Positions 1 through 64,000 are shown, numbered from the stretch's first letter. The stretch is DNA of 64,000 bases from Caldisericia bacterium (GCA_963674785.1 OY771555.1:1568001-1632000); one strand, 5' to 3'. A program made the numbers and translations. The notes: generated by a model not told the origin, from the sequence alone.

Positions 1-215
1 GAGTCTGTTTTCTTCTCGGCAATTATCAATATTGCCCCTTTTGAGGCAGCAGACTTTGTGTAATCGTGTCCATCCGACTTGTCACCTCTGATACAAAAGA
101 AAACCTCTCCTGGGGCAACGATTCGGCTATCAACAGCAAAACCTGTTACCTCAGTGTCTGATAATCTTTGGTTTGAGCCTATTGTGTTTGCAATTTCTTG
201 AATAGTTAGATTCAT
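1..215 (-). CDS. murF: UDP-MurNAc-tripeptide:D-Ala-D-Ala ligase MurF, 5' part (runs off window edge)
   Basis: Hand translation from ATG 215: MNLTIQEIANTIGSNQRLSDTEVTGFAVDSRIVAPGEVFFCIRGDKSDGHDY (Mur ligase N-terminal DSR and DGHDY motifs); ATGA overlap with the murE stop; dcw gene order. Confidence 0.85.
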   Translation of the reverse strand, partial: MNLTIQEIANTIGSNQRLSDTEVTGFAVDSRIVAPGEVFFCIRGDKSDGHDYTKSAASKGAILIIAEKKTD

Positions 216-1675
216 TCGAAACCCCTCTTTTTGAGTGACTCAACTGCGACAATCCTGTCATCCTTGATGAGTTCACCTTTGACATACATTCTCTCTTGGT
301 CGCCCCTTGCAAGGATTGCCAAACAGTCGTCATCTTTTGCATGTTCAACTGCGTAGGCAACAGCTTCTTCTCGGTTTTTTATTATCATGTGGTTTGCGCT
401 GATATTTCCAAGCATGTCTGCAAATTGAGAAACAGTTTCATCGATGTCTTCTCCTTGAGAAAGCCCGTATGTAACTATTGTTTCATCAGAATAATCCTTC
501 AGAACTCTTGCAATGTTTTCTCTTGCCATGATGTCACCATCACCAACCATATAGATTATTGTTGTGATTTTTCCTTTGCAGAATTTTTTCAGATGAGAAA
601 GCACAAACAGAACTGAGCTTTCAGTGTTTGCCTTATCAACCAAAATTGGAAAAGGTTGACGTTTTTCAATCCAGTTCCATCTACCAGAAATCGGTCGAAA
701 TGTCTTGAAGCAGTTGACAAAATCATTGATCTCATAACCAAGACCATGAATCATTCCAAAAACTGTAAGCATATTGATTGTGTTGAGTTCTCCAGCAATC
801 GGGACAAAGATATCATAGTCTTTGCCAAATGCAGAGATTTTTGCTTTCGAGCTTGTCAATCCTAGGTCGAGTTCTTTTATATAAAGATCACCTGAAGTTT
901 TTCCAAATGTGATTACGTTCAGACCTTTTGCTCTTTTTTTTGCCTTTTCAAAGAATCCGTCGTCTTTGTTTAGGATGATCGATCCATCTTTTTTTACCAA
1001 ATCAATTGCCATCATTTTCGATTCAACATATGCATCAAATGTTTTTGCAAGCTTCACGTGATGGTTATAGGTGATATTTGAAATGGCAACCGAATCGAAT
1101 TCAAACCCAATCAGTCGTCCTCTTTCGAGTCCAAAGTTTGACATCTCAAGGACTGCATGTTTACTACCCTCATCACTCATCACTTTGAAATAATCATCAA
1201 GAATGGTGACCGGAGGAGTTGTTCCTGGATTTGATTTGTCAAACTGGACATCCCCAGTTGGGAGGATATGACCAGCAGTTCCTATTAAACCAAGTTTTGG
1301 ATCAACTTTTTTTAATGCGTGCGCAAGAAGGTGTGTGGTTGTTGTTTTGCCATTTGTTCCCGTTACACCACAGAGCCTTAGTTTTTTTGAGGGAAATCCA
1401 TTAAGGGCATGTGATAGTTTTGCAAGTACGGTTTTCGTGTCGGAGACCACAATGACAGAATCAGAATCAAATGGTTCTTCAGAAAAAACAACTGGGCATC
1501 CTGCTTCTAGAGCTGTTTTAATATATTTGTGTCCATCGGTATTATCTCCACGAAGAGCAACAAAAATCTTTCCAGGAGCTGACTTTCTTGAGTCAAAAAT
1601 AATTTCATCAATATCTGGATTTTCTTTGTAACTATTATCAAATCCAGCTTTTTTGAGTAATTCATTGAGTTTCAT
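212..1675 (-). CDS. murE: Mur ligase in MurE position (divergent C-terminal motifs)
   Basis: DSRK, DGHKY and GVTGTNGKTTT P-loop; lies between PBP and murF; start moved to ATG 1675 (SD AGGTGA). Confidence 0.8.
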   Translation of the reverse strand: MKLNELLKKAGFDNSYKENPDIDEIIFDSRKSAPGKIFVALRGDNTDGHKYIKTALEAGCPVVFSEEPFDSDSVIVVSDTKTVLAKLSHALNGFPSKKLRLCGVTGTNGKTTTTHLLAHALKKVDPKLGLIGTAGHILPTGDVQFDKSNPGTTPPVTILDDYFKVMSDEGSKHAVLEMSNFGLERGRLIGFEFDSVAISNITYNHHVKLAKTFDAYVESKMMAIDLVKKDGSIILNKDDGFFEKAKKRAKGLNVITFGKTSGDLYIKELDLGLTSSKAKISAFGKDYDIFVPIAGELNTINMLTVFGMIHGLGYEINDFVNCFKTFRPISGRWNWIEKRQPFPILVDKANTESSVLFVLSHLKKFCKGKITTIIYMVGDGDIMARENIARVLKDYSDETIVTYGLSQGEDIDETVSQFADMLGNISANHMIIKNREEAVAYAVEHAKDDDCLAILARGDQERMYVKGELIKDDRIVAVESLKKRGFE

Positions 1676-1676
1676 A

Positions 1677-3488
1677 TTATTTGTCACCTTTGATGTAGAG
1701 CATGCTTAAAACCTTTGGAGCAATCTCAGAAAAACACGGGATTGCGACAGTTGAACCCCACGGAGTTGTTCCACCGGCGGATGCTTTTGGATACTCAATG
1801 GTCGTAAAGATCACGACCTTTCTTTCGGCAGATGGGTCTGCGGGCACGATTCCAACGAAGCTACAGTTTCTTTTGCTGGTATTGTATCCACCAATCTCTT
1901 TGTCCCAAATGTGTGCAGTTCCGGTTTTTCCGGCAACTGTGTACTTTTCTTTTAGTTTAGAAACTCCACCATATGCATTGGTGTTTTCAGTCAAAAGATT
2001 CATTGTTCTTAAGGCCGTTTCTTCAGATATTGCACGGTGACTCTCCTCTGGTTTATAAATTTTCGATTCACCGTTATTTGGATTGTAATCTTGTCTTACG
2101 ATTATTGGATCAAGCATTATCCCTTTGTTCGCGATTGCTGAATAAGCCATTGTGAGCTGTAGTGGGGTTGCTGTCATTGAGGTTCCAAAAGACATTGCGG
2201 GAAGATCGGTTGCATATTTTGGTTTATTGAAAACACCAGTACTCCCGCCTAAAAAAGAATTTGGTGTTCCACCAAGCCCGAATTTTTTCATTCCATTATA
2301 GAATTTGTCTTTTCCAAGTTTTTGTCCGACCTGAATAAACCCCATATTGCATGAATTTTGTAGGATTTCTAGCAAGTTTTGAGTTCCATGTGCCTTTAAA
2401 GGACATGTGAATCTTTTGTCAGCGATAACCGTCCAGCCCTTACAATAAAACTCTGTTTCTTCGTTAATGACGTCTTCTTCAAGAGCGACTGCGGTCACAA
2501 GACCCTTGATGACTGAGCCAGGGTCATAGGTGAAATTTGTCGCCCTGTTCATGTTTCTTATGGATTCTTCTGTCTCTTTCCACTTGTTCAGATTGAAATT
2601 TGGATATGTTGCCATCGCAAGAATTTCGCCTGTAAAAGGATCACACACAATTGAACAGCCACCCTCTGCATCCCATTTTTCACAGTGTTTTTCAAGAGTT
2701 TTTTCTGTTTCCATCTGGATCATGCTATCAATTGAAAGATATACATCGATTCCATCTGTTGCCGGTTTTATGGTTATATCGTAATTGTTTGAGCTAAGAT
2801 TTTGGCTATGAATTCTTTCACCGACTTCTCCTGACAACATATTATTTAACGCATACTCAATCCCTGATAATCCTTGATTATCTATACCTGTCCATCCAAT
2901 AAGGTTCGAGGCTAGGAAACCTTCGGGATATAAGCGTTTTGTTGCTCCATTAATGACAATGCCTTCAAGATTAAATTTTCTGAGTTTCTCTGCATCCTTT
3001 GCGCTTACCTCTCTTGCGAGAGGCTTATAGGTGGTTTTCCCTTGAATTGTCTTGTGAACTGTATCTTCATCCAGATTGAGGATGTTGGCTATGACAGTTG
3101 CCATACCCTTATCGTTTTCAATGTCCTCAGGTCTTACTTCAAAAAGAGAAGATATTGCAAGTTTGTTTGAGTCTATAATAGGTTGCATTTCCTCGGATAT
3201 TGTTCCGGCAAACCACCCCTTGTTACTGATTCTTTTTGGTTCTACACCAACATCGTATTTGAGGATGTTTGTCGCAAGTGGGTAACCATGTCTATCAAAG
3301 ATTTCCCCTCTCGTTGGGAGTATAGTTTTGCTGGATGTCTTGCCGATACTCCCAGCTTTTTTCACAAAAGCGTTGGCATCAATAAACTGAACTTTGAACA
3401 GTTTTAATACAAGCAAAGAAAAAAGGATAAGAATGAAAACCAGGATTAAGCCAAGCCTTGGTAGGTTTGGTTTGAAGTCATTTCCCAT
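1677..3488 (-). CDS. ftsI: Class B penicillin-binding protein (FtsI/SpoVD family)
   Basis: N-terminal TM, RGEIFDR, RLYPEG, GLSGIE, SxxK (GSVIK), SCN and KTG motifs; dcw context. Confidence 0.9.
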   Translation of the reverse strand: MGNDFKPNLPRLGLILVFILILFSLLVLKLFKVQFIDANAFVKKAGSIGKTSSKTILPTRGEIFDRHGYPLATNILKYDVGVEPKRISNKGWFAGTISEEMQPIIDSNKLAISSLFEVRPEDIENDKGMATVIANILNLDEDTVHKTIQGKTTYKPLAREVSAKDAEKLRKFNLEGIVINGATKRLYPEGFLASNLIGWTGIDNQGLSGIEYALNNMLSGEVGERIHSQNLSSNNYDITIKPATDGIDVYLSIDSMIQMETEKTLEKHCEKWDAEGGCSIVCDPFTGEILAMATYPNFNLNKWKETEESIRNMNRATNFTYDPGSVIKGLVTAVALEEDVINEETEFYCKGWTVIADKRFTCPLKAHGTQNLLEILQNSCNMGFIQVGQKLGKDKFYNGMKKFGLGGTPNSFLGGSTGVFNKPKYATDLPAMSFGTSMTATPLQLTMAYSAIANKGIMLDPIIVRQDYNPNNGESKIYKPEESHRAISEETALRTMNLLTENTNAYGGVSKLKEKYTVAGKTGTAHIWDKEIGGYNTSKRNCSFVGIVPADPSAERKVVIFTTIEYPKASAGGTTPWGSTVAIPCFSEIAPKVLSMLYIKGDK

Positions 3489-3783
3489 GAGCCTCGATCC
3501 ACTCCTTTGGATTAGGCAAATATTTTGGTTGCTCGTCTGTTCTCATGCCAAAAAGCTCTTCAGCTTTTTTCTTTAACTCTGCAAGTGATGCTTGTTGGCT
3601 CTGCTCTTCAAGACTTGCTTTTTCTTGTCTCAGATTGCTAATCAGATTCCTTTTTTCTTTGTTGATATTGTCTTGTGTGAGAACTCTTTGAGTCTGAATT
3701 GTATAAAAAACCAGATACATAATTGCTGATAGGATGATTAGTGACCAAATGAAAACTCGATTGAATCGTCTTCTTTTTGCCAT
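3478..3783 (-). CDS. ftsL: Cell division protein FtsL-like
   Basis: Basic N-terminus, one TM, coiled coil, AEELFGM; located between rsmH and the PBP. Confidence 0.7.
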   Translation of the reverse strand: MAKRRRFNRVFIWSLIILSAIMYLVFYTIQTQRVLTQDNINKEKRNLISNLRQEKASLEEQSQQASLAELKKKAEELFGMRTDEQPKYLPNPKEWIEAHGK

Positions 3784-4694
3784 TAATCAATTCTCCTTAT
3801 TGCTCTTAGTTTTGCAGACCTTGCAGCCGGGTTGTTTTTTATTTCATCATCAGATGGAACAACTGGCTTTTTCGTGAGTATCTGAAACTCTTCCTTGTCT
3901 GAATTCTTAAAAATATTCTTGACTATTCTATCCTCAAGAGAGTGATACGCAATCACAACAAGTGTCCCGCCAGGAAAGAGAACATCTAAGCATTTGGGGA
4001 TAGCGGTTTCAAGGTGTTCAAGCTCCCGATTGATGAAAATCCTCAGAGCCTGAAATGTTCTTGTTGCAGGGTGAATCTTGCCATGTCTGCCTACTGATTT
4101 TTGGATAATATCTGCAAGTCTTCCAGTTGTTAGAATCTTTTCTTTTCTACGTTCAGTTATGATACTTTTTGCAATGTATCTTGATTTTCTCTCATCCCCA
4201 TATTTCCAGATTATGTCTGCCAATTCATCTTCGGGCAGTGAGTTAACATAGTAGCTGACCGGATCTCCGTCAGTTGCGTCAAGTCTCATGTCAAGTGGTT
4301 GATCATCTGAAAATGTGATTCCACGCTTGAAGTTTTTTATGTGAGCCATTGAGATACCAAGATCAAGAAGGATTCCATCGACACCATTTATTCCATGTTC
4401 TTTGAGCTGTTCTTTTATCTGGCTGTAGTTTGAGTGGATTTGAGTAACTCTATCCTTGTATTCAGTTAGATTCTTTTTTGCAAGTATCATCATTTCAGAA
4501 TCTGCATCAAAGCAATATAGATTTGCATTTGAGTTTTTTAAGAATAGAAGTGTGTGTCCACCCTCACCTGTTGTTCCGTCAACAATTGCGGAACACTGTG
4601 ATGGATTTATGAATTCCATCACTTCGTCGGGCATCACTGGAGTGTGATACCGTCCCAGGTGAACTGTAAGCCGGGTTCTGTCTTGTGCTGTCAT
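3783..4694 (-). CDS. rsmH: 16S rRNA m4C1402 methyltransferase RsmH (start codon uncertain; lies inside rnpB)
   Basis: HTPV, DGTTGEGGH, DLGIS, PLDMRLD, HPATRTFQALRI, YHSLEDRIVK, ARSAKLR motifs. Confidence 0.93.
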   Translation of the reverse strand: MTAQDRTRLTVHLGRYHTPVMPDEVMEFINPSQCSAIVDGTTGEGGHTLLFLKNSNANLYCFDADSEMMILAKKNLTEYKDRVTQIHSNYSQIKEQLKEHGINGVDGILLDLGISMAHIKNFKRGITFSDDQPLDMRLDATDGDPVSYYVNSLPEDELADIIWKYGDERKSRYIAKSIITERRKEKILTTGRLADIIQKSVGRHGKIHPATRTFQALRIFINRELEHLETAIPKCLDVLFPGGTLVVIAYHSLEDRIVKNIFKNSDKEEFQILTKKPVVPSDDEIKNNPAARSAKLRAIRRID

Positions 4695-4987
4695 TTATCT
4701 ATCGCGGTCTACCCGAGAAGCTGAGCGAGCAACCCTTAACCTTCTCCTATTTGACCTTGCACCAGATGGGGTTTACCAAGCCGACATGTCACCATGACGC
4801 TGGTGAGCTCTTACCTCACCTTTTCAACCTTACCGATTCCGACTACTCGGAATTTAGGCGGTGTGTTTTCTGTGGCACTTTCCCTAGGGTCACCCCCGCT
4901 GGGTATCAGTCCAGCATCCTGCTCTATGGTGCCCGGACTTTCCTCCCCTGAAAATATTTCAGGAGCGACCGCACATTCACCTGGAAC
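4652..4987 (-). ncRNA. rnpB: RNase P RNA, bacterial type A
   Basis: Minus strand has GAGGAAAGTCCGGGC, AGTGCCACAGAAAA, GGTAAACCCC and ACAGAACCCGGCTTA; P1 pairs GTTCCAGGTGAA (4987-4976) with TTCACCTGGGAC (4663-4652). Confidence 0.97.
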
Positions 4988-4994
4988 ACTGTGA

Positions 4995-5023
4995 ATTATA
5001 TTGAATATCTATACAACAATCAA
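4995..5023 (-). promoter_or_regulatory. sigma70-type promoter of the rnpB/dcw operon
   Basis: TTGATT-17bp-TATAAT ending 7 nt before the rnpB 5' end. Confidence 0.75.
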
Positions 5024-5030
5024 TGATTTT

Positions 5031-5621
5031 TTATCTGAGTTCTTTTATTGCGGAATCAAAGTTGGAATAAAAACCGTTTACACCACTTTGGTCGGTATAC
5101 AATGTTCCATCGGGTCTCAAAAGCACTATGTAAGGATATCCCGTTACCCCATATTTATAGACAGCTTCCTTATTTTCATCCACAAGGAATGTCCACGGAA
5201 TTTCATCCTGTTCCTTGTTCATTTTCGCAGTTTTTGTATCTTCTCCACAATTGATTGAGAGGAAATGGACTTCATCTTTGTAGATGTTGTAAAGATTTTT
5301 AATTTCTGGGGCAAGAACATGACACCAATGACACCAGGATGCCGTGAAATCAAGAAGAATTGGTTTTCCAGCGTAGTCACTCAAACTATGAATATTTCCC
5401 TCTGTGTCGGGCAGAGTGAAGTTCTTTGCGTTTGGTGAAAGCTTCATTGTTGCGCTTGGGGAAGAGTCCCCAGAAGGCAGGAAAACAACGATCAAGATTA
5501 TAACTAAAACAACTATGATTGCTGATAGAAGCCCAATAAAAAGATTATTTCTTTTGTGTACCTTTTTTTCAGCAACCTTCTTTTTCATCATTTTGGCTTT
5601 TCGGCTAAGCTTATTGCTCAT
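5031..5621 (-). CDS. Membrane-anchored TlpA/ResA-like thiol-disulfide oxidoreductase
   Basis: TM anchor, AKNFTLPD, FTASWCHWC (CxxC), GYP cis-Pro loop. Confidence 0.85.
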   Translation of the reverse strand: MSNKLSRKAKMMKKKVAEKKVHKRNNLFIGLLSAIIVVLVIILIVVFLPSGDSSPSATMKLSPNAKNFTLPDTEGNIHSLSDYAGKPILLDFTASWCHWCHVLAPEIKNLYNIYKDEVHFLSINCGEDTKTAKMNKEQDEIPWTFLVDENKEAVYKYGVTGYPYIVLLRPDGTLYTDQSGVNGFYSNFDSAIKELR

Positions 5622-5625
5622 GATC

Positions 5626-6903
5626 TTACTCCGATCTGATCAAATTTATATCTCCTGATACTGTTCTAATCATCATACCAGAATCACCATTGCCAATTGT
5701 GAAGTTTCTATTTTTTATGTCAAGACCCTCGGAAGAAATATCCCCGCTTGTTGTTGCAATTCCTCCTCTTATCGAGTTTTCTATATTATCTGAAAAGATG
5801 ATTTCAACATCTCCTGAGGTTGTATTGATTGTGGTATTTCCGGATGTTGCAAAGTAATTATCAATTTCAATTTCACCGGAAATTGTTTTGATTCTCGCGT
5901 TCCCTGGATCTATTATGTCGCCTAAAAAAATATCTCCTGAGGTCGTATTGATTTCAAAGTTACCAGAGTTTGATTTGCACTTAACTCGTCCAGAGATTGA
6001 TGACATGTTTGTATTATCTGCCATTCCGATATTTATATCACCAGAGGTTGTTTTAAATGTTGAATTGCTTGCTTTTTCACAAGAAATATCTCCAGAGACT
6101 GTTGAAATCATGCTTGAACCTTCAAGATTTCCTGCGGAAAAGTGACCACTTTTCAGATTTGTTATGTCAAGGCTTCCTGTCCAATCACCGATAATTTCAA
6201 AATCGTACAACTTATCTTGTGTGGTGATTGATGCTGTTGGGTCATAATAGACAGAGATTTTCAGGTCATAATAGAAATCAGCTTTGGATAAGCCTTTGAC
6301 GTTTAACATGTAATCATCCAAAAGCTCAATATCAAGTTCCAGGCTCTTGTTGATATCGCTTCCTGTTTTTTTGGCTCCCACTTCATAATCAATTCTCTGA
6401 TTTTCGCTTGTGGGGATTATTGTCACTTCGACTTTTTCAGCATGATTATCATCAACACTGATCCTGAATTCATTGATTGGGAAGCTATATAATCCAAGAG
6501 GGTATGAGTTTTCAAATGTCTGTTTTACTTCCCCATGCCAGCCAAAACTGTCAAAATTGAAGAGCTCACCCAAGTTTGAAAGAGTGATTTGTTTTGGTTC
6601 TTCAGGTATTCGCAAAAATGCTCTGGTTGATGTTCCACTTGAACCCGGTGAGGATGCAACCATTAGGATCACCAGCAAAACTGTGAAAGCCAGAGAGCCA
6701 ATGTAGTTAATATCATCCCTGCTAAAAATAACGTTTAACCCAATAATGATGAAGATGATTGGCCAGAGCTTCCAGAAATATGGGAAGTAACCGAAGTCTA
6801 CCCACCCAAAATTACAAAACAGGATATAAAGACCCACCAGCAAAACATTTATTCCACCAATCAACCGACCTACATTAACAGCACTTGGGTTCCTATCTTC
6901 CAT
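5626..6903 (-). CDS. LiaF/DUF5668-like membrane domain plus DUF4097 beta-repeat protein (envelope stress)
   Basis: LWPIIFIIIGL N-terminal TMs; repeated TxSGDI motifs in the C-terminal half. Confidence 0.75.
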   Translation of the reverse strand: MEDRNPSAVNVGRLIGGINVLLVGLYILFCNFGWVDFGYFPYFWKLWPIIFIIIGLNVIFSRDDINYIGSLAFTVLLVILMVASSPGSSGTSTRAFLRIPEEPKQITLSNLGELFNFDSFGWHGEVKQTFENSYPLGLYSFPINEFRISVDDNHAEKVEVTIIPTSENQRIDYEVGAKKTGSDINKSLELDIELLDDYMLNVKGLSKADFYYDLKISVYYDPTASITTQDKLYDFEIIGDWTGSLDITNLKSGHFSAGNLEGSSMISTVSGDISCEKASNSTFKTTSGDINIGMADNTNMSSISGRVKCKSNSGNFEINTTSGDIFLGDIIDPGNARIKTISGEIEIDNYFATSGNTTINTTSGDVEIIFSDNIENSIRGGIATTSGDISSEGLDIKNRNFTIGNGDSGMMIRTVSGDINLIRSE

Positions 6904-6977
6904 AATCTACCCACTCTCCTTGAAAATATTGCAATATTTCTCTTAAGTATTTCGACACAGAGAAAGCGAAAACGTTT

Positions 6978-8777
6978 TTAGTCTTGTGGTAATCGAATTG
7001 TAAAAACCGTTCCAGTGCTATCTGATGAGAATGAAATTCTTCCACCATGTGCCTTTATTATCTCATCACAGATTGACAATCCAAGGCCTGTACCTTCTGC
7101 TTTTGTTGTAAAGAATGGTGTAAAAATCATCACTGCATCATCTTCTGAGATTCCACTTCCAGTGTCTGTTATGTCTATGATGTGCCAGTTGCCTTCAGAG
7201 TAAGATTTGATGGTTAATGTTCCGCCAGTTTCCTTCATAGAGTCTCTGGCGTTGATTATGAGATTAAGGATAACCTGGTAAATTCTCTTTTCATCAACAT
7301 TTACCCACATATTGGGCTCTGTTTGTGTTATCACTTCGATGTTTGATGACTTAAGATTTACCTCTTCGTTGGTTACAGCCTCGTTCAGGATATTTGATAG
7401 GTCAATCCTTTGTCTTGAGAGTGGTTTTTGCTTAACAGATGAGAGAAGATCAGTGATAAGAGACTCCAGTCTGCTTACTTCTTTATCTATTCTTCCAAGA
7501 TATTTTTGTTGGTTTGGTTCAGTTACTTTCGAATTGAGAAGTTGGACAAACCCCTTTATTGATGTCAGGGGATTTCGCACTTCATGCGCAATTCCGCTTG
7601 TGAAAAGCCCAAGTCTCGCAAGAGATGCAGAACGCTCGGATTCAAGAGTATTGATAACAGATTCTGTCACATCTGATACAGCAAGAATTGCCTCTTTTTT
7701 ATTTCCAAGGTCAACTGGGATTGCCCTCATGTTGTAATATCTGTAACCTTTGTAAATCTTGATTCTTGTTGCACCACTACTCCAGATTGATCTTGAGACA
7801 ATCACGTCTCCAATGTTTTCTTTGGCGATTCTGCCAATTTCGCCCATTGTTTCAATGTCTTTATCAATTGTATCATCTCTTGATAAACCTGTGATTTTTA
7901 ACATTGAAGGATTTACTTCAAGTATTGTTAGGTTTGAATCAAGTACGGCAATTCCAGTTCCGACAGCATCAAGAACGCGTTCCGATCTACTCTTTGATTG
8001 AAGAAGGTCAAGAGCGAGCCTGTTTGCGGTGTCTGCAATCTCACCAAGTTCACCCGAAATTCTTGGGATAGGTTTGTGTAGGTTTTTTGATAGACTTGCG
8101 ATTCCAGTTTTTACTTTAAGGATTCCTGATGAAAGGTTGAAACCAAGAAGAAGAGCAAGAAGGACGCCGATTATGATTGTTATCCATACAGATAACCAGA
8201 TAGAGTTCTCGATGTTTTCAAGGTCTTCATCGAGTTGCTTGTATGATTGAGAGGCATATGAGACGACAAGTGGGGGTTTCCAGTCAGAATCCCCGAGAAG
8301 ATCGTTGACCAGCAATTCAGGGTTTTCGGGATATATGAGCTTAAGCTTCAATTGTCTTGGATACCATGCTGTTTCAAAACTGTCAGAATGGCTAATCAGA
8401 TTGTTGGGTCTTCCATTTTCGCCACCAACACTTATAAAACCAACTGAGGAAGACTCATATGAGTTGACAATTTTTTCTGCAATATCTTCAGATGTCCCCT
8501 CCCATCTTGAGTCTATATATGAGTCAATGAATTCTGAATCTGCCTCAATTCCAAGATCGGGTCTTGTTGAGACGATGCTTTGTATCTTTGACACAAAGCT
8601 ATCAGGAAGTTGTGAGGTTATGTATTCAAGTTTCTCGGTTCTCTCGGTAAGGAGTGTTTGCCTTGCCTGCTTGGATGCAACAAATCTGAACATGAAAGCT
8701 CCAAGCAAAACAAACAAAACCAGGAAGAAGACAATTTGAATCCTGATCGATGTTAAAAAGTACGGTAGCCTTTTTAT
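6978..8777 (-). CDS. PAS/HAMP sensor histidine kinase (AtoS/NtrB-like); probable start at ATA 8777
   Basis: Two TMs, PAS, H-box AHEVRNPL, N-box NLIINA, G1 DTGSG, PFFTTK, GTGLGL. Confidence 0.9.
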   Translation of the reverse strand: MKRLPYFLTSIRIQIVFFLVLFVLLGAFMFRFVASKQARQTLLTERTEKLEYITSQLPDSFVSKIQSIVSTRPDLGIEADSEFIDSYIDSRWEGTSEDIAEKIVNSYESSSVGFISVGGENGRPNNLISHSDSFETAWYPRQLKLKLIYPENPELLVNDLLGDSDWKPPLVVSYASQSYKQLDEDLENIENSIWLSVWITIIIGVLLALLLGFNLSSGILKVKTGIASLSKNLHKPIPRISGELGEIADTANRLALDLLQSKSRSERVLDAVGTGIAVLDSNLTILEVNPSMLKITGLSRDDTIDKDIETMGEIGRIAKENIGDVIVSRSIWSSGATRIKIYKGYRYYNMRAIPVDLGNKKEAILAVSDVTESVINTLESERSASLARLGLFTSGIAHEVRNPLTSIKGFVQLLNSKVTEPNQQKYLGRIDKEVSRLESLITDLLSSVKQKPLSRQRIDLSNILNEAVTNEEVNLKSSNIEVITQTEPNMWVNVDEKRIYQVILNLIINARDSMKETGGTLTIKSYSEGNWHIIDITDTGSGISEDDAVMIFTPFFTTKAEGTGLGLSICDEIIKAHGGRISFSSDSTGTVFTIRLPQD

Positions 8778-9790
8778 TCGACCACCTCCAGGAGTTCTAA
8801 CCAATCTTCTGATACATTTCTGTTATCTCCGGCAACAATTGAAAGTGGAACCTCAACGATCTCATTCCGTTGCATTGCTGCCATTACACCTGATTTTCCC
8901 TGCATGAGCCATTTCATTGCGGTAATTCCAGACCTTAGTCCTAGAATCCTATCGAAAAGCGTTGGTGATCCTCCACGTTCAATATGTCCAAGTTTTGCAG
9001 AACGGGTAACAATCCCCGTTCTTTTGGAGATGATGTTTGCGACTTTTTCACCGACGTCTTTTTTTGCAAGGTTTTCATGACCAAATTCATCAATCTCTTC
9101 GCCGGTTGATTTGCCTATTTCAACTCCTTCAGATACTACGACTATGCCATATTTCTTTTCTTTATATGCCTCTTCAACTTTTTGAACTAAGGCATCCTCT
9201 GTCCAGTCTCTTTCGGGAATGAGTGTGTAGTCTGCGTATCCTCCAAGACCAGCGTAGAGTCCAACCCATCCAGCGTGGCGACCCATTACCTCAAGCACCA
9301 TTACTCTTCGGTGAGATTTTGCTGTATCTCTGAGCCTCATGATTGCGTCAATTGCAACGGTTGCTGCTGAATCAAAGCCGAAAGTAAAGTCAGTTCCTAC
9401 AAGGTCATTGTCCATTGTTTTAGGTATTCCGACAATTGGTAAACCTATTTCACAAAGCTTGGCAGATACTCCAAGTGTATCATCCCCACCAGCTGTCAGA
9501 AGACCGTCTAGTTTCAGGTTCTCAAATGTTTCTTTGACCCTGATTGCTCCACCTTCATGTTTGTATGGGTTTGTCCTTGATGTCCCAAGGATTGTCCCAC
9601 CCTGGCTCATGATGTCAGCAACTTCTTTTTTTGTGAGCTCAATGTAATCGGCATTCATCATACCATGCCAACCTTCGATCATCCCAAGTACTCTTGCTCC
9701 ATTCTTGAGTGCATAAAGGGTGGCACCATATATTGCGGGGTTTAATCCAGGGCAGTCCCCTCCGCCAGTTAGAATTGCGTAAGTTTTCAT
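8774..9790 (-). CDS. pfkA: 6-phosphofructokinase, group III, probably PPi-dependent
   Basis: GGDCPGLN, GGTILGTSR, GGDDT, PKTMDND, EVMGRHAG. Confidence 0.9.
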   Translation of the reverse strand: MKTYAILTGGGDCPGLNPAIYGATLYALKNGARVLGMIEGWHGMMNADYIELTKKEVADIMSQGGTILGTSRTNPYKHEGGAIRVKETFENLKLDGLLTAGGDDTLGVSAKLCEIGLPIVGIPKTMDNDLVGTDFTFGFDSAATVAIDAIMRLRDTAKSHRRVMVLEVMGRHAGWVGLYAGLGGYADYTLIPERDWTEDALVQKVEEAYKEKKYGIVVVSEGVEIGKSTGEEIDEFGHENLAKKDVGEKVANIISKRTGIVTRSAKLGHIERGGSPTLFDRILGLRSGITAMKWLMQGKSGVMAAMQRNEIVEVPLSIVAGDNRNVSEDWLELLEVVE

Positions 9791-9806
9791 CTAGCCTCCG
9801 GTCAGA

Positions 9807-12800
9807 TTACCAATCGGTTTTCTGTTTTATTTCTATTTGAAATTCACCAACGAGGTTTCGTAATTTGGTCAAAACATCGTTGCAACAATTGATTTTAATT
9901 GGCTCATCGGTTTCAAGTATCACCTTTTTTCCGCTTTTGGATAACATAAGCTCAACTTCAGAATTCCCTTTGTTTTGGTCAAGTATTTCTTTAAGTTCGG
10001 GGATGAGGTGTGATTGTGTTTCAAGCTCAACAAGTATGCATACAAGAGGCGGGGCTTTTGATTTTTCAATTTGAAGTTCTTCTACAGTGATTCTTCTTAC
10101 AATTGAATTTGCAATAATCTTCGGTGTACCCTCTTGTTTTTCAAGTCTTCCTTCAAGAACAACTATGTTTTCACCGTCAAGGTATTTGTCGACCGAATCA
10201 TAGAATCTGCCAAATGCAATAACTGGGCATGAACCTGTGAGATCCTCAATTGTGAATCTTGCAACCATCGAACCCTTTTTTGATTTTTTTCGTTTTGCGT
10301 TTGTTATGAGTCCAATGACTCGAACACTAGAATCCTCTTCCATATCTTTCAGATCGGATAAATCAGTGTGGGCTTCTCTATTTATAATTGTTTCATATGG
10401 TCTTAAGGGGTGGTCTGACATGTAAAAGCCGAGAATCTCTTTTTCCATCTCAAGGATCTCTTCTTTTGTTGTTTTGGAAGCTTGGGACTGTTCAACGGCA
10501 GCAAAAAGTCCCGGGCCTTCTGATGAAGAGTTGCCCATATCATCAATGAGTTTTCCTCGGTCTTCCCCTAGCGAATCGAATGCACCAGCTTTTATAAGAC
10601 TTTCTGTCACTTTTTTATTGATGTTTGTTCCCTGGATTTGGAACTTATAATCTTGAAAGTCCTTGAATTTCCCACATTTTTCTCTTACCTGGATTATCGA
10701 ATCAACAGCAGCTGTGCCGACATTTTTAAGTGCACCGAGACCAAATCTGATTGCATCTCCTTCGATTGAGAATTCGATTTCTGACTTATTAATATCTGGA
10801 GGGAGAACCTCAATCCCAGCTCTTCTGCACTCCCTGTACATCTCACTGACTTTGTCCTCATTTCCAAGCTGTGAAGTGAGGATTGATGTGTAGAATTCAA
10901 TTTTATAGTGAGTTTTAAGATATGCCGTTCGATATGCAAGCACACCATAACAACTGGCGTGTGCCTTGTTGAAGCCATATCCTGCGAAAGGCTCGATAAA
11001 TTTAAAGACTTCTTCTGCAACTTCCTTTGTTTTCCCATTCTCAACTGCTTTTTTTAGGAAGTTTATCTTTTGTTGGTTGAGAAGCTCTGGAATCTTTTTT
11101 CCAACAGCTTTCCTGAGCAGGTCTGCCTGTCCAACCGTAAAACCCGCAAATTCGTTTGCAATTTGGAGGATTTGTTCCTGGTATACGGCAACACCATAGG
11201 TTGGCTCAAGAATAGGTTTGAGGCTTTCATCGAGGTATGTCGGAACAATTGTTCCGTGTTTTCCGCCGATGAATTTTGGAATCCACTCCATTGGACCTGG
11301 TCTAAAAAGAGCAACCATGGCGATAATATCTGAGAGTACTGTTGGTTTCAAATCGCGAAGATATCTTCTCATGCCTGATGATTCGAGTTGGAAGACCCCT
11401 GTAGTGTCGGCTTCCTGAAGTGTTTTATATGTCTGCTCATCATCAAGGGGAAGGTTTTCAGGATCAATCTTTTCACCACGATTGGACTCAATTATGTGAC
11501 ATGTCCTATCGATGACTGAAAGGTTTCTGAGTCCAAGGAAATCAACCTTCAAAATTCCAAGTTCTTCAACAGCGTTTTTTTCAAATTGGGTTACTCGTTT
11601 TCCCTCTTTATCAAGCTGAACGGGAACATAACAAGACAAGGGTTTGTCTGCCATAACAACACCAGCAGCATGGGTTGAGAAGTTTCTCACAATCCCCTGA
11701 AGTCTCTTTGCTGTTCTGAAGAGCTGTTCGTGTTCCTTCTGGCTGGACATTTCCTTAAGGAACGGAACGGTTGATAAAGCTTCATCAAGGTCGGTTCCGA
11801 AAGGGACAGCCTTTGCGATTTTGTCCATATCCCCGTAGCTGTAGTTTAATGCTCTTCCGACATCTCTAAGAACGGCACGGGCTTCCATTCGACCGAAGGT
11901 TGCAACTTGAGCAACAGAATCCTCACCATATTTTTGTGTGACGTATTTGATGACTTCATCTCGTCTGGTATCGTCAAAATCAATATCAAAATCAGGCGGT
12001 GATACACGGTCTGGATTCAAGAATCTTTCAAAGAAAAGACCATATTCGAGTGGATTGAGGTCTGTAATATCAAGACAGTAGGAGACAAGTGATGCTGCTC
12101 CTGAGCCTCTTCCTGGGCCCACTGGAATGTGCTGGTCTTTTGCATATTTTATGAAATCCCAGACAACCAAGAAATAGTCAATAAATCCAGTTTCTTCGAT
12201 GATGCCCATCTCATATTTGATTCTGTCAACTATTTCATGGGTAATCTTATCACCAAAACGTCTCTTTGTACCTTCGTGGATTCGATCTTCAAGGAATTGC
12301 TTATGGGCAGCAGGGTCGTCAGATTCAATGTCTTTGAATTTTGGAGGGTGAGGGACTCCAAGCTCAATTTCGACGTTGCAGCGTTCGGCAATTTCAAGCG
12401 TGCCACTTATTGCCTCAGGTATCCAATCAAACTGTTGTTTCATCTCCTCGGCTGTTTTGATGTAAAACCCCGACCCTGAAAAACGCATTCTGTCAGGATC
12501 ATCCTTTTTTGAGAGGGTCTGAACACAAAGTAAAGTGTCGTGAGCGTCTGCATCTTCGCCATCAAGATAATGAGCATCCTGGGCAGCAATGACTGGGAGA
12601 TTATATTTTTTGGAAAGCTCAACAAGTTTTGGTAGAGCCCTAATTTCTTCTTGTATGCCGTGGTCTTGAAGCTCTATCCACAGTCTTCCAGGAAAGATAT
12701 CCATATAGGTTTTGAGAGCTTTTTCTGCACCTTCAACATCACCACTGACAAGTTTGCTTGGCACTTCACCAGCAATACATGCGGTTGTTGCGAGGATTCC

Positions 12801-13178
12801 ATCTGAATATTTTGCTAAGGTTTCGTAGTCTAATCTCGGTTTATAATAGAACCCTCTAGTGTGTGATTCTGAAACAAGATGCATGAGATTTTCATACCCC
12901 TTGTTATTTTCTGCAAGAAGGATCAGATGATAATAGCTTGAGCCTGCGGTTTTTCTGTCCATCCCTTCGGGGGCAATATATGCCTCCACTCCCATGATGG
13001 GTTTTACTTCATATTTTTTACAGGCTTTGTAAAAGTCGATTGCACCGTACATGACACCATGGTCAGTCAGTGCAATCGCTGGCATGTTTAGCTGTTTAGC
13101 TTTGGCTGCCATCTCATAAACCTTGATGGCGCCGTCTAAAATTGAATATTCCGAATGATTATGTAGGTGTACAAACAT
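9807..13178 (-). CDS. dnaE: DNA polymerase III alpha subunit
   Basis: PHP domain HLHNHSEYS, GPGRGSGA, PDFDIDF, GYGFNKAH, OB fold. Confidence 0.97.
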   Translation of the reverse strand: MFVHLHNHSEYSILDGAIKVYEMAAKAKQLNMPAIALTDHGVMYGAIDFYKACKKYEVKPIMGVEAYIAPEGMDRKTAGSSYYHLILLAENNKGYENLMHLVSESHTRGFYYKPRLDYETLAKYSDGILATTACIAGEVPSKLVSGDVEGAEKALKTYMDIFPGRLWIELQDHGIQEEIRALPKLVELSKKYNLPVIAAQDAHYLDGEDADAHDTLLCVQTLSKKDDPDRMRFSGSGFYIKTAEEMKQQFDWIPEAISGTLEIAERCNVEIELGVPHPPKFKDIESDDPAAHKQFLEDRIHEGTKRRFGDKITHEIVDRIKYEMGIIEETGFIDYFLVVWDFIKYAKDQHIPVGPGRGSGAASLVSYCLDITDLNPLEYGLFFERFLNPDRVSPPDFDIDFDDTRRDEVIKYVTQKYGEDSVAQVATFGRMEARAVLRDVGRALNYSYGDMDKIAKAVPFGTDLDEALSTVPFLKEMSSQKEHEQLFRTAKRLQGIVRNFSTHAAGVVMADKPLSCYVPVQLDKEGKRVTQFEKNAVEELGILKVDFLGLRNLSVIDRTCHIIESNRGEKIDPENLPLDDEQTYKTLQEADTTGVFQLESSGMRRYLRDLKPTVLSDIIAMVALFRPGPMEWIPKFIGGKHGTIVPTYLDESLKPILEPTYGVAVYQEQILQIANEFAGFTVGQADLLRKAVGKKIPELLNQQKINFLKKAVENGKTKEVAEEVFKFIEPFAGYGFNKAHASCYGVLAYRTAYLKTHYKIEFYTSILTSQLGNEDKVSEMYRECRRAGIEVLPPDINKSEIEFSIEGDAIRFGLGALKNVGTAAVDSIIQVREKCGKFKDFQDYKFQIQGTNINKKVTESLIKAGAFDSLGEDRGKLIDDMGNSSSEGPGLFAAVEQSQASKTTKEEILEMEKEILGFYMSDHPLRPYETIINREAHTDLSDLKDMEEDSSVRVIGLITNAKRKKSKKGSMVARFTIEDLTGSCPVIAFGRFYDSVDKYLDGENIVVLEGRLEKQEGTPKIIANSIVRRITVEELQIEKSKAPPLVCILVELETQSHLIPELKEILDQNKGNSEVELMLSKSGKKVILETDEPIKINCCNDVLTKLRNLVGEFQIEIKQKTDW

Positions 13179-13187
13179 CGTTTGGTA

Positions 13188-14507
13188 TTATATACCAAAT
13201 TCTTTTTCAATTCGATTGGCGGTTTCGTTAACAACTCTCTGACACTCATCTTTTGATGGAGATTCGGCCATTACTCTAATTTTTGGTTCAGTTCCAGATG
13301 GTCTTATTAAAACTCTCCCGCTTCCTGAAAACTGTTTTGTTCCCCACTCATTGAGTTCAGGGATGATTCCAGAATCAAGAACCGCTTGTTTGTCTTTCAC
13401 TATCACGTTGATCAGAAATTGAGGGTAGGTTGGAATTTTTCCTGCGAGAGTTGAAAGGTTTCCGCTAAGGTTTTCTATTGCCTCAAGGAGAGAAATTGCT
13501 GTTACAAGTCCATCCCCAGTTGTTCCGCGGTCAGCAACGATGACATGTCCGGATTGTTCACCACCAAGGTTTGAACCAGTTTCCTTCATCTCTTTCCAAA
13601 CGTATCTGTCGCCGACTTGTGTTCTTTTCATTGAAATATTCAGTGATTTCAGGTAATCGGCAAGGCCACCATTGCTCATGACGGTAGCTATCATCAAATC
13701 GTTTGGAAGTCGGTTTTGCTTTTGAAGAGAGGTTGCGATAATCCCCATGATCTTGTCACCGTCAACAATATCACCATTTTCATCGACTGCAATACATCTA
13801 TCACCATCGCCATCGAAGGAAAAACCAGCAACCACATCATCATTTTCTTTCACGAGCTTGGAGGCGGTCTCCGGGTGCGTTGCGCCACAGTTTGTATTTA
13901 TTCTGTCTCCATCATTGCTTGCTGCAAACTCGATAACCTCTGCCCCTAATGATTTAAAAAGTTTTGGAGCAATACTGTATGTTGCACCAAAGGCACAATC
14001 GATTGCTATCTTTTTCCCTGAAAGATTCAATGATGTAGTCTTTAACAGATGACCGAGATAATCATCTTGTAGTGACTCTTCATATCTGCATTCAAAGCCT
14101 TGGTATTCAGAATCAAAACCATTGAGTTTTGCCTCAATCGCGTTTTCCTGCTCGTCTGTGAGTTTTTCTCCGGATGAACTGAAGAATTTAATTCCGTTGT
14201 ATTCAGCGGGATTGTGTGATGCTGAAATCACAACACCCATTGATTTTCTGGTTTTGCATATATGAGCAATACCGGGTGTTGGAATGACACCAACAGAAAC
14301 AACATCCCAACCTTCGGATTTGAATCCATGACAGACTGCATTTTCGATGTCTGGCCCAGAGAGTCTTGTGTCTCTACCTATAAAAAGAGTCGAGTTCTCA
14401 GATGAAAACTCGACTGCCGTTGCTTTTGAGACTTGAGCGACCAGTTTCTCGGTCAACTCTTTGTAGGCGATTCCTCTGATACCGTCGGTACCAAAAAACT
14501 TGCCCAT
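13188..14507 (-). CDS. glmM: Phosphoglucosamine mutase
   Basis: FGTDGIRG, SASHNP, DGDGDR, GGEQSGH, RPSGTEP. Confidence 0.95.
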   Translation of the reverse strand: MGKFFGTDGIRGIAYKELTEKLVAQVSKATAVEFSSENSTLFIGRDTRLSGPDIENAVCHGFKSEGWDVVSVGVIPTPGIAHICKTRKSMGVVISASHNPAEYNGIKFFSSSGEKLTDEQENAIEAKLNGFDSEYQGFECRYEESLQDDYLGHLLKTTSLNLSGKKIAIDCAFGATYSIAPKLFKSLGAEVIEFAASNDGDRINTNCGATHPETASKLVKENDDVVAGFSFDGDGDRCIAVDENGDIVDGDKIMGIIATSLQKQNRLPNDLMIATVMSNGGLADYLKSLNISMKRTQVGDRYVWKEMKETGSNLGGEQSGHVIVADRGTTGDGLVTAISLLEAIENLSGNLSTLAGKIPTYPQFLINVIVKDKQAVLDSGIIPELNEWGTKQFSGSGRVLIRPSGTEPKIRVMAESPSKDECQRVVNETANRIEKEFGI

Positions 14508-14860
14508 TAATTGAGTTTTGACTTTGCAAGCTCAACGAGTTTGGTGAATGCGTTTGGATCTTCGATTGCAAGTCTTGCAAGGATTTTTCTGTCTGTTTCA
14601 TATTCAGCAAGTTTGAGACCATTGATGAATCTTGAATATGAGATTCCATTCTCTCTTGTTGCTGCATTGATTCTTGTGATCCAGAGTCTTCTGAAGTCTC
14701 TCTTTTTGTTTCTTCTGTGGATGAATGCAGATCTTTCAGCGTGTAAGACAGCTTCGTTTGCAACTCTAAATCTTTTGTGTGCGGCACCAAAAAAACCTTT
14801 GGCTCGCTTGAGTACCTTTTTATGTCTCTTTCTTGCTGTGACTCCTGTTTTGATTCTCAT
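14507..14860 (-). CDS. rplT: 50S ribosomal protein L20
   Basis: [16 protein letters not shown]; [13 protein letters not shown]. Confidence 0.97.
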
Positions 14861-14861
14861 G

Positions 14862-15104
14862 TTACATACCTCTTACTGTCTTATTGATTCTTCTACCTTT
14901 AACTCCATTTGGTAAAAGGGCTTTTGTCATTTTTAAAATTGCATCATTTGATGTTTTTTTACACATCTTGAATTTTAAGGTTTTACCTGATTTTTTTCTT
15001 CTGATGTGAGATGCTCCAGCACTCTGATTAACAAGCTTTCCTGAGCCTGTAAGTCTGTACCTTTTCTTTGCTGAACTCTTGGTCTTTGCCTTCAACTTAG
15101 CCAT
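14862..15104 (-). CDS. rpmI: 50S ribosomal protein L35 (short C-terminal extension)
   Basis: [17 protein letters not shown]; position between infC and rplT. Confidence 0.9.
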
Positions 15105-15666
15105 TTTCAGTAGTCTCCTTCTTTTTGTGAGGTGCGATAATCATGTGCATTCTTCTGCCATCCATCCTTGGCTGATGCTCAACGAACCCCAAACTTTCAA
15201 CTTCGTCTGCAATCTCTTGAAGCATGTCAAATCCACGCTGTTTGTGGATCATTTCTCTTCCACGGAAACGAATGACAACTTTTGCTTTGTTTCCGTTTAG
15301 AAGGAACCTTCTGACATGTCCAAGCTTTGTCTTGAAATCGCCAACATCAACAGAAAGCCTGAACTGCATTTCTTTGATATCTGCGTGAACTTGCTTACGT
15401 CTGTTCTCTTTTGCTTTTTTTTCAAGTTCGTAGCGATATTTCCCGTAGTCTAAAATCTTACATACTGGGGGATCACTATTTGGTGAAATCTCAACCAGAT
15501 CTAGACCTGCAAGCGTTGCTCTTTCTATGGCGTCATAAACACTTACAACCCCAACCTGGTTTCCGACTTCGTCAATAAGTCTCACATTTGGAACTCGAAT
15601 CTCTTTGTTGACTCGAAGAGTATTACGTTTCTTGTTCCTTCTATCATCGAATCTTCTATTGTCTAT
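15097..15666 (-). CDS. infC: Translation initiation factor IF-3 (probable AUA start)
   Basis: VNKEIRVPNVRLID, DLVEISPNSDPPVCKILDYGKY, FRGRE; GGAGG lies 5 nt before ATA 15666. Confidence 0.95.
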   Translation of the reverse strand: MDNRRFDDRRNKKRNTLRVNKEIRVPNVRLIDEVGNQVGVVSVYDAIERATLAGLDLVEISPNSDPPVCKILDYGKYRYELEKKAKENRRKQVHADIKEMQFRLSVDVGDFKTKLGHVRRFLLNGNKAKVVIRFRGREMIHKQRGFDMLQEIADEVESLGFVEHQPRMDGRRMHMIIAPHKKKETTENG

Positions 15667-15679
15667 TTTATCCTCCATT

Positions 15680-15797
15680 ATCGCATGCAAAAATGCGACA
15701 AAACAAATAAAAAGTCATTTCTCAGACTGTGCGTACCGCGTTTCGTCAAGACCTGAGGATTATATACCGCCAGGTGGGTGCCAACACCACTTGACCA
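15680..15797 (-). promoter_or_regulatory. Structured 5' leader of infC-rpmI-rplT (candidate L20-binding leader)
   Basis: GTCAAG/CTTGAC outer helix, GGTG-TTGG-CACC hairpin and ACCTG/CAGGT helix form a three-way junction; TTGACT -35 at 15823-15828. Confidence 0.55.
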
Positions 15798-15912
15798 CGT
15801 ATTTTTCATGACTATGAAAAAAAGTCAAGAAAATTGAACACATATAATCGTATTTATATCTAGCAGTGCTAGAATCCGTGAAGATTATGTAAATCCTTCA
15901 GGAGAAAAATAA

Positions 15913-18912
<3,000 letters not shown>

Positions 18913-18961
18913 CTTCACAAATTCCTGAATATCTGTATACTTCAGTCATGAATTGGAGGAT

Positions 18962-20872
18962 ATGATGGAAATTAAAGTTAATGACAAAGTGATTGAAATC
19001 GAATCTGGGTCGAATATTTTCCAGATTTTGAAAGCAGCAGATGCCCCTGTAAACACTATCCTTGCTGCTAAAATAGGAGATAAACTTGTTGATCTTTCAA
19101 CAGAAGTATGTACAGATTGCCAAATTGAAACTATAACCCACGAAGATGAAGCAGGAAGAGAGATTTTTCTTCATTCATCAGCTCATTTGCTTGCATATGC
19201 AATATTGAAACTTTTCCCTGATACAAAGTTTGCAATTGGTCCTGCAATCAAAGATGGATTTTATTATGACCTTGAACTTAAAAATCCCATAATCGAGGAA
19301 GACCTTTCAAAAATCGAAAAACAGATGAAAAAGATTGTGAAGGAGAGGGTCAAATTTGAGCGTGAGGAAATCAGTAGACTTGATGCAATCAAGCTCTTTG
19401 AAGGTCGCGGGGACAGATTCAAAGTTGAGCTTCTTGAAGGCATGGAAGATGAAACGGTTACTCTTTACAAGCTTGGAGACTTCCTTGACCTTTGCAGAGG
19501 TCCACACGTACCAAACAGCGGTTATCTGAAACACTTCAAACTTACAAGTATTGCTGGCGCTTATTGGCGTGGTGATGAAAAGCGTGAGATGCTCACCAGA
19601 ATCTATGGAACGAGTTATCCAACCGCAGAAGAGCTTGAAGCACACATTAAAAAACTTGAAGAGATTGCAAAACGTGATCACAGAATTCTTGGAAAGAGTC
19701 TCGAGCTTTTCGCAATTGATGAATCGGTTGGTGGAGGACTTGTTGTATGGCTTCCAAACGGTGCAATCTTAAGATCAACCGTCGAAGATCTTTGGAGAGA
19801 GCAGCATAGAAAACGTGGTTATCAATTGGTTTACACACCACACATTGGAAAAGCTGACCTTTGGAAGACTTCTGGGCATCTGGATTTCTACAAAGAGGGT
19901 ATGTATCCATCAATGGATTTGGAAAATGTTGACTACTATGTAAAACCAATGAATTGCCCATTCCATATGGTTGCATATCTTTCTAAAAAAAGAAGTTACA
20001 GAGAGCTTCCGTACAGGATTGCAGAGCTTGGAACTGTTTACAGGTTCGAGCGTTCTGGCACTCTTCATGGTTTACTGAGAGTTCGTGGGTTCTCCGTTGA
20101 TGATGGTCATATCTTTTGTACTCCAGAACAGCTTGAGGAAGAGGTCAAAGAAGTAGTCAGATTTGCAATTGAGCTTCTAGAGACCTTTGGTTTCAAGGAA
20201 TATCAGGTTTATCTTTCAACTCGCCCTGAAGAAAAATTTGTTGGTGAAATTGAAAGATGGGATAGAGCCGAAGAGGTATTAAAGATTGCTCTTGAATCCA
20301 TGAATTTGAAATATGAGTATGACCACGGTGGCGGTGCATTCTATGGTCCAAAGATTGACATTAAGATTATTGATGCACTTGGAAGACCATGGCAGACCTC
20401 AACTTGTCAGTTTGATTTCAACCTTCCTGAGAGGTTTGACTTGAACTATATTGGTGAAGATGGAGCTGAACACCGACCATATATTGTTCACCGTGCACTC
20501 CTTGGTTCACTTGAAAGATTCATCGGTTGTTTGATTGAGCATTATGCTGGTGCATTCCCACTTTGGCTTGCCCCACAACAGGCTGTAGTAATTCCAATTA
20601 CTGATGATGTAAATGATTATGGAACAAAGCTTGTAGATGAACTTAAAGAAGCTGGAATCAGAGCAGAGATTGATCTTGGTTCAGACCGAATGCAGGCAAA
20701 AATCAGAAAAGCAGAACTAGCAAAGATTCCTTATGTCTTGGTTATTGGAAGACGTGAGGCGGAGGCCGGACAGGTTTCTGTTAGAAGACATGGAAAGGGT
20801 GACTTGGGTGTCAAATCTGTATCAGAACTGAAAGAGATGTTGACACAGGAGATTTGTGAAAAAACCGAGTAG
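18962..20872 (+). CDS. thrS: Threonyl-tRNA synthetase
   Basis: TGS domain, HSSAHLL, DLCRGPH, RDHRILG, KPMNCP, GAFYGPKID; SD GGAGG. Confidence 0.97.
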   Translation: MMEIKVNDKVIEIESGSNIFQILKAADAPVNTILAAKIGDKLVDLSTEVCTDCQIETITHEDEAGREIFLHSSAHLLAYAILKLFPDTKFAIGPAIKDGFYYDLELKNPIIEEDLSKIEKQMKKIVKERVKFEREEISRLDAIKLFEGRGDRFKVELLEGMEDETVTLYKLGDFLDLCRGPHVPNSGYLKHFKLTSIAGAYWRGDEKREMLTRIYGTSYPTAEELEAHIKKLEEIAKRDHRILGKSLELFAIDESVGGGLVVWLPNGAILRSTVEDLWREQHRKRGYQLVYTPHIGKADLWKTSGHLDFYKEGMYPSMDLENVDYYVKPMNCPFHMVAYLSKKRSYRELPYRIAELGTVYRFERSGTLHGLLRVRGFSVDDGHIFCTPEQLEEEVKEVVRFAIELLETFGFKEYQVYLSTRPEEKFVGEIERWDRAEEVLKIALESMNLKYEYDHGGGAFYGPKIDIKIIDALGRPWQTSTCQFDFNLPERFDLNYIGEDGAEHRPYIVHRALLGSLERFIGCLIEHYAGAFPLWLAPQQAVVIPITDDVNDYGTKLVDELKEAGIRAEIDLGSDRMQAKIRKAELAKIPYVLVIGRREAEAGQVSVRRHGKGDLGVKSVSELKEMLTQEICEKTE

Positions 20873-21278
20873 TCCAATTTTTGCCTGGTTGATACTGGGT
20901 TTAATATCAACCATTCTTTGCTGGTTTGTGATTTGGTTGGTTGAGTTGTTTTTTGTGGTTCCGTTACCAAACGTAGTACTAATAATCTTCATAGTGCTGG
21001 GTTTCTTCCCAGCACTATGTGCAATTTTTGGACTAAGACTTCTTGGTATTATTGGTTTTTTTGGGATTGTAGTTGGGATTTTGTGGGGATTAATCCATGC
21101 AACAATATACGGAAGTATGTGGCAATATGTATTTATTTTCGATTTCATAAGAGTTTATTCTGTATTTATTATTCTTGGTTGCCTTGTACAATTATTCCTT
21201 GGAGGGTTGACTGGCAAGAAGAAAAAAAGACCAATGAAAAATGAACCACTTGACACATATCGGGTTTATGAGATTTAA
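20856..21278 (+). CDS. Hypothetical membrane protein (about 4 TMs)
   Basis: Hydrophobic 140-aa ORF overlapping the thrS stop. Confidence 0.6.
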   Translation: MKKPSSPIFAWLILGLISTILCWFVIWLVELFFVVPLPNVVLIIFIVLGFFPALCAIFGLRLLGIIGFFGIVVGILWGLIHATIYGSMWQYVFIFDFIRVYSVFIILGCLVQLFLGGLTGKKKKRPMKNEPLDTYRVYEI

Positions 21279-21309
21279 TTGGTATAAATAGAAAAAAAGG
21301 AGGTTTTCT

Positions 21310-23688
21310 ATGAAGTTTGAAAGATACACTGATGAATCAAGGGAGATTCTGAGTGATTCCCATCAAGTATTGAATAGGTATGGTAATCGAGAGCTAGACT
21401 CCGAGCATGTTATGGTTGCGATGCTCGAACGAGATGGAGTTGTAAGAGACATCATCTCGGAGCTTGGTGCTGGTTGGAAACAGATTTTAAATTCGATCGA
21501 AAAAATACTCGCAAAAACCTCAAAATCATACGGATCATCATCTGATCAGGTATATATAACCCCTCGAGCAAAATCTATGTTTGATTCTGCAGAAAAAGAA
21601 GCGGATTCTCTTGGGGATGAGTATGTTGCACCAGAACATATTCTGATTGCTATGACACAAGATACAAGAGACATTGGTAGAATTCTTGAATCAAATGGAA
21701 TTGATAAAGAAAAAATTCTCCAAGTAATTGCAACTATCAGGGGAGGGGATTCGAAAGCTCCAGGCGGAAAGGATTCTGCTCTTGGAAAATATGCGATAAA
21801 TCTCACAGAGAAAGCAAAGAAGGGTAAACTTGACCCTGTAATTGGCAGGAAAAATGAGATTGAAAGATGTCTTGAGGTTTTATCGAGGAGAACAAAGAAT
21901 AATCCTGTTTTGATTGGTGAAGCAGGTGTTGGAAAAACAGCGATTGTTGAAGGTATCGCCCAAAGGATTATTGATGGGAAAGTTCCCGTTTCCATGCGTA
22001 ACATTCAGATCTACTCACTTGATATGGGTGCTCTTGTTGCGGGGACAAAGTTTAGAGGAGAGTTTGAGGAACGTCTCAAGGCTGTTATTGACGAGGTGAA
22101 AGCCTCCTCAGGGAAAATAATCCTTTTCATTGATGAGCTTCATCTTGTGATGGGAGCAGGTGCAGGCGAAGGTGCTATGGATGCCTCAAATCTTCTTAAA
22201 CCCGCTCTTGCAAGAGGAGAACTCCATTGCATCGGTGCAACAACAACTGATGAGTACACCAAGTATATTGAAAAAGATTCCGCCCTTGAGAGAAGATTTC
22301 AACCCGTGATGACTCCAGAGCCAACAGTTTCCGAAACAATTGAAATTCTTAAGGGTCTTCGTGACAAATATGAGTCTCATCATGAAGTAAAAATTACAGA
22401 TTCAGCACTTGAAGCAGCCGCAAAGCTTTCTGCGAGATATATAACGAATAGGTTTTTGCCTGACAAAGCGATTGACTTGATTGATGAGTCGTCAGCAAAA
22501 ATAAGGGTAGCAAAGGAGTCTCAACCGTCACTCGAGCTTGACTCTCTCAAAAAGGAGATGGATAGACTTGAGCGTGAGGCAAAAGCTTCCGCATCCTCTG
22601 GCGATAATGAAAAATCAGCAAAGTGTATTGCTCAGTATGAGGAAAAAAGAAAAGAGTATCTTGAGCTTGACTCTCATATTCAAAGGGAGGTAAGTGTTTC
22701 AGAGGTTGTTGATGCTGATGTGATTGCAAAAACCGTTTCAAGATGGACGGGAATTCCAGTTTCATCAATGACAGAAAGTCAGCAGGAAAAACTTCTGAAA
22801 CTTGAGAGGAGACTTCATCAGAGAGTCATAGGGCAGGATGAGGCGGTTATTGCTGTTTCTCAATCAATCAGGAGATCGCGAGCAGGACTTTCTGATCCCA
22901 ACAAACCAATTGGCTCATTCCTTTTTCTTGGCCCAACAGGTGTCGGAAAAACTGAACTTGCAAAGAGTTTAGCAGAACTTCTTTTTGATGATGAATCGGC
23001 GATGACTCGAATCGACATGTCTGAATATCAAGAAAAACATACTGTTTCAAGATTGATTGGTGCGCCTCCTGGATATGTTGGTTATGAACAGGGAGGGCAA
23101 CTTACAGAAGTTGTGAGGAAAAAACCTTACCAGGTGATCCTTTTTGATGAGGTAGAAAAAGCTCATGCCGAGATTTTTAATGTGTTCCTTCAGCTTCTTG
23201 ATGACGGTAGGTTGACAGATGGGCAAGGAAGGACAATTGATTTTAGAAATACAATAATCATCTTAACAAGTAATCTTGGTTCAAATCTAGTTTCTTCAGA
23301 TGATGATTATGAAACAATGAAATCAACCTATATGGATTCAGTTAAATCTCATTTCAGACCCGAATTTGTCAATAGACTTGATGAGATCATTGTTTTTACA
23401 CATCTTTCAAAAAATGAGCTGAAAGAAATTGTTTCATTGCAAATTGATCAACTTAGTAAGAAACTACATGAAAGAAAAATACAGCTAGAAATAACCGATG
23501 ATGCAAAGCTTTTGCTTGCTGAACTTGGGTATTCTGTTGTGTATGGTGCAAGACCATTAAAACGAGTCATTCAAAACAGAATTGAGAATCCTCTCTCTGA
23601 GATGATTTTAAGAAACGAAGTTAGAGAAGGAGACACGGTTTCTGTTTCTGAAGAAGATGGAAACTTTCAGTTTGACTGTGGAGGTTAG
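21310..23688 (+). CDS. Class I Clp ATPase (ClpC/ClpB family; short middle domain)
   Basis: Clp N-repeats, [40 protein letters not shown]. Confidence 0.93.
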
Positions 23689-23691
23689 GAT

Positions 23692-24228
23692 ATGGTGTTT
23701 ATCGACAAAAAAGGAAGATTGTTTGGAAAGCTGAACATTATCGACCTGGTTGTAATTCTTGTGATTATTTTTGGGCTCTATTGGGCAGGTTCGAAGGTTT
23801 ATTCAAGATACTTTGGTCCTGAAGAAGCTGGAGATAGATACCGAGTTGTTTTGAGAGCCGAAAATGTTCATCCTGAAATGGTTGACTCAATAAAGGCCGG
23901 TTACAAGCTTGTTGAACGTTCTGGAAAAATTATTGGCAATGTTGACTCAGAACCAGTATTAAAAGATGCAATGGTTTATGTCCGAACTCCACAGGGAACA
24001 ATTGAAGGCTCAACCGCACAGATAGTTGTTGAAGACAGTGTTCAACCAAAGCTTAAAGATATGGATATTGAACTTATTGTGAACTCTCCGAAAGGTGCAA
24101 GGCTGAAGTACAATACCCAAAATGTTCTTGTTGGATCAAGAATAGAATACGATTTTGTCCAAGAAGGAAGTATGCTTGGGGCACACCTTAGGTGTCTGTG
24201 TGTTTCAATGACCCAATTGGAGAGATAA
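23692..24228 (+). CDS. DUF4330-like membrane-anchored protein
   Basis: IDKKGRLFGKLNIIDL N-terminal signature followed by a TM. Confidence 0.75.
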   Translation: MVFIDKKGRLFGKLNIIDLVVILVIIFGLYWAGSKVYSRYFGPEEAGDRYRVVLRAENVHPEMVDSIKAGYKLVERSGKIIGNVDSEPVLKDAMVYVRTPQGTIEGSTAQIVVEDSVQPKLKDMDIELIVNSPKGARLKYNTQNVLVGSRIEYDFVQEGSMLGAHLRCLCVSMTQLER

Positions 24229-24229
24229 T

Positions 24230-25780
24230 ATGAATACCAGAAAACTCCTCCAGGATATTGGAGTTGTTTCGATAGTTCTTGCAGGAGCAAGAATTCTGGG
24301 ATTTGTAAGAGTTACGCTTATTGTACCTCATTTTGGATTCAAGAATGCTTTGGATGCTTGGAATATTGCTTCTTCAGTTCCAATGACCCTTACAATCCTT
24401 CTAACGGCGGGAATTCTTTCGATAGTTTTTATTCCAATCTTTACGAAATACGTAATTAAGTCTGAATATAAAGCTCTATCCAGGCTAATTGGGGTTTTGA
24501 TAAATATTGTTTCAATTGGTTTCTCAATAATAGTGTTGCTTGGTATAATTTTTGCGAAACCGATTATTTTGCTTCTGACAAGACCAGATACTCCACCTGA
24601 GACGATAACCATTGCAGTTAGGTTATTCAGGATTATGATGCCGACATTTTTACTTTCTGCTTGGTCGGGATTACTTACTGCAATTCATCATTCATTTCAA
24701 AGATTTGTCCTTCCCGCGATTGGCGGACTTTTTGTCAATGTGGCTATTGTGGCTTCATTTTTCCTTTTTAAGGGATCATTAGGTATTGATTCATTGGCAT
24801 GGGGTTTTTTAGTTGGATCGATCTTCCAGCTGATTGTTCAATTCCCAGGAATACTTGGAAAAAACCTTAAGCTAGATCTCAATTTTGATATGCGACATCC
24901 TGCTTTGATTGGAATTGGGTCTCTCATTATCCCAGTCATTTTAACATCTAGCATTAATCATATTCGATTTTTCTTTGAAAAATACTTGTTGAGTACAACC
25001 ATTGGCGCAGTATCTGCGTATAGTACTGCATGGAGGGTCAGCCAACTTCCACTTTCTATATTTGTTATGACTATCTCCGCAATTATCTTTCCACAGTTTG
25101 CTGAGTCTGTTGCAAAGAATCAACCAGATGCTTTGAAACAGAATATCTTGTGGGGATTAAAGATGATCTCCTATATTATCATCCCTGCAGGAATAGGAAT
25201 ACTTGTTCTTGCTGAGCCTATTTCTATTACCTTGTTTATGAGAGGAGCAGCAAACTATGAGTCTATAATGAAAATGGTGCCTCCACTTGCAATTTTTGCT
25301 GTCGGACTCTTACCTTGGTCTTTTACTCAGGTATTTTTGAAGGTTTTTTATTCGCTTGGAGATGTGAAAACTCCTGTTTGGATAGCAAGTATTGTTCTAC
25401 CATGCTTTATTGGGCTTGAGTATTTCTTTATTAGATGGGGTATCATAGGTGTAGCAATTGGAACGGTTCTAGCTGCATTTTTGAGTGTTTTGCTTCAAGG
25501 TGTTATGGTTCGGAAAAAGATCGGAAACTTTGGACTTACGTCGCTTTTAATATCGATGATAAAGATAACAATTTCATCGTTAGCTATGGGTGGTGTGGTT
25601 TTCTTCCTTCACCAAAGAGCATATTTATTGGTTAACATGGACTCAAATACTGGTCGTATTGTTGCTCTAACATTCGTGATTGTTATTGGTGTTTTGGTTT
25701 ATATTGGTTCGATGTATTTGATTAACAGAAAAGAATTCACAGAGATGCTTGGAAGTTTTAGAAGAAGAAATTCGGCATGA
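24230..25780 (+). CDS. murJ: MurJ/MviN-family lipid II or polysaccharide flippase
   Basis: ARILGFVR, SIVFIPIF, RVSQLPL, FYSLGDVKTP; many TMs. Confidence 0.85.
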   Translation: MNTRKLLQDIGVVSIVLAGARILGFVRVTLIVPHFGFKNALDAWNIASSVPMTLTILLTAGILSIVFIPIFTKYVIKSEYKALSRLIGVLINIVSIGFSIIVLLGIIFAKPIILLLTRPDTPPETITIAVRLFRIMMPTFLLSAWSGLLTAIHHSFQRFVLPAIGGLFVNVAIVASFFLFKGSLGIDSLAWGFLVGSIFQLIVQFPGILGKNLKLDLNFDMRHPALIGIGSLIIPVILTSSINHIRFFFEKYLLSTTIGAVSAYSTAWRVSQLPLSIFVMTISAIIFPQFAESVAKNQPDALKQNILWGLKMISYIIIPAGIGILVLAEPISITLFMRGAANYESIMKMVPPLAIFAVGLLPWSFTQVFLKVFYSLGDVKTPVWIASIVLPCFIGLEYFFIRWGIIGVAIGTVLAAFLSVLLQGVMVRKKIGNFGLTSLLISMIKITISSLAMGGVVFFLHQRAYLLVNMDSNTGRIVALTFVIVIGVLVYIGSMYLINRKEFTEMLGSFRRRNSA

Positions 25781-26781
25781 CAAGAACAAAGCTAAAAAAA
25801 AGAAAGAGAAAATCGATAATTCCAATTGTTATTATCTTTCTTATCATGTTTCTTTTTGTTGGAGTTGTTTATGCCACAAACATAATCTGGAATACATTGC
25901 TTGCCACGAAGGTGACAGAATATATCAGCAGGTCAGAACCATTCAACATTAATGAAAGGATGAACCTGGTATTGTTGGCAATCGATGCCCCAACACTTCA
26001 AGAGCCGGCAAGAGCTGACAGCATCAAGATTGTTTCACTTGACCCAAAAGAATACACCATGAATATGATGACGATTCCAAGGGATTCCTATGTTGCTCCT
26101 GCTGGTTTTAGACCTGATGACAGAATAAAGATTAACGCAATAAACAATCCTGCAGTCAATTCAAAATATGGAACAGATATGTTGCTTGAGACCATTGAAG
26201 AGCTACTTGGTATAAAAGTACATGGCTTTGTGAAAATCAATTTCAATGGATTTATTGATGTTATTGACTCGATTGGTGGGATTGATTTCTATATCGAAAA
26301 TGAGATGCACTACAAGGATAGTGTAGACGGGTATCTAATTGATCTTCCCAGTGGTTTTCACCATCTGAATGGGTCAATGGCACTCCAATATGTTCGTTTT
26401 AGAAGTGACAAATACGCTGATTGGGCTGCCTGGGAAGGCGAAGTTAAAGGAAGAAGTGCGAGACAAACAAAGTTTGTAAAAGCAATAATCAAAGAGATGA
26501 CAAAACCATCAAACTGGGGAAAGATACCAACTGCAGTTGGTGTTGTTATGGAAAATATCCAGACAGATATTCCTATGGAAGAGATATATACTTTTGCTGA
26601 GATTCTCAGACATGTTGATACTGAATCTATAAAAGATGTTGCATTTTCTGGAAAACCAGGATATGTCCCATCGTTCTACTATAAAAATGGTCAAAAAGTT
26701 GATTTCAATATGAGCGTTATTCTTCCGAATCTGAATGAATTAAAAAACCTTGGACAGGAGTATTTTTCTGATGAGCAATAA
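25777..26781 (+). CDS. LytR-CpsA-Psr (LCP) family cell-wall phosphotransferase
   Basis: RADS, TIPRDSYV, KINA, ALQYVRFR, RSARQ. Confidence 0.9.
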   Translation: MTRTKLKKRKRKSIIPIVIIFLIMFLFVGVVYATNIIWNTLLATKVTEYISRSEPFNINERMNLVLLAIDAPTLQEPARADSIKIVSLDPKEYTMNMMTIPRDSYVAPAGFRPDDRIKINAINNPAVNSKYGTDMLLETIEELLGIKVHGFVKINFNGFIDVIDSIGGIDFYIENEMHYKDSVDGYLIDLPSGFHHLNGSMALQYVRFRSDKYADWAAWEGEVKGRSARQTKFVKAIIKEMTKPSNWGKIPTAVGVVMENIQTDIPMEEIYTFAEILRHVDTESIKDVAFSGKPGYVPSFYYKNGQKVDFNMSVILPNLNELKNLGQEYFSDEQ

Positions 26782-27316
26782 TTGGTGGAAGGGAAGCGTT
26801 TTATATAGACTTCTTAAAGCTTTTTGGGATTATGTAAATGATTCTGTTTCTGCAAAAATCCTTAACAAGATAATGAAGGTTTGGGATGGAATTGTATCTG
26901 GAAGTGTTGCTGTTTCCTGGATTACTGGAGAAGAGCTCGGTTGGAAACCAGTTGCCGCAAGAAAGGGTTTTTTGGGCGGAATTGTTTATTCTCTTTGGTG
27001 TAAGTTTCTTGGATTCCTAAGAATTCTCTTTGGACGTGATTCTTCATTCCAAAAATCTTTTTTTGTAACTGCAATAAAGAAAGTGTCAGAGTTTGCTCAC
27101 GAATCTCCATTTTCAGCTGTTGGAATTTTTTGCGCCGGATTTTTTGGGACATATGGTGTTTTAAAGATGACCATTATTGGTGGGTCGAAACAAGAAATAC
27201 TCTTCCTTGTGGTTTGTTTCATTGTTTCTGTATTGATAATGTTTATCAGAGCTCCATACAAAGAATTGGTCGAAGGAAGCTGGTTTCTTAAACGCCTTCA
27301 GGAGATTGATGACTGA
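26771..27316 (+). CDS. Hypothetical membrane protein
   Basis: ORF coupled to both neighbours; Trp-rich with C-terminal TMs. Confidence 0.6.
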   Translation: MSNNWWKGSVLYRLLKAFWDYVNDSVSAKILNKIMKVWDGIVSGSVAVSWITGEELGWKPVAARKGFLGGIVYSLWCKFLGFLRILFGRDSSFQKSFFVTAIKKVSEFAHESPFSAVGIFCAGFFGTYGVLKMTIIGGSKQEILFLVVCFIVSVLIMFIRAPYKELVEGSWFLKRLQEIDD

Positions 27317-28665
27317 TGTTTAAGAAAGAATGGATTGGATTGGTGCTTGTTGCTGCAGGAATTTTGCTTGCAGTGCTTCTTGCTTTTTTTGATACCTTCA
27401 TTGTTGTTGGTCTTGTAGGAGCAACAACGGTTTTTGCAGTTGTCATGTGGAAACTTGAAATCGGAATCTCGGTTCTTACTTTTGCTGTCATTGCTGACAG
27501 TTTTTTCAGGTCAATGGGTGGACTTGGCGGATTATGGGATGAGCTGTTTTTCATTCTTGCCATCGTTTCACTTATCTGGAGATTTGCAAAAGAAGAAAGA
27601 ATTGACTTTAATCCTACAGGACTCTGGTGGGGTGTTGCAGGATTTTTTGTTGTTGCGTTGATTTCAGGATTCACATCAACTCTACCCTATGGTCATATCG
27701 TAACTGCTATTAGGTCTGTGATTCAGGGAGCAATTATCTATTTTGTGATTGTGAATGCTAATTTTGATAGAAAAACAATTCTCCATTTGATTTCGACACT
27801 TATTCTTTGTGGAGTAATAGCAGCTCTCTATGCTGTTTACCAGAAGATGACGGGAATGTTTACACCTCAAGAATGGCTTGATGTTGAAGAGATTGTAAAT
27901 GTCACAAGGGCAACTAGTTTCACGGGAAGCCCGAATGCAACAGCTGGTTTTTTAGCATTACTTGTTCCACCTGCTGTTGCCATGACCCTTAAGGTTAAAA
28001 GATTCTGGGCTAAAATCATTTGGGCTGGGATGTTCTTCGCACTTATTCTTGGACTCTATGCTACGCTCAATAGGGCTGCGTGGATCGGTCTTGCCGTTGG
28101 TCTTGTAGTACTTGCGATTGCTGCAGGCAAAAGATGGTGGATTTGGGTTATGTCCATTATGGTCGTTGGGTTAATTATTTTACTTCCTGGGTTAAAAGAA
28201 AGATTCATTAGCATGTTTTCTGAGGATTTTGCCTGGAGAAATGTCACATATGGACGAGGATTCAGATGGAGTACTGCAATGGAGATATTCAAGAAACATC
28301 CGTTTTTTGGTATAGGTCCAGGTGGTTTTGGTGGAGCAGTTGCATATGGAATACAGGCATTTGGCGGATTATACGTTGACAACTACTATTTGCTGACTCT
28401 TTCTAGTTATGGTTTAGCAGGTTTTGGAATGTTCCTGTTTATGCTGGTTTCTAACATCAGAGAAGCATTCAAAGGTCTAAAAAATGCAATATCTTCCGAT
28501 CGTTTACTTGTAGCTGGGCTTATCGGTGGTATGGTTGCGTTTATGATTCACCTGGTTGCAGAGAATTTATGGCAGATAACGCCGCTAGTGATTAGCTTTT
28601 GGCTGATTTCTGCGTTCGCTTTTGCTCTGGGTAAAACAAAAAGAGAGGAACATGAAAGTTTCTAA
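27316..28665 (+). CDS. O-antigen ligase/polymerase-like (Wzy_C) membrane protein
   Basis: RATSFTGSPN, TLNRAAWIG, R..W...HPFFGIGPGGF, DNYY. Confidence 0.85.
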   Translation: MFKKEWIGLVLVAAGILLAVLLAFFDTFIVVGLVGATTVFAVVMWKLEIGISVLTFAVIADSFFRSMGGLGGLWDELFFILAIVSLIWRFAKEERIDFNPTGLWWGVAGFFVVALISGFTSTLPYGHIVTAIRSVIQGAIIYFVIVNANFDRKTILHLISTLILCGVIAALYAVYQKMTGMFTPQEWLDVEEIVNVTRATSFTGSPNATAGFLALLVPPAVAMTLKVKRFWAKIIWAGMFFALILGLYATLNRAAWIGLAVGLVVLAIAAGKRWWIWVMSIMVVGLIILLPGLKERFISMFSEDFAWRNVTYGRGFRWSTAMEIFKKHPFFGIGPGGFGGAVAYGIQAFGGLYVDNYYLLTLSSYGLAGFGMFLFMLVSNIREAFKGLKNAISSDRLLVAGLIGGMVAFMIHLVAENLWQITPLVISFWLISAFAFALGKTKREEHESF

Positions 28666-28761
28666 AGAAGACCATGATAAACCCCCACTTAGGGGTTCCT
28701 CATTAAAAGTTATCGGTTTTATTAAAAGTTTTATCATCATCTCTCCTGTGAGGTACCAGGC

Positions 28762-29613
28762 ATGAATATTGAAAAAACTATTCTTGCTCTAAAACAATAT
28801 TGGAGCAACCAGGGTTGTCTCATCTCAGAACCATTTGATATTGAAGTTGGTGCAGGAACAATGGTTCCCAAAAGTTTTTTTGGAGCTCTTCATCCCACAA
28901 CTTGGAAGGTTGGGTATGTTCAACCATCAAGAAGACCAGCGGATGGTAGATATGGTGACAACCCTTACAGATTCTATATCCACCATCAATTCCAAGTGAT
29001 TTTGAAACCTCCGCCAGAAAACATTCAGGATTTATATCTTGAATCTCTCAAGGTTTTTGGAATCAACTATGAAGAACATGATATGCGATTCATTGAAGAC
29101 AACTGGGAATCTCCAACCCTTGGTGCAGGTGGTGTTGGTTGGGAAGTTTGGATGGATGGTCAAGAGGTAACCCAGTTTACATATTTCCAACAGGTTGGTG
29201 GAATCCAACTTGAAATACCGGCTGTAGAGATTACATACGGTATCGAAAGATTGACAATGTATTCTGAGGGAATCGAAAATGGGTTTGATCTCAAGTGGAA
29301 TGATAATGTCACATATGGAGATTTGAGGAAAAAAGAAGAGTATGAGCTCTGCAGATATGCCTTTGATGTTGCAGATATCCCATCTCTTCGAACCCTTTTT
29401 GACATCTGTGAAAAAGAAGCTGGAAGATGTGCTGATGAGGGATTGATTATTCCGTCATATGAGTTTGCTTTGAAGTGTTCACATTTTTTCAACATGCTTG
29501 ATGCAAGAGGAGCTGTCTCTGTTTCTGAAAGAGCCATCATGATTAAACGTGTGAGAGATATGACAAGCAGATGTGCAAGGCTTTATGTTGAGAGGGAGGC
29601 GAAAGATGAGTAA
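28762..29613 (+). CDS. glyQ: Glycyl-tRNA synthetase alpha subunit
   Basis: EVGAGT, QPSRRPADGRYGDNP, EDNWESPTLGA, TQFTYFQQ. Confidence 0.97.
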   Translation: MNIEKTILALKQYWSNQGCLISEPFDIEVGAGTMVPKSFFGALHPTTWKVGYVQPSRRPADGRYGDNPYRFYIHHQFQVILKPPPENIQDLYLESLKVFGINYEEHDMRFIEDNWESPTLGAGGVGWEVWMDGQEVTQFTYFQQVGGIQLEIPAVEITYGIERLTMYSEGIENGFDLKWNDNVTYGDLRKKEEYELCRYAFDVADIPSLRTLFDICEKEAGRCADEGLIIPSYEFALKCSHFFNMLDARGAVSVSERAIMIKRVRDMTSRCARLYVEREAKDE

Positions 29614-31648
29614 TCTCCTTATCGAAATCGGGACAGAAGAACTTCCAGCAAACCAGATTAAAAAAGCAATATCCCATATCAGGGGCAGTTTTGAAAAAAT
29701 ATTGAATGAATCGGGTTTGACTTTTTCAAGTATCAAAGAATATGCAACTCCAAGAAGACTTGGTCTATTTATCACAGATGTTTCTGACCAAGGACCAGAT
29801 ACCGAGAAAGAACTTAAGGGGCCACCAAAAAAGATTTGTTTTGATAAAGATGGAAACCCAAGCAAAGCCCTGGAAGGTTTTTTGAATAAATCAGGAATCA
29901 CAATTGATGATGTTTCCTACAAGATGTTTGGAAAAAACGAAAATGCCGTTGCAAACATCATTGTACCAGGTGTAAAGCTTGCTGATGTTGTCTCCGAGGA
30001 ACTTCCAAAAATAATTCTTTCTTTCCCTCATCCACACTCAATGAAGTGGGATGAAACTGGTGTTTCATGGGTTAGACCAATAAGGTGGATTGTTGCCCTC
30101 AAAGACTCGGAAGTCCTTCCAGTAAAACTCGGTAAAGTTGTATCAGGTAGATTTACAAAATCACCAAGACCAGAAAAAACTTGCGAAATTGAAATCAAAT
30201 CTGCGAATGATTACGAAAAAACCCTTGAATCAATGGGTGTTATTCCCGGGTATCAAGAGAGAAAAGATTTCATATTCAACAAAGCCAATGGTCAGGCAAA
30301 AGAACTTGGACTTGTAATCAAAAGAAATGAAAAGCTCTTGAATGAGCTGGTTGGAATTGTCGAAAGACCATTTGTTGTTACGGGCGAGTTTCCAGTGGAA
30401 TATATCGAGTCAACACCAGACTTGGTTTTAAGGTCAGTGCTTGTTTCAGATCTTAGATTTATTCCGTTTGAAAAACCTGATGGAACTCTTTCAAATAGGT
30501 TTGCTCTCACCATAAATGGTGGCGAGAATCTTGTAAAGACTACCATGGCTGGTGAGATGAAAGTTTTACTTGGAAAACTTTCTGATGCAAAATTCTTCTT
30601 TGAAAAAGACAGACAGAAAAAACTTGAAGATTACAGGGATTCTCTCTCTGGGATTGCTTTTATCAAAGGTCTTGGAACAATTCAAGACAAAACGGAAAGA
30701 CTCGTTAAGATAGCCTCAGACCTTTCCAAATTTTCAGATGAGAATATTGTTGACCTTGTGAAATCCGCGAGCCTTTCAAAACTCGATCTTGCAACATCAC
30801 TTGTCCGAGAACACGATGAGCTTCAAGGCGAAATCGGCGGACTCTATGCCTCGCTTGATGGTGAGAATGGAGAGATTTCAAAGGCGATATCTCAGCACTA
30901 CTTGCCTGCAACAGAAGTTGATATTTTGCCAGAAACAAAAACTGGTTTGATGCTCTCACTTATTGACAAAACTGATTCTCTTGTAAATCTTATTTCTGCT
31001 GGTTCAATTCCAAAAGGTTCTGCTGACCCTCTGGGTGTCAGGAGATTTGCAACAAACATAATCAGAATTCTTGTTGATGGTGAAATAGATGAGAATTTTG
31101 AAGAATTGATTAATGTTTGTCTTGGTTATTCAATCAAAAAATCAGAGACCGCATTTGAAGATATTGTCGCATTTATAAAACCAAGACTCGAGAAACTCCT
31201 TAAAGATAAAGGTCATAGGTATGATGTTGTCAGAGCATCAATCTCTGACAATATTTCAAACATAAAAGATGCCGAAAGAAAATGTATTGCAATTACCGCA
31301 ATATATCAAAAGGATGAATTCGTAAGGATTGTTGAGACTGCAAAACGACTCAAGAATATCCTGAAAGATTGGGATAAAATTGAGTTTGATAATGAGCTAT
31401 TTGAAAATGGCACCGAAAAAGAATTTGCAGCTTCTGCAAAATCAATCTTTGAAAGAATAGATGTTGCTGATTCTTTTGAAAACAAGTTTGATATATTGTT
31501 TGAGCTTGTTGCACCTGCAGATAAGTATTTTGAAGAAATTCTTGTAAACGCAGAAGATGAAAAAATCCGTAATAATAGGAAAAATTTCCTGTCCTGGGTT
31601 TTACTCGGGATGTTCAAAATATCTGATTTCACAGCTATTGCGATATAG
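29606..31648 (+). CDS. glyS: Glycyl-tRNA synthetase beta subunit
   Basis: LIEIGTEELP, TPRRL, WVRPIRWI, GSADPLGVRR; start at ATG 29606 (SD GGGAGG). Confidence 0.95.
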   Translation: MSNLLIEIGTEELPANQIKKAISHIRGSFEKILNESGLTFSSIKEYATPRRLGLFITDVSDQGPDTEKELKGPPKKICFDKDGNPSKALEGFLNKSGITIDDVSYKMFGKNENAVANIIVPGVKLADVVSEELPKIILSFPHPHSMKWDETGVSWVRPIRWIVALKDSEVLPVKLGKVVSGRFTKSPRPEKTCEIEIKSANDYEKTLESMGVIPGYQERKDFIFNKANGQAKELGLVIKRNEKLLNELVGIVERPFVVTGEFPVEYIESTPDLVLRSVLVSDLRFIPFEKPDGTLSNRFALTINGGENLVKTTMAGEMKVLLGKLSDAKFFFEKDRQKKLEDYRDSLSGIAFIKGLGTIQDKTERLVKIASDLSKFSDENIVDLVKSASLSKLDLATSLVREHDELQGEIGGLYASLDGENGEISKAISQHYLPATEVDILPETKTGLMLSLIDKTDSLVNLISAGSIPKGSADPLGVRRFATNIIRILVDGEIDENFEELINVCLGYSIKKSETAFEDIVAFIKPRLEKLLKDKGHRYDVVRASISDNISNIKDAERKCIAITAIYQKDEFVRIVETAKRLKNILKDWDKIEFDNELFENGTEKEFAASAKSIFERIDVADSFENKFDILFELVAPADKYFEEILVNAEDEKIRNNRKNFLSWVLLGMFKISDFTAIAI

Positions 31649-31656
31649 AGGAGATC

Positions 31657-31857
31657 ATGGGTAAGTTTACCGTAGAATTGTTTAGAAGGTTTTGTAAAAA
31701 CTGCATGCTTTGTTTGCATATTTGTCCAAAATCTGTGTTTACCACAAATGAAAGAGCACAGGTTGTTGTAGAGGATAGCAGCAAATGTATTGGATGCAAA
31801 AGATGCACAGAAATCTGTCCTGATTTTGCATTGGAGGTGTCGAAAAATGGCGACTAA
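31657..31857 (+). CDS. korD: 2x[4Fe-4S] ferredoxin, delta subunit of the 2-oxoacid:ferredoxin oxidoreductase
   Basis: Two CxxCxxCxxxCP motifs. Confidence 0.85.
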   Translation: MGKFTVELFRRFCKNCMLCLHICPKSVFTTNERAQVVVEDSSKCIGCKRCTEICPDFALEVSKNGD

Positions 31858-32968
31858 ATCTTATCTTTGGCAGGGTGCTCATGCTATTAGCATGGGTGCG
31901 TGTAAAGCCGGTGTAAATTTTTTCGCTGGTTACCCAATCACACCTTCAACCGAAGTAGCCGAGTCGATGTCTTGGGAACTTCCACAGAGAGGTGGGGTTT
32001 TCATTCAGATGGAAGATGAAATTGCTTCGATTACTTCGCTAATCGGTGCGTCTCTTGCGGGTGCAAAACCAATTACCGCTACATCTGGGCCTGGTTATTC
32101 TCTAATGCAGGAAGGTCTAGGTTACGCACAGATGGTTGAGGCACCACTGGTCATCGTTGATGTCATGCGAGGAGGTCCATCAACAGGTCTTCCAACTAAA
32201 CCAACACAAGCTGACGTTATGCAAGCAAGATGGGGAACACATGGCGATCACCCATCAATCGTTGTTTGTCCATCTTCAGTCAGAGAGTGTTACGACCTCA
32301 TGATTCACGCTGTTAATCTTGCCGAAAGATTCAGAACACCTGTTATATTCCTTACAGACGAAGGTGTTGCACATATGAGGGAAAAGGTTGAGATTGATCT
32401 TGATGAAGATGTGTATATTGAACCCAGAAAGCAACCAGGCAGACACTCTCAGTATCTCACATATAAAGCTGATGAAAACCTTGTCCCACATCAGGCATCT
32501 TTTGGCTCTGGGTACAGGTCGGTTGTAACAGCTCTTTATCATGATGAGACAGGTTTCCAGAACACCTCAAGAGAGGTTGCGTATTCTCTTCAGAAAAGAT
32601 TGATGGATAAAATTGATCTTTATATGGATCACATCACTCAGATCGAAGAGACAAATCTAGAAAAAGCCGAAACTGTCTTTGTTTCATATGGTGTTACCTC
32701 AAGATCTGTTAACCAGTTTTTGGCTGATGAAAACAATCCAGAATACGGTGCTCTCAGACTCATAACTCTTTGGCCATTTGATTCTGAATTACTCAAGCAA
32801 AAACTAAAGAATGCAAAGAATATTATCTTTCCTGAACTCAACATGGGTCAGATGGTTCGTGAACTTGAAAGATTGTTTGGTGATGAAAAGAGAATCATTC
32901 CATTGAACAGGTGGGATGGTGAACTGATAACCCCACAGGAACTCAAAGAAGTGGTGGTGAACCTATGA
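31847..32968 (+). CDS. korA: 2-oxoacid:ferredoxin oxidoreductase alpha subunit
   Basis: FAGYPITPSTE, QMEDEIAS, TATSGPG, RGGPSTGLPT. Confidence 0.9.
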   Translation: MATKSYLWQGAHAISMGACKAGVNFFAGYPITPSTEVAESMSWELPQRGGVFIQMEDEIASITSLIGASLAGAKPITATSGPGYSLMQEGLGYAQMVEAPLVIVDVMRGGPSTGLPTKPTQADVMQARWGTHGDHPSIVVCPSSVRECYDLMIHAVNLAERFRTPVIFLTDEGVAHMREKVEIDLDEDVYIEPRKQPGRHSQYLTYKADENLVPHQASFGSGYRSVVTALYHDETGFQNTSREVAYSLQKRLMDKIDLYMDHITQIEETNLEKAETVFVSYGVTSRSVNQFLADENNPEYGALRLITLWPFDSELLKQKLKNAKNIIFPELNMGQMVRELERLFGDEKRIIPLNRWDGELITPQELKEVVVNL

Positions 32969-33789
32969 GAGAACAGCTTTTAAAATATATGAAACAGGAC
33001 AAGTTGCCACATGTATTCTGTCCAGGATGTGGTAATGGTACTGTTATGAATGCAATGTTTACTGCAATTGAAGACCTTCAACTCGATCCAACTGAGATTT
33101 TGATTGTGGGTGGAATTGGATGTTCATCAAGAATTGCAACATATACAATTTTTGACTCAATGCATACACTTCATGGGAGAGCGATACCATTTGCGATTGG
33201 TGCCAAACTTGCAAACCCAAACCTTAAGGTTATTGTTATTACCGGTGATGGGGACTCTTCATCGATTGGTGGAAATCACTTGATTCATGCAGCAAGAAGA
33301 AATATGCCTTTGAATGTTTTCATCGTCAATAACCACATCTATGGAATGACTGGTGGACAGTTCAGCCCAACAACACCCGTTGGGTCATTTACAACAACCT
33401 CACCTTGTGGGCATGTTGAAGAGCCATTCAGTATTACCGATTTGTTGGTTGGAGCTGGGGCTCCTTTTGTCGCAAGGACAAGCACGTTCTACTTCAAAGA
33501 ACTTGTAAAAATGATGAAAATGTCTCTTCAAAGAGAAGGTTTTTCGGCAATTGATATTTTTGCACAATGCCCAACAAACTATGGAAGAAGCAATCAGCTT
33601 GGCGACCCATCCAAACTTGTGAAGATGCAGTCTGAATCCTTAGTCCCAGTCAATAAATTCAATGAAATGCCTGAGGAAGAACGCGAAGGTAAGTTTGCAA
33701 GAGGAATTGTTAGAGATAAACCAAGAACAACATTTATGGATCACTACAAAGCTTGTGTTCTTCTTACAAGAAGGGGGGTTAGAAACTAA
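32965..33789 (+). CDS. korB: 2-oxoacid:ferredoxin oxidoreductase beta subunit
   Basis: FCPGCG, GIGCS, HGRA, TPP-binding GDGD...NN, YGMTGGQFSPT. Confidence 0.9.
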   Translation: MREQLLKYMKQDKLPHVFCPGCGNGTVMNAMFTAIEDLQLDPTEILIVGGIGCSSRIATYTIFDSMHTLHGRAIPFAIGAKLANPNLKVIVITGDGDSSSIGGNHLIHAARRNMPLNVFIVNNHIYGMTGGQFSPTTPVGSFTTTSPCGHVEEPFSITDLLVGAGAPFVARTSTFYFKELVKMMKMSLQREGFSAIDIFAQCPTNYGRSNQLGDPSKLVKMQSESLVPVNKFNEMPEEEREGKFARGIVRDKPRTTFMDHYKACVLLTRRGVRN

Positions 33790-34385
33790 TGAACCCTTCA
33801 TGGAAAAAAATTAGTGCCGATCTTTTTGGTGGAAGAAAAGCCGAATCAATTAGATTTACTGGCTCGGGTGGACACGGACTTATAAGAGCGTCCGTTCTCC
33901 TTGCCCAGGCGGGTGTCTATGATGGACTCAATGTTTTGCAATCTCAAGTTTATGGCGCAGAAGCTCGTGGTGGTGCTACAAAGGGTGAGACTGTTGTTAG
34001 AAAAGGTGCAATTCATTACCCAAAACTTGTGATTCCTGATGTCCTTATTTCTTTAACAGATGAGGGACTAAAAAAATACAAAAATGATGTCGCAGAAAAC
34101 GGACTCATTGTTTTTGATTCAAGTTTGATTCCTGATGAAAAATCGTCTGATAAGGGGCCATACTCTTTTGGTATCCCGATGTGGGTAGAACTCATAAGAG
34201 AACTTGGTAGAGGGGTTGCAATCAATATTGTTACCCTTGGCATTCTTGTGGGACTTACAGAAATTGTTACAAGAAAATCCCTTGAACAGGCAGTTATTGA
34301 AGCTTTCAGAGCCGACTTCAAAGAGAACAACCTTCGAGCACTAAAAATGGCATACGAATTAGCAGAGGAGATCAGAGAACAATGA
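33789..34385 (+). CDS. korC: 2-oxoacid:ferredoxin oxidoreductase gamma subunit
   Basis: GSGGHG, YGAEARGG, NLRALKMAYE. Confidence 0.88.
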   Translation: MNPSWKKISADLFGGRKAESIRFTGSGGHGLIRASVLLAQAGVYDGLNVLQSQVYGAEARGGATKGETVVRKGAIHYPKLVIPDVLISLTDEGLKKYKNDVAENGLIVFDSSLIPDEKSSDKGPYSFGIPMWVELIRELGRGVAINIVTLGILVGLTEIVTRKSLEQAVIEAFRADFKENNLRALKMAYELAEEIREQ

Positions 34386-35797
34386 GTAATACCAAAAAAA
34401 TAATTGAACAGATTAAAGAAGTCGGCTGTGAGATGGTTGATTTTAAGATTGTTGATGCAGCCGGAAGACTTCATCATTTGATGATTCCGACAACTGCAAT
34501 CACAGAAGATAGTCTTGAGTTTGGTTTTGGATTTGATGGTTCAAATTTTGGTTTTGCAAAAACATCAAAATCTGACTTCATCGCAAGACCATGCCTTGAA
34601 GAAACAATTCAGCTTGATCCATGTATTGATGAACCAACTGTTTCATTTCTGTGCGATGTTTTTGAGGCTGGTGTAGATGTAAAACCATATGCATCAGACC
34701 CAAGAGCAGTTTTAAGAAAAGCGCGTGAATACATGCGTGGTCTCGGTGTTGCAGAGGATTCAGTCTGGGCACCAGAGCTCGAATTCCATGTGTTTGATGG
34801 CATTAAGCTTCGTACTGAGCCACATCTTCAGATGTATGAAATCGTTTCGTCAGAAGGTTATTGGGGACAGGAAGACGAAGAGTATTACTCAAACTACAGA
34901 CTCCCAAAAAAGCTTGGTTATCACGCAGTTCCTCCATATGACACAAACATGGACATCAGGGTTATAGCAACAAGAATGCTTACAGACCTTGGTTTTGATG
35001 TGAAATATCATCATCATGAGGTTGGTGGCCCAAGCCAGCAAGAAATTGAATTCAATCTCCAGGAAATGATGCAGGCTGCCGATTCCATTATTTGGGGCAA
35101 ATACATCATTAGAAACGTCGCAAACGAATTTGGAATGCATGCAACCTTTTTACCAAAACCAATCCATGCTGAGGCTGGAAACGGCATGCATGTCCATCAC
35201 AAACTCGTAGGTGGATCCGGAAATCCAAATGTGTTTGCTGATGCAAATGGTTATATGGGTCTTTCCAAGCTTGCTCTCTCTTTCCTTGCTGGAATCCTTG
35301 ACCATGCACCAGCGCTTGCAGCAATCTCAAACCCATCAACAAACTCATACAAGAGGCTTGTAAGAGGATACGAAGCACCATGCAATGTTTGTTACGGAAT
35401 GGCAAACAGAAATGCCGCTCTCAGAATCCCAGCATATGCAACAAAACCTGAAGAAAAAAGACTTGAGTATCGTGTTGGTGATGCAACTGCAAACCCATAC
35501 CTCATGCTCTCAGCAGTTCTTATGGCTGGACTCGATGGTGTCAAAAAAGATATGAACCCAGAAGGAAAATTTGGCCCGCTTGAAAACATGCCAAAGGGAT
35601 GGGAACCAGAAACAAATGTCCCAGCATCACTAAAAGAAGCACTCGATGCACTTAACGCTGACCACGATTTCCTTCTTGAAGGCGGAGTGTTCACCAAAGT
35701 TATGATTGAAAAATTCATTGATGACAAGATGGCAGACCATATTAGACTTGAAAGGCTTACACATCCAGTCGAGTTTGAGATGTATGACTTCATTTAA
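34382..35797 (+). CDS. glnA: Glutamine synthetase type I
   Basis: FDGS, PELEF, HHHEVG, GNGMHVH, NSYKRLVRGYEAP, NRNAALRIP, ANPYL. Confidence 0.95.
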   Translation: MSNTKKIIEQIKEVGCEMVDFKIVDAAGRLHHLMIPTTAITEDSLEFGFGFDGSNFGFAKTSKSDFIARPCLEETIQLDPCIDEPTVSFLCDVFEAGVDVKPYASDPRAVLRKAREYMRGLGVAEDSVWAPELEFHVFDGIKLRTEPHLQMYEIVSSEGYWGQEDEEYYSNYRLPKKLGYHAVPPYDTNMDIRVIATRMLTDLGFDVKYHHHEVGGPSQQEIEFNLQEMMQAADSIIWGKYIIRNVANEFGMHATFLPKPIHAEAGNGMHVHHKLVGGSGNPNVFADANGYMGLSKLALSFLAGILDHAPALAAISNPSTNSYKRLVRGYEAPCNVCYGMANRNAALRIPAYATKPEEKRLEYRVGDATANPYLMLSAVLMAGLDGVKKDMNPEGKFGPLENMPKGWEPETNVPASLKEALDALNADHDFLLEGGVFTKVMIEKFIDDKMADHIRLERLTHPVEFEMYDFI

Positions 35798-35824
35798 TAA
35801 TAATTAGATATAACTTGAACTATT

Positions 35825-35850
35825 GAGGCACCCGAAAGGGTGCCTTTTTT
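35825..35850 (+). terminator. Rho-independent terminator after glnA, at the convergence with relE
   Basis: GAGGCACCC-GAAA-GGGTGCCTT followed by a T run. Confidence 0.9.
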
Positions 35851-36109
35851 ATTTGGTTTCTTTGTGGAGGATCGCTGTAACCACGACAATTTTTTTATCA
35901 TTATCAATCCAGTAGACTATTTTGAAATCAGAATCCTTTATCCATCTATAGTTTCCAAATTCATGCAAAAGAGCTTTACCAATCTTAAGTGGATTTGATT
36001 CCAGCTTGTTAATAGCGAACTTTATCCCAAAAAAAGCCGCCTTATTTTCCTTCTCAATTTGCTTCAGGTTGCTGAATGCTGTGTCGGTTGTGATTACTTG
36101 CCAGCTCAT
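35849..36109 (-). CDS. RelE/ParE-family toxin
   Basis: 86 aa; NPLKIGKAL...KIVYWID...VVVTAILH pattern; ATGA overlap with the antitoxin. Confidence 0.8.
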   Translation of the reverse strand: MSWQVITTDTAFSNLKQIEKENKAAFFGIKFAINKLESNPLKIGKALLHEFGNYRWIKDSDFKIVYWIDNDKKIVVVTAILHKETK

Positions 36110-36381
36110 TCAGCAATGATTTCCTTTGCTTTTCCCCACCCAAGGATGTTCCCTATCTCGATGTCTCTTTCTGATTTGTTGATCATTTTCATCAATTCTG
36201 GATCAGACATTACCTCGAGTGTCTCCATGAGTGATTCAAAAGTTTCCCATGGAAGGACTGCAAGAACTGGAATATTTTTACTTGTGACCTTTAAAACCCC
36301 ATCCATCTCTTTTGATAGTTTTATCAGGTTTTTCCTGGTGTTTGTGATGGTGTCTTCTTCGATTATGCCAATTGAATTCAT
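36106..36381 (-). CDS. Phd/YefM-family antitoxin
   Basis: ITNTRKNL, PVLAVLPWETFESLMETLEVMSDP; start at ATG 36381 with SD AGGAG. Confidence 0.85.
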   Translation of the reverse strand: MNSIGIIEEDTITNTRKNLIKLSKEMDGVLKVTSKNIPVLAVLPWETFESLMETLEVMSDPELMKMINKSERDIEIGNILGWGKAKEIIAE

Positions 36382-36385
36382 ATTT

Positions 36386-36434
36386 TGTACATCTCCTGTA
36401 CAGTTAATGTACACTGTATGTACAGAATAGTCAA
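36386..36434 (-). promoter_or_regulatory. TA operon promoter (TTGACT-17-TACATT) with four TGTACA operator boxes
   Basis: TGTACA at 36386, 36397, 36408 and 36419; -35 at 36429-36434, -10 at 36406-36411. Confidence 0.85.
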
Positions 36435-36442
36435 CCAACGTA

Positions 36443-37402
36443 TTACAGTATGTGTGAATTTGTTATATCAGGTTCAAATAACCTTCTGTTGTTGAGATCT
36501 TGAACCAATAATCTACACATTTTCAGGGAGTCTGATGTGATTATATCAAGTATGTTATAATCATCGATAGTTAGAGACCGATGTACTTCATATGGAGTAT
36601 TTTCATCAATATCTGCTAGAAAAACACTACTACACTTTTCGTCAATTTTTTTACTTGATAGTAGTTTTGTTGCTTCTTTTATTTTGCTCCAATCAAAACT
36701 CTTATTTTTACTTTCGTTATCTTTTTTGTTTATGTCAATCAGTAAATCGAAATACCTGTCACAATAAAAGAGGATGTCTATTTCAGAATCAAAATCCTTT
36801 TGTTCATATTTCTTCTTTTTTATTGCACCCTTGTTTTGTCTAAAGAATTCTTCAGTAGAAATCACGAGCTCAAATTTACTCTTAAACTTTCTACTAGAGG
36901 TAACGTTTCCATGCATTGATCTTACATCAAGCTCAGGCCTTTTTATATGCGAAAAACCGTTTCTTAATAATCGAAAAAGAAAAAAGGCAAACTCATTCTC
37001 TTCGATATCATTAAAAAGGTCATTAAACTTCTGTCCATCTTTTGTTTTTTTCTTTGTAAGTGATGAGACATAACTTCTCGAGCTGAGTAGAAAGTTTGTA
37101 AATGATCTCCCCACTTCTAAATCCCAGTTAACCATGTTTTCAGGAGTTCTATAAAATATAGTGTTTTTTTCAGGAAACATGTTTCTGCTTAATGATTCAT
37201 CAATCCAATTCCAGTAATTGAAGCATTGCATTGAATCGTAGAAGTAAATGTAGTTCAATATTACAGAAAAGAAATCGGAATTGTTGTAAAAATATTCATT
37301 TATTGTTTTGAAGCTCTCTTCAAACTTGTTATAATTTTTGTATATTCGGAAGAACTTAAATCTATTGATCTGTTTAAAGTATTGAACAAGATATTTAGCC
37401 AC
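36443..37402 (-). CDS. Hypothetical protein, putative HEPN-superfamily RNase
   Basis: NFLLSSRSYV helix followed by LRNGFSH (RxxxxH); AT-rich; 8-nt overlap with the mnmA end. Confidence 0.55.
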   Translation of the reverse strand: MAKYLVQYFKQINRFKFFRIYKNYNKFEESFKTINEYFYNNSDFFSVILNYIYFYDSMQCFNYWNWIDESLSRNMFPEKNTIFYRTPENMVNWDLEVGRSFTNFLLSSRSYVSSLTKKKTKDGQKFNDLFNDIEENEFAFFLFRLLRNGFSHIKRPELDVRSMHGNVTSSRKFKSKFELVISTEEFFRQNKGAIKKKKYEQKDFDSEIDILFYCDRYFDLLIDINKKDNESKNKSFDWSKIKEATKLLSSKKIDEKCSSVFLADIDENTPYEVHRSLTIDDYNILDIITSDSLKMCRLLVQDLNNRRLFEPDITNSHIL

Positions 37403-38363
37403 TAATCACACCACTCCCAACCACAACATCCCCTACATAAAAAACAGCAAATTGTCCTGGGGTTGGGGCAAAGATTGGTTCATCAGAAAAAACGGTGTTC
37501 CCATCAATTTTGCAGGGCACAGCTTTTGAACGGTACCTGGTCATGACTGAAAGCTCATCAAAGACATCAAGCCTCAAATCAGTGATTTTAAAGCTTGTCA
37601 TCATTACATCATTTTTTCTGCCGATGATAAGTTGGTTGTTGCCAAAGTCTCGCTTCAGCACAAACCATGGCCCATCACCAAGCCTTAATCCTTTTTTCTG
37701 ACCAATTGTGTAGGCAAGAAGTCCATCGTGTGTGCCAACCTTTTTGCCATCAGTTGTTATCATGTCTCCAGGTGTTCCCAGACCAATCTTATTGCTGATC
37801 CATCCTCTTGTGTCTCCTGTTGCAAAACATGCATCCTGACTTGTTTTTGCGGTTGGTAGGTCAAAAACCATTGCTTCAGCTTCAGCTCTTGTGATAGAAG
37901 ACATTGGAAAGATGGTTTTTTCAATTATCTCATGTGGAACCCTGGAAAGTACGTAGCTTTGGTCTTTTTTTGAATCATCACCCCTACAAACCCTTATTTT
38001 TCCAAAAGCTTCTTTGGTTTTTGCATAGTGGCCGGTTGCGATTTTATCAAAACCACCACTTACTGCAAAATCAAATATTGCTCTGAATTTCACATGCTCA
38101 TTGCAGACAACACAGGGGTTTGGCGTAAATCCTGAAAGATTTGCTTCGATGAAATAATCGATGACGTTTTTTTGGAAAATATCTGAACAGTTCAAAATAT
38201 GAAGTTTGATAGAAAGAATATCGCAGATTTCAGAAACGTTAGAAATATCAGTTCCACCACATATCGGCAGAGTTGCTGCGGCCACCTCGTGTCCTTGTTT
38301 TTGGAGCATCACAACAGACGCAGTAGAGTCAACGCCGCCCGAAAAGCCGACAAGAATCTTCAT
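37395..38363 (-). CDS. mnmA: tRNA 2-thiouridylase MnmA
   Basis: SGGVDS, TPNPCVVCN, ATGHYA, KDQSY, SQDACF, TIGQKKG, TPGQ. Confidence 0.93.
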   Translation of the reverse strand: MKILVGFSGGVDSTASVVMLQKQGHEVAAATLPICGGTDISNVSEICDILSIKLHILNCSDIFQKNVIDYFIEANLSGFTPNPCVVCNEHVKFRAIFDFAVSGGFDKIATGHYAKTKEAFGKIRVCRGDDSKKDQSYVLSRVPHEIIEKTIFPMSSITRAEAEAMVFDLPTAKTSQDACFATGDTRGWISNKIGLGTPGDMITTDGKKVGTHDGLLAYTIGQKKGLRLGDGPWFVLKRDFGNNQLIIGRKNDVMMTSFKITDLRLDVFDELSVMTRYRSKAVPCKIDGNTVFSDEPIFAPTPGQFAVFYVGDVVVGSGVISG

Positions 38364-39097
38364 ATCATTGCTAATTTTTGGATTAGAGTTGGAACGTCTG
38401 TTAGTGATGTTACCTGGAATGGATAGTCGGACGATGTACCGATTATTGGGTCAGCAAAGTGTATTGCCTTCATGTTTACTGCCTCTGCCCCCTTACAGTC
38501 TTTCATGATGTTATCACCAATCATTACGCATTGCTCTGGGTCTAGACCCATTTCTGAGGCAGTTTTGAGAAACGTTTCTCTGTGGGGTTTTCTGTATCCT
38601 CTCAGGTCGGAAAAATATGTGACTGGGATTCTTCTGAGCAATTCTGGGTATGCCTGGAGAATCTGTTCTCCGGATGCTCTTTCGGTGTTTGAGATTAGAC
38701 CCAATCTGTAACGTCTCGATAGTCTTTCGACAAGTTTCCTTGCCCCTGGGACTTCAGGACTTTTGATTGTGATATTTGATTTTGTGTAGGCTTCAATTTC
38801 TTTTGCAAGAGTATGACCGGAGACTTTTATTCGAAGTATTTCATTTACAACTCCAATTTGCTCTTTGATTGAAGTTCCTCTGTGTTTTCTTGCTCTTTCC
38901 CTTATTATGCTAGCAACACCGTCGTAGGCGAAAGAAATGTTTTTTCTTGTTACGACGTGACCAGCCATTGAAATGGTCGAGTGAAGCCTCGTAATTCTAT
39001 CTTCTCTTCTTTGTGATTCAATTGAAGGGAGGTCATAAATGAGGGTGTTCCAAAGATCTAGGATTACTCCAGATATCTCGACTCTTTTTCTTGGCAT
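38360..39097 (-). CDS. HAD-superfamily hydrolase
   Basis: DLWNTL (motif I variant), ISN, KPH, MIGD...D; start ATG 39097. Confidence 0.85.
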   Translation of the reverse strand: MPRKRVEISGVILDLWNTLIYDLPSIESQRREDRITRLHSTISMAGHVVTRKNISFAYDGVASIIRERARKHRGTSIKEQIGVVNEILRIKVSGHTLAKEIEAYTKSNITIKSPEVPGARKLVERLSRRYRLGLISNTERASGEQILQAYPELLRRIPVTYFSDLRGYRKPHRETFLKTASEMGLDPEQCVMIGDNIMKDCKGAEAVNMKAIHFADPIIGTSSDYPFQVTSLTDVPTLIQKLAMI

Positions 39098-39104
39098 GGG
39101 ATAC

Positions 39105-39133
39105 ATTATCAAAGAAAAAGATTTACCAGTCAA
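39105..39133 (-). promoter_or_regulatory. sigma70 promoter of the HAD-mnmA operon (leaderless geometry)
   Basis: TTGACT-17-GATAAT, then 7 nt to the ATG. Confidence 0.7.
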
Positions 39134-39190
39134 CTGTCGAATAATCAAAATGCACCTTGAATAGGGGGTTGTTTATGGTAGTATCCATCA

Positions 39191-39245
39191 GGTACCCAGA
39201 CTTCGTTTCATCGAATGTACAGGCGGTTGCGAAGTTTGAGGAATT
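39191..39245 (+). promoter_or_regulatory. Structured rpsO leader (candidate S15 autoregulatory RNA)
   Basis: 10-bp helix CAGACTTCGT (39197-39206)/GCGAAGTTTG (39229-39238), downstream of TTGAAT-16-TAGTAT. Confidence 0.5.
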
Positions 39246-39256
39246 AAAAGGAGAAA

Positions 39257-39529
39257 ATGAAAATGTACACAAAAGAAGAAAAACAGGAAATTATTAAGAA
39301 GTTTGCAGTCCATGAGGGCGACACAGGATCACCAGAAGTTCAGGTTGCTATTTTGACATCAAGAATCAACAACCTTGCAGTTCATCTTAAAGAGAACAAT
39401 CACGACCAGATCAGCAGAAAAGGATTGCTTCACATGGTAGGAAAAAGACATAAACTTCTCAGATATCTTAGAAATGTTGATGAGAAGAGATATTTGAGTT
39501 TGATTGAAACACTCGGACTTAGAAAATAA
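39257..39529 (+). CDS. rpsO: 30S ribosomal protein S15
   Basis: [29 protein letters not shown]. Confidence 0.97.
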
Positions 39530-41760
39530 TGACAATTACTGAAAGTGTGGAGCTTGGGCGAAAATGCCATACAGCAAAGGTTGTTGTTGCCGGTCGAGAG
39601 ATTGAAATAAAGATCGGCAAAGTTGCCGATCAAGCGGGTGGAGCAGCACTTGTTCAGTGTGGCGGAACAGTTGTTTTGGCTACAGCTTGTGTTGCCGATC
39701 AGCCAAGAGAGGGAATCGACTTCTTCCCATTGGTAATCGATTACACAGAAAATATGTTTGCTGCGGGAAAAATCCCCGGTGGCTTTTTCAAGCGTGGCGG
39801 AAGACCAACCGATCAAGATATTCTCAGGGCGCGAATGATCGATAGACCTGTAAGACCCCTGTTTCCAAAAAGCTTTAAAAACGAGGTTCAGGTCATTGTC
39901 AGCGTTTTATCATCAGATGGCATTAATTCCCCCGATATACTTGGGATTATTGCAGCATCAACTGCTCTAACATTATCCCCTGCTCCATTTGATGGGCCTG
40001 TGGCTGCTGTCAGGATTGGGCTTAAAGATGGTGAATATATAATCAATCCTCCATCAAAAGAGCTTGATGATCTAGATCTTGACCTTGTTGTTGTCGGCAC
40101 AAAAGATGCGATCATGATGGTTGAAGCTGGTTCAAATGAAATCAGTGAAGAACAGCTTTTAACTGGCCTAAAAACAGCTTGGGATAGCTGGGGTGACGTG
40201 ATTGATGCCCAGATCGAACTTGGCAAGATTGCTGGCAAACAAAAACTTGAGGTTCCAGAACTTGAGATTAATGAAAAGCTTGAATCTTTTGTAAAAGAGG
40301 AACTTTTCAAGTCGGGTGATGAATATCTTTTTAATCCGAACAAAGCTCAACGTGAAGGAGCCCAAGAAGAATTCAAAGAAATTCTTTTTGAGAAAGTTGA
40401 AGCAGAGTTTTCAGAGGAAGAGCTCGAATTTTTCAGTTCCGCATTCGATCGATCTTTAAAAGAATTTGTTCGAGACAGGATTGTCAACAAGGGTGTTAGA
40501 CCTGATGGCAGAGCAACTGATGAGATTAGAAAGATTGATATCGAAGTTGGAATGCTCCCAAACGCACATGGATCAGGAATCTTTTTGAGAGGTCAAACTC
40601 AGGTTTTATCAATTGCTGTTCTTGGTTCAAAGAGTGAGGGACAGCTAGTTGAAAGCTTGTCAGCTGAAGAAGTCAAGCATTACATGCATTACTATAGATT
40701 CCCACCATTTAGCGTTGGTGAGGTTAGACCGATGAGGGGACCATCAAGAAGAGATATTGGACATGGAAGTCTTGCGGAAAGAGCTTTAGTCCCAATGATT
40801 CCTGATGAGGAAGAGTTCCCATATGCAATCCAGGTTTTCTCAAATGTTCTTGAAAGTAATGGATCCTCATCGATGGCTTCAGTTTGCGGTAGCTCCCTTG
40901 CTTTGATGGACGCTGGTGTTCCAATAAAGAAGCCTGTTGCAGGAATCGCAATGGGTTTGATTGCCAAAGATGATAATATCCAGATTCTCACAGACATTCA
41001 GGGTGTTGAGGATGCTCTTGGTGATATGGATTTCAAAGTGGCTGGAACAAAAGATGGTATCACTGGAATCCAGATGGACATCAAGCTCAAGGGTATCAAT
41101 ATGGAGATTATCACAAATGCTCTTGAACAAGCCAAAAAGGCAAGACTTTTTATTCTCGGTAAAATGAACGATTGTATCGATATGCCGAGAGCTGAACTTG
41201 CTGCAACTGCTCCAAGAGTTTTGGTTGTAAAGATTGATCCTGACAAAATCAGAGACATCATCGGTCAGGGTGGAAAAACAATCAAAAAGATCATTGAGGA
41301 TACCGAGTGTAAACTCGACGTTGAGCAGGATGGAAGTGTCTTTATAACCGCTCCAAATATGGAAGCCGGTCTCCATGCAAAACGTGTTGTTGAAGAGATA
41401 GTTGAGGATGTAAAAGAAGGAAAGACCTATCTCGGCAAAGTTACAAGCATCAGGGATTTCGGTGCATTTGTTGATATTGGAAAAGGTGGAAAAGAGGGGC
41501 TTCTTCATATCTCAGAGATCGCCAACTACAGAGTCGAAAAAGTAGAAGACGAGATTCAGATTGGTGAAGAGTTGATGGTCATGGTCAAGAAGGTCGATGA
41601 CCAGGGAAAAATTGCCCTTACAAGAAAAGGACTGATTGATTCATCTGGATCTGATTCTGGAAAAAAGAATTCAGATAACGGAAAACATCATAAGAATAAT
41701 AATAACTCAAGTAGGCCCAAAAGAAACAACCATAAAAAACCAAACAACAAGAGAGAGTAA
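39529..41760 (+). CDS. pnp: Polyribonucleotide nucleotidyltransferase
   Basis: DFFPL, GKIPGGFFKR, RRDIGHG, ESNGSSSMAS, GDMDFKVAGT, KH and S1 domains. Confidence 0.97.
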   Translation: MTITESVELGRKCHTAKVVVAGREIEIKIGKVADQAGGAALVQCGGTVVLATACVADQPREGIDFFPLVIDYTENMFAAGKIPGGFFKRGGRPTDQDILRARMIDRPVRPLFPKSFKNEVQVIVSVLSSDGINSPDILGIIAASTALTLSPAPFDGPVAAVRIGLKDGEYIINPPSKELDDLDLDLVVVGTKDAIMMVEAGSNEISEEQLLTGLKTAWDSWGDVIDAQIELGKIAGKQKLEVPELEINEKLESFVKEELFKSGDEYLFNPNKAQREGAQEEFKEILFEKVEAEFSEEELEFFSSAFDRSLKEFVRDRIVNKGVRPDGRATDEIRKIDIEVGMLPNAHGSGIFLRGQTQVLSIAVLGSKSEGQLVESLSAEEVKHYMHYYRFPPFSVGEVRPMRGPSRRDIGHGSLAERALVPMIPDEEEFPYAIQVFSNVLESNGSSSMASVCGSSLALMDAGVPIKKPVAGIAMGLIAKDDNIQILTDIQGVEDALGDMDFKVAGTKDGITGIQMDIKLKGINMEIITNALEQAKKARLFILGKMNDCIDMPRAELAATAPRVLVVKIDPDKIRDIIGQGGKTIKKIIEDTECKLDVEQDGSVFITAPNMEAGLHAKRVVEEIVEDVKEGKTYLGKVTSIRDFGAFVDIGKGGKEGLLHISEIANYRVEKVEDEIQIGEELMVMVKKVDDQGKIALTRKGLIDSSGSDSGKKNSDNGKHHKNNNNSSRPKRNNHKKPNNKRE

Positions 41761-42993
41761 GTGAGAGTAATAACACATTCTATCCCTGATTTTAGGTCAG
41801 TTGCATGTGGTGTGTTTTTGCCCATTGGGTCTGTTATTGAGGGTGATAAGGATGCCGGATTATCACATTTTCTGGAACATCTCGTTTTCAAGGGTAGCCC
41901 AAAATATGATGTTGATGCAATTTCGGATGCAATTGATTCAACAGGTGGTGAGGTAAATGCATATACTTCAACCGAACACACCTCATTTTACTTTAAGGTT
42001 CTGAAGTCTGATCTTGATAAGATTCTTGATATTTTGGTAGATATCGTTTTTTCACCAAAACTTCAGAAGGATGACATAGATAGGGAACGTGGAGTTGTTC
42101 TTTCTGAAATCGCTGCAATGCGTGATAATCCCGATGACCTCTCGAGTAATGGGATATTTAGTGCCTGCTGGGGTGACCATCCTGCAAGTAGACCCATACT
42201 TGGTTTGGAAGATGTGATTTCAAACATTACCCCATCTGAGATCAAGGAATTTCATAAAAAGAAATACCAGACTATGGATGCAGTGATTTCCTTTTGCGGT
42301 GGAGTTGAGGATGATGAGATTAGGTCTTTGCTTCAAAAGAAGGGCATAGAAGTTCAACCTGATAAAGTTGACTCCTCAGCTAACAGAGTCGACCCTCCAG
42401 AGTTCCTTACAAGGAAGTATTCAAAAGAATTTGATTCCGAGCAGATATACTTCACGTATGCTTGGAAAGGACCTGTCCTTGGAGGAGAAAATGTTGAAAA
42501 AACATTGGTTGCCAACTCAATTCTTTCAGGATCATACAGTTCAAGATTATTCAGGAGATTAAGAGAAAAAGAGGGTCTGGTTTACTCTGTTTCAGGTTTT
42601 ACAAATCTCCTAACCTTTGCTGGGTTAATTGGTGTACACGGCTCTGTTCCAAGGAATAAGTTTCAAAAAATGGATGAGGCTTTGAGAGAAGAGCTTTCTA
42701 GGTTTAGGACTGAAGGAATTTCTGAATCCGAACTTGTTAGGTCTAAAAGCATGATAAAAGGCTCAACGGCGATTTCCCTTGAGGGGAATATGGCTATGAT
42801 GCATAGGAATGGTAAACTGGGTTTGTTGCTTGGAGAAGTGCCATCAATAGATAAGTTGCTTGAGGATATTCAATCAATAGAGTTGCAGGATTTAAATGAT
42901 TATATCTTAAAAACCATTCCAGATGATTTGTCTGTTTCTGTTGTTGGAAAGGATGTCGAAAAAACAACTGGCATAACCCCAGAAAGCTTTTAA
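41761..42993 (+). CDS. M16 family zinc peptidase
   Basis: HFLEH (HxxEH), NAYT, SSRLF..LREKEGLVYSV; follows pnp. Confidence 0.9.
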   Translation: MRVITHSIPDFRSVACGVFLPIGSVIEGDKDAGLSHFLEHLVFKGSPKYDVDAISDAIDSTGGEVNAYTSTEHTSFYFKVLKSDLDKILDILVDIVFSPKLQKDDIDRERGVVLSEIAAMRDNPDDLSSNGIFSACWGDHPASRPILGLEDVISNITPSEIKEFHKKKYQTMDAVISFCGGVEDDEIRSLLQKKGIEVQPDKVDSSANRVDPPEFLTRKYSKEFDSEQIYFTYAWKGPVLGGENVEKTLVANSILSGSYSSRLFRRLREKEGLVYSVSGFTNLLTFAGLIGVHGSVPRNKFQKMDEALREELSRFRTEGISESELVRSKSMIKGSTAISLEGNMAMMHRNGKLGLLLGEVPSIDKLLEDIQSIELQDLNDYILKTIPDDLSVSVVGKDVEKTTGITPESF

Positions 42994-43011
42994 CAGAAAC
43001 CAGAGGTATAA

Positions 43012-43584
43012 ATGGATCAAACTGAATTGATTCTAAACGAGATAAAAAAACAGGTTTTGTCCTGTGATAAATGCACTTTGTGCGTAAATAGAATTAATGC
43101 TGTTCCCGGAGAAGGCTCTTGTAACGCTGCGATTATGTTCGTTGGAGAAGCCCCGGGAGCAAATGAAGATAAGCAAGGAAGACCCTTTATCGGGCAAGCC
43201 GGAAAACTGCTCGACAAACTTTTGGCGATGATTAGTTTGCAGCGTGAGGATGTATTCATTACGAACATTGCAAAATGCAGGCCTCCTCAAAATAGAGTTC
43301 CGGCCAAAGAAGAGATCGAAGCTTGCAGACCATATCTGATGGCTCAGATTTCTGCCATCAAGCCGAAGGTTATTGTTCCTTTGGGTTCTCCGTCGGTGAA
43401 AACTCTACTAGGAAGCTCTTTTACTATTGGTGGCGTTCACGGTAAGCTGCAAATAAAAGAAGGAATCAGATACCTGCCGATGTATCATCCTGCTGCCTAT
43501 CTTCACAAAAGGTCTCCAGACTTATTGGAGGCAATGAAAAATGATTTTAAGGAACTAAAAAAGCTTAGTTCACAGTTGGGATAA
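43012..43584 (+). CDS. Uracil-DNA glycosylase family 4 (Fe-S)
   Basis: CDKC, GEAPG, PFIGQAG, KCRPPQNR, YHPAA. Confidence 0.92.
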   Translation: MDQTELILNEIKKQVLSCDKCTLCVNRINAVPGEGSCNAAIMFVGEAPGANEDKQGRPFIGQAGKLLDKLLAMISLQREDVFITNIAKCRPPQNRVPAKEEIEACRPYLMAQISAIKPKVIVPLGSPSVKTLLGSSFTIGGVHGKLQIKEGIRYLPMYHPAAYLHKRSPDLLEAMKNDFKELKKLSSQLG

Positions 43585-43585
43585 T

Positions 43586-45247
43586 ATGAAGAATAAAAAA
43601 GATAATGGTGTCCTTATCACCTTACTCGGAGGGTTGGGTGAAATAGGCAAGAATATGACTGTTGTTGAATGGGAAGATAAAGCTGTAATTATTGATGCAG
43701 GTTTCAAATTTCCCGATGCTGATTTACCTGGAGTAGATAAGGTTATTCCAGATTTGAGTTATATTGAAAAAATCGCTTCAAAGATAAAAGCTGTTCTTTT
43801 GACTCATGGACATGCAGATCACATTGGTGCACTCAGATATGTTTTAGAAAAAGTAAAAGTACCAATTTATGGAACAAAATTGACCCTTGGTCTTGCGGAT
43901 GATGTTTTGCCGGGAAGTCTCAGACCACTTGAGTTTATGCAGATTGAGGCTGGAAAACACTACCAGATTGCAGGTATAAGGACTGAGTTTGTGAGGGTTA
44001 CACACTCAATACCTGAAGGAACTGCGATCGCATTGCATCTCCCTTCGGGAATTGTTCTGCATACTGGTGATTTTAAAATTGATTTGAAGCCTATTGATGG
44101 TAATCCTATGGATCTTCCTCGGTTTGGTGAACTTGGTTCAAAGGGTGTTTTATGTATGTTGGCTGACTCAACAAACGCCGATGAACCGGGATATACAGGT
44201 TCAGAATCAGAGGTTGGCAAAACGCTTGATAGGATTTTCAGGAAGGCCCCTGGTAGGATAATTGTTGCAACTTTCTCAACAAATATTCACAGACTTCAGC
44301 AAGTTGTTGATACAACCGAGATGATGGGCAGAAAACTGTTGCTTGATGGAAGAGGTATTATTGAAACCATAAAGGTTGCGTCAAGACTAGGATATTTCAA
44401 TATGCCACCGAAGCTGGTTATCAATCAGGATCAGCTCAAGTCATATAAACCAGAGGAATTGGTTATCATGACAACCGGTACACAAGGTGAGCCTATGTCT
44501 GGGTTAACAAAAATCGCCAATTCGACTCACAAATGTGTGCAGATCGCAAAAGACGATTATGTCTTAATCTCTGCTGATCCAATTCCTGGAAATGAGACTG
44601 TCGTTTCAAGAACTGTCTCGTCTTTGCTGAAGCTTGGCGCAACAGTCTTTTATAGAAGCCAAGATGGTGTCCATGTTTCGGGGCATGCTTCACAGGAAGA
44701 ACTTCGAATTATGCTTGGTCTTGTTAAACCGAAATATTTTATACCAGTGCATGGTGAATACAAACAGCAATGGTTTCACAGGCAGCTTGCTCAGGAAGTT
44801 GGTGTTGATGAAAAGAACATCTTCTTGTGCGAAAATGGTGATCAGGTCAAGTTGACAAAGACCTCTGGTAAGATCGAACGAAAAGTTTCAGCAAGCGCTG
44901 TTTACATTGATGGAAAATCAGTGGGTGACATCGGCACAGCGGTTCTTAAAGAAAGATCACGTCTCTCACGAGATGGGTTTATGACTATAAGCGTTGTAGT
45001 TTCTAACTTGAGCAAAGAGATTTTAGCCAAACCTGAGATAAACTCACTTGGCTTTATTTATATGAAGGAATCAACAGAAACCCTTGATGCTGCAATAAAA
45101 GCGGTTGAAAGATCCGTTATAGACTGGAAAGAAGCTGGGGAAACGATTCCAAAATTGAAAGCCAGAATCAAACAGAAGGTTGGTGAAGTGCTTCTTGACC
45201 AAACGAGAAGAAGACCTGTCATTATGCCGGTGGTTATTCAAGTATGA
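43586..45247 (+). CDS. rnj: Ribonuclease J
   Basis: GGLGEIGKN, THGHADHIG, HTGDFK, GTQGEP, HVSGHA, PVHGE. Confidence 0.95.
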   Translation: MKNKKDNGVLITLLGGLGEIGKNMTVVEWEDKAVIIDAGFKFPDADLPGVDKVIPDLSYIEKIASKIKAVLLTHGHADHIGALRYVLEKVKVPIYGTKLTLGLADDVLPGSLRPLEFMQIEAGKHYQIAGIRTEFVRVTHSIPEGTAIALHLPSGIVLHTGDFKIDLKPIDGNPMDLPRFGELGSKGVLCMLADSTNADEPGYTGSESEVGKTLDRIFRKAPGRIIVATFSTNIHRLQQVVDTTEMMGRKLLLDGRGIIETIKVASRLGYFNMPPKLVINQDQLKSYKPEELVIMTTGTQGEPMSGLTKIANSTHKCVQIAKDDYVLISADPIPGNETVVSRTVSSLLKLGATVFYRSQDGVHVSGHASQEELRIMLGLVKPKYFIPVHGEYKQQWFHRQLAQEVGVDEKNIFLCENGDQVKLTKTSGKIERKVSASAVYIDGKSVGDIGTAVLKERSRLSRDGFMTISVVVSNLSKEILAKPEINSLGFIYMKESTETLDAAIKAVERSVIDWKEAGETIPKLKARIKQKVGEVLLDQTRRRPVIMPVVIQV

Positions 45248-45762
45248 GAGAGATTGAAAAAAAACTCCTTCAAGAGGGATTGATTTTTGATTTTGTAAAA
45301 GGTAAATACAAGGATGATCGAATAATCACACGGGAATTTATTGAAACAAAGTTTTCGGCGGCTGTTGTTTTGCCAATATTTGAGGGAGATAAAATTGTTC
45401 TCGTAAAACAGTTCAGGGCACCAACTGGTGGGGATTTGCTTGAAGTCCCGGCAGGGAAAGTCGACCCCGGTGAAGAGCCAATCCATGCGGCCGTACGGGA
45501 GCTTCACGAGGAGACGGGAATGATTGCGGGGGAAATTAGTCCACTCGGTAAGGCATATGCTTCCCCTGGGATAAGCAGTGAACTTTACAATTTCTTTTTG
45601 GCAACAAACTTAACTCAAGCAGAGCCTGATCCAGATGAAGACGAGGATGTTGAAACAATTATCGTATCAATTGATGATTTTCAAAAAATGATTCTATCTG
45701 GTGAGATAGTCGACTCAAAAAGTATCGCAGCATTTGGACTCTGGAAAATTGCAGCTAAATAA
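45244..45762 (+). CDS. nudF: NUDIX hydrolase (ADP-ribose pyrophosphatase-like)
   Basis: PAGKVDPGEEPIHAAVRELHEETG Nudix box; SPG. Confidence 0.85.
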   Translation: MREIEKKLLQEGLIFDFVKGKYKDDRIITREFIETKFSAAVVLPIFEGDKIVLVKQFRAPTGGDLLEVPAGKVDPGEEPIHAAVRELHEETGMIAGEISPLGKAYASPGISSELYNFFLATNLTQAEPDPDEDEDVETIIVSIDDFQKMILSGEIVDSKSIAAFGLWKIAAK

Positions 45763-45802
45763 CTCGATATTGTAATTATCAAAACATCTATTAACCTCAG
45801 AG

Positions 45803-46375
45803 ATGATGAGAAGTAATTCTGAATTAGGAAACGTTTTTCGCAGTAAATCTGTGATCATGATCGTAAGAGGAGCAGCAATTGCTGCACTCTATGTAATTTT
45901 GACCCTACCGTTTGCTGTTTTTTCTTACGGCCCAATCCAATTGAGACTTGCTGAGATTTTAACAATCACACCATTTTTTTGGCCTGAGGCAATTCCAGGT
46001 CTTGCCATTGGATGTTTTATTGCAAATCTCAGTTCCCCGTTAGGTGTTGTTGATTGGATACTTGGAACTTTTGCAACACTTACTGCGGCAATTTTGACTT
46101 ACTATTTAAGAAAAACGAAGAGTCTATGGATTGCAGCCATACCACCGGTTATTGTAAATGCACTTATAATTGCCCTATATGTTCCATTTTTATTTGGAAT
46201 AAATCCTATACCGAAAGGGTTTGATGGATTTAGTTCAGTTGTTCAAGGTTTCAGTTTCCCCGTGTACCTGATGGCTGTTGGAACAATTGGTTTGGGGCAG
46301 ATAATCTCAGTCTATGGATTTGGAATCCTATTCGGTCTAGGGATAAAAAAAACAGGATTAACTGATGAAAAGTAG
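45803..46375 (+). CDS. queT: QueT-family queuosine-precursor transporter
   Basis: AAIAALYVILT, SYGPIQLRLAE, GLAIGCFIAN, PPVIVNA. Confidence 0.85.
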   Translation: MMRSNSELGNVFRSKSVIMIVRGAAIAALYVILTLPFAVFSYGPIQLRLAEILTITPFFWPEAIPGLAIGCFIANLSSPLGVVDWILGTFATLTAAILTYYLRKTKSLWIAAIPPVIVNALIIALYVPFLFGINPIPKGFDGFSSVVQGFSFPVYLMAVGTIGLGQIISVYGFGILFGLGIKKTGLTDEK

Positions 46376-47210
46376 ATTTAAGGTTGCTCTTGCTCAGTAT
46401 CAGCCAATATTTGGTAACATATCCGAAAATATCAAAAAACATATTGAATGGATAAGCTCAGCAAAAGAAAAAGGTGCAGATATTGTTGTGTTCCCTGAGC
46501 TTGCACTAAGCGGCTATACATTGAAAGATTTGGCATCTGAGCTTTCTTTAAGAAGGGATTCTGACGAGATCAGTGAGCTTGCAGATGCTTCAAAAGATAT
46601 TGCGGTAGTAACAAGTTTTCCACTCCTCGATGATGATTATGTATCATATATTGCGATGGGATTCTTTTATGATGGTAAACTCCAGCATACATACAAAAAA
46701 GTGCATCCCCCAACACATGGGATGTTTGAGGAATTGAAATACTTTGGTGAGGGTGATTCAATTGGTGCGGTTGATACTCCGTTTGGCCGAGTTGGAATGA
46801 TGATTTGCAGAGATATTTGGCATCCTGAGCATTCATATATTTTGTCTGTTGATGGTGCAAGTATTTTTGTTGTGAGTTCTGCTATCCCAGCCAGAAATCT
46901 TGGAAAAAATGGTTTTGGAATCGAAAACTCAATGGATAGGGCAGTATCAAGTATCGCATCTTCAAATCAGGCATGGGTTATTACGGTAAATAGGGTTGGA
47001 TTTGAGGACGGAATCACATTCCTCGGAAACTCATCAATTTGCTCTCCATCTGGAAGTATTATTAAAAAGCTCCCACTTCTTGATGAATCAATGGAGATTG
47101 TGGAGATCGATATGGATGAGCTGAGAAAATCCAGAGCAACATTGGATTTTGTGCGCGAGAGAAAAAATGACCTTATCTTGAAAGAGCTTAAAAGGATTAT
47201 GAAGAAATGA
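46365..47210 (+). CDS. Carbon-nitrogen hydrolase; probable glutaminase subunit of NAD synthetase
   Basis: FPELALSGY, YKK, ICRD (E-K-C triad), NRVGFEDG; overlaps nadE. Confidence 0.85.
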   Translation: MKSRFKVALAQYQPIFGNISENIKKHIEWISSAKEKGADIVVFPELALSGYTLKDLASELSLRRDSDEISELADASKDIAVVTSFPLLDDDYVSYIAMGFFYDGKLQHTYKKVHPPTHGMFEELKYFGEGDSIGAVDTPFGRVGMMICRDIWHPEHSYILSVDGASIFVVSSAIPARNLGKNGFGIENSMDRAVSSIASSNQAWVITVNRVGFEDGITFLGNSSICSPSGSIIKKLPLLDESMEIVEIDMDELRKSRATLDFVRERKNDLILKELKRIMKK

Positions 47211-48007
47211 TTGAACTCAATCTTGAGCTTGCAAAAAAAACGATATGTAATTTTATCAAGGAAGATATCCACAAATATGGATTAAAAGGTGGAGTTCTTG
47301 GATTGTCTGGTGGGCTTGATTCATCAATTGTCGCAGTTTTAGCCTCATCAGTCCTTGGTTCTGAAAATGTACTTGGATTAATCCTCCCCTATAGAAAGTC
47401 CAGTTCTGAGTCAAAAGAGCATGCATTGCTATTGGCCGACAAATTTGGAATAAGAACAAGAGAATTCGACATAAGTGAAATGGCAGATGGGTATCATGAG
47501 GAGATGAATAAAATCAGACTCGGTAATCTGCTGGCTAGACTTCGAATGTCGATTGTTTTTGATCAATCCCAAAAACATGGATACATGGTTTTGGGAACAT
47601 CAAACAAAACTGAATTTCTAATTGGTTATACAACATGGTATGGTGACAGTGCTGCTGGTATGTATCCAATTGGTGATTTGTATAAAACCCAGGTACGTGC
47701 GCTTGCAAAATACGTCGGCGTTCCAGATGAGATTATCTCAAAATCTCCATCAGCAGACCTCTGGCAGGGGCAAACTGATGAGGGTGAAATTGGAATAACA
47801 TATCAAAAAATGGACGAAATCCTTTTTCAGTTGTTTGATAGAAGAATGAGCAAAGAAGAGATAATCCAAAAAGGTTGTGACAGAGAAACGGTTGATAGGC
47901 TGTTACAAATGGTTAAGAGAACTCAGTTCAAAAGGATTATGCCACCGATATGCAAGCTCTCAGGGAGGACAATAGGATTGGACTTTGAATATATTCGGGA
48001 ATGGTAA
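47207..48007 (+). CDS. nadE: NAD+ synthetase (synthetase subunit)
   Basis: GLSGGLDS, GNLLARLRM, GTSNKTE, DLYKTQV, PSADLWQGQTDE. Confidence 0.95.
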   Translation: MIELNLELAKKTICNFIKEDIHKYGLKGGVLGLSGGLDSSIVAVLASSVLGSENVLGLILPYRKSSSESKEHALLLADKFGIRTREFDISEMADGYHEEMNKIRLGNLLARLRMSIVFDQSQKHGYMVLGTSNKTEFLIGYTTWYGDSAAGMYPIGDLYKTQVRALAKYVGVPDEIISKSPSADLWQGQTDEGEIGITYQKMDEILFQLFDRRMSKEEIIQKGCDRETVDRLLQMVKRTQFKRIMPPICKLSGRTIGLDFEYIREW

Positions 48008-48015
48008 TAGTCTGA

Positions 48016-48390
48016 CTAAGTAGTTAACTTGCCAAGTTCGGTGACCACTTGTCTCAATATCATCAGAACAAAACCGAGTTTTGCAGATGATTTTGCAAGA
48101 ACTGTCAACGCTCCAAGTTCACCAACGGATGATACTACAACGTAGCCCTTTTCACCTTTGATGTACACCTGTTTCAGATCACCCGATATAAGATCAGAAA
48201 TTACTCTTTCGCCCAAGGCATAGAGTGTTGCTGACATCGCAGAAACTGTGTCTTCTTCGATATTTGGGGGTATCACAGAATAAACAGGCAGACCATCTTC
48301 TGATACAAGGGCACACCCAATTATATCTGGATTAGATGCTGAAACCTGGTCAACGATTCTTCTGATCTCGGAAATTCGTGGCTGATTCAT
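48016..48390 (-). CDS. Roadblock/LC7 (MglB-like) domain protein
   Basis: ALVSEDGL, VSAMSA, GDLKQVYIKGEKGYV, AKLG. Confidence 0.85.
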   Translation of the reverse strand: MNQPRISEIRRIVDQVSASNPDIIGCALVSEDGLPVYSVIPPNIEEDTVSAMSATLYALGERVISDLISGDLKQVYIKGEKGYVVVSSVGELGALTVLAKSSAKLGFVLMILRQVVTELGKLTT

Positions 48391-48437
48391 AGTCGATACA
48401 TATAATATACAAACAAACTGATTAGTCAATTCTTACA

Positions 48438-48473
48438 TAAAAAAACACCCAGGTTATGCCTGGGTGTTTTTTA
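48438..48473. terminator. Rho-independent terminator (symmetrical) downstream of the stalk-domain gene
   Basis: AAAAAAACACCCAGG-TTATG-CCTGGGTGTTTTTT. Confidence 0.88.
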
Positions 48474-48495
48474 GGAAAAGAAAAAGATGAGCTGT

Positions 48496-51036
48496 TTATT
48501 GTGGTATAAAAAGCCTTTCGATTGTGATTTCTTTTGTTTCAGGAGCCCAGTCTACATCACCGTTGAATGCCTCCGATATTGCCCTTAATGGAACGAATGT
48601 CGATGAGTTTTTGATCATTGGGGCAACAGCAAGCTTTACTTTTTCACCCCTAACGATCATATGTGGAACGCCAATCTGAAGCAGTATCTGAATATCATCA
48701 AGTATTATATCTATACTTCTAGTGTTTCCATCATATTCAACCTTGGCACCAAATGCTTCAGAGATTGCACGAACAGGTACCATTGTTGAGCCATTTTCAA
48801 TAAATGGTGCAAATCTCAATTCTTTTGTTTCACCGTTGACCACAAACTCTGTTGAGTCAATTTGCATTATGATTGTTGTTCTTCTGAAGTTCGTAAGCGA
48901 AAACTCTCTTTTTGTTATGTTTCCAGCCAAATCTGTTGCTATTATCTCGAGCTTGTTTTCCCCAAACTCGACAGGAACAATAAACTCAAACTGGGAAGAT
49001 GTTTTTACAGGTCTTACACCATCTATCAATCCAATTGATACTTCGGATTCCTCGTCAACCCTACCTTTTATGACAATACTTGTTGCCTCAATGTATCGCT
49101 CATCAACCGCATCAACATCGAGATATGGTTCAGCAGTGTCGAGGGTTATTGAAAGCGATTTTCTTGTGGTGTTTCCAGCTGAGTCAACAGCTTTTATTTT
49201 TATAATGTTCTCACCTTCGCCAAGCTCAAAATTCAGTTTGAATTTTCCACTTCCATCAACTTCTGCTTCAACCTCATCGACAAAAATGCTTGTTCCCGGC
49301 TCAGTTACTCCTGTTATGTCTACAAAGTTTTCATTTGTAAGAGTTGGGATGTCATCATCAATCTCTAATTCTGGTGGAGTTTTATCCTTGCCTATTTTGA
49401 AGTTGGTCATGGTGGAGCCATTTTTTGACCCCCCTTCAACAGTTACATTTATCCAATCGGAACTAGTTGGAGTGAATGTGAAGTTGGCGATTCCGTTATC
49501 GTCACTCTTTTTTGTCATCAGCACACCGGCTCCAGAGAGTGTTACCTTTGCATCCACAACCGGTTTTTTGTCATCTTTTGTTGTAACGATGACTCTACAG
49601 TTTGTTTCAATCCCGACCTCTGGTTTTTCGGGATCGATTGAGACTCTTGCACTGATATTGCTTACTGTTGTTGAGCCTGATGAAAGAGAATGTTTGACAA
49701 AGGCGTCCATATCCAGCTTGAATGTACCATCGGGGTTGTATCTTGTTTTGATCTCTCTTGGGTCGTCTTCAGTAGCTGGACCACCACCCGCCAGATCAGA
49801 GTTTCCATAATCGTTGACACCGATCAAACATGTTATTCCACAAACATCATTTGCGAAGATGTAGAATTTTGTTTGACCATTTTCATCTAGACTCAATGAA
49901 TCTCGATAATTTAGCATGCCATCATCGTTAAAGTCAGGCATCAAGTAACAACCAAGATATGGTGAGTTGTAGATACATCCCATACCCCAACCGGCTTCTG
50001 TGTTTTCGTATTCAAAAAGATATCCGGTGGTAAACGAACCGTCGTCCCATCTTGTGCATGTTGTATTATAGAAGGTTTTATATGAGGTGTTGGATTGACC
50101 ATCACGTACGTTAAAGTATGCAATATCATATATCTCATTGTTAAGCTGTTCTAATATGTTGTCGTTATCCCAATCAATGCCTAGGTTTATCCAATATCTG
50201 TTCCCCATATCCGAAATGTATTTTATGTATTTGTTGGTTATCGGGTCTCTTGCAAGTACTTCTGTTGCCTCGTTGAAGTAAAAGTTAGCAAGAGCAGTTG
50301 AAGTAACAGTTAGTCTTGCGTCAGTATAGCTTCCACAGGTTCGTACAGTGCTAGCAACCCCTCTAATCAATCTTCCGTCTGCGGTCGAAACAGTAGGAAT
50401 AATCCCATAAACCCTATTGTCTGCAGCGGTCATAACAAAATCAGGATCACCAGGTGTATGGAAAATTTTATCTGGAGCTTCAATATTCCAAATCTCATAG
50501 TCGATTTGTGGAGATTCAACATTTACGGTGACTTTTCCATATCTTTTCCTGTCTGGTGTGTACACAGCAATATCAAACTCTCCCTCATCGTTTGCACAAA
50601 ATCCATTGAAGATATAGATGCCTTCTTCTGCCATTGAAAAATCGATATTTATTGGGTACTTAACATCGGGGAAAAGTGTTTTGTTGCAGATATCTGTGCC
50701 ATCATCGTTATGCAGATCAAATCTTGTCCAGTAATATTGTGGGAGTTCTTCTGGATGAACATCTTTAAACAATAGATTCCATACATCTTCATCTTCAATC
50801 GCGCCACCATTTGTTAAGTCTACAGGATTACTGTTTCCATCTGTAATTGTTATTGTGAATGGATTTGATGGATCGACTAATTCTGATACGACTCCTGCGG
50901 TAAGTACCGCAGGTGAATATGTTATTAAAAGTGATTCCCTAGCAGAATCAGTTTGTGCAAGTGCTGCATTGCTAGTTAGGATTGGGATCAAATTAAATAC
51001 CAGCAAGAAAACAAGTGCTTTTGCAACTTTCTTCAT
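48496..51036 (-). CDS. Secreted surface protein: unknown N-terminal domain, Ig-like repeats, C-terminal copper amine oxidase N-terminal (stalk) domain
   Basis: Signal peptide; DKTPPEL, GENIIKIKAVDSAGN and ATDLAGN Ig repeats; APFIENGSTMVPVRAISEAFGA and STFVPLRAISEAF. Confidence 0.85.
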   Translation of the reverse strand: MKKVAKALVFLLVFNLIPILTSNAALAQTDSARESLLITYSPAVLTAGVVSELVDPSNPFTITITDGNSNPVDLTNGGAIEDEDVWNLLFKDVHPEELPQYYWTRFDLHNDDGTDICNKTLFPDVKYPINIDFSMAEEGIYIFNGFCANDEGEFDIAVYTPDRKRYGKVTVNVESPQIDYEIWNIEAPDKIFHTPGDPDFVMTAADNRVYGIIPTVSTADGRLIRGVASTVRTCGSYTDARLTVTSTALANFYFNEATEVLARDPITNKYIKYISDMGNRYWINLGIDWDNDNILEQLNNEIYDIAYFNVRDGQSNTSYKTFYNTTCTRWDDGSFTTGYLFEYENTEAGWGMGCIYNSPYLGCYLMPDFNDDGMLNYRDSLSLDENGQTKFYIFANDVCGITCLIGVNDYGNSDLAGGGPATEDDPREIKTRYNPDGTFKLDMDAFVKHSLSSGSTTVSNISARVSIDPEKPEVGIETNCRVIVTTKDDKKPVVDAKVTLSGAGVLMTKKSDDNGIANFTFTPTSSDWINVTVEGGSKNGSTMTNFKIGKDKTPPELEIDDDIPTLTNENFVDITGVTEPGTSIFVDEVEAEVDGSGKFKLNFELGEGENIIKIKAVDSAGNTTRKSLSITLDTAEPYLDVDAVDERYIEATSIVIKGRVDEESEVSIGLIDGVRPVKTSSQFEFIVPVEFGENKLEIIATDLAGNITKREFSLTNFRRTTIIMQIDSTEFVVNGETKELRFAPFIENGSTMVPVRAISEAFGAKVEYDGNTRSIDIILDDIQILLQIGVPHMIVRGEKVKLAVAPMIKNSSTFVPLRAISEAFNGDVDWAPETKEITIERLFIPQ

Positions 51037-51149
51037 GATACCTCCTTATTCAGGGAAAATACAAAACAAGTTGAGCATCGGTTCATGATGAATTAGTTAT
51101 AATCTTCAACTTGTCTTGCTCTTTAGATTCATTATATTGTTTGTTTGTT

Positions 51150-52037
51150 ATGCAGACAAATTTGGTGGAGAAAAACACAATCGAGAGGCTTTTTGAACTT
51201 CAATCACCATGTGTCCTTTGTCCAAGAGAATGTGGAGCAAAAAGGAATGAAGGCGAGATTGGCTTTTGTGGCGCTACAACTGATGTTGTGATTTCTTCTC
51301 ATGGACAACACCTGGGGGAGGAGCCTCCGATATCTGGCATCTCTGGCTCTGGTACTGTGTTTTTTTCACATTGCACATTATCTTGCAAGTTTTGTCAGAA
51401 CTTTCCGATTTCACAGTTGCATAATGGTTACAAGGTAACAATAGACGAACTCGCAGACATTTTTTTGCTGCAGCAAACAAAAGGGTTCCACAATGTGAAT
51501 CTCGTCACACCGACACATTTTGCCCCTCAGATAGTTGTTGCTTTAGATATCGCCAAGAAAAAGGGTCTTACCATACCGGTTGTTTATAATACCTCTGGTT
51601 ATGAATCGGTTGAAGTGATTAAACTTCTAAATGGTTATGTTGATATTTATCTACCAGATATGAAATACTTTGACGACAGTGTTGCCCAAAAAATATCTTC
51701 AGCAATAAACTATGTTGATAACAATAAGGATGCTTCGATTGAGATGGGGAATCAGGTCGGTGAACTTGAGCTTGATGAGTATGGGATTGCAAAAAAAGGT
51801 CTGATTATTAGGCATTTAGTTCTCCCTGAAAACAAATCAAATTCAGATTTAGTTTTAAAGTGGATTGCAGAAAAAATTTCTTATGCTAGAATATCCCTGA
51901 TGAGTCAATATTTCCCTGCCCACAAGGCTGTAAATTACCCTGGACTTGACAGGAAAATAACAAAAGAAGAGTATGATTTTGCAGTAAAAATCATGGAGGA
52001 AGGTGGTTTGAATGGTTGGATACAACCGATTCAATAG
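51150..52037 (+). CDS. Radical SAM protein, PflX-like
   Basis: CVLCPREC, HLGEEPPISG, CTLSCKFCQN, NLVTPTH, IRHLVLP. Confidence 0.88.
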   Translation: MQTNLVEKNTIERLFELQSPCVLCPRECGAKRNEGEIGFCGATTDVVISSHGQHLGEEPPISGISGSGTVFFSHCTLSCKFCQNFPISQLHNGYKVTIDELADIFLLQQTKGFHNVNLVTPTHFAPQIVVALDIAKKKGLTIPVVYNTSGYESVEVIKLLNGYVDIYLPDMKYFDDSVAQKISSAINYVDNNKDASIEMGNQVGELELDEYGIAKKGLIIRHLVLPENKSNSDLVLKWIAEKISYARISLMSQYFPAHKAVNYPGLDRKITKEEYDFAVKIMEEGGLNGWIQPIQ

Positions 52038-53988
52038 GTTATTTGTAATCATCTTCCTTGTGGTAATTCTCTCTTTTGGTTCTTCAGTTTTTGGTGCAGA
52101 CTGGTTAACCTTCAAAGGTGGTCTTACCAGAACATCTCTTACAAACGAGATAATAGTACCACCGATCAGGAAGGTTGAATGGACTATTAACACAGGATTT
52201 CCTATTTCCATGTCTCCAGTATCAAAGGGTGACTTCGTTTACTTCGGTACTGAGGGTGGAACAACAGACAGTACTTTTTATTGTTTACTTAAGGGAAAAA
52301 AGATATGGGAATTCCCAAATGACAAACTAAGAAGTTTTACAGATAAGAGAACTGGTGAGAAGCCTTGGCCCAATGGGGCTATGGATTTTGATAGAACATC
52401 CTTGAAGATCTCGCCAACTATATATGAAAAAAAGGTTTATCTTCCGTGGGGTTCGATGTTATTGATTCTGAATTATGAGTCGGGGAACTTGATTGATTAT
52501 TTAGACTTGAAAGACTTTGGTCATACTGGATCAATAAACACCTCACCATTGATTCATAGCAACCATAAACTCATTATTTGTGGGTCTACAAATGGCTACC
52601 TTTATGGATTTGATATTGAACTCAGAGAGCCACTTATAAGATGGAGGATTCCAGAGGGATCAGGTACTGGTGGCACAATAAGCTCTTCAGTTGCATACTA
52701 CAACAGACAGATATTTTTTGGCTCGACTTCAAAGATGTTTTATTCATATGAATTGACCTATGCGGGTTCAGATGGAGTAAAAGCAGGAGCCTTGCCGACA
52801 AAGAATTGGGAAGTGAAACTCGATGGTCAGATATCCCAAACTCCAGCTGTTGTAGGGTCGAAGGTTGTTATTACAACAAGGGATGGGTATGTCTATTGTA
52901 TTTCGACATCCACAGGAGATATTATCTGGCAAAAAAATACTGCCAGCCGTATTGATGCATCCCCTGTGATAAGTGGTAGTTATGTAATAATTGTGGCAGG
53001 AAAGAATATTAAGTGTTTTAATATTGAGGATGGCTCCCAAAAGTGGAGTAGTGCACTTGGTGAGATGTGTTATGGTACACCTGCGGCAAATAGCCAATAT
53101 GCATATGTAACATGCAATGATGGTAAATTTTATGTTTACCAGCTATCGAATGGTTTTAAGGCATGTACTAAGAAAATTGGCTCTCCAATAAGGTCGTCGC
53201 CTTGTGTTTCGAACAATAGGATTATGTTTGGTGCCCAGAACGGCATTTTTTATGCTTTAGTCACCGGTGATGAACCAGCAAAAGTCCAATGTAGCAAGTC
53301 TGAGATTGATATTCCGATTATTTATAATGACGAAACTCTTGAGTATAAAGCGTTTTTTGTTGATAATGTTGGCGGAGAGACTCTCACAGGATCAGTATCG
53401 TTTTCAAGGAAATGGGTTACAACGACTAATTCGTCATTCAATATTTCGTCAGATGATGGGCAGCAGATCCTAATCAGATTTGATGCGAATGGTCAGGTTG
53501 AAGGCAAGTATAAAATCATGATGAAGGTCGATACCAATGGTGGTGAGGTAAATATTCCAATAACGGTTAATATTGTTAAAAGACCTGATACAATAATTAA
53601 TCTTATGTTGGGAAGCCAGTCTATAAATATCAATGGGCAGCCCATTATGATTGAAGCAGCCCCATGGAAAACAGATTCCGGAACTGTAATGGCTCCATTG
53701 AGGGTTATCACTGAAGCTTTTGGGTGCAATGTTTCATGGCAAGCTGAGACAAGGTCTGTTAAACTTATTTATGCCAAAAAGGATATTGAGATAACAGTAA
53801 GAATTGGGAATCAAGTTGCTTATATTGAGTACAGTAACGGTCTGAAATCCCCACAAATTATGCCTCACCCTCCAGAGATTGTCGAAAACAGAACATTTGT
53901 TCCTCTTGAATTTATTTCAAGAGCGTTTGATGCAGAGATTACAAACCTTGGGTCGGGTAACTATATGATCCGTGTAAGGCATAATTAA
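52012..53988 (+). CDS. Secreted PQQ-like beta-propeller protein with C-terminal stalk domain
   Basis: Signal peptide, W..FKGGLTRT, repeated SP...G..Y..W blades; MAPLRVITEAFG and RTFVPLEFIS. Confidence 0.85.
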   Translation: MVGYNRFNRLFVIIFLVVILSFGSSVFGADWLTFKGGLTRTSLTNEIIVPPIRKVEWTINTGFPISMSPVSKGDFVYFGTEGGTTDSTFYCLLKGKKIWEFPNDKLRSFTDKRTGEKPWPNGAMDFDRTSLKISPTIYEKKVYLPWGSMLLILNYESGNLIDYLDLKDFGHTGSINTSPLIHSNHKLIICGSTNGYLYGFDIELREPLIRWRIPEGSGTGGTISSSVAYYNRQIFFGSTSKMFYSYELTYAGSDGVKAGALPTKNWEVKLDGQISQTPAVVGSKVVITTRDGYVYCISTSTGDIIWQKNTASRIDASPVISGSYVIIVAGKNIKCFNIEDGSQKWSSALGEMCYGTPAANSQYAYVTCNDGKFYVYQLSNGFKACTKKIGSPIRSSPCVSNNRIMFGAQNGIFYALVTGDEPAKVQCSKSEIDIPIIYNDETLEYKAFFVDNVGGETLTGSVSFSRKWVTTTNSSFNISSDDGQQILIRFDANGQVEGKYKIMMKVDTNGGEVNIPITVNIVKRPDTIINLMLGSQSININGQPIMIEAAPWKTDSGTVMAPLRVITEAFGCNVSWQAETRSVKLIYAKKDIEITVRIGNQVAYIEYSNGLKSPQIMPHPPEIVENRTFVPLEFISRAFDAEITNLGSGNYMIRVRHN

Positions 53989-54017
53989 ATCATTTTTGCA
54001 ACAATCTTTTTTCTTAG

Positions 54018-54794
54018 CTATATTTTATCGTACTTGAAATCAAAGAAATCGATAGCGTTTTGAGTTGTTAGCTCTGCGACCTGACCCAAAGTTTTTCCGA
54101 GCACATTTGCAATTTTAACCGCGGAGTGTCTTATGTATGCAGGCTCATTTCGTTTCCCTCGAAGAGGAACCGGGGTTAAATATGGGCAATCCGTTTCAAG
54201 AAGAATCAGATGTTCAGGCATTGTTTTTAAAACATTATGCAGTTCATCTTTTCTTGGATATGTGATAGTTCCATTGAATGACAGATAATAGTTTTTCTTG
54301 ATAGCCCAGTTTGCAATCAGGGAATCTCCCGAAAAACTGTGAAGGATTACTTTCTTGAGATTGTATTCGTCAAGAATCCTGACTGTTTCGCTCCATGCCT
54401 CTCGACAGTGAATTACAACCGGAAAGTTTTTCTCCTCTGCAATTTTAAGTTGGTCTCTGAAGCATTTTCTTTGATCTTCAGGATTTGAAAGATTTCTGTA
54501 ATAATCAAGTCCAATCTCGCCTATCGCAACAACCTTTTTTTCGCCCATCATCCGAATGATTTTAGCCTTGACTTCCTCTGTCCATTCCTTTGCTCCATGT
54601 GGATGGATGCCTACTGTTGCAAAAATAAATTTGTACTTGTTTGAGAGATTGATGGAGTTCTGAGATGATTTTATGTCGAACCCAACGTTGACAATGTTTA
54701 CCACCTCAGAATCTCTCGCATGTCTAATTATTGTTTCGCTCTCACCTTTAAACTCTTTGAGATCAAGGTGTGCATGAGTGTCTATGAACTGCAT
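54018..54794 (-). CDS. tatD: TatD family nuclease
   Basis: DTHAH, GIHPH, GEIGLDY, IHCREA, LETDCPY. Confidence 0.93.
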   Translation of the reverse strand: MQFIDTHAHLDLKEFKGESETIIRHARDSEVVNIVNVGFDIKSSQNSINLSNKYKFIFATVGIHPHGAKEWTEEVKAKIIRMMGEKKVVAIGEIGLDYYRNLSNPEDQRKCFRDQLKIAEEKNFPVVIHCREAWSETVRILDEYNLKKVILHSFSGDSLIANWAIKKNYYLSFNGTITYPRKDELHNVLKTMPEHLILLETDCPYLTPVPLRGKRNEPAYIRHSAVKIANVLGKTLGQVAELTTQNAIDFFDFKYDKI

Positions 54795-56696
54795 TTATCT
54801 TACCTTTGAACCTGGTCTTACTTCCTTTTCAGGTGTCAGAAATGAGACATATTCTTTGCCTGTTGCAGCAAGCAGCATCCCCTCTGACATCACGCCTCGA
54901 AGGTTCGCCGGCTTAAGGTTTGCAACGACACAAACTGATCTCCCGACAAGTTCCTCTGGTTTATACCAGGTTGCAATTCCAGCAACAATCTGTCTTTTTT
55001 CTTTGCCGATGTCGACTTGGAGTTTCAAAAGTTTATCTGAACCTTCGACCCTTTCCGCCTCTAAAATCTTGCCTATTCTGAGTTTGATTTTTGCAAAATC
55101 TTCAATCGAAATAAGATCTTCTTCGGGTTTTGCTTTTTCTTCTGCTTTTTGTGGTTGCAGTTTCTTCTTGTCGATTCGCGGAAACATTGTTTCGGCTTCT
55201 TTGATTTCTTTTGATTGTTTCAGAAGCCCAAGTTTTAGTTCATCAAGCCTTGGTGGGGCATCAAATCCCATGCTAGTAGCCAAGATTTTCGCTGACTCTG
55301 GGATATATGGGGCAATCAGTGAAGATGTGATGAGGATTCCCTCAAGCAGAGAGTAGATAAGGTTTGCGTGTTCTAGAGTCTTTCCAGCTTTTTTCAGTTC
55401 CCATGGTTTGTGGGTCTCGATTAATCCATTAAGGGTATTAACAAAAGTCCAGACCAGCTCCAACACTTTTGAGTATTTGAATTCATCTGTTAGTTTGTGA
55501 TATTCAGGCAGAATCTCATCAAACTTACTTTTCAACTCAGGAAGAATCTCTCCGTCTGGAATTTTTCCCTCGTAGTCTTTTGTCACCATTTTCTGGGTTC
55601 TATTCAGAAGATTCCCAAGGTCATTTGCGAGGTCTGAATTGTATCTTGTGTAGAAGTTTTCTGTAGAAAAATCACCGTCGTCGCCAAAATGGAGCTCTCT
55701 GAAGATGAAGTATCTAAAGGCATCTTTTGCAAGTGGCTCAGAAACTCCAGCCGCCTCAATAAGTCCCTTGACTTCTTCGTGAGGTCGTACGATGTTTCCC
55801 TTTGATTTGCTGACCTTTTCACTGTTTATTGTCCACCAGCCGTGAGCATAGATGTGCTTTGGGAGAGGAAGCCCAAGTGACATAAGCATTGCAGGCCAAA
55901 TCATGCAGTGGAATCTGATGATGTCTTTTCCAACAATGTGAACATCTGCTGGCCAATACTTTTCAAATCTTTCTTTGTCATCTGGGAAGCCAACTCCTGT
56001 GAGATAGTTAACCAGAGCATCGCCCCAGACGTAGATTGTGTGCTTGTCATCAAATGGAACTCTGATTCCCCAATCTTTACCTGTCCTTGAAAAAGAAACG
56101 TCCCTGAGACCCTCTTTTAGTACAGAATAGACCTCATTGTATCTTTTTTTTGGAAGAACAAAGTCTGGATGTTCATCAAAGTACTTCAGAAGTTTGTCGC
56201 GGTAGTTTGAAAGTTTGAAGAAATAGTTTTCTTCACTTACTTTTTCCACTGGTCGACCACAGTCTGGGCAGTTTCCATCTACAAGGTCGCCCTCAGTAAA
56301 GTATGTCTCACAAGGTACACAATAATGACCATCATATGAACCTTTATAAATATCGCCATTTTCATGAAGTCTTTTGAAGACCTCTTGAGCGGATTTTATG
56401 TGTCTTTCTTCGGTTGTCCTGATGAAATCATTGTGTGAGAGTTCGAACTCATTGAAATAATCCTTCCAGGCTGAAGCAAGCTCGTCAACGAAATCCTTTG
56501 TTTTCAAACCCTTTTCAGCCGCTGCCCTTTCAACCTTCGTGGCATTCTCATCAGTACCTGTCAAAAACATTACATCATAACCCATTGAACGCTTGTATCT
56601 TGCGATGATGTCGGCTGACATTGTGCAGTAAACATGCCCAATATGAGCTTTGTCGTTTATGTAGTAAATCGGGGTTGTAACGTAATATTTTTTCAT
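54795..56696 (-). CDS. metG: Methionyl-tRNA synthetase with C-terminal tRNA-binding domain
   Basis: TTPIYY, HIGH, GTDEN, Zn knuckle, KVSKS, C-terminal OB fold SEGMLLAA. Confidence 0.96.
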   Translation of the reverse strand: MKKYYVTTPIYYINDKAHIGHVYCTMSADIIARYKRSMGYDVMFLTGTDENATKVERAAAEKGLKTKDFVDELASAWKDYFNEFELSHNDFIRTTEERHIKSAQEVFKRLHENGDIYKGSYDGHYCVPCETYFTEGDLVDGNCPDCGRPVEKVSEENYFFKLSNYRDKLLKYFDEHPDFVLPKKRYNEVYSVLKEGLRDVSFSRTGKDWGIRVPFDDKHTIYVWGDALVNYLTGVGFPDDKERFEKYWPADVHIVGKDIIRFHCMIWPAMLMSLGLPLPKHIYAHGWWTINSEKVSKSKGNIVRPHEEVKGLIEAAGVSEPLAKDAFRYFIFRELHFGDDGDFSTENFYTRYNSDLANDLGNLLNRTQKMVTKDYEGKIPDGEILPELKSKFDEILPEYHKLTDEFKYSKVLELVWTFVNTLNGLIETHKPWELKKAGKTLEHANLIYSLLEGILITSSLIAPYIPESAKILATSMGFDAPPRLDELKLGLLKQSKEIKEAETMFPRIDKKKLQPQKAEEKAKPEEDLISIEDFAKIKLRIGKILEAERVEGSDKLLKLQVDIGKEKRQIVAGIATWYKPEELVGRSVCVVANLKPANLRGVMSEGMLLAATGKEYVSFLTPEKEVRPGSKVR

Positions 56697-56767
56697 TTCC
56701 AATTCCTCTTTCTTACTGATTCCCATAGAGTGTATTTGAAATGAGGATTATTTCAATAGATTTGGCG

Positions 56768-59092
56768 TTACCTCCATGGGCAAATGATATCCCATCCTTT
56801 TGGGATGTCATCCTTTGTTGCAACCTGCCATGGAACACCTTTTTCATAACAATCCTTTAGTCCATCCAAAAAGACAGAATCATATGAGTAGAGATGTTCC
56901 GCGCTCTCCAAATCTTTAATATGGTATTGCTGAGCAGCCCTGGTATGACCAAGTGCCTCCATGAGTACTAGTGGTTCATTTTCTATTGCGCCTTGTATCT
57001 GTTTTGCATCAAGGTTTATTGGATTTCTGTATGTGACATCATAGAGATATCCATCTTCACGAACTTCTATACTATGGTGGATGGAGAATCTGTATCCAGC
57101 ACAAGCAGGTTGATCTCTTTCAAAATCCCAGGGAGCACAACCAACAATTTCCTCTGTGAACTGTGGGTATCCTCCATTTATGCCAATGAAATAGCCAAGT
57201 TTATAAGGCAAAGCTTCAGATTCAATCACAATTGCATAAAGAGTATCATCGATACAGGTGTATATCGATAACCAATTCATATCAGTTGTTGCACTGACAC
57301 CATTCGTATTGATGATGATATCTTTGTAACCATCAAGATTGACATCGGCAATACATTCAAATCTGCTCCATGATTCAAGATTCTGGTTGTGCCAATCGGT
57401 TAATTGTTTAATTTCTTCTAGACCTTCAATTGGATCACCTGATGGATCAGAAACATTGTCAAATTTTACGAAACAATATGAGATAAAGTCTTCGCCGTAA
57501 AACGATTTTTTTTCAATAATTGTAAAAACACACCAGATTTTTTCAGAAAGCGGAACAACTGAGAAACCTATTTCAGAATAATCTATAGGTATTGAAGGCA
57601 GTGAACCTTCTGTGGGTAGAGTATATTTGCATGTGCTGTATATGAGTTTTTGAATAGTCATGAGGAAGTTGTCATCTTTGAGCCAATACCCGTCAGGTTC
57701 ATCATCAATTTCCTTGAGTACAAACTTTCCTAGTTCTCTCTCTGGCCAGTAGCTCCCATTCTCATATATATAATTATCTCTTGGTTTATTTGGGTCAATG
57801 GTGTGCATTGTTTGATGCGTAGCGTCGGAACTTCCAAAATTTATTTTGTTTATATCCTCAGTTTCAACAATTTTCTTTGAGTCATACAGATATGAGAATC
57901 TTGCCCAACCCTCTTTTTTGGTTTTAAACTTGAACTTTTTTTCAAGTCTGTCAGAGACATTTGCATAAGACATGTGCTCAAAGTATTTTTCGGTAAAAAG
58001 ATCGGTGACAACTTCTTCATACTCATGTTCAGTTTTATCTCCCAGCTCTTTGTTGTAGATAAAATCAGTTAGGAATGTTGATAACTCCTTTGCAGAGATT
58101 TCCTGAGATACTGTGGATTCATCATCAAAATTTTCAATGGATAGTTCATCTGAAAATGCTCTGATATTTTTTGCCCAAAGACCAATTTGATTTGCATAGA
58201 GGATTTTTATTGTTGGATCAAAAATTTTGTTGTTATCTTGCAGTATTTTCTTCAGTGTTTGTGGGTACTTGTATGAAATATCCTTTATCGTGGGAAGAGA
58301 AAAATCTAACATATGTGGCATGACATAACTTGATCCCAAGACCTCATCTCTTAAATCACCAAGGATGCAATATTTCCCCGCTTCTTTGTCAAGATATGGC
58401 TTTGTGATTGGTATATCAAAAACAAACTGTTGGATTCGATTATCCATTTGAAAATAATTCCAGGTTGGGTGTTCCCCGTTTTCTATCTCATACCCAAAGC
58501 ATGCAATATCTGTTGTATGGTTATTGTTTATATCTACAATTCTGATTGGGTATTTTGCGATGTCATCTCCAGGTTCTGTTTTGTTGATATTGAATGGTGG
58601 ATTGTATGAGACAAAAAAGTTTAGTTCGTCAAAAAAGATTTTTCCATCTGAGACAGTCCACATGATTACCACTTTTGCCCTTTTATACTGTGGGTTTGAA
58701 GGTTGTTCTTTTAGTAATTCTGGGATAAGTAGAATTGCACGATCTTCATGAGTCGCATAGATATATCTATCGAAATCATCTCCTAGTCCCAAGTCTTCTT
58801 TTTTATATTCAAGAAATTTTTTAGCAGCTTTGATTGTGTCTACTTTTGAACCGATAAGGTTTAGAATGCTGGGTTTCGAATCTTCAAGAGTATAGTTTGT
58901 AACTACTCTATCTTTGCAGTGAAAGTCGAGATTTCCTTCAAAAACCCGCGAATCATTTTTCTCGGTTTTGTAGTGAGTTGATAGTATTGAAAATCTTCCT
59001 TTTTTGGTTTCATCAACCCCACATGATAATCCAATTATGACCAATGAAGCTATAAGAAGTATCGCCACTAAAAATGTTATAGGTTTTCTCAT
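56768..59092 (-). CDS. Large hypothetical secreted protein, putative lipoprotein
   Basis: SD GGAGG; signal peptide ending IIGLSC; DVNLDGYKDII Ca-binding-like motif. Confidence 0.65.
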   Translation of the reverse strand: MRKPITFLVAILLIASLVIIGLSCGVDETKKGRFSILSTHYKTEKNDSRVFEGNLDFHCKDRVVTNYTLEDSKPSILNLIGSKVDTIKAAKKFLEYKKEDLGLGDDFDRYIYATHEDRAILLIPELLKEQPSNPQYKRAKVVIMWTVSDGKIFFDELNFFVSYNPPFNINKTEPGDDIAKYPIRIVDINNNHTTDIACFGYEIENGEHPTWNYFQMDNRIQQFVFDIPITKPYLDKEAGKYCILGDLRDEVLGSSYVMPHMLDFSLPTIKDISYKYPQTLKKILQDNNKIFDPTIKILYANQIGLWAKNIRAFSDELSIENFDDESTVSQEISAKELSTFLTDFIYNKELGDKTEHEYEEVVTDLFTEKYFEHMSYANVSDRLEKKFKFKTKKEGWARFSYLYDSKKIVETEDINKINFGSSDATHQTMHTIDPNKPRDNYIYENGSYWPERELGKFVLKEIDDEPDGYWLKDDNFLMTIQKLIYSTCKYTLPTEGSLPSIPIDYSEIGFSVVPLSEKIWCVFTIIEKKSFYGEDFISYCFVKFDNVSDPSGDPIEGLEEIKQLTDWHNQNLESWSRFECIADVNLDGYKDIIINTNGVSATTDMNWLSIYTCIDDTLYAIVIESEALPYKLGYFIGINGGYPQFTEEIVGCAPWDFERDQPACAGYRFSIHHSIEVREDGYLYDVTYRNPINLDAKQIQGAIENEPLVLMEALGHTRAAQQYHIKDLESAEHLYSYDSVFLDGLKDCYEKGVPWQVATKDDIPKGWDIICPWR

Positions 59093-59185
59093 CTTGCCCT
59101 CCTTTGTCACATTATAATCCGAATTTATTTTGAAAAAACATCACAAAACTAAGTGTGTAAACTTATTGTGAATTTCTGGTAATTT

Positions 59186-59214
59186 TTGACATATACCTCC
59201 CGGGGTATTACAAT
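59186..59214 (+). promoter_or_regulatory. sigma70 promoter with a CsoR-family-like operator in the spacer
   Basis: TTGACA-17-TACAAT; spacer contains ATACC-TCCCGG-GGTAT (59193-59208). Confidence 0.7.
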
Positions 59215-59245
59215 TGAGGTAATCATCAAAAAGGAGGCTCAAAAG

Positions 59246-60007
59246 ATGAAAAAGGATTCATTATATTCAATTGGTAATGCGATTGCTTTAGCTACGACTC
59301 TTGTTGTAAATTACATCGCAGCAACTGTTGGAATAAACGGGTTTAAAACTGGAGAGATATCTGATGGAATAAAGAGTTTGTTTACACCTGCTGGGTATGT
59401 CTTCTCAATCTGGGGATTGATTTATATTCTTTTGATTATTTTTGTTATTGCTCAGCTTGTGCCAAAAAGCAGAGATTCAAAAATCTTAGACCGAATTGGC
59501 CCATGGTTTATGCTGAGTTGTGTTTTTAATATTGCCTGGATGTTTGCGTGGCACTACGGTCAAATCTTTCTCTCCCTGCTTATAATAATCTGTTTTTTCC
59601 TGTCTCTTTTGATGATCTATCTTAAGGTTGGAAAACGAGAAAATGATTCTCCTGATAGGAATTGTTTCTTTGTGAGAATTCCTTTTTCTATCTATTTCGG
59701 GTGGTTGTCTGTTGCAGTTGTTGCTAATGTTGCTGCGTTCTTGGTTTCTGCCGGTTGGAACGGATTTGGGATTTCACCTGTTATTTGGACAATTGTGATT
59801 CTGATTATTGCTGCTTCTATCGCTATTGCAAATACGCTAATCAGACAAGATATGCTTTATCCTTTGGTTTTTGTTTGGGCATATGTTGGAATAGCGGTTG
59901 CCAATGCTGGAACCCAGGCGATTATCTTAACAGGCTACATACTTGCTGGATTGATTTTCCTCAGTTCTGTTTTTGCGCTCATTAGAGGTTTGCCTCAAAA
60001 ACGGTAA
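59246..60007 (+). CDS. TspO/MBR-like (tryptophan-rich sensory) membrane protein
   Basis: FTPAGYVFSIWGLIY, NIAWMFAW, FSIYFGWLSVA; SD AGGAGG. Confidence 0.8.
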   Translation: MKKDSLYSIGNAIALATTLVVNYIAATVGINGFKTGEISDGIKSLFTPAGYVFSIWGLIYILLIIFVIAQLVPKSRDSKILDRIGPWFMLSCVFNIAWMFAWHYGQIFLSLLIIICFFLSLLMIYLKVGKRENDSPDRNCFFVRIPFSIYFGWLSVAVVANVAAFLVSAGWNGFGISPVIWTIVILIIAASIAIANTLIRQDMLYPLVFVWAYVGIAVANAGTQAIILTGYILAGLIFLSSVFALIRGLPQKR

Positions 60008-60058
60008 AGAGATTGTCAATATCCTTTGGTAGAAAAATACTGTCAACAAGCAGGTTTG

Positions 60059-60086
60059 TTGACACTTCCAAACCATGATATATACT
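60059..60086 (+). promoter_or_regulatory. sigma70 promoter of dnaX-ybaB-recR-glmS (leaderless geometry)
   Basis: TTGACA-16-TATACT, then 7 nt to the GTG start. Confidence 0.7.
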
Positions 60087-60093
60087 CCTTCTC

Positions 60094-61643
60094 GTGTCAA
60101 ATAAACATGTTTCATTGTATAGAAAATGGCGATCTCAGTCGTTACCAGAGATCATTGGGCAGGAGTTTGCAGTCAAAACTCTCACCAATGCGCTTACAAA
60201 TGGTAAGATTGCTCATGCCTACCTTTTTTCTGGTCCGCGTGGAACGGGAAAAACAAGTTTAGCAAGAATCCTTGCTAAGTCTGTCAATTGCCTGAAAAAT
60301 GGTGTGAGTGTCAATCCTTGCCAGGAGTGTGAAAGCTGTAAGTCGATTACAGACGGTACAAGTCTTGATGTGATGGAGATCGATGCTGCTTCAAACCGCG
60401 GTGTTGATGATATTCGTCAGCTTCGGGAGCGCGTGAAATTCACACCTGTCAAGTCAAGATACAAAGTCTACATCATCGATGAGGTTCACATGCTCACAGG
60501 TGAGGCTTTCAATGCACTCTTGAAAACCCTCGAAGAACCTCCAGAACATGTGATTTTCATTATGGCAACAACAGAACCTCACAAAATTCCAATAACAATT
60601 TTGAGTAGAGTTATGCGTTTTGATTTGAAGCGTATTCCTACAGAACAGCAGATAACACTTTTGAGAAAAATTTCTGATTCTGAAGGTATCGATATTACCG
60701 ATTTGGCTCTCCACAAACTCGCAGTTCAGAGTAACGGTTCACTTCGTGATTCTGAGTCTATGCTTGACCAGATTGCATCGTTTTCGACAGGAAAGATTGA
60801 CGAAGATGAGGTTTCATCGCTTCTTGGGATTATGAGTGAAGAGTTTTTATCAAACCTTCTTCAGAGATTTCTAAGGGTAATGCAAGAGAATCAATTGAAT
60901 TAATCAGAGACTCTTATAAAAATGGAAAAGACCCTGGGCAAATCGTAAATGATTTCCTGATCTTCATTCATGTGATGATTCTGAAAAAAATTGGTGTTTC
61001 CACAAAAGAGTTGGTCAGCGAATATGCAATTTCTGAGGATATTATTGATAAAACATCTGATTTTGTAGAGTTTACTAAACTCCGTGATTTGGAAACCTCA
61101 CTTCGAGAGACATCTGCTTCAATGAAATATGCATTCTCTCCGCTTGCAACACTTGAGATGGCAGTAATGGATTTAATCGATATGGTGTCACCCCGGAGTA
61201 AATCTCAATCTGTAAGCCATAACATTGAAAAGCCAGCAGCAGTAAAAACAGAAGGAAAAAGAGAGAAACAACCAGAGCAGGTGATTGAAGAAGATACCAA
61301 AAAAGATATTCAGCAGTCTGAACCCGTGCAGGGTGGAAGTTTTTCAGAAAATCTTAAAAATCTTACAAAGAGACGTGAGATAATTATGTATGCGTTTCTC
61401 TCAAGGGCAGTTTCAATTGAGATGGATGATGGAGTGCTTAAGATAGTGCTTCCATCAAATGCTGAGTTTGAAAAAAACAGACTTCTTGAATCAGAAACTC
61501 AGAAAAAAATCAAAACAATCACCACTGAACTTGGTGTTGATTTAAAATCTATAGATGTAACACTCGAGGATATTGGTGACATAAAACAAGACAAGGACGT
61601 AAAATCAGCAGCAGAATTATTTGGTGCTAAAATTAAGGAGTAA
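60094..61643 (+). CDS. dnaX: DNA polymerase III gamma/tau subunit, split by a -1 frame discontinuity near 60860
   Basis: SLYRKWR, GPRGTGKT, EIDAASNRGVD, IIDEVHML, NALLKTLEEPP; the -1 frame continues EISKGNARESIELIRDSYKNGKDP into the ORF ending at 61643. Confidence 0.88.
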
Positions 61644-61647
61644 AATA

Positions 61648-61938
61648 ATGGGACAGATGGATATGATTAAACAGGCAATGGCAATGAGATCACAGATGAA
61701 AGTGATCGACAAGAAGCTTCAGAATATGAGAATTGAAGAAGAGATCGGAAAAGGCGACCAGACAGTAAAAGTCATTGCAAACGGAAGAATGGAAATCATT
61801 GGTCTTTCAATTTCTGATGAAGCAATGGATATGCCAAATGATAAACTTGCAAAACTCATTTTGCAGACTGTAACAAAGGCTCAGTCTGAAGCAAAGAATT
61901 CTGCAGCAAAAATAGCAAGGGATTTGCAACTGGGCTAG
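61648..61938 (+). CDS. ybaB: YbaB/EbfC nucleoid-associated protein
   Basis: MIKQAMAM, VKVIANG; position between dnaX and recR. Confidence 0.8.
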   Translation: MGQMDMIKQAMAMRSQMKVIDKKLQNMRIEEEIGKGDQTVKVIANGRMEIIGLSISDEAMDMPNDKLAKLILQTVTKAQSEAKNSAAKIARDLQLG

Positions 61939-62547
61939 ATGACATATCCTGTTAAGGCCTTTGATGAGCTTGTTGAGCAATTAAATAGGCTTCCTGGGAT
62001 TGGTCCCAAATCAGCAGAACGGCTTGCCATTTTTATTCTGGGAATGGAACCAGAAGAGGCGGTTCAGATTGGTGAAGCAGTCTCTTCACTTCACAGCCGA
62101 GTGACAAGATGTCCGAATTGTTTCAATATTTCAGATGGTGGACTGTGTAGCATTTGCTCAGACCCAAGGAGAGACAAGTCGGTAATCCTTGTTGTTGAGG
62201 AAATAAGGGATGTTTTGGCAATCGAACGCTCTGGAACATATGGTGGTCTTTACCATGTTCTTGGCGGGACAATAAGACTTTCATCAGGTGTCGGCCCCGA
62301 AAAACTCACAATCGATGCTCTTGTTAACAGAGTAAAAAAAGAGCGACCAGATGAGGTTATCCTTGCTACAAACCTCACCCACGAAGGCAATCTAACAGCC
62401 TTATATATTCAGCGTGAGCTATCTTCACAAAACTGTTTGATTACAAGAATAGCCTCTGGAATCCCTGCTGGTACTGAACTTGAATTTGCAGATGATCTTA
62501 CTCTTTCCCATTCAATCAAAGGAAGAGTTAATCTTGATAAGGAGTAA
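61939..62547 (+). CDS. recR: Recombination protein RecR
   Basis: LPGIGPKSAERLA, C4 Zn finger, YHVLGG, EVILATN. Confidence 0.95.
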   Translation: MTYPVKAFDELVEQLNRLPGIGPKSAERLAIFILGMEPEEAVQIGEAVSSLHSRVTRCPNCFNISDGGLCSICSDPRRDKSVILVVEEIRDVLAIERSGTYGGLYHVLGGTIRLSSGVGPEKLTIDALVNRVKKERPDEVILATNLTHEGNLTALYIQRELSSQNCLITRIASGIPAGTELEFADDLTLSHSIKGRVNLDKE

Positions 62548-62552
62548 AAATT

Positions 62553-64000
62553 ATGTGTGGAATCTTTGGAATTGTTTACGATAATGACAAAAAAGAGATG
62601 GGTAAAATTCTCACTGAGGCAGCAAAAAGCCTGACTTACAGAGGGTATGACTCGGTTGGTGCAGTTGCTGTAACAAAAGAGGGTGATGCTGACCTCAGGA
62701 AAGATGTGGGAAAAGTAGATGAGGTGGCGACCGAGCTTAGATTTGATGAACTCTCTGGAAACCGTGGAATCACACAGCTTAGATGGGCAACTTTTGGCGT
62801 TCCTGCACAAAGAAATGCACAGCCACATTTTGATACCCATCAAAAAATTGTTGGCGCACACAACGGGAATATTGTAAACACCGTTCACCTTATCAGAGAT
62901 TTGACAGCCAAGGGTCATGTTTTCAAAGGTGAAAACGATGGTGAGGTTGTCGTGCATGCGATCGAAGATGCATTCAATGACAACTCTGATTTGGATTTGT
63001 CAATCAGAGAAGCCAGAAAAATGCTTAAGGGTGACTACGCATTTGCAATTACTGCCCTTGGAAGCGATAAGATGTATTGCGCAAAGATGGGTAGCTCTCT
63101 TTACCTTGGTGTTGGTGACGGATTTGTTTGCACTTCTTCAGACCTTCCATCAATTCTAAATCTCACAAACAAGATTGTTCCACTCAACGATGGAGAGTAC
63201 GTTGAGTTTGATCACGATTCTTTTGAGATTCGCGATATGGATACAGGTAACAGAATTGAACGTGAACCACTTGATTCAGAGCTTTCAAAAGAGTCTGCAT
63301 CAAAAGGAGAATTTCCATTCTTTATGGAAAAAGAGATTCATGAACAACCAGAAAGAGCCCAGGCTTTGCTTGATTTCCTTGAAGAATCTGATGACCTTGT
63401 TCCGTTTGCAGAAGAGCTTGCAAACGCAAATAGGGTATATCTGATTGGCTCAGGATCATCATACAATGCTTGTGTTATTGGCTCGTATTACCTCAATAAA
63501 CTTGGAGGTTGTTCAACATTCCCAGTTGTTGCAAGTTCATTTATTGAGCATTTCGGTGAGAGCGTAAGACCCGATGATATCTTTGTTCTTGTTTCTCAGT
63601 CTGGTGAAACCAAGGATGTTATCAATGTTTTGAATAAATGCACTGAGTGGGGACTTCAGAACAATGTTCTCGGAATCGTTAACGTTCTTGGTTCAACTCT
63701 TATGATGAGATCAAGACGTTATCTTCCGCTTCTTTGCAATCTTGAAATTGCTGTTGCTGCCACAAAAACATTCATCAACCAGATTCTACTCTTCTTTGCT
63801 GTTGCAACAGAGGTTGCCAAAATCAATGGTAGAGCAGGACACCTTCCAGAGGTTCTCAAGCAAACACCACATGCAATCCAGGACACAATTGATAAAATGA
63901 GTGATCAGGCTCATGAGCTTGGAAAAAAATACAAGGATTGTGATGATATGTATATCCTTGGTTACGGAATCACATTTGGTTCGGCTCTTGAGGGCGCCCA
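62553..64000 (+). CDS. glmS: Glutamine-fructose-6-phosphate transaminase (partial, runs off window)
   Basis: Hand translation MCGIFG...YRGYDS...RWAT...HNG...FMEKEIHEQP...SQSGETKD...VAATKTF. Confidence 0.9.
   Translation, partial: MCGIFGIVYDNDKKEMGKILTEAAKSLTYRGYDSVGAVAVTKEGDADLRKDVGKVDEVATELRFDELSGNRGITQLRWATFGVPAQRNAQPHFDTHQKIVGAHNGNIVNTVHLIRDLTAKGHVFKGENDGEVVVHAIEDAFNDNSDLDLSIREARKMLKGDYAFAITALGSDKMYCAKMGSSLYLGVGDGFVCTSSDLPSILNLTNKIVPLNDGEYVEFDHDSFEIRDMDTGNRIEREPLDSELSKESASKGEFPFFMEKEIHEQPERAQALLDFLEESDDLVPFAEELANANRVYLIGSGSSYNACVIGSYYLNKLGGCSTFPVVASSFIEHFGESVRPDDIFVLVSQSGETKDVINVLNKCTEWGLQNNVLGIVNVLGSTLMMRSRRYLPLLCNLEIAVAATKTFINQILLFFAVATEVAKINGRAGHLPEVLKQTPHAIQDTIDKMSDQAHELGKKYKDCDDMYILGYGITFGSALEGA

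Follow-up and report, generated by a model that had tools for sequence, protein, structure and literature searches.

Organization of the rnpB-rsmH junction

The window analysed here is a stretch of 64,000 nucleotides from the genome of a Caldisericia bacterium (GCA_963674785.1, OY771555.1:1568001-1632000). All positions are counted from its first letter, and all features described lie on the minus strand. The RNase P RNA gene rnpB occupies positions 4651 to 4984 and matches the Rfam model RF00010 with 276.4 bits (gathering score 100). This match covers model positions 1-367 without truncation and is the only one in the whole genome, a single contig of 2.23 Mb. Both strands of helix P4 align to the RF00010 consensus, with the 3' strand, a part of the ribozyme core, at 4667 to 4681 (ACAGAACCCGGCTTA). 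In the P1 3' strand, each of the last 9 nt (4655 to 4663) pairs with the 5' end of rnpB (9/9), and P18 is missing, a deletion visible in the RF00010 alignment. The window rnpB is a bacterial RNase P RNA of class A and presumably the working RNase P RNA of the cell. Ahead of the gene lies a predicted sigma-70-type promoter, TTGATT-17-TATAAT (4995 to 5023, 10/12 matches), whose -10 box ends 10 nt before the 5' end of rnpB.

rnpB is followed by rsmH, a member of the 16S rRNA m4C1402 methyltransferase family (PF01795). In its longest reading (3783 to 4694) rsmH encodes 303 amino acids. This ORF matches PF01795 with 313.1 bits (cut-off 27) over profile positions 3-308 of 309, from residue 16 on, and the protein matches the PDB entry 1m6y with E = 1.1e-70. 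The conserved N-terminal motif His-Thr-Pro-Val (HTPV) is found at residues 17-20 and the glycine-rich SAM motif GEGGH at residues 43-47. His17, Val20, Gly43, Gly46 and His47 are invariant in an alignment of 25 RsmH sequences reaching other phyla.

The HTPV codons lie at 4635 to 4646 (His 4646, Thr 4643, Pro 4640 and Val, encoded by GTG, 4637). Between the last pair of P1 and the His codon there are 8 nt (4647 to 4654), which contain neither ATG, GTG or TTG nor a motif resembling a Shine-Dalgarno (SD) sequence. Read in the rsmH frame, a TAA (4697-4695) is directly followed by an ATG (4692 to 4694), then by the 3' strands of P2, P4 and P1, the 8 nt and the His codon. The ATG stands 16 codons before His in the single-stranded J18/2 linker of rnpB, the P4 3' strand is read as Arg-Thr-Arg-Leu, and a CTG 4 codons before His (4658-4656) falls within the 3' strand of P1. 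Upstream of His, the frame offers no other candidate starts than these two codons. A third candidate, the internal ATG at 4632 to 4634, follows the Val codon; the recorded gene call for this genome (P0001) begins here and gives a protein of 283 amino acids with Met-Pro-Asp-Glu-Val at its N-terminus. All three frames are open across the short stretch from rnpB into rsmH when the sequence is read, so the openness of the rsmH frame alone means little. Reading of the sequence also revealed an 8-bp hairpin just after P1, which is not kept in relatives.

A preliminary description of this DNA had placed HTPV just past P1, with no start codon or SD motif between them, and had named ATG 4694 and CTG 4658 as the sole upstream in-frame starts, both inside rnpB. 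The first statement is borne out by the sequence and the second was confirmed by the frame check. The gap is indeed short, but instead of the stated length of about 5 nt it measures 8 nt from the last pair of P1, or 4 nt if counted from where the Rfam model ends.

The stop codon of rsmH overlaps the start of a 101-aa ORF (3478 to 3783), which has no Pfam match and carries its own SD sequence, AAGGAG. Next come a gene for a penicillin-binding protein of the FtsI type (1677 to 3488), with a GAGG motif ahead of its ATG, a Mur ligase in the position of murE (212 to 1687), and the start of another ORF on the same strand. This last ORF and the 101-aa ORF were assigned as murF and ftsL by position only. 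The order rsmH, ftsL, ftsI, murE, murF on one strand is that of the dcw cluster, and each gene adjoins or overlaps the next, as had been described.

The 16S rRNA of this genome ends with CCTCC, the usual anti-SD sequence. In a crude ORF set, GGAG, GAGG or AGGA was present at -16 to -5 in 582/1527 upstream-most starts, compared with 105/1527 control positions. The host genome uses SD sequences. At none of the three candidate starts of rsmH (ATG 4694, CTG 4658, ATG 4634) was an SD motif found, and initiation of rsmH is therefore atypical whichever codon serves. Since ftsL and ftsI have SD sequences of their own, they need not follow the translation of rsmH.

Conservation of the junction in the Caldisericota

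The window comes from a family of the Caldisericota, here called f1, which is represented in our collection by 11 species genomes. Nine of them, belonging to three genera, hold both rsmH and rnpB; in the other two, one of which is 69% complete, neither gene was matched. The nine loci (L001-L009) were gathered by homology of the whole protein and not by the HTPV motif, and the genomes are kin rather than independent samples. In all nine, rnpB adjoins rsmH, with 1-10 nt from the rnpB end to the RsmH protein match, and ATG, GTG and TTG are absent between P1 and His. An in-frame ATG is present at the J18/2 position inside rnpB in 9/9 loci. As in-frame codon in P1, the four loci from the genus of the window have CTG and the five loci from the two other genera TTG, and no stop lies between these rnpB-internal codons and the rsmH frame in any of the nine. 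The terminal 9 nt of P1 are paired at 8-9 of 9 positions in every locus, and the C/U difference at the P1 codon is matched by a G/A difference on the 5' strand of P1. Such a tight rnpB-rsmH junction without a start codon is unusual.

The RsmH proteins of f1 have full-length frames without stops and share 54-76% identity across the three genera, which the RsmH tree separates by about 0.5 substitutions per site. From the Asp encoded by P4 to His there are 12 residues in two genera, 15 in the third (a difference of 9 nt) and 13 in a metagenomic relative (P0008), so that three spacer lengths all stay in frame. This frame keeping gives weak support, because only two independent length changes are involved (chance about 1 in 9) and because gene callers, by extending ORFs, are biased towards cases that stay in frame. 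The rnpB of f1 also lacks a hairpin that the sister families have between the 3' strands of P2 and P4, and this loss makes the would-be translated stretch shorter and unstructured.

Altogether 93 Caldisericota genomes were searched for MraZ, rnpB and RsmH. PF02381 (MraZ) had no match in the window's genome, which is 92% complete, nor in any other genome of f1 (0/11), f4 (0/26), f5 (0/13) or f6 (0/2), giving 0/52 in total. MraZ was found in 22/23 genomes of f2, 9/9 of f3 and 9/9 of f7, where it is located directly upstream of rsmH. Counting the genomes in which both genes were found, rnpB immediately precedes rsmH, in the same orientation, in 38/48 genomes from the four MraZ-less families and in 0/32 from the three families with MraZ (f2 0/18, f3 0/7, f7 0/7); as the genomes are related, these counts describe a phyletic pattern and do not amount to a statistical test. 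It had been claimed that mraZ is missing and that rnpB takes its place at the head of the dcw cluster. The former holds for the window's genome and the latter is correct for gene order.

The distance between the two genes differs among the four families. In f5 rnpB adjoins rsmH in 12/12 genomes with 25-83 nt (one rnpB is cut by a contig end), in f4 in 15/25 with 33-53 nt, and in f6 in 2/2 with long AT-rich spacers of 217 and 266 nt. In the other 10 genomes of f4, the distance between rnpB and rsmH is about 24-25 kb, or the two are on separate contigs. With their spacers of 25-266 nt, the sister families have an ATG of their own 2-7 codons before His, and rsmH has its own start codon before His in all 21 Caldisericota loci examined outside f1 (20 plus L015). 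The rsmH frame relative to P4 varies in the sister families. In f4 a run of T follows P1 and a TGnTATAAT box stands 6-7 nt before the ATG in 3/3 loci examined; in two loci of f5 the GAGG of the P1 3' end lies 6-7 nt before the ATG. The preliminary description had pointed to relatives for the question whether HTPV is kept without a normal start after P1. This is so within f1 and not beyond it, as the sister families with a spacer do have such a start.

The spacers thus form a series from about 220-270 nt in f6 over 33-53 nt with a promoter-like box in f4 and 25-35 nt in most of f5 to none in f1. In the RsmH tree f1 is one clade (support 100/99), and the order of the families is not settled (60/71), so this series is a description rather than a demonstrated history. 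For the same reason neither a derivation of the spacer-less from the short-spacer arrangement nor a single loss of mraZ can be read from the tree.

Other lineages were scanned for a P4 strand within 8-38 nt of a stretch coding for HxPV(L/M)xxE, in one genome per species from 185,579 species. The scan gave six matches, four of them in f1, one in an unrelated lineage (L045) and one by chance; the last, in a Nocardioides record (L046), has no RsmH and was discarded. At L045, 5-8 nt separate the end of an rnpB of 253 bits from TTG-ATG-Leu-His-Thr-Pro-Val. A search of this genome for MraZ gave no match, and in 2/65 genomes of its phylum a P4 strand lies within 60 nt of HxPV. A scan of metagenome contigs yielded seven matches, of which six belong to f1; the remaining one (L054) was rejected, as its RsmH is accompanied by no rnpB match at gathering score. 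The patterns required the ACAG or CCGG forms of P4 together with HxPV(L/M)xxE and may therefore miss other tight junctions. Within the limits of the pattern used, the junction without a start codon was found only in f1.

Two DNA sequencing runs contain the stretch, but eight metatranscriptome runs shared only 5-11% of sampled words with the region. Contigs of four runs matched only 4623-4958, in or at the edge of rnpB, mostly with 85-95% likeness. These matches near rnpB represent RNase P RNA of other organisms, in the conserved parts of the gene. One run showed a faint patch over rsmH at 3993-4076; rsmH was otherwise uncovered, and none of the contigs spanned the junction.

The translation start of rsmH

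The HTPV codons of L001-L009 contain 0, 0 and 4 variable sites at codon positions 1, 2 and 3, respectively. For four variable sites among 12 positions, this pattern is expected by chance in 1 of 495 cases, a value that is only indicative since the sequences are related. Variation at third positions only argues that HTPV is translated. In the RsmH structures of T. maritima and T. thermophilus the motif is located 6-10 residues from the N-terminus. If HTPV is translated and no start follows P1, initiation has to occur upstream of the motif, which in f1 means inside rnpB. We therefore consider it likely that the start codon of rsmH lies within rnpB; the comparison of relatives, with coding-like HTPV codons and no start after P1 in 9/9 f1 loci, agrees with what had been proposed from the window alone.

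The strongest competitor is initiation at ATG 4634, inside the gene, where three relatives have TTG; the RsmH of f1 would then be made without His-x-Pro-Val. In this case the mRNA could be a 3' fragment freed by trimming of the RNase P RNA precursor. The codon 4 positions after His is ATG in 6/9 and TTG in 3/9 f1 loci, so a downstream start is always present, and the 283-aa call on record begins there. The fold would survive, since helix 1 of the structure model begins at residue 22, and, according to PMC10828496, the residues of the SAM pocket of the homologue METTL15 begin well after the motif. However, Leu or Met is the usual residue at this position in RsmH, in relatives as well as in the structures, hence ATG or TTG would be expected there anyway and is no argument for a start. 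In addition, the His, Thr and Pro codons upstream vary at third positions only, which would be unexpected if they were untranslated, the His is invariant across phyla, and no SD sequence stands ahead of the ATG. As translation of HTPV makes this codon an unlikely start, we regard initiation at ATG 4634 as rather improbable. The GTG at 4637, which had been offered together with ATG 4634 as an alternative start, is disfavoured as well: Val is encoded by GTG in only 2/9 f1 loci and by GTA, GTT or GTC in the others, so the Val codon is not the start, and the codons preceding it are conserved as codons.

For a start within rnpB, the ATG of J18/2 and the CTG or TTG of P1 have to be compared. Besides the call after Val for the window's genome, the public records contain 13 f1 proteins of 304-308 aa that start at the ATG of rnpB and two (P0016 and P0018) that start at the TTG of P1; these last two calls are from NCBI and JGI. 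Three different starts are thus on record for one gene family, and the gene calls disagree. To our knowledge an AUG in J18/2 is a universal feature of RNase P RNA, and its presence is therefore no evidence of its use as a start. CUG, on the other side, is a poor start codon. Initiation at the CUG or UUG of P1 would give an N-terminus of normal length, with 4-7 residues before His as in relatives.

The linker that holds the AUG is A-rich and single-stranded in the structure line of RF00010. When rnpB plus 90 nt was folded for four loci without constraints, the AUG was about half unpaired and the CUG or UUG of P1 was paired in 3/4 (in L007 its probability of being unpaired was 0.65). These thermodynamic folds did not pick out a single start. 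The free, compensated exchange of C and U at the P1 codon suggests selection on pairing rather than on a start codon, and we therefore lean slightly to AUG 4694. In the structure model of RsmH (pTM 0.87), residues 1-15 have a pLDDT below 50 and the rest is confident (mean 90.8). The tail encoded by rnpB would thus be a disordered appendage that would be tolerated. A leaderless start at the ATG of rnpB was also considered and rejected, as reading of the sequence gave no -10-like hexamer at the right distance.

Transcription and proposed mechanism

It had been stated that no terminator follows rnpB and that the promoter of rnpB is the sole one visible. In the region 3700-5700 we found 0 terminator-like sites, in line with the former. 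As to the latter, TTGATT-17-TATAAT was the best site in this region. The scan gave five promoter-like sites, compared with 4.4 +/- 2.4 in shuffled sequences, so the scan alone is not significant. However, a -35/-10 pair (8-10/12 matches) with the -10 box ending 9-10 nt before rnpB is kept in 9/9 f1 loci.

With neither a terminator nor a spacer behind the ribozyme gene, read-through from the strong, conserved rnpB promoter would transcribe rsmH. Neither a promoter nor a start codon of its own would be left to the rsmH of f1, and rnpB and rsmH, probably together with the whole cluster, would be co-transcribed. Initiation would then take place at a codon in the 3' part of rnpB. With a start at AUG 4694, RsmH would carry an extra, floppy tail of 16-19 residues, for which the 3' strands of P2, P4 and P1 code; with one at the CUG or UUG in the last pairs of P1 (4658), its N-terminus would be of normal length. 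Taken together, we think the balance tips modestly towards transcripts that read through from the conserved promoter of rnpB and on which rsmH is translated from a start inside this gene, with either the AUG or the P1 codon as the presumed start.

The message could instead start at a separate weak promoter within rnpB, with the start codon still inside the gene. Such an mRNA would lack the 5' half of the ribozyme, so that P1 could not form and the CUG or UUG would be free, which solves the problem of access to a start codon buried in P1. In f4, promoters specific for rsmH do occur beside rnpB (TGnTATAAT, 3/3 loci). However, no sigma-70-like site was found on the sense strand inside rnpB in any of the nine f1 loci, and the sequence of rnpB is constrained by the ribozyme. 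We judge this origin of the mRNA clearly improbable.

Between P1 and His there are 8-17 nt in which a non-standard codon might serve for initiation; this, or another form of recoding, would keep ribozyme and enzyme free of overlap. The sequences found there, GGA-CGG-TAT, GAA-CGT-TAT, GAA-CGT-CAC, AAG-CCT-TTT, AGA-CCA-GAC and GGA-CAG-GGA-CAG-TAC-CAT, include no conserved codon and none of the usual near-cognate starts, and we give this explanation very little weight. Least probable of all is that rsmH is decaying or unexpressed in f1 and the junction a deletion accident: start codon, promoter and SD sequence are lost, but the frames of the three genera are full-length and stop-free with 54-76% identity, the columns of the catalytic motifs do not vary and the structure model is confident.

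Translation of rsmH from within rnpB on read-through transcripts would have consequences for the RNA itself. If the read-through RNA is trimmed, it would yield mature RNase P RNA and the rsmH start would be removed; if it is translated instead, P4 and P1 would be unwound. Trimming of the ribozyme 3' end and translation of rsmH would, by this reasoning, be mutually exclusive. From this one may imagine a two-way switch of the rnpB primary transcript. Folding and trimming would give the ribozyme, with the dcw message losing its first start. A ribosome at the J18/2 AUG would translate through P4 and P1, destroy the ribozyme fold and open the operon for division and cell wall synthesis. We hold such a switch to be doubtful, and a coupling of tRNA processing to cell division via the rnpB-rsmH junction is speculation.

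The junction of f1 combines known kinds of arrangement, namely an overlap of RNA and coding sequence and a stable RNA that is co-transcribed with an mRNA, where co-transcription is what we infer for f1. Bacterial RNAs with a dual function, in which an RNA role is combined with an encoded peptide, include RNAIII/hld, SgrS/SgrT, SR1/SR1P and tmRNA. As in these, one RNA sequence would serve as functional RNA and as coding sequence, here judged by comparison. In contrast to them, the RNA of f1 is an essential, universally conserved ribozyme, and its coding part would supply just the N-terminus of an enzyme of full size, the rest of which is encoded downstream. Any one molecule could probably be put to only one of the two uses. 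Stable-RNA genes that are co-transcribed with protein genes and split by processing are known from the tRNA genes ahead of tufB in E. coli. As would be the case in f1, the downstream mRNA is made from the strong promoter of a stable RNA, and nucleases separate the products. However, the known mRNAs keep their own ribosome-binding site and start after cleavage, whereas the f1 product would lose them.

MraZ is a transcription factor of the dcw cluster promoter, and mraZ-rsmH form the head of the cluster. The downstream order of rsmH, the ftsL position, ftsI, murE and murF is the same in f1, as is the presence of an element immediately upstream of rsmH, but MraZ was not found in f1 and three sister families (0/52) and an RNA gene stands in its place. 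A same-strand overlap within the RNase P system is that of rpmH and rnpA in Thermus, where likewise a component of RNase P shares DNA with another gene; there two protein genes overlap, and in f1 an RNA gene and a protein gene. We know of no regulatory role of rnpB. Among the dual-function RNA literature matches listed, no title presented rnpB as a coding RNA. A published link of rnpB with rsmH (mraW) or the dcw cluster, or of RNase P RNA with Caldiserica, was not found either, and rnpB and mraW are unlinked in PMC4198240.

The spacers of f1, f4, f5 and f6 provide a natural series in which the loss of initiation signals can be studied. If a start of rsmH inside rnpB is confirmed, gene finders systematically mis-start the rsmH of f1, and an essential ribozyme gene and a protein gene share same-strand sequence over long evolutionary periods. 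It would also mean that, at the head of the dcw cluster, the promoter of a stable RNA can take over from the one controlled by MraZ. Should the switch be true, no earlier case would be known of a ribozyme whose catalytic-core sequence is also read as protein, and expression of the dcw cluster in this MraZ-less lineage would be tied to the activity of a stable-RNA promoter, and thereby to growth rate, and to the assembly of RNase P.

Start annotation, ribozyme structure and a direct repeat at the rnpB-rsmH junction

The RsmH proteins P0001-P0018 form a single gene family, yet the public gene calls place their start at three different positions. Thirteen of the proteins, P0002-P0014 (304-308 aa), begin at the ATG within rnpB, P0016 and P0018 (293-294 aa) at the TTG in P1, the helix that closes the RNase P RNA, and the remaining three (280-286 aa), namely P0015, P0017 and P0001, the call on record for the genome of the window, at Val or later.

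In the model alignment the RNase P RNA of the window (4651-4984) lacks P18, with about 23 model positions deleted. The hairpin between the 3' strands of P2 and P4 is missing in f1, the family of the window, and present in the sister families f4 and f5.

On the minus strand of the window an exact direct repeat of 12 nt, TCACAGTGTTCC, was found at 4983-4994 and 4590-4601. These are the only two occurrences of the word in the whole window, where the expectation from shuffled sequence is 0.00. The first copy spans the region of the rnpB transcription start together with the 5' end of rnpB, and the second lies 45 nt inside rsmH, so that rnpB and the first approximately 15 codons after the His of rsmH are located between them. 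When the closest relative, L002, was inspected by eye, the repeat was not seen at the equivalent places.

Tight junctions and a look-alike outside the family

In a GC-richer lineage unrelated to Caldisericota, rnpB likewise runs into rsmH (L045, 2740-3161, minus strand, 252.9 bits), and TTG-ATG is found 5-8 nt past P1. The 1.3-Mb genome carrying this locus, G093, gave no match for MraZ. In a second genome of the same phylum, G147 (L059), rnpB and rsmH are approximately 40 nt apart.

A GC-rich metagenomic RsmH (L054, 1123-1166) has a look-alike of the P4 strand, CCGGCTTACAG, 10 nt ahead of the His-Thr-Pro-Val motif. No RNase P RNA was detected at the gathering score on its 1.8-kb contig, and the resemblance was treated as chance.

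Candidate start signals of rsmH and gene separation in the sister families

In two loci of f5 that belong to genus g9 (L017 and L022), the 3' strand of P1 ends in GAGG, 6-7 nt ahead of the rsmH ATG, and therefore the likely Shine-Dalgarno sequence of rsmH would sit within the closing helix of the ribozyme. Other f5 loci differ from these two: L027 carries AAGGAAG, located in the spacer.

In all three f4 loci compared (L010, L015 and L021) a T-run follows immediately 3' of P1, downstream of rnpB, and behind it a TGnTATAAT box is placed 6-7 nt ahead of the rsmH ATG. Judged from the sequence, this arrangement looks like a separate promoter, which would yield a leaderless rsmH mRNA. TATAAT is found 7 nt ahead of the ATG in L026, L028 and L029 as well.

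There are also f4 genomes in which rnpB and rsmH are not adjacent and still lie on the same contig. Because the two genes are approximately 24-25 kb apart in six out of six such genomes (G017, G029, G046, G049, G050 and G052), the common distance suggests a single rearrangement in f4 that was inherited by several genera.
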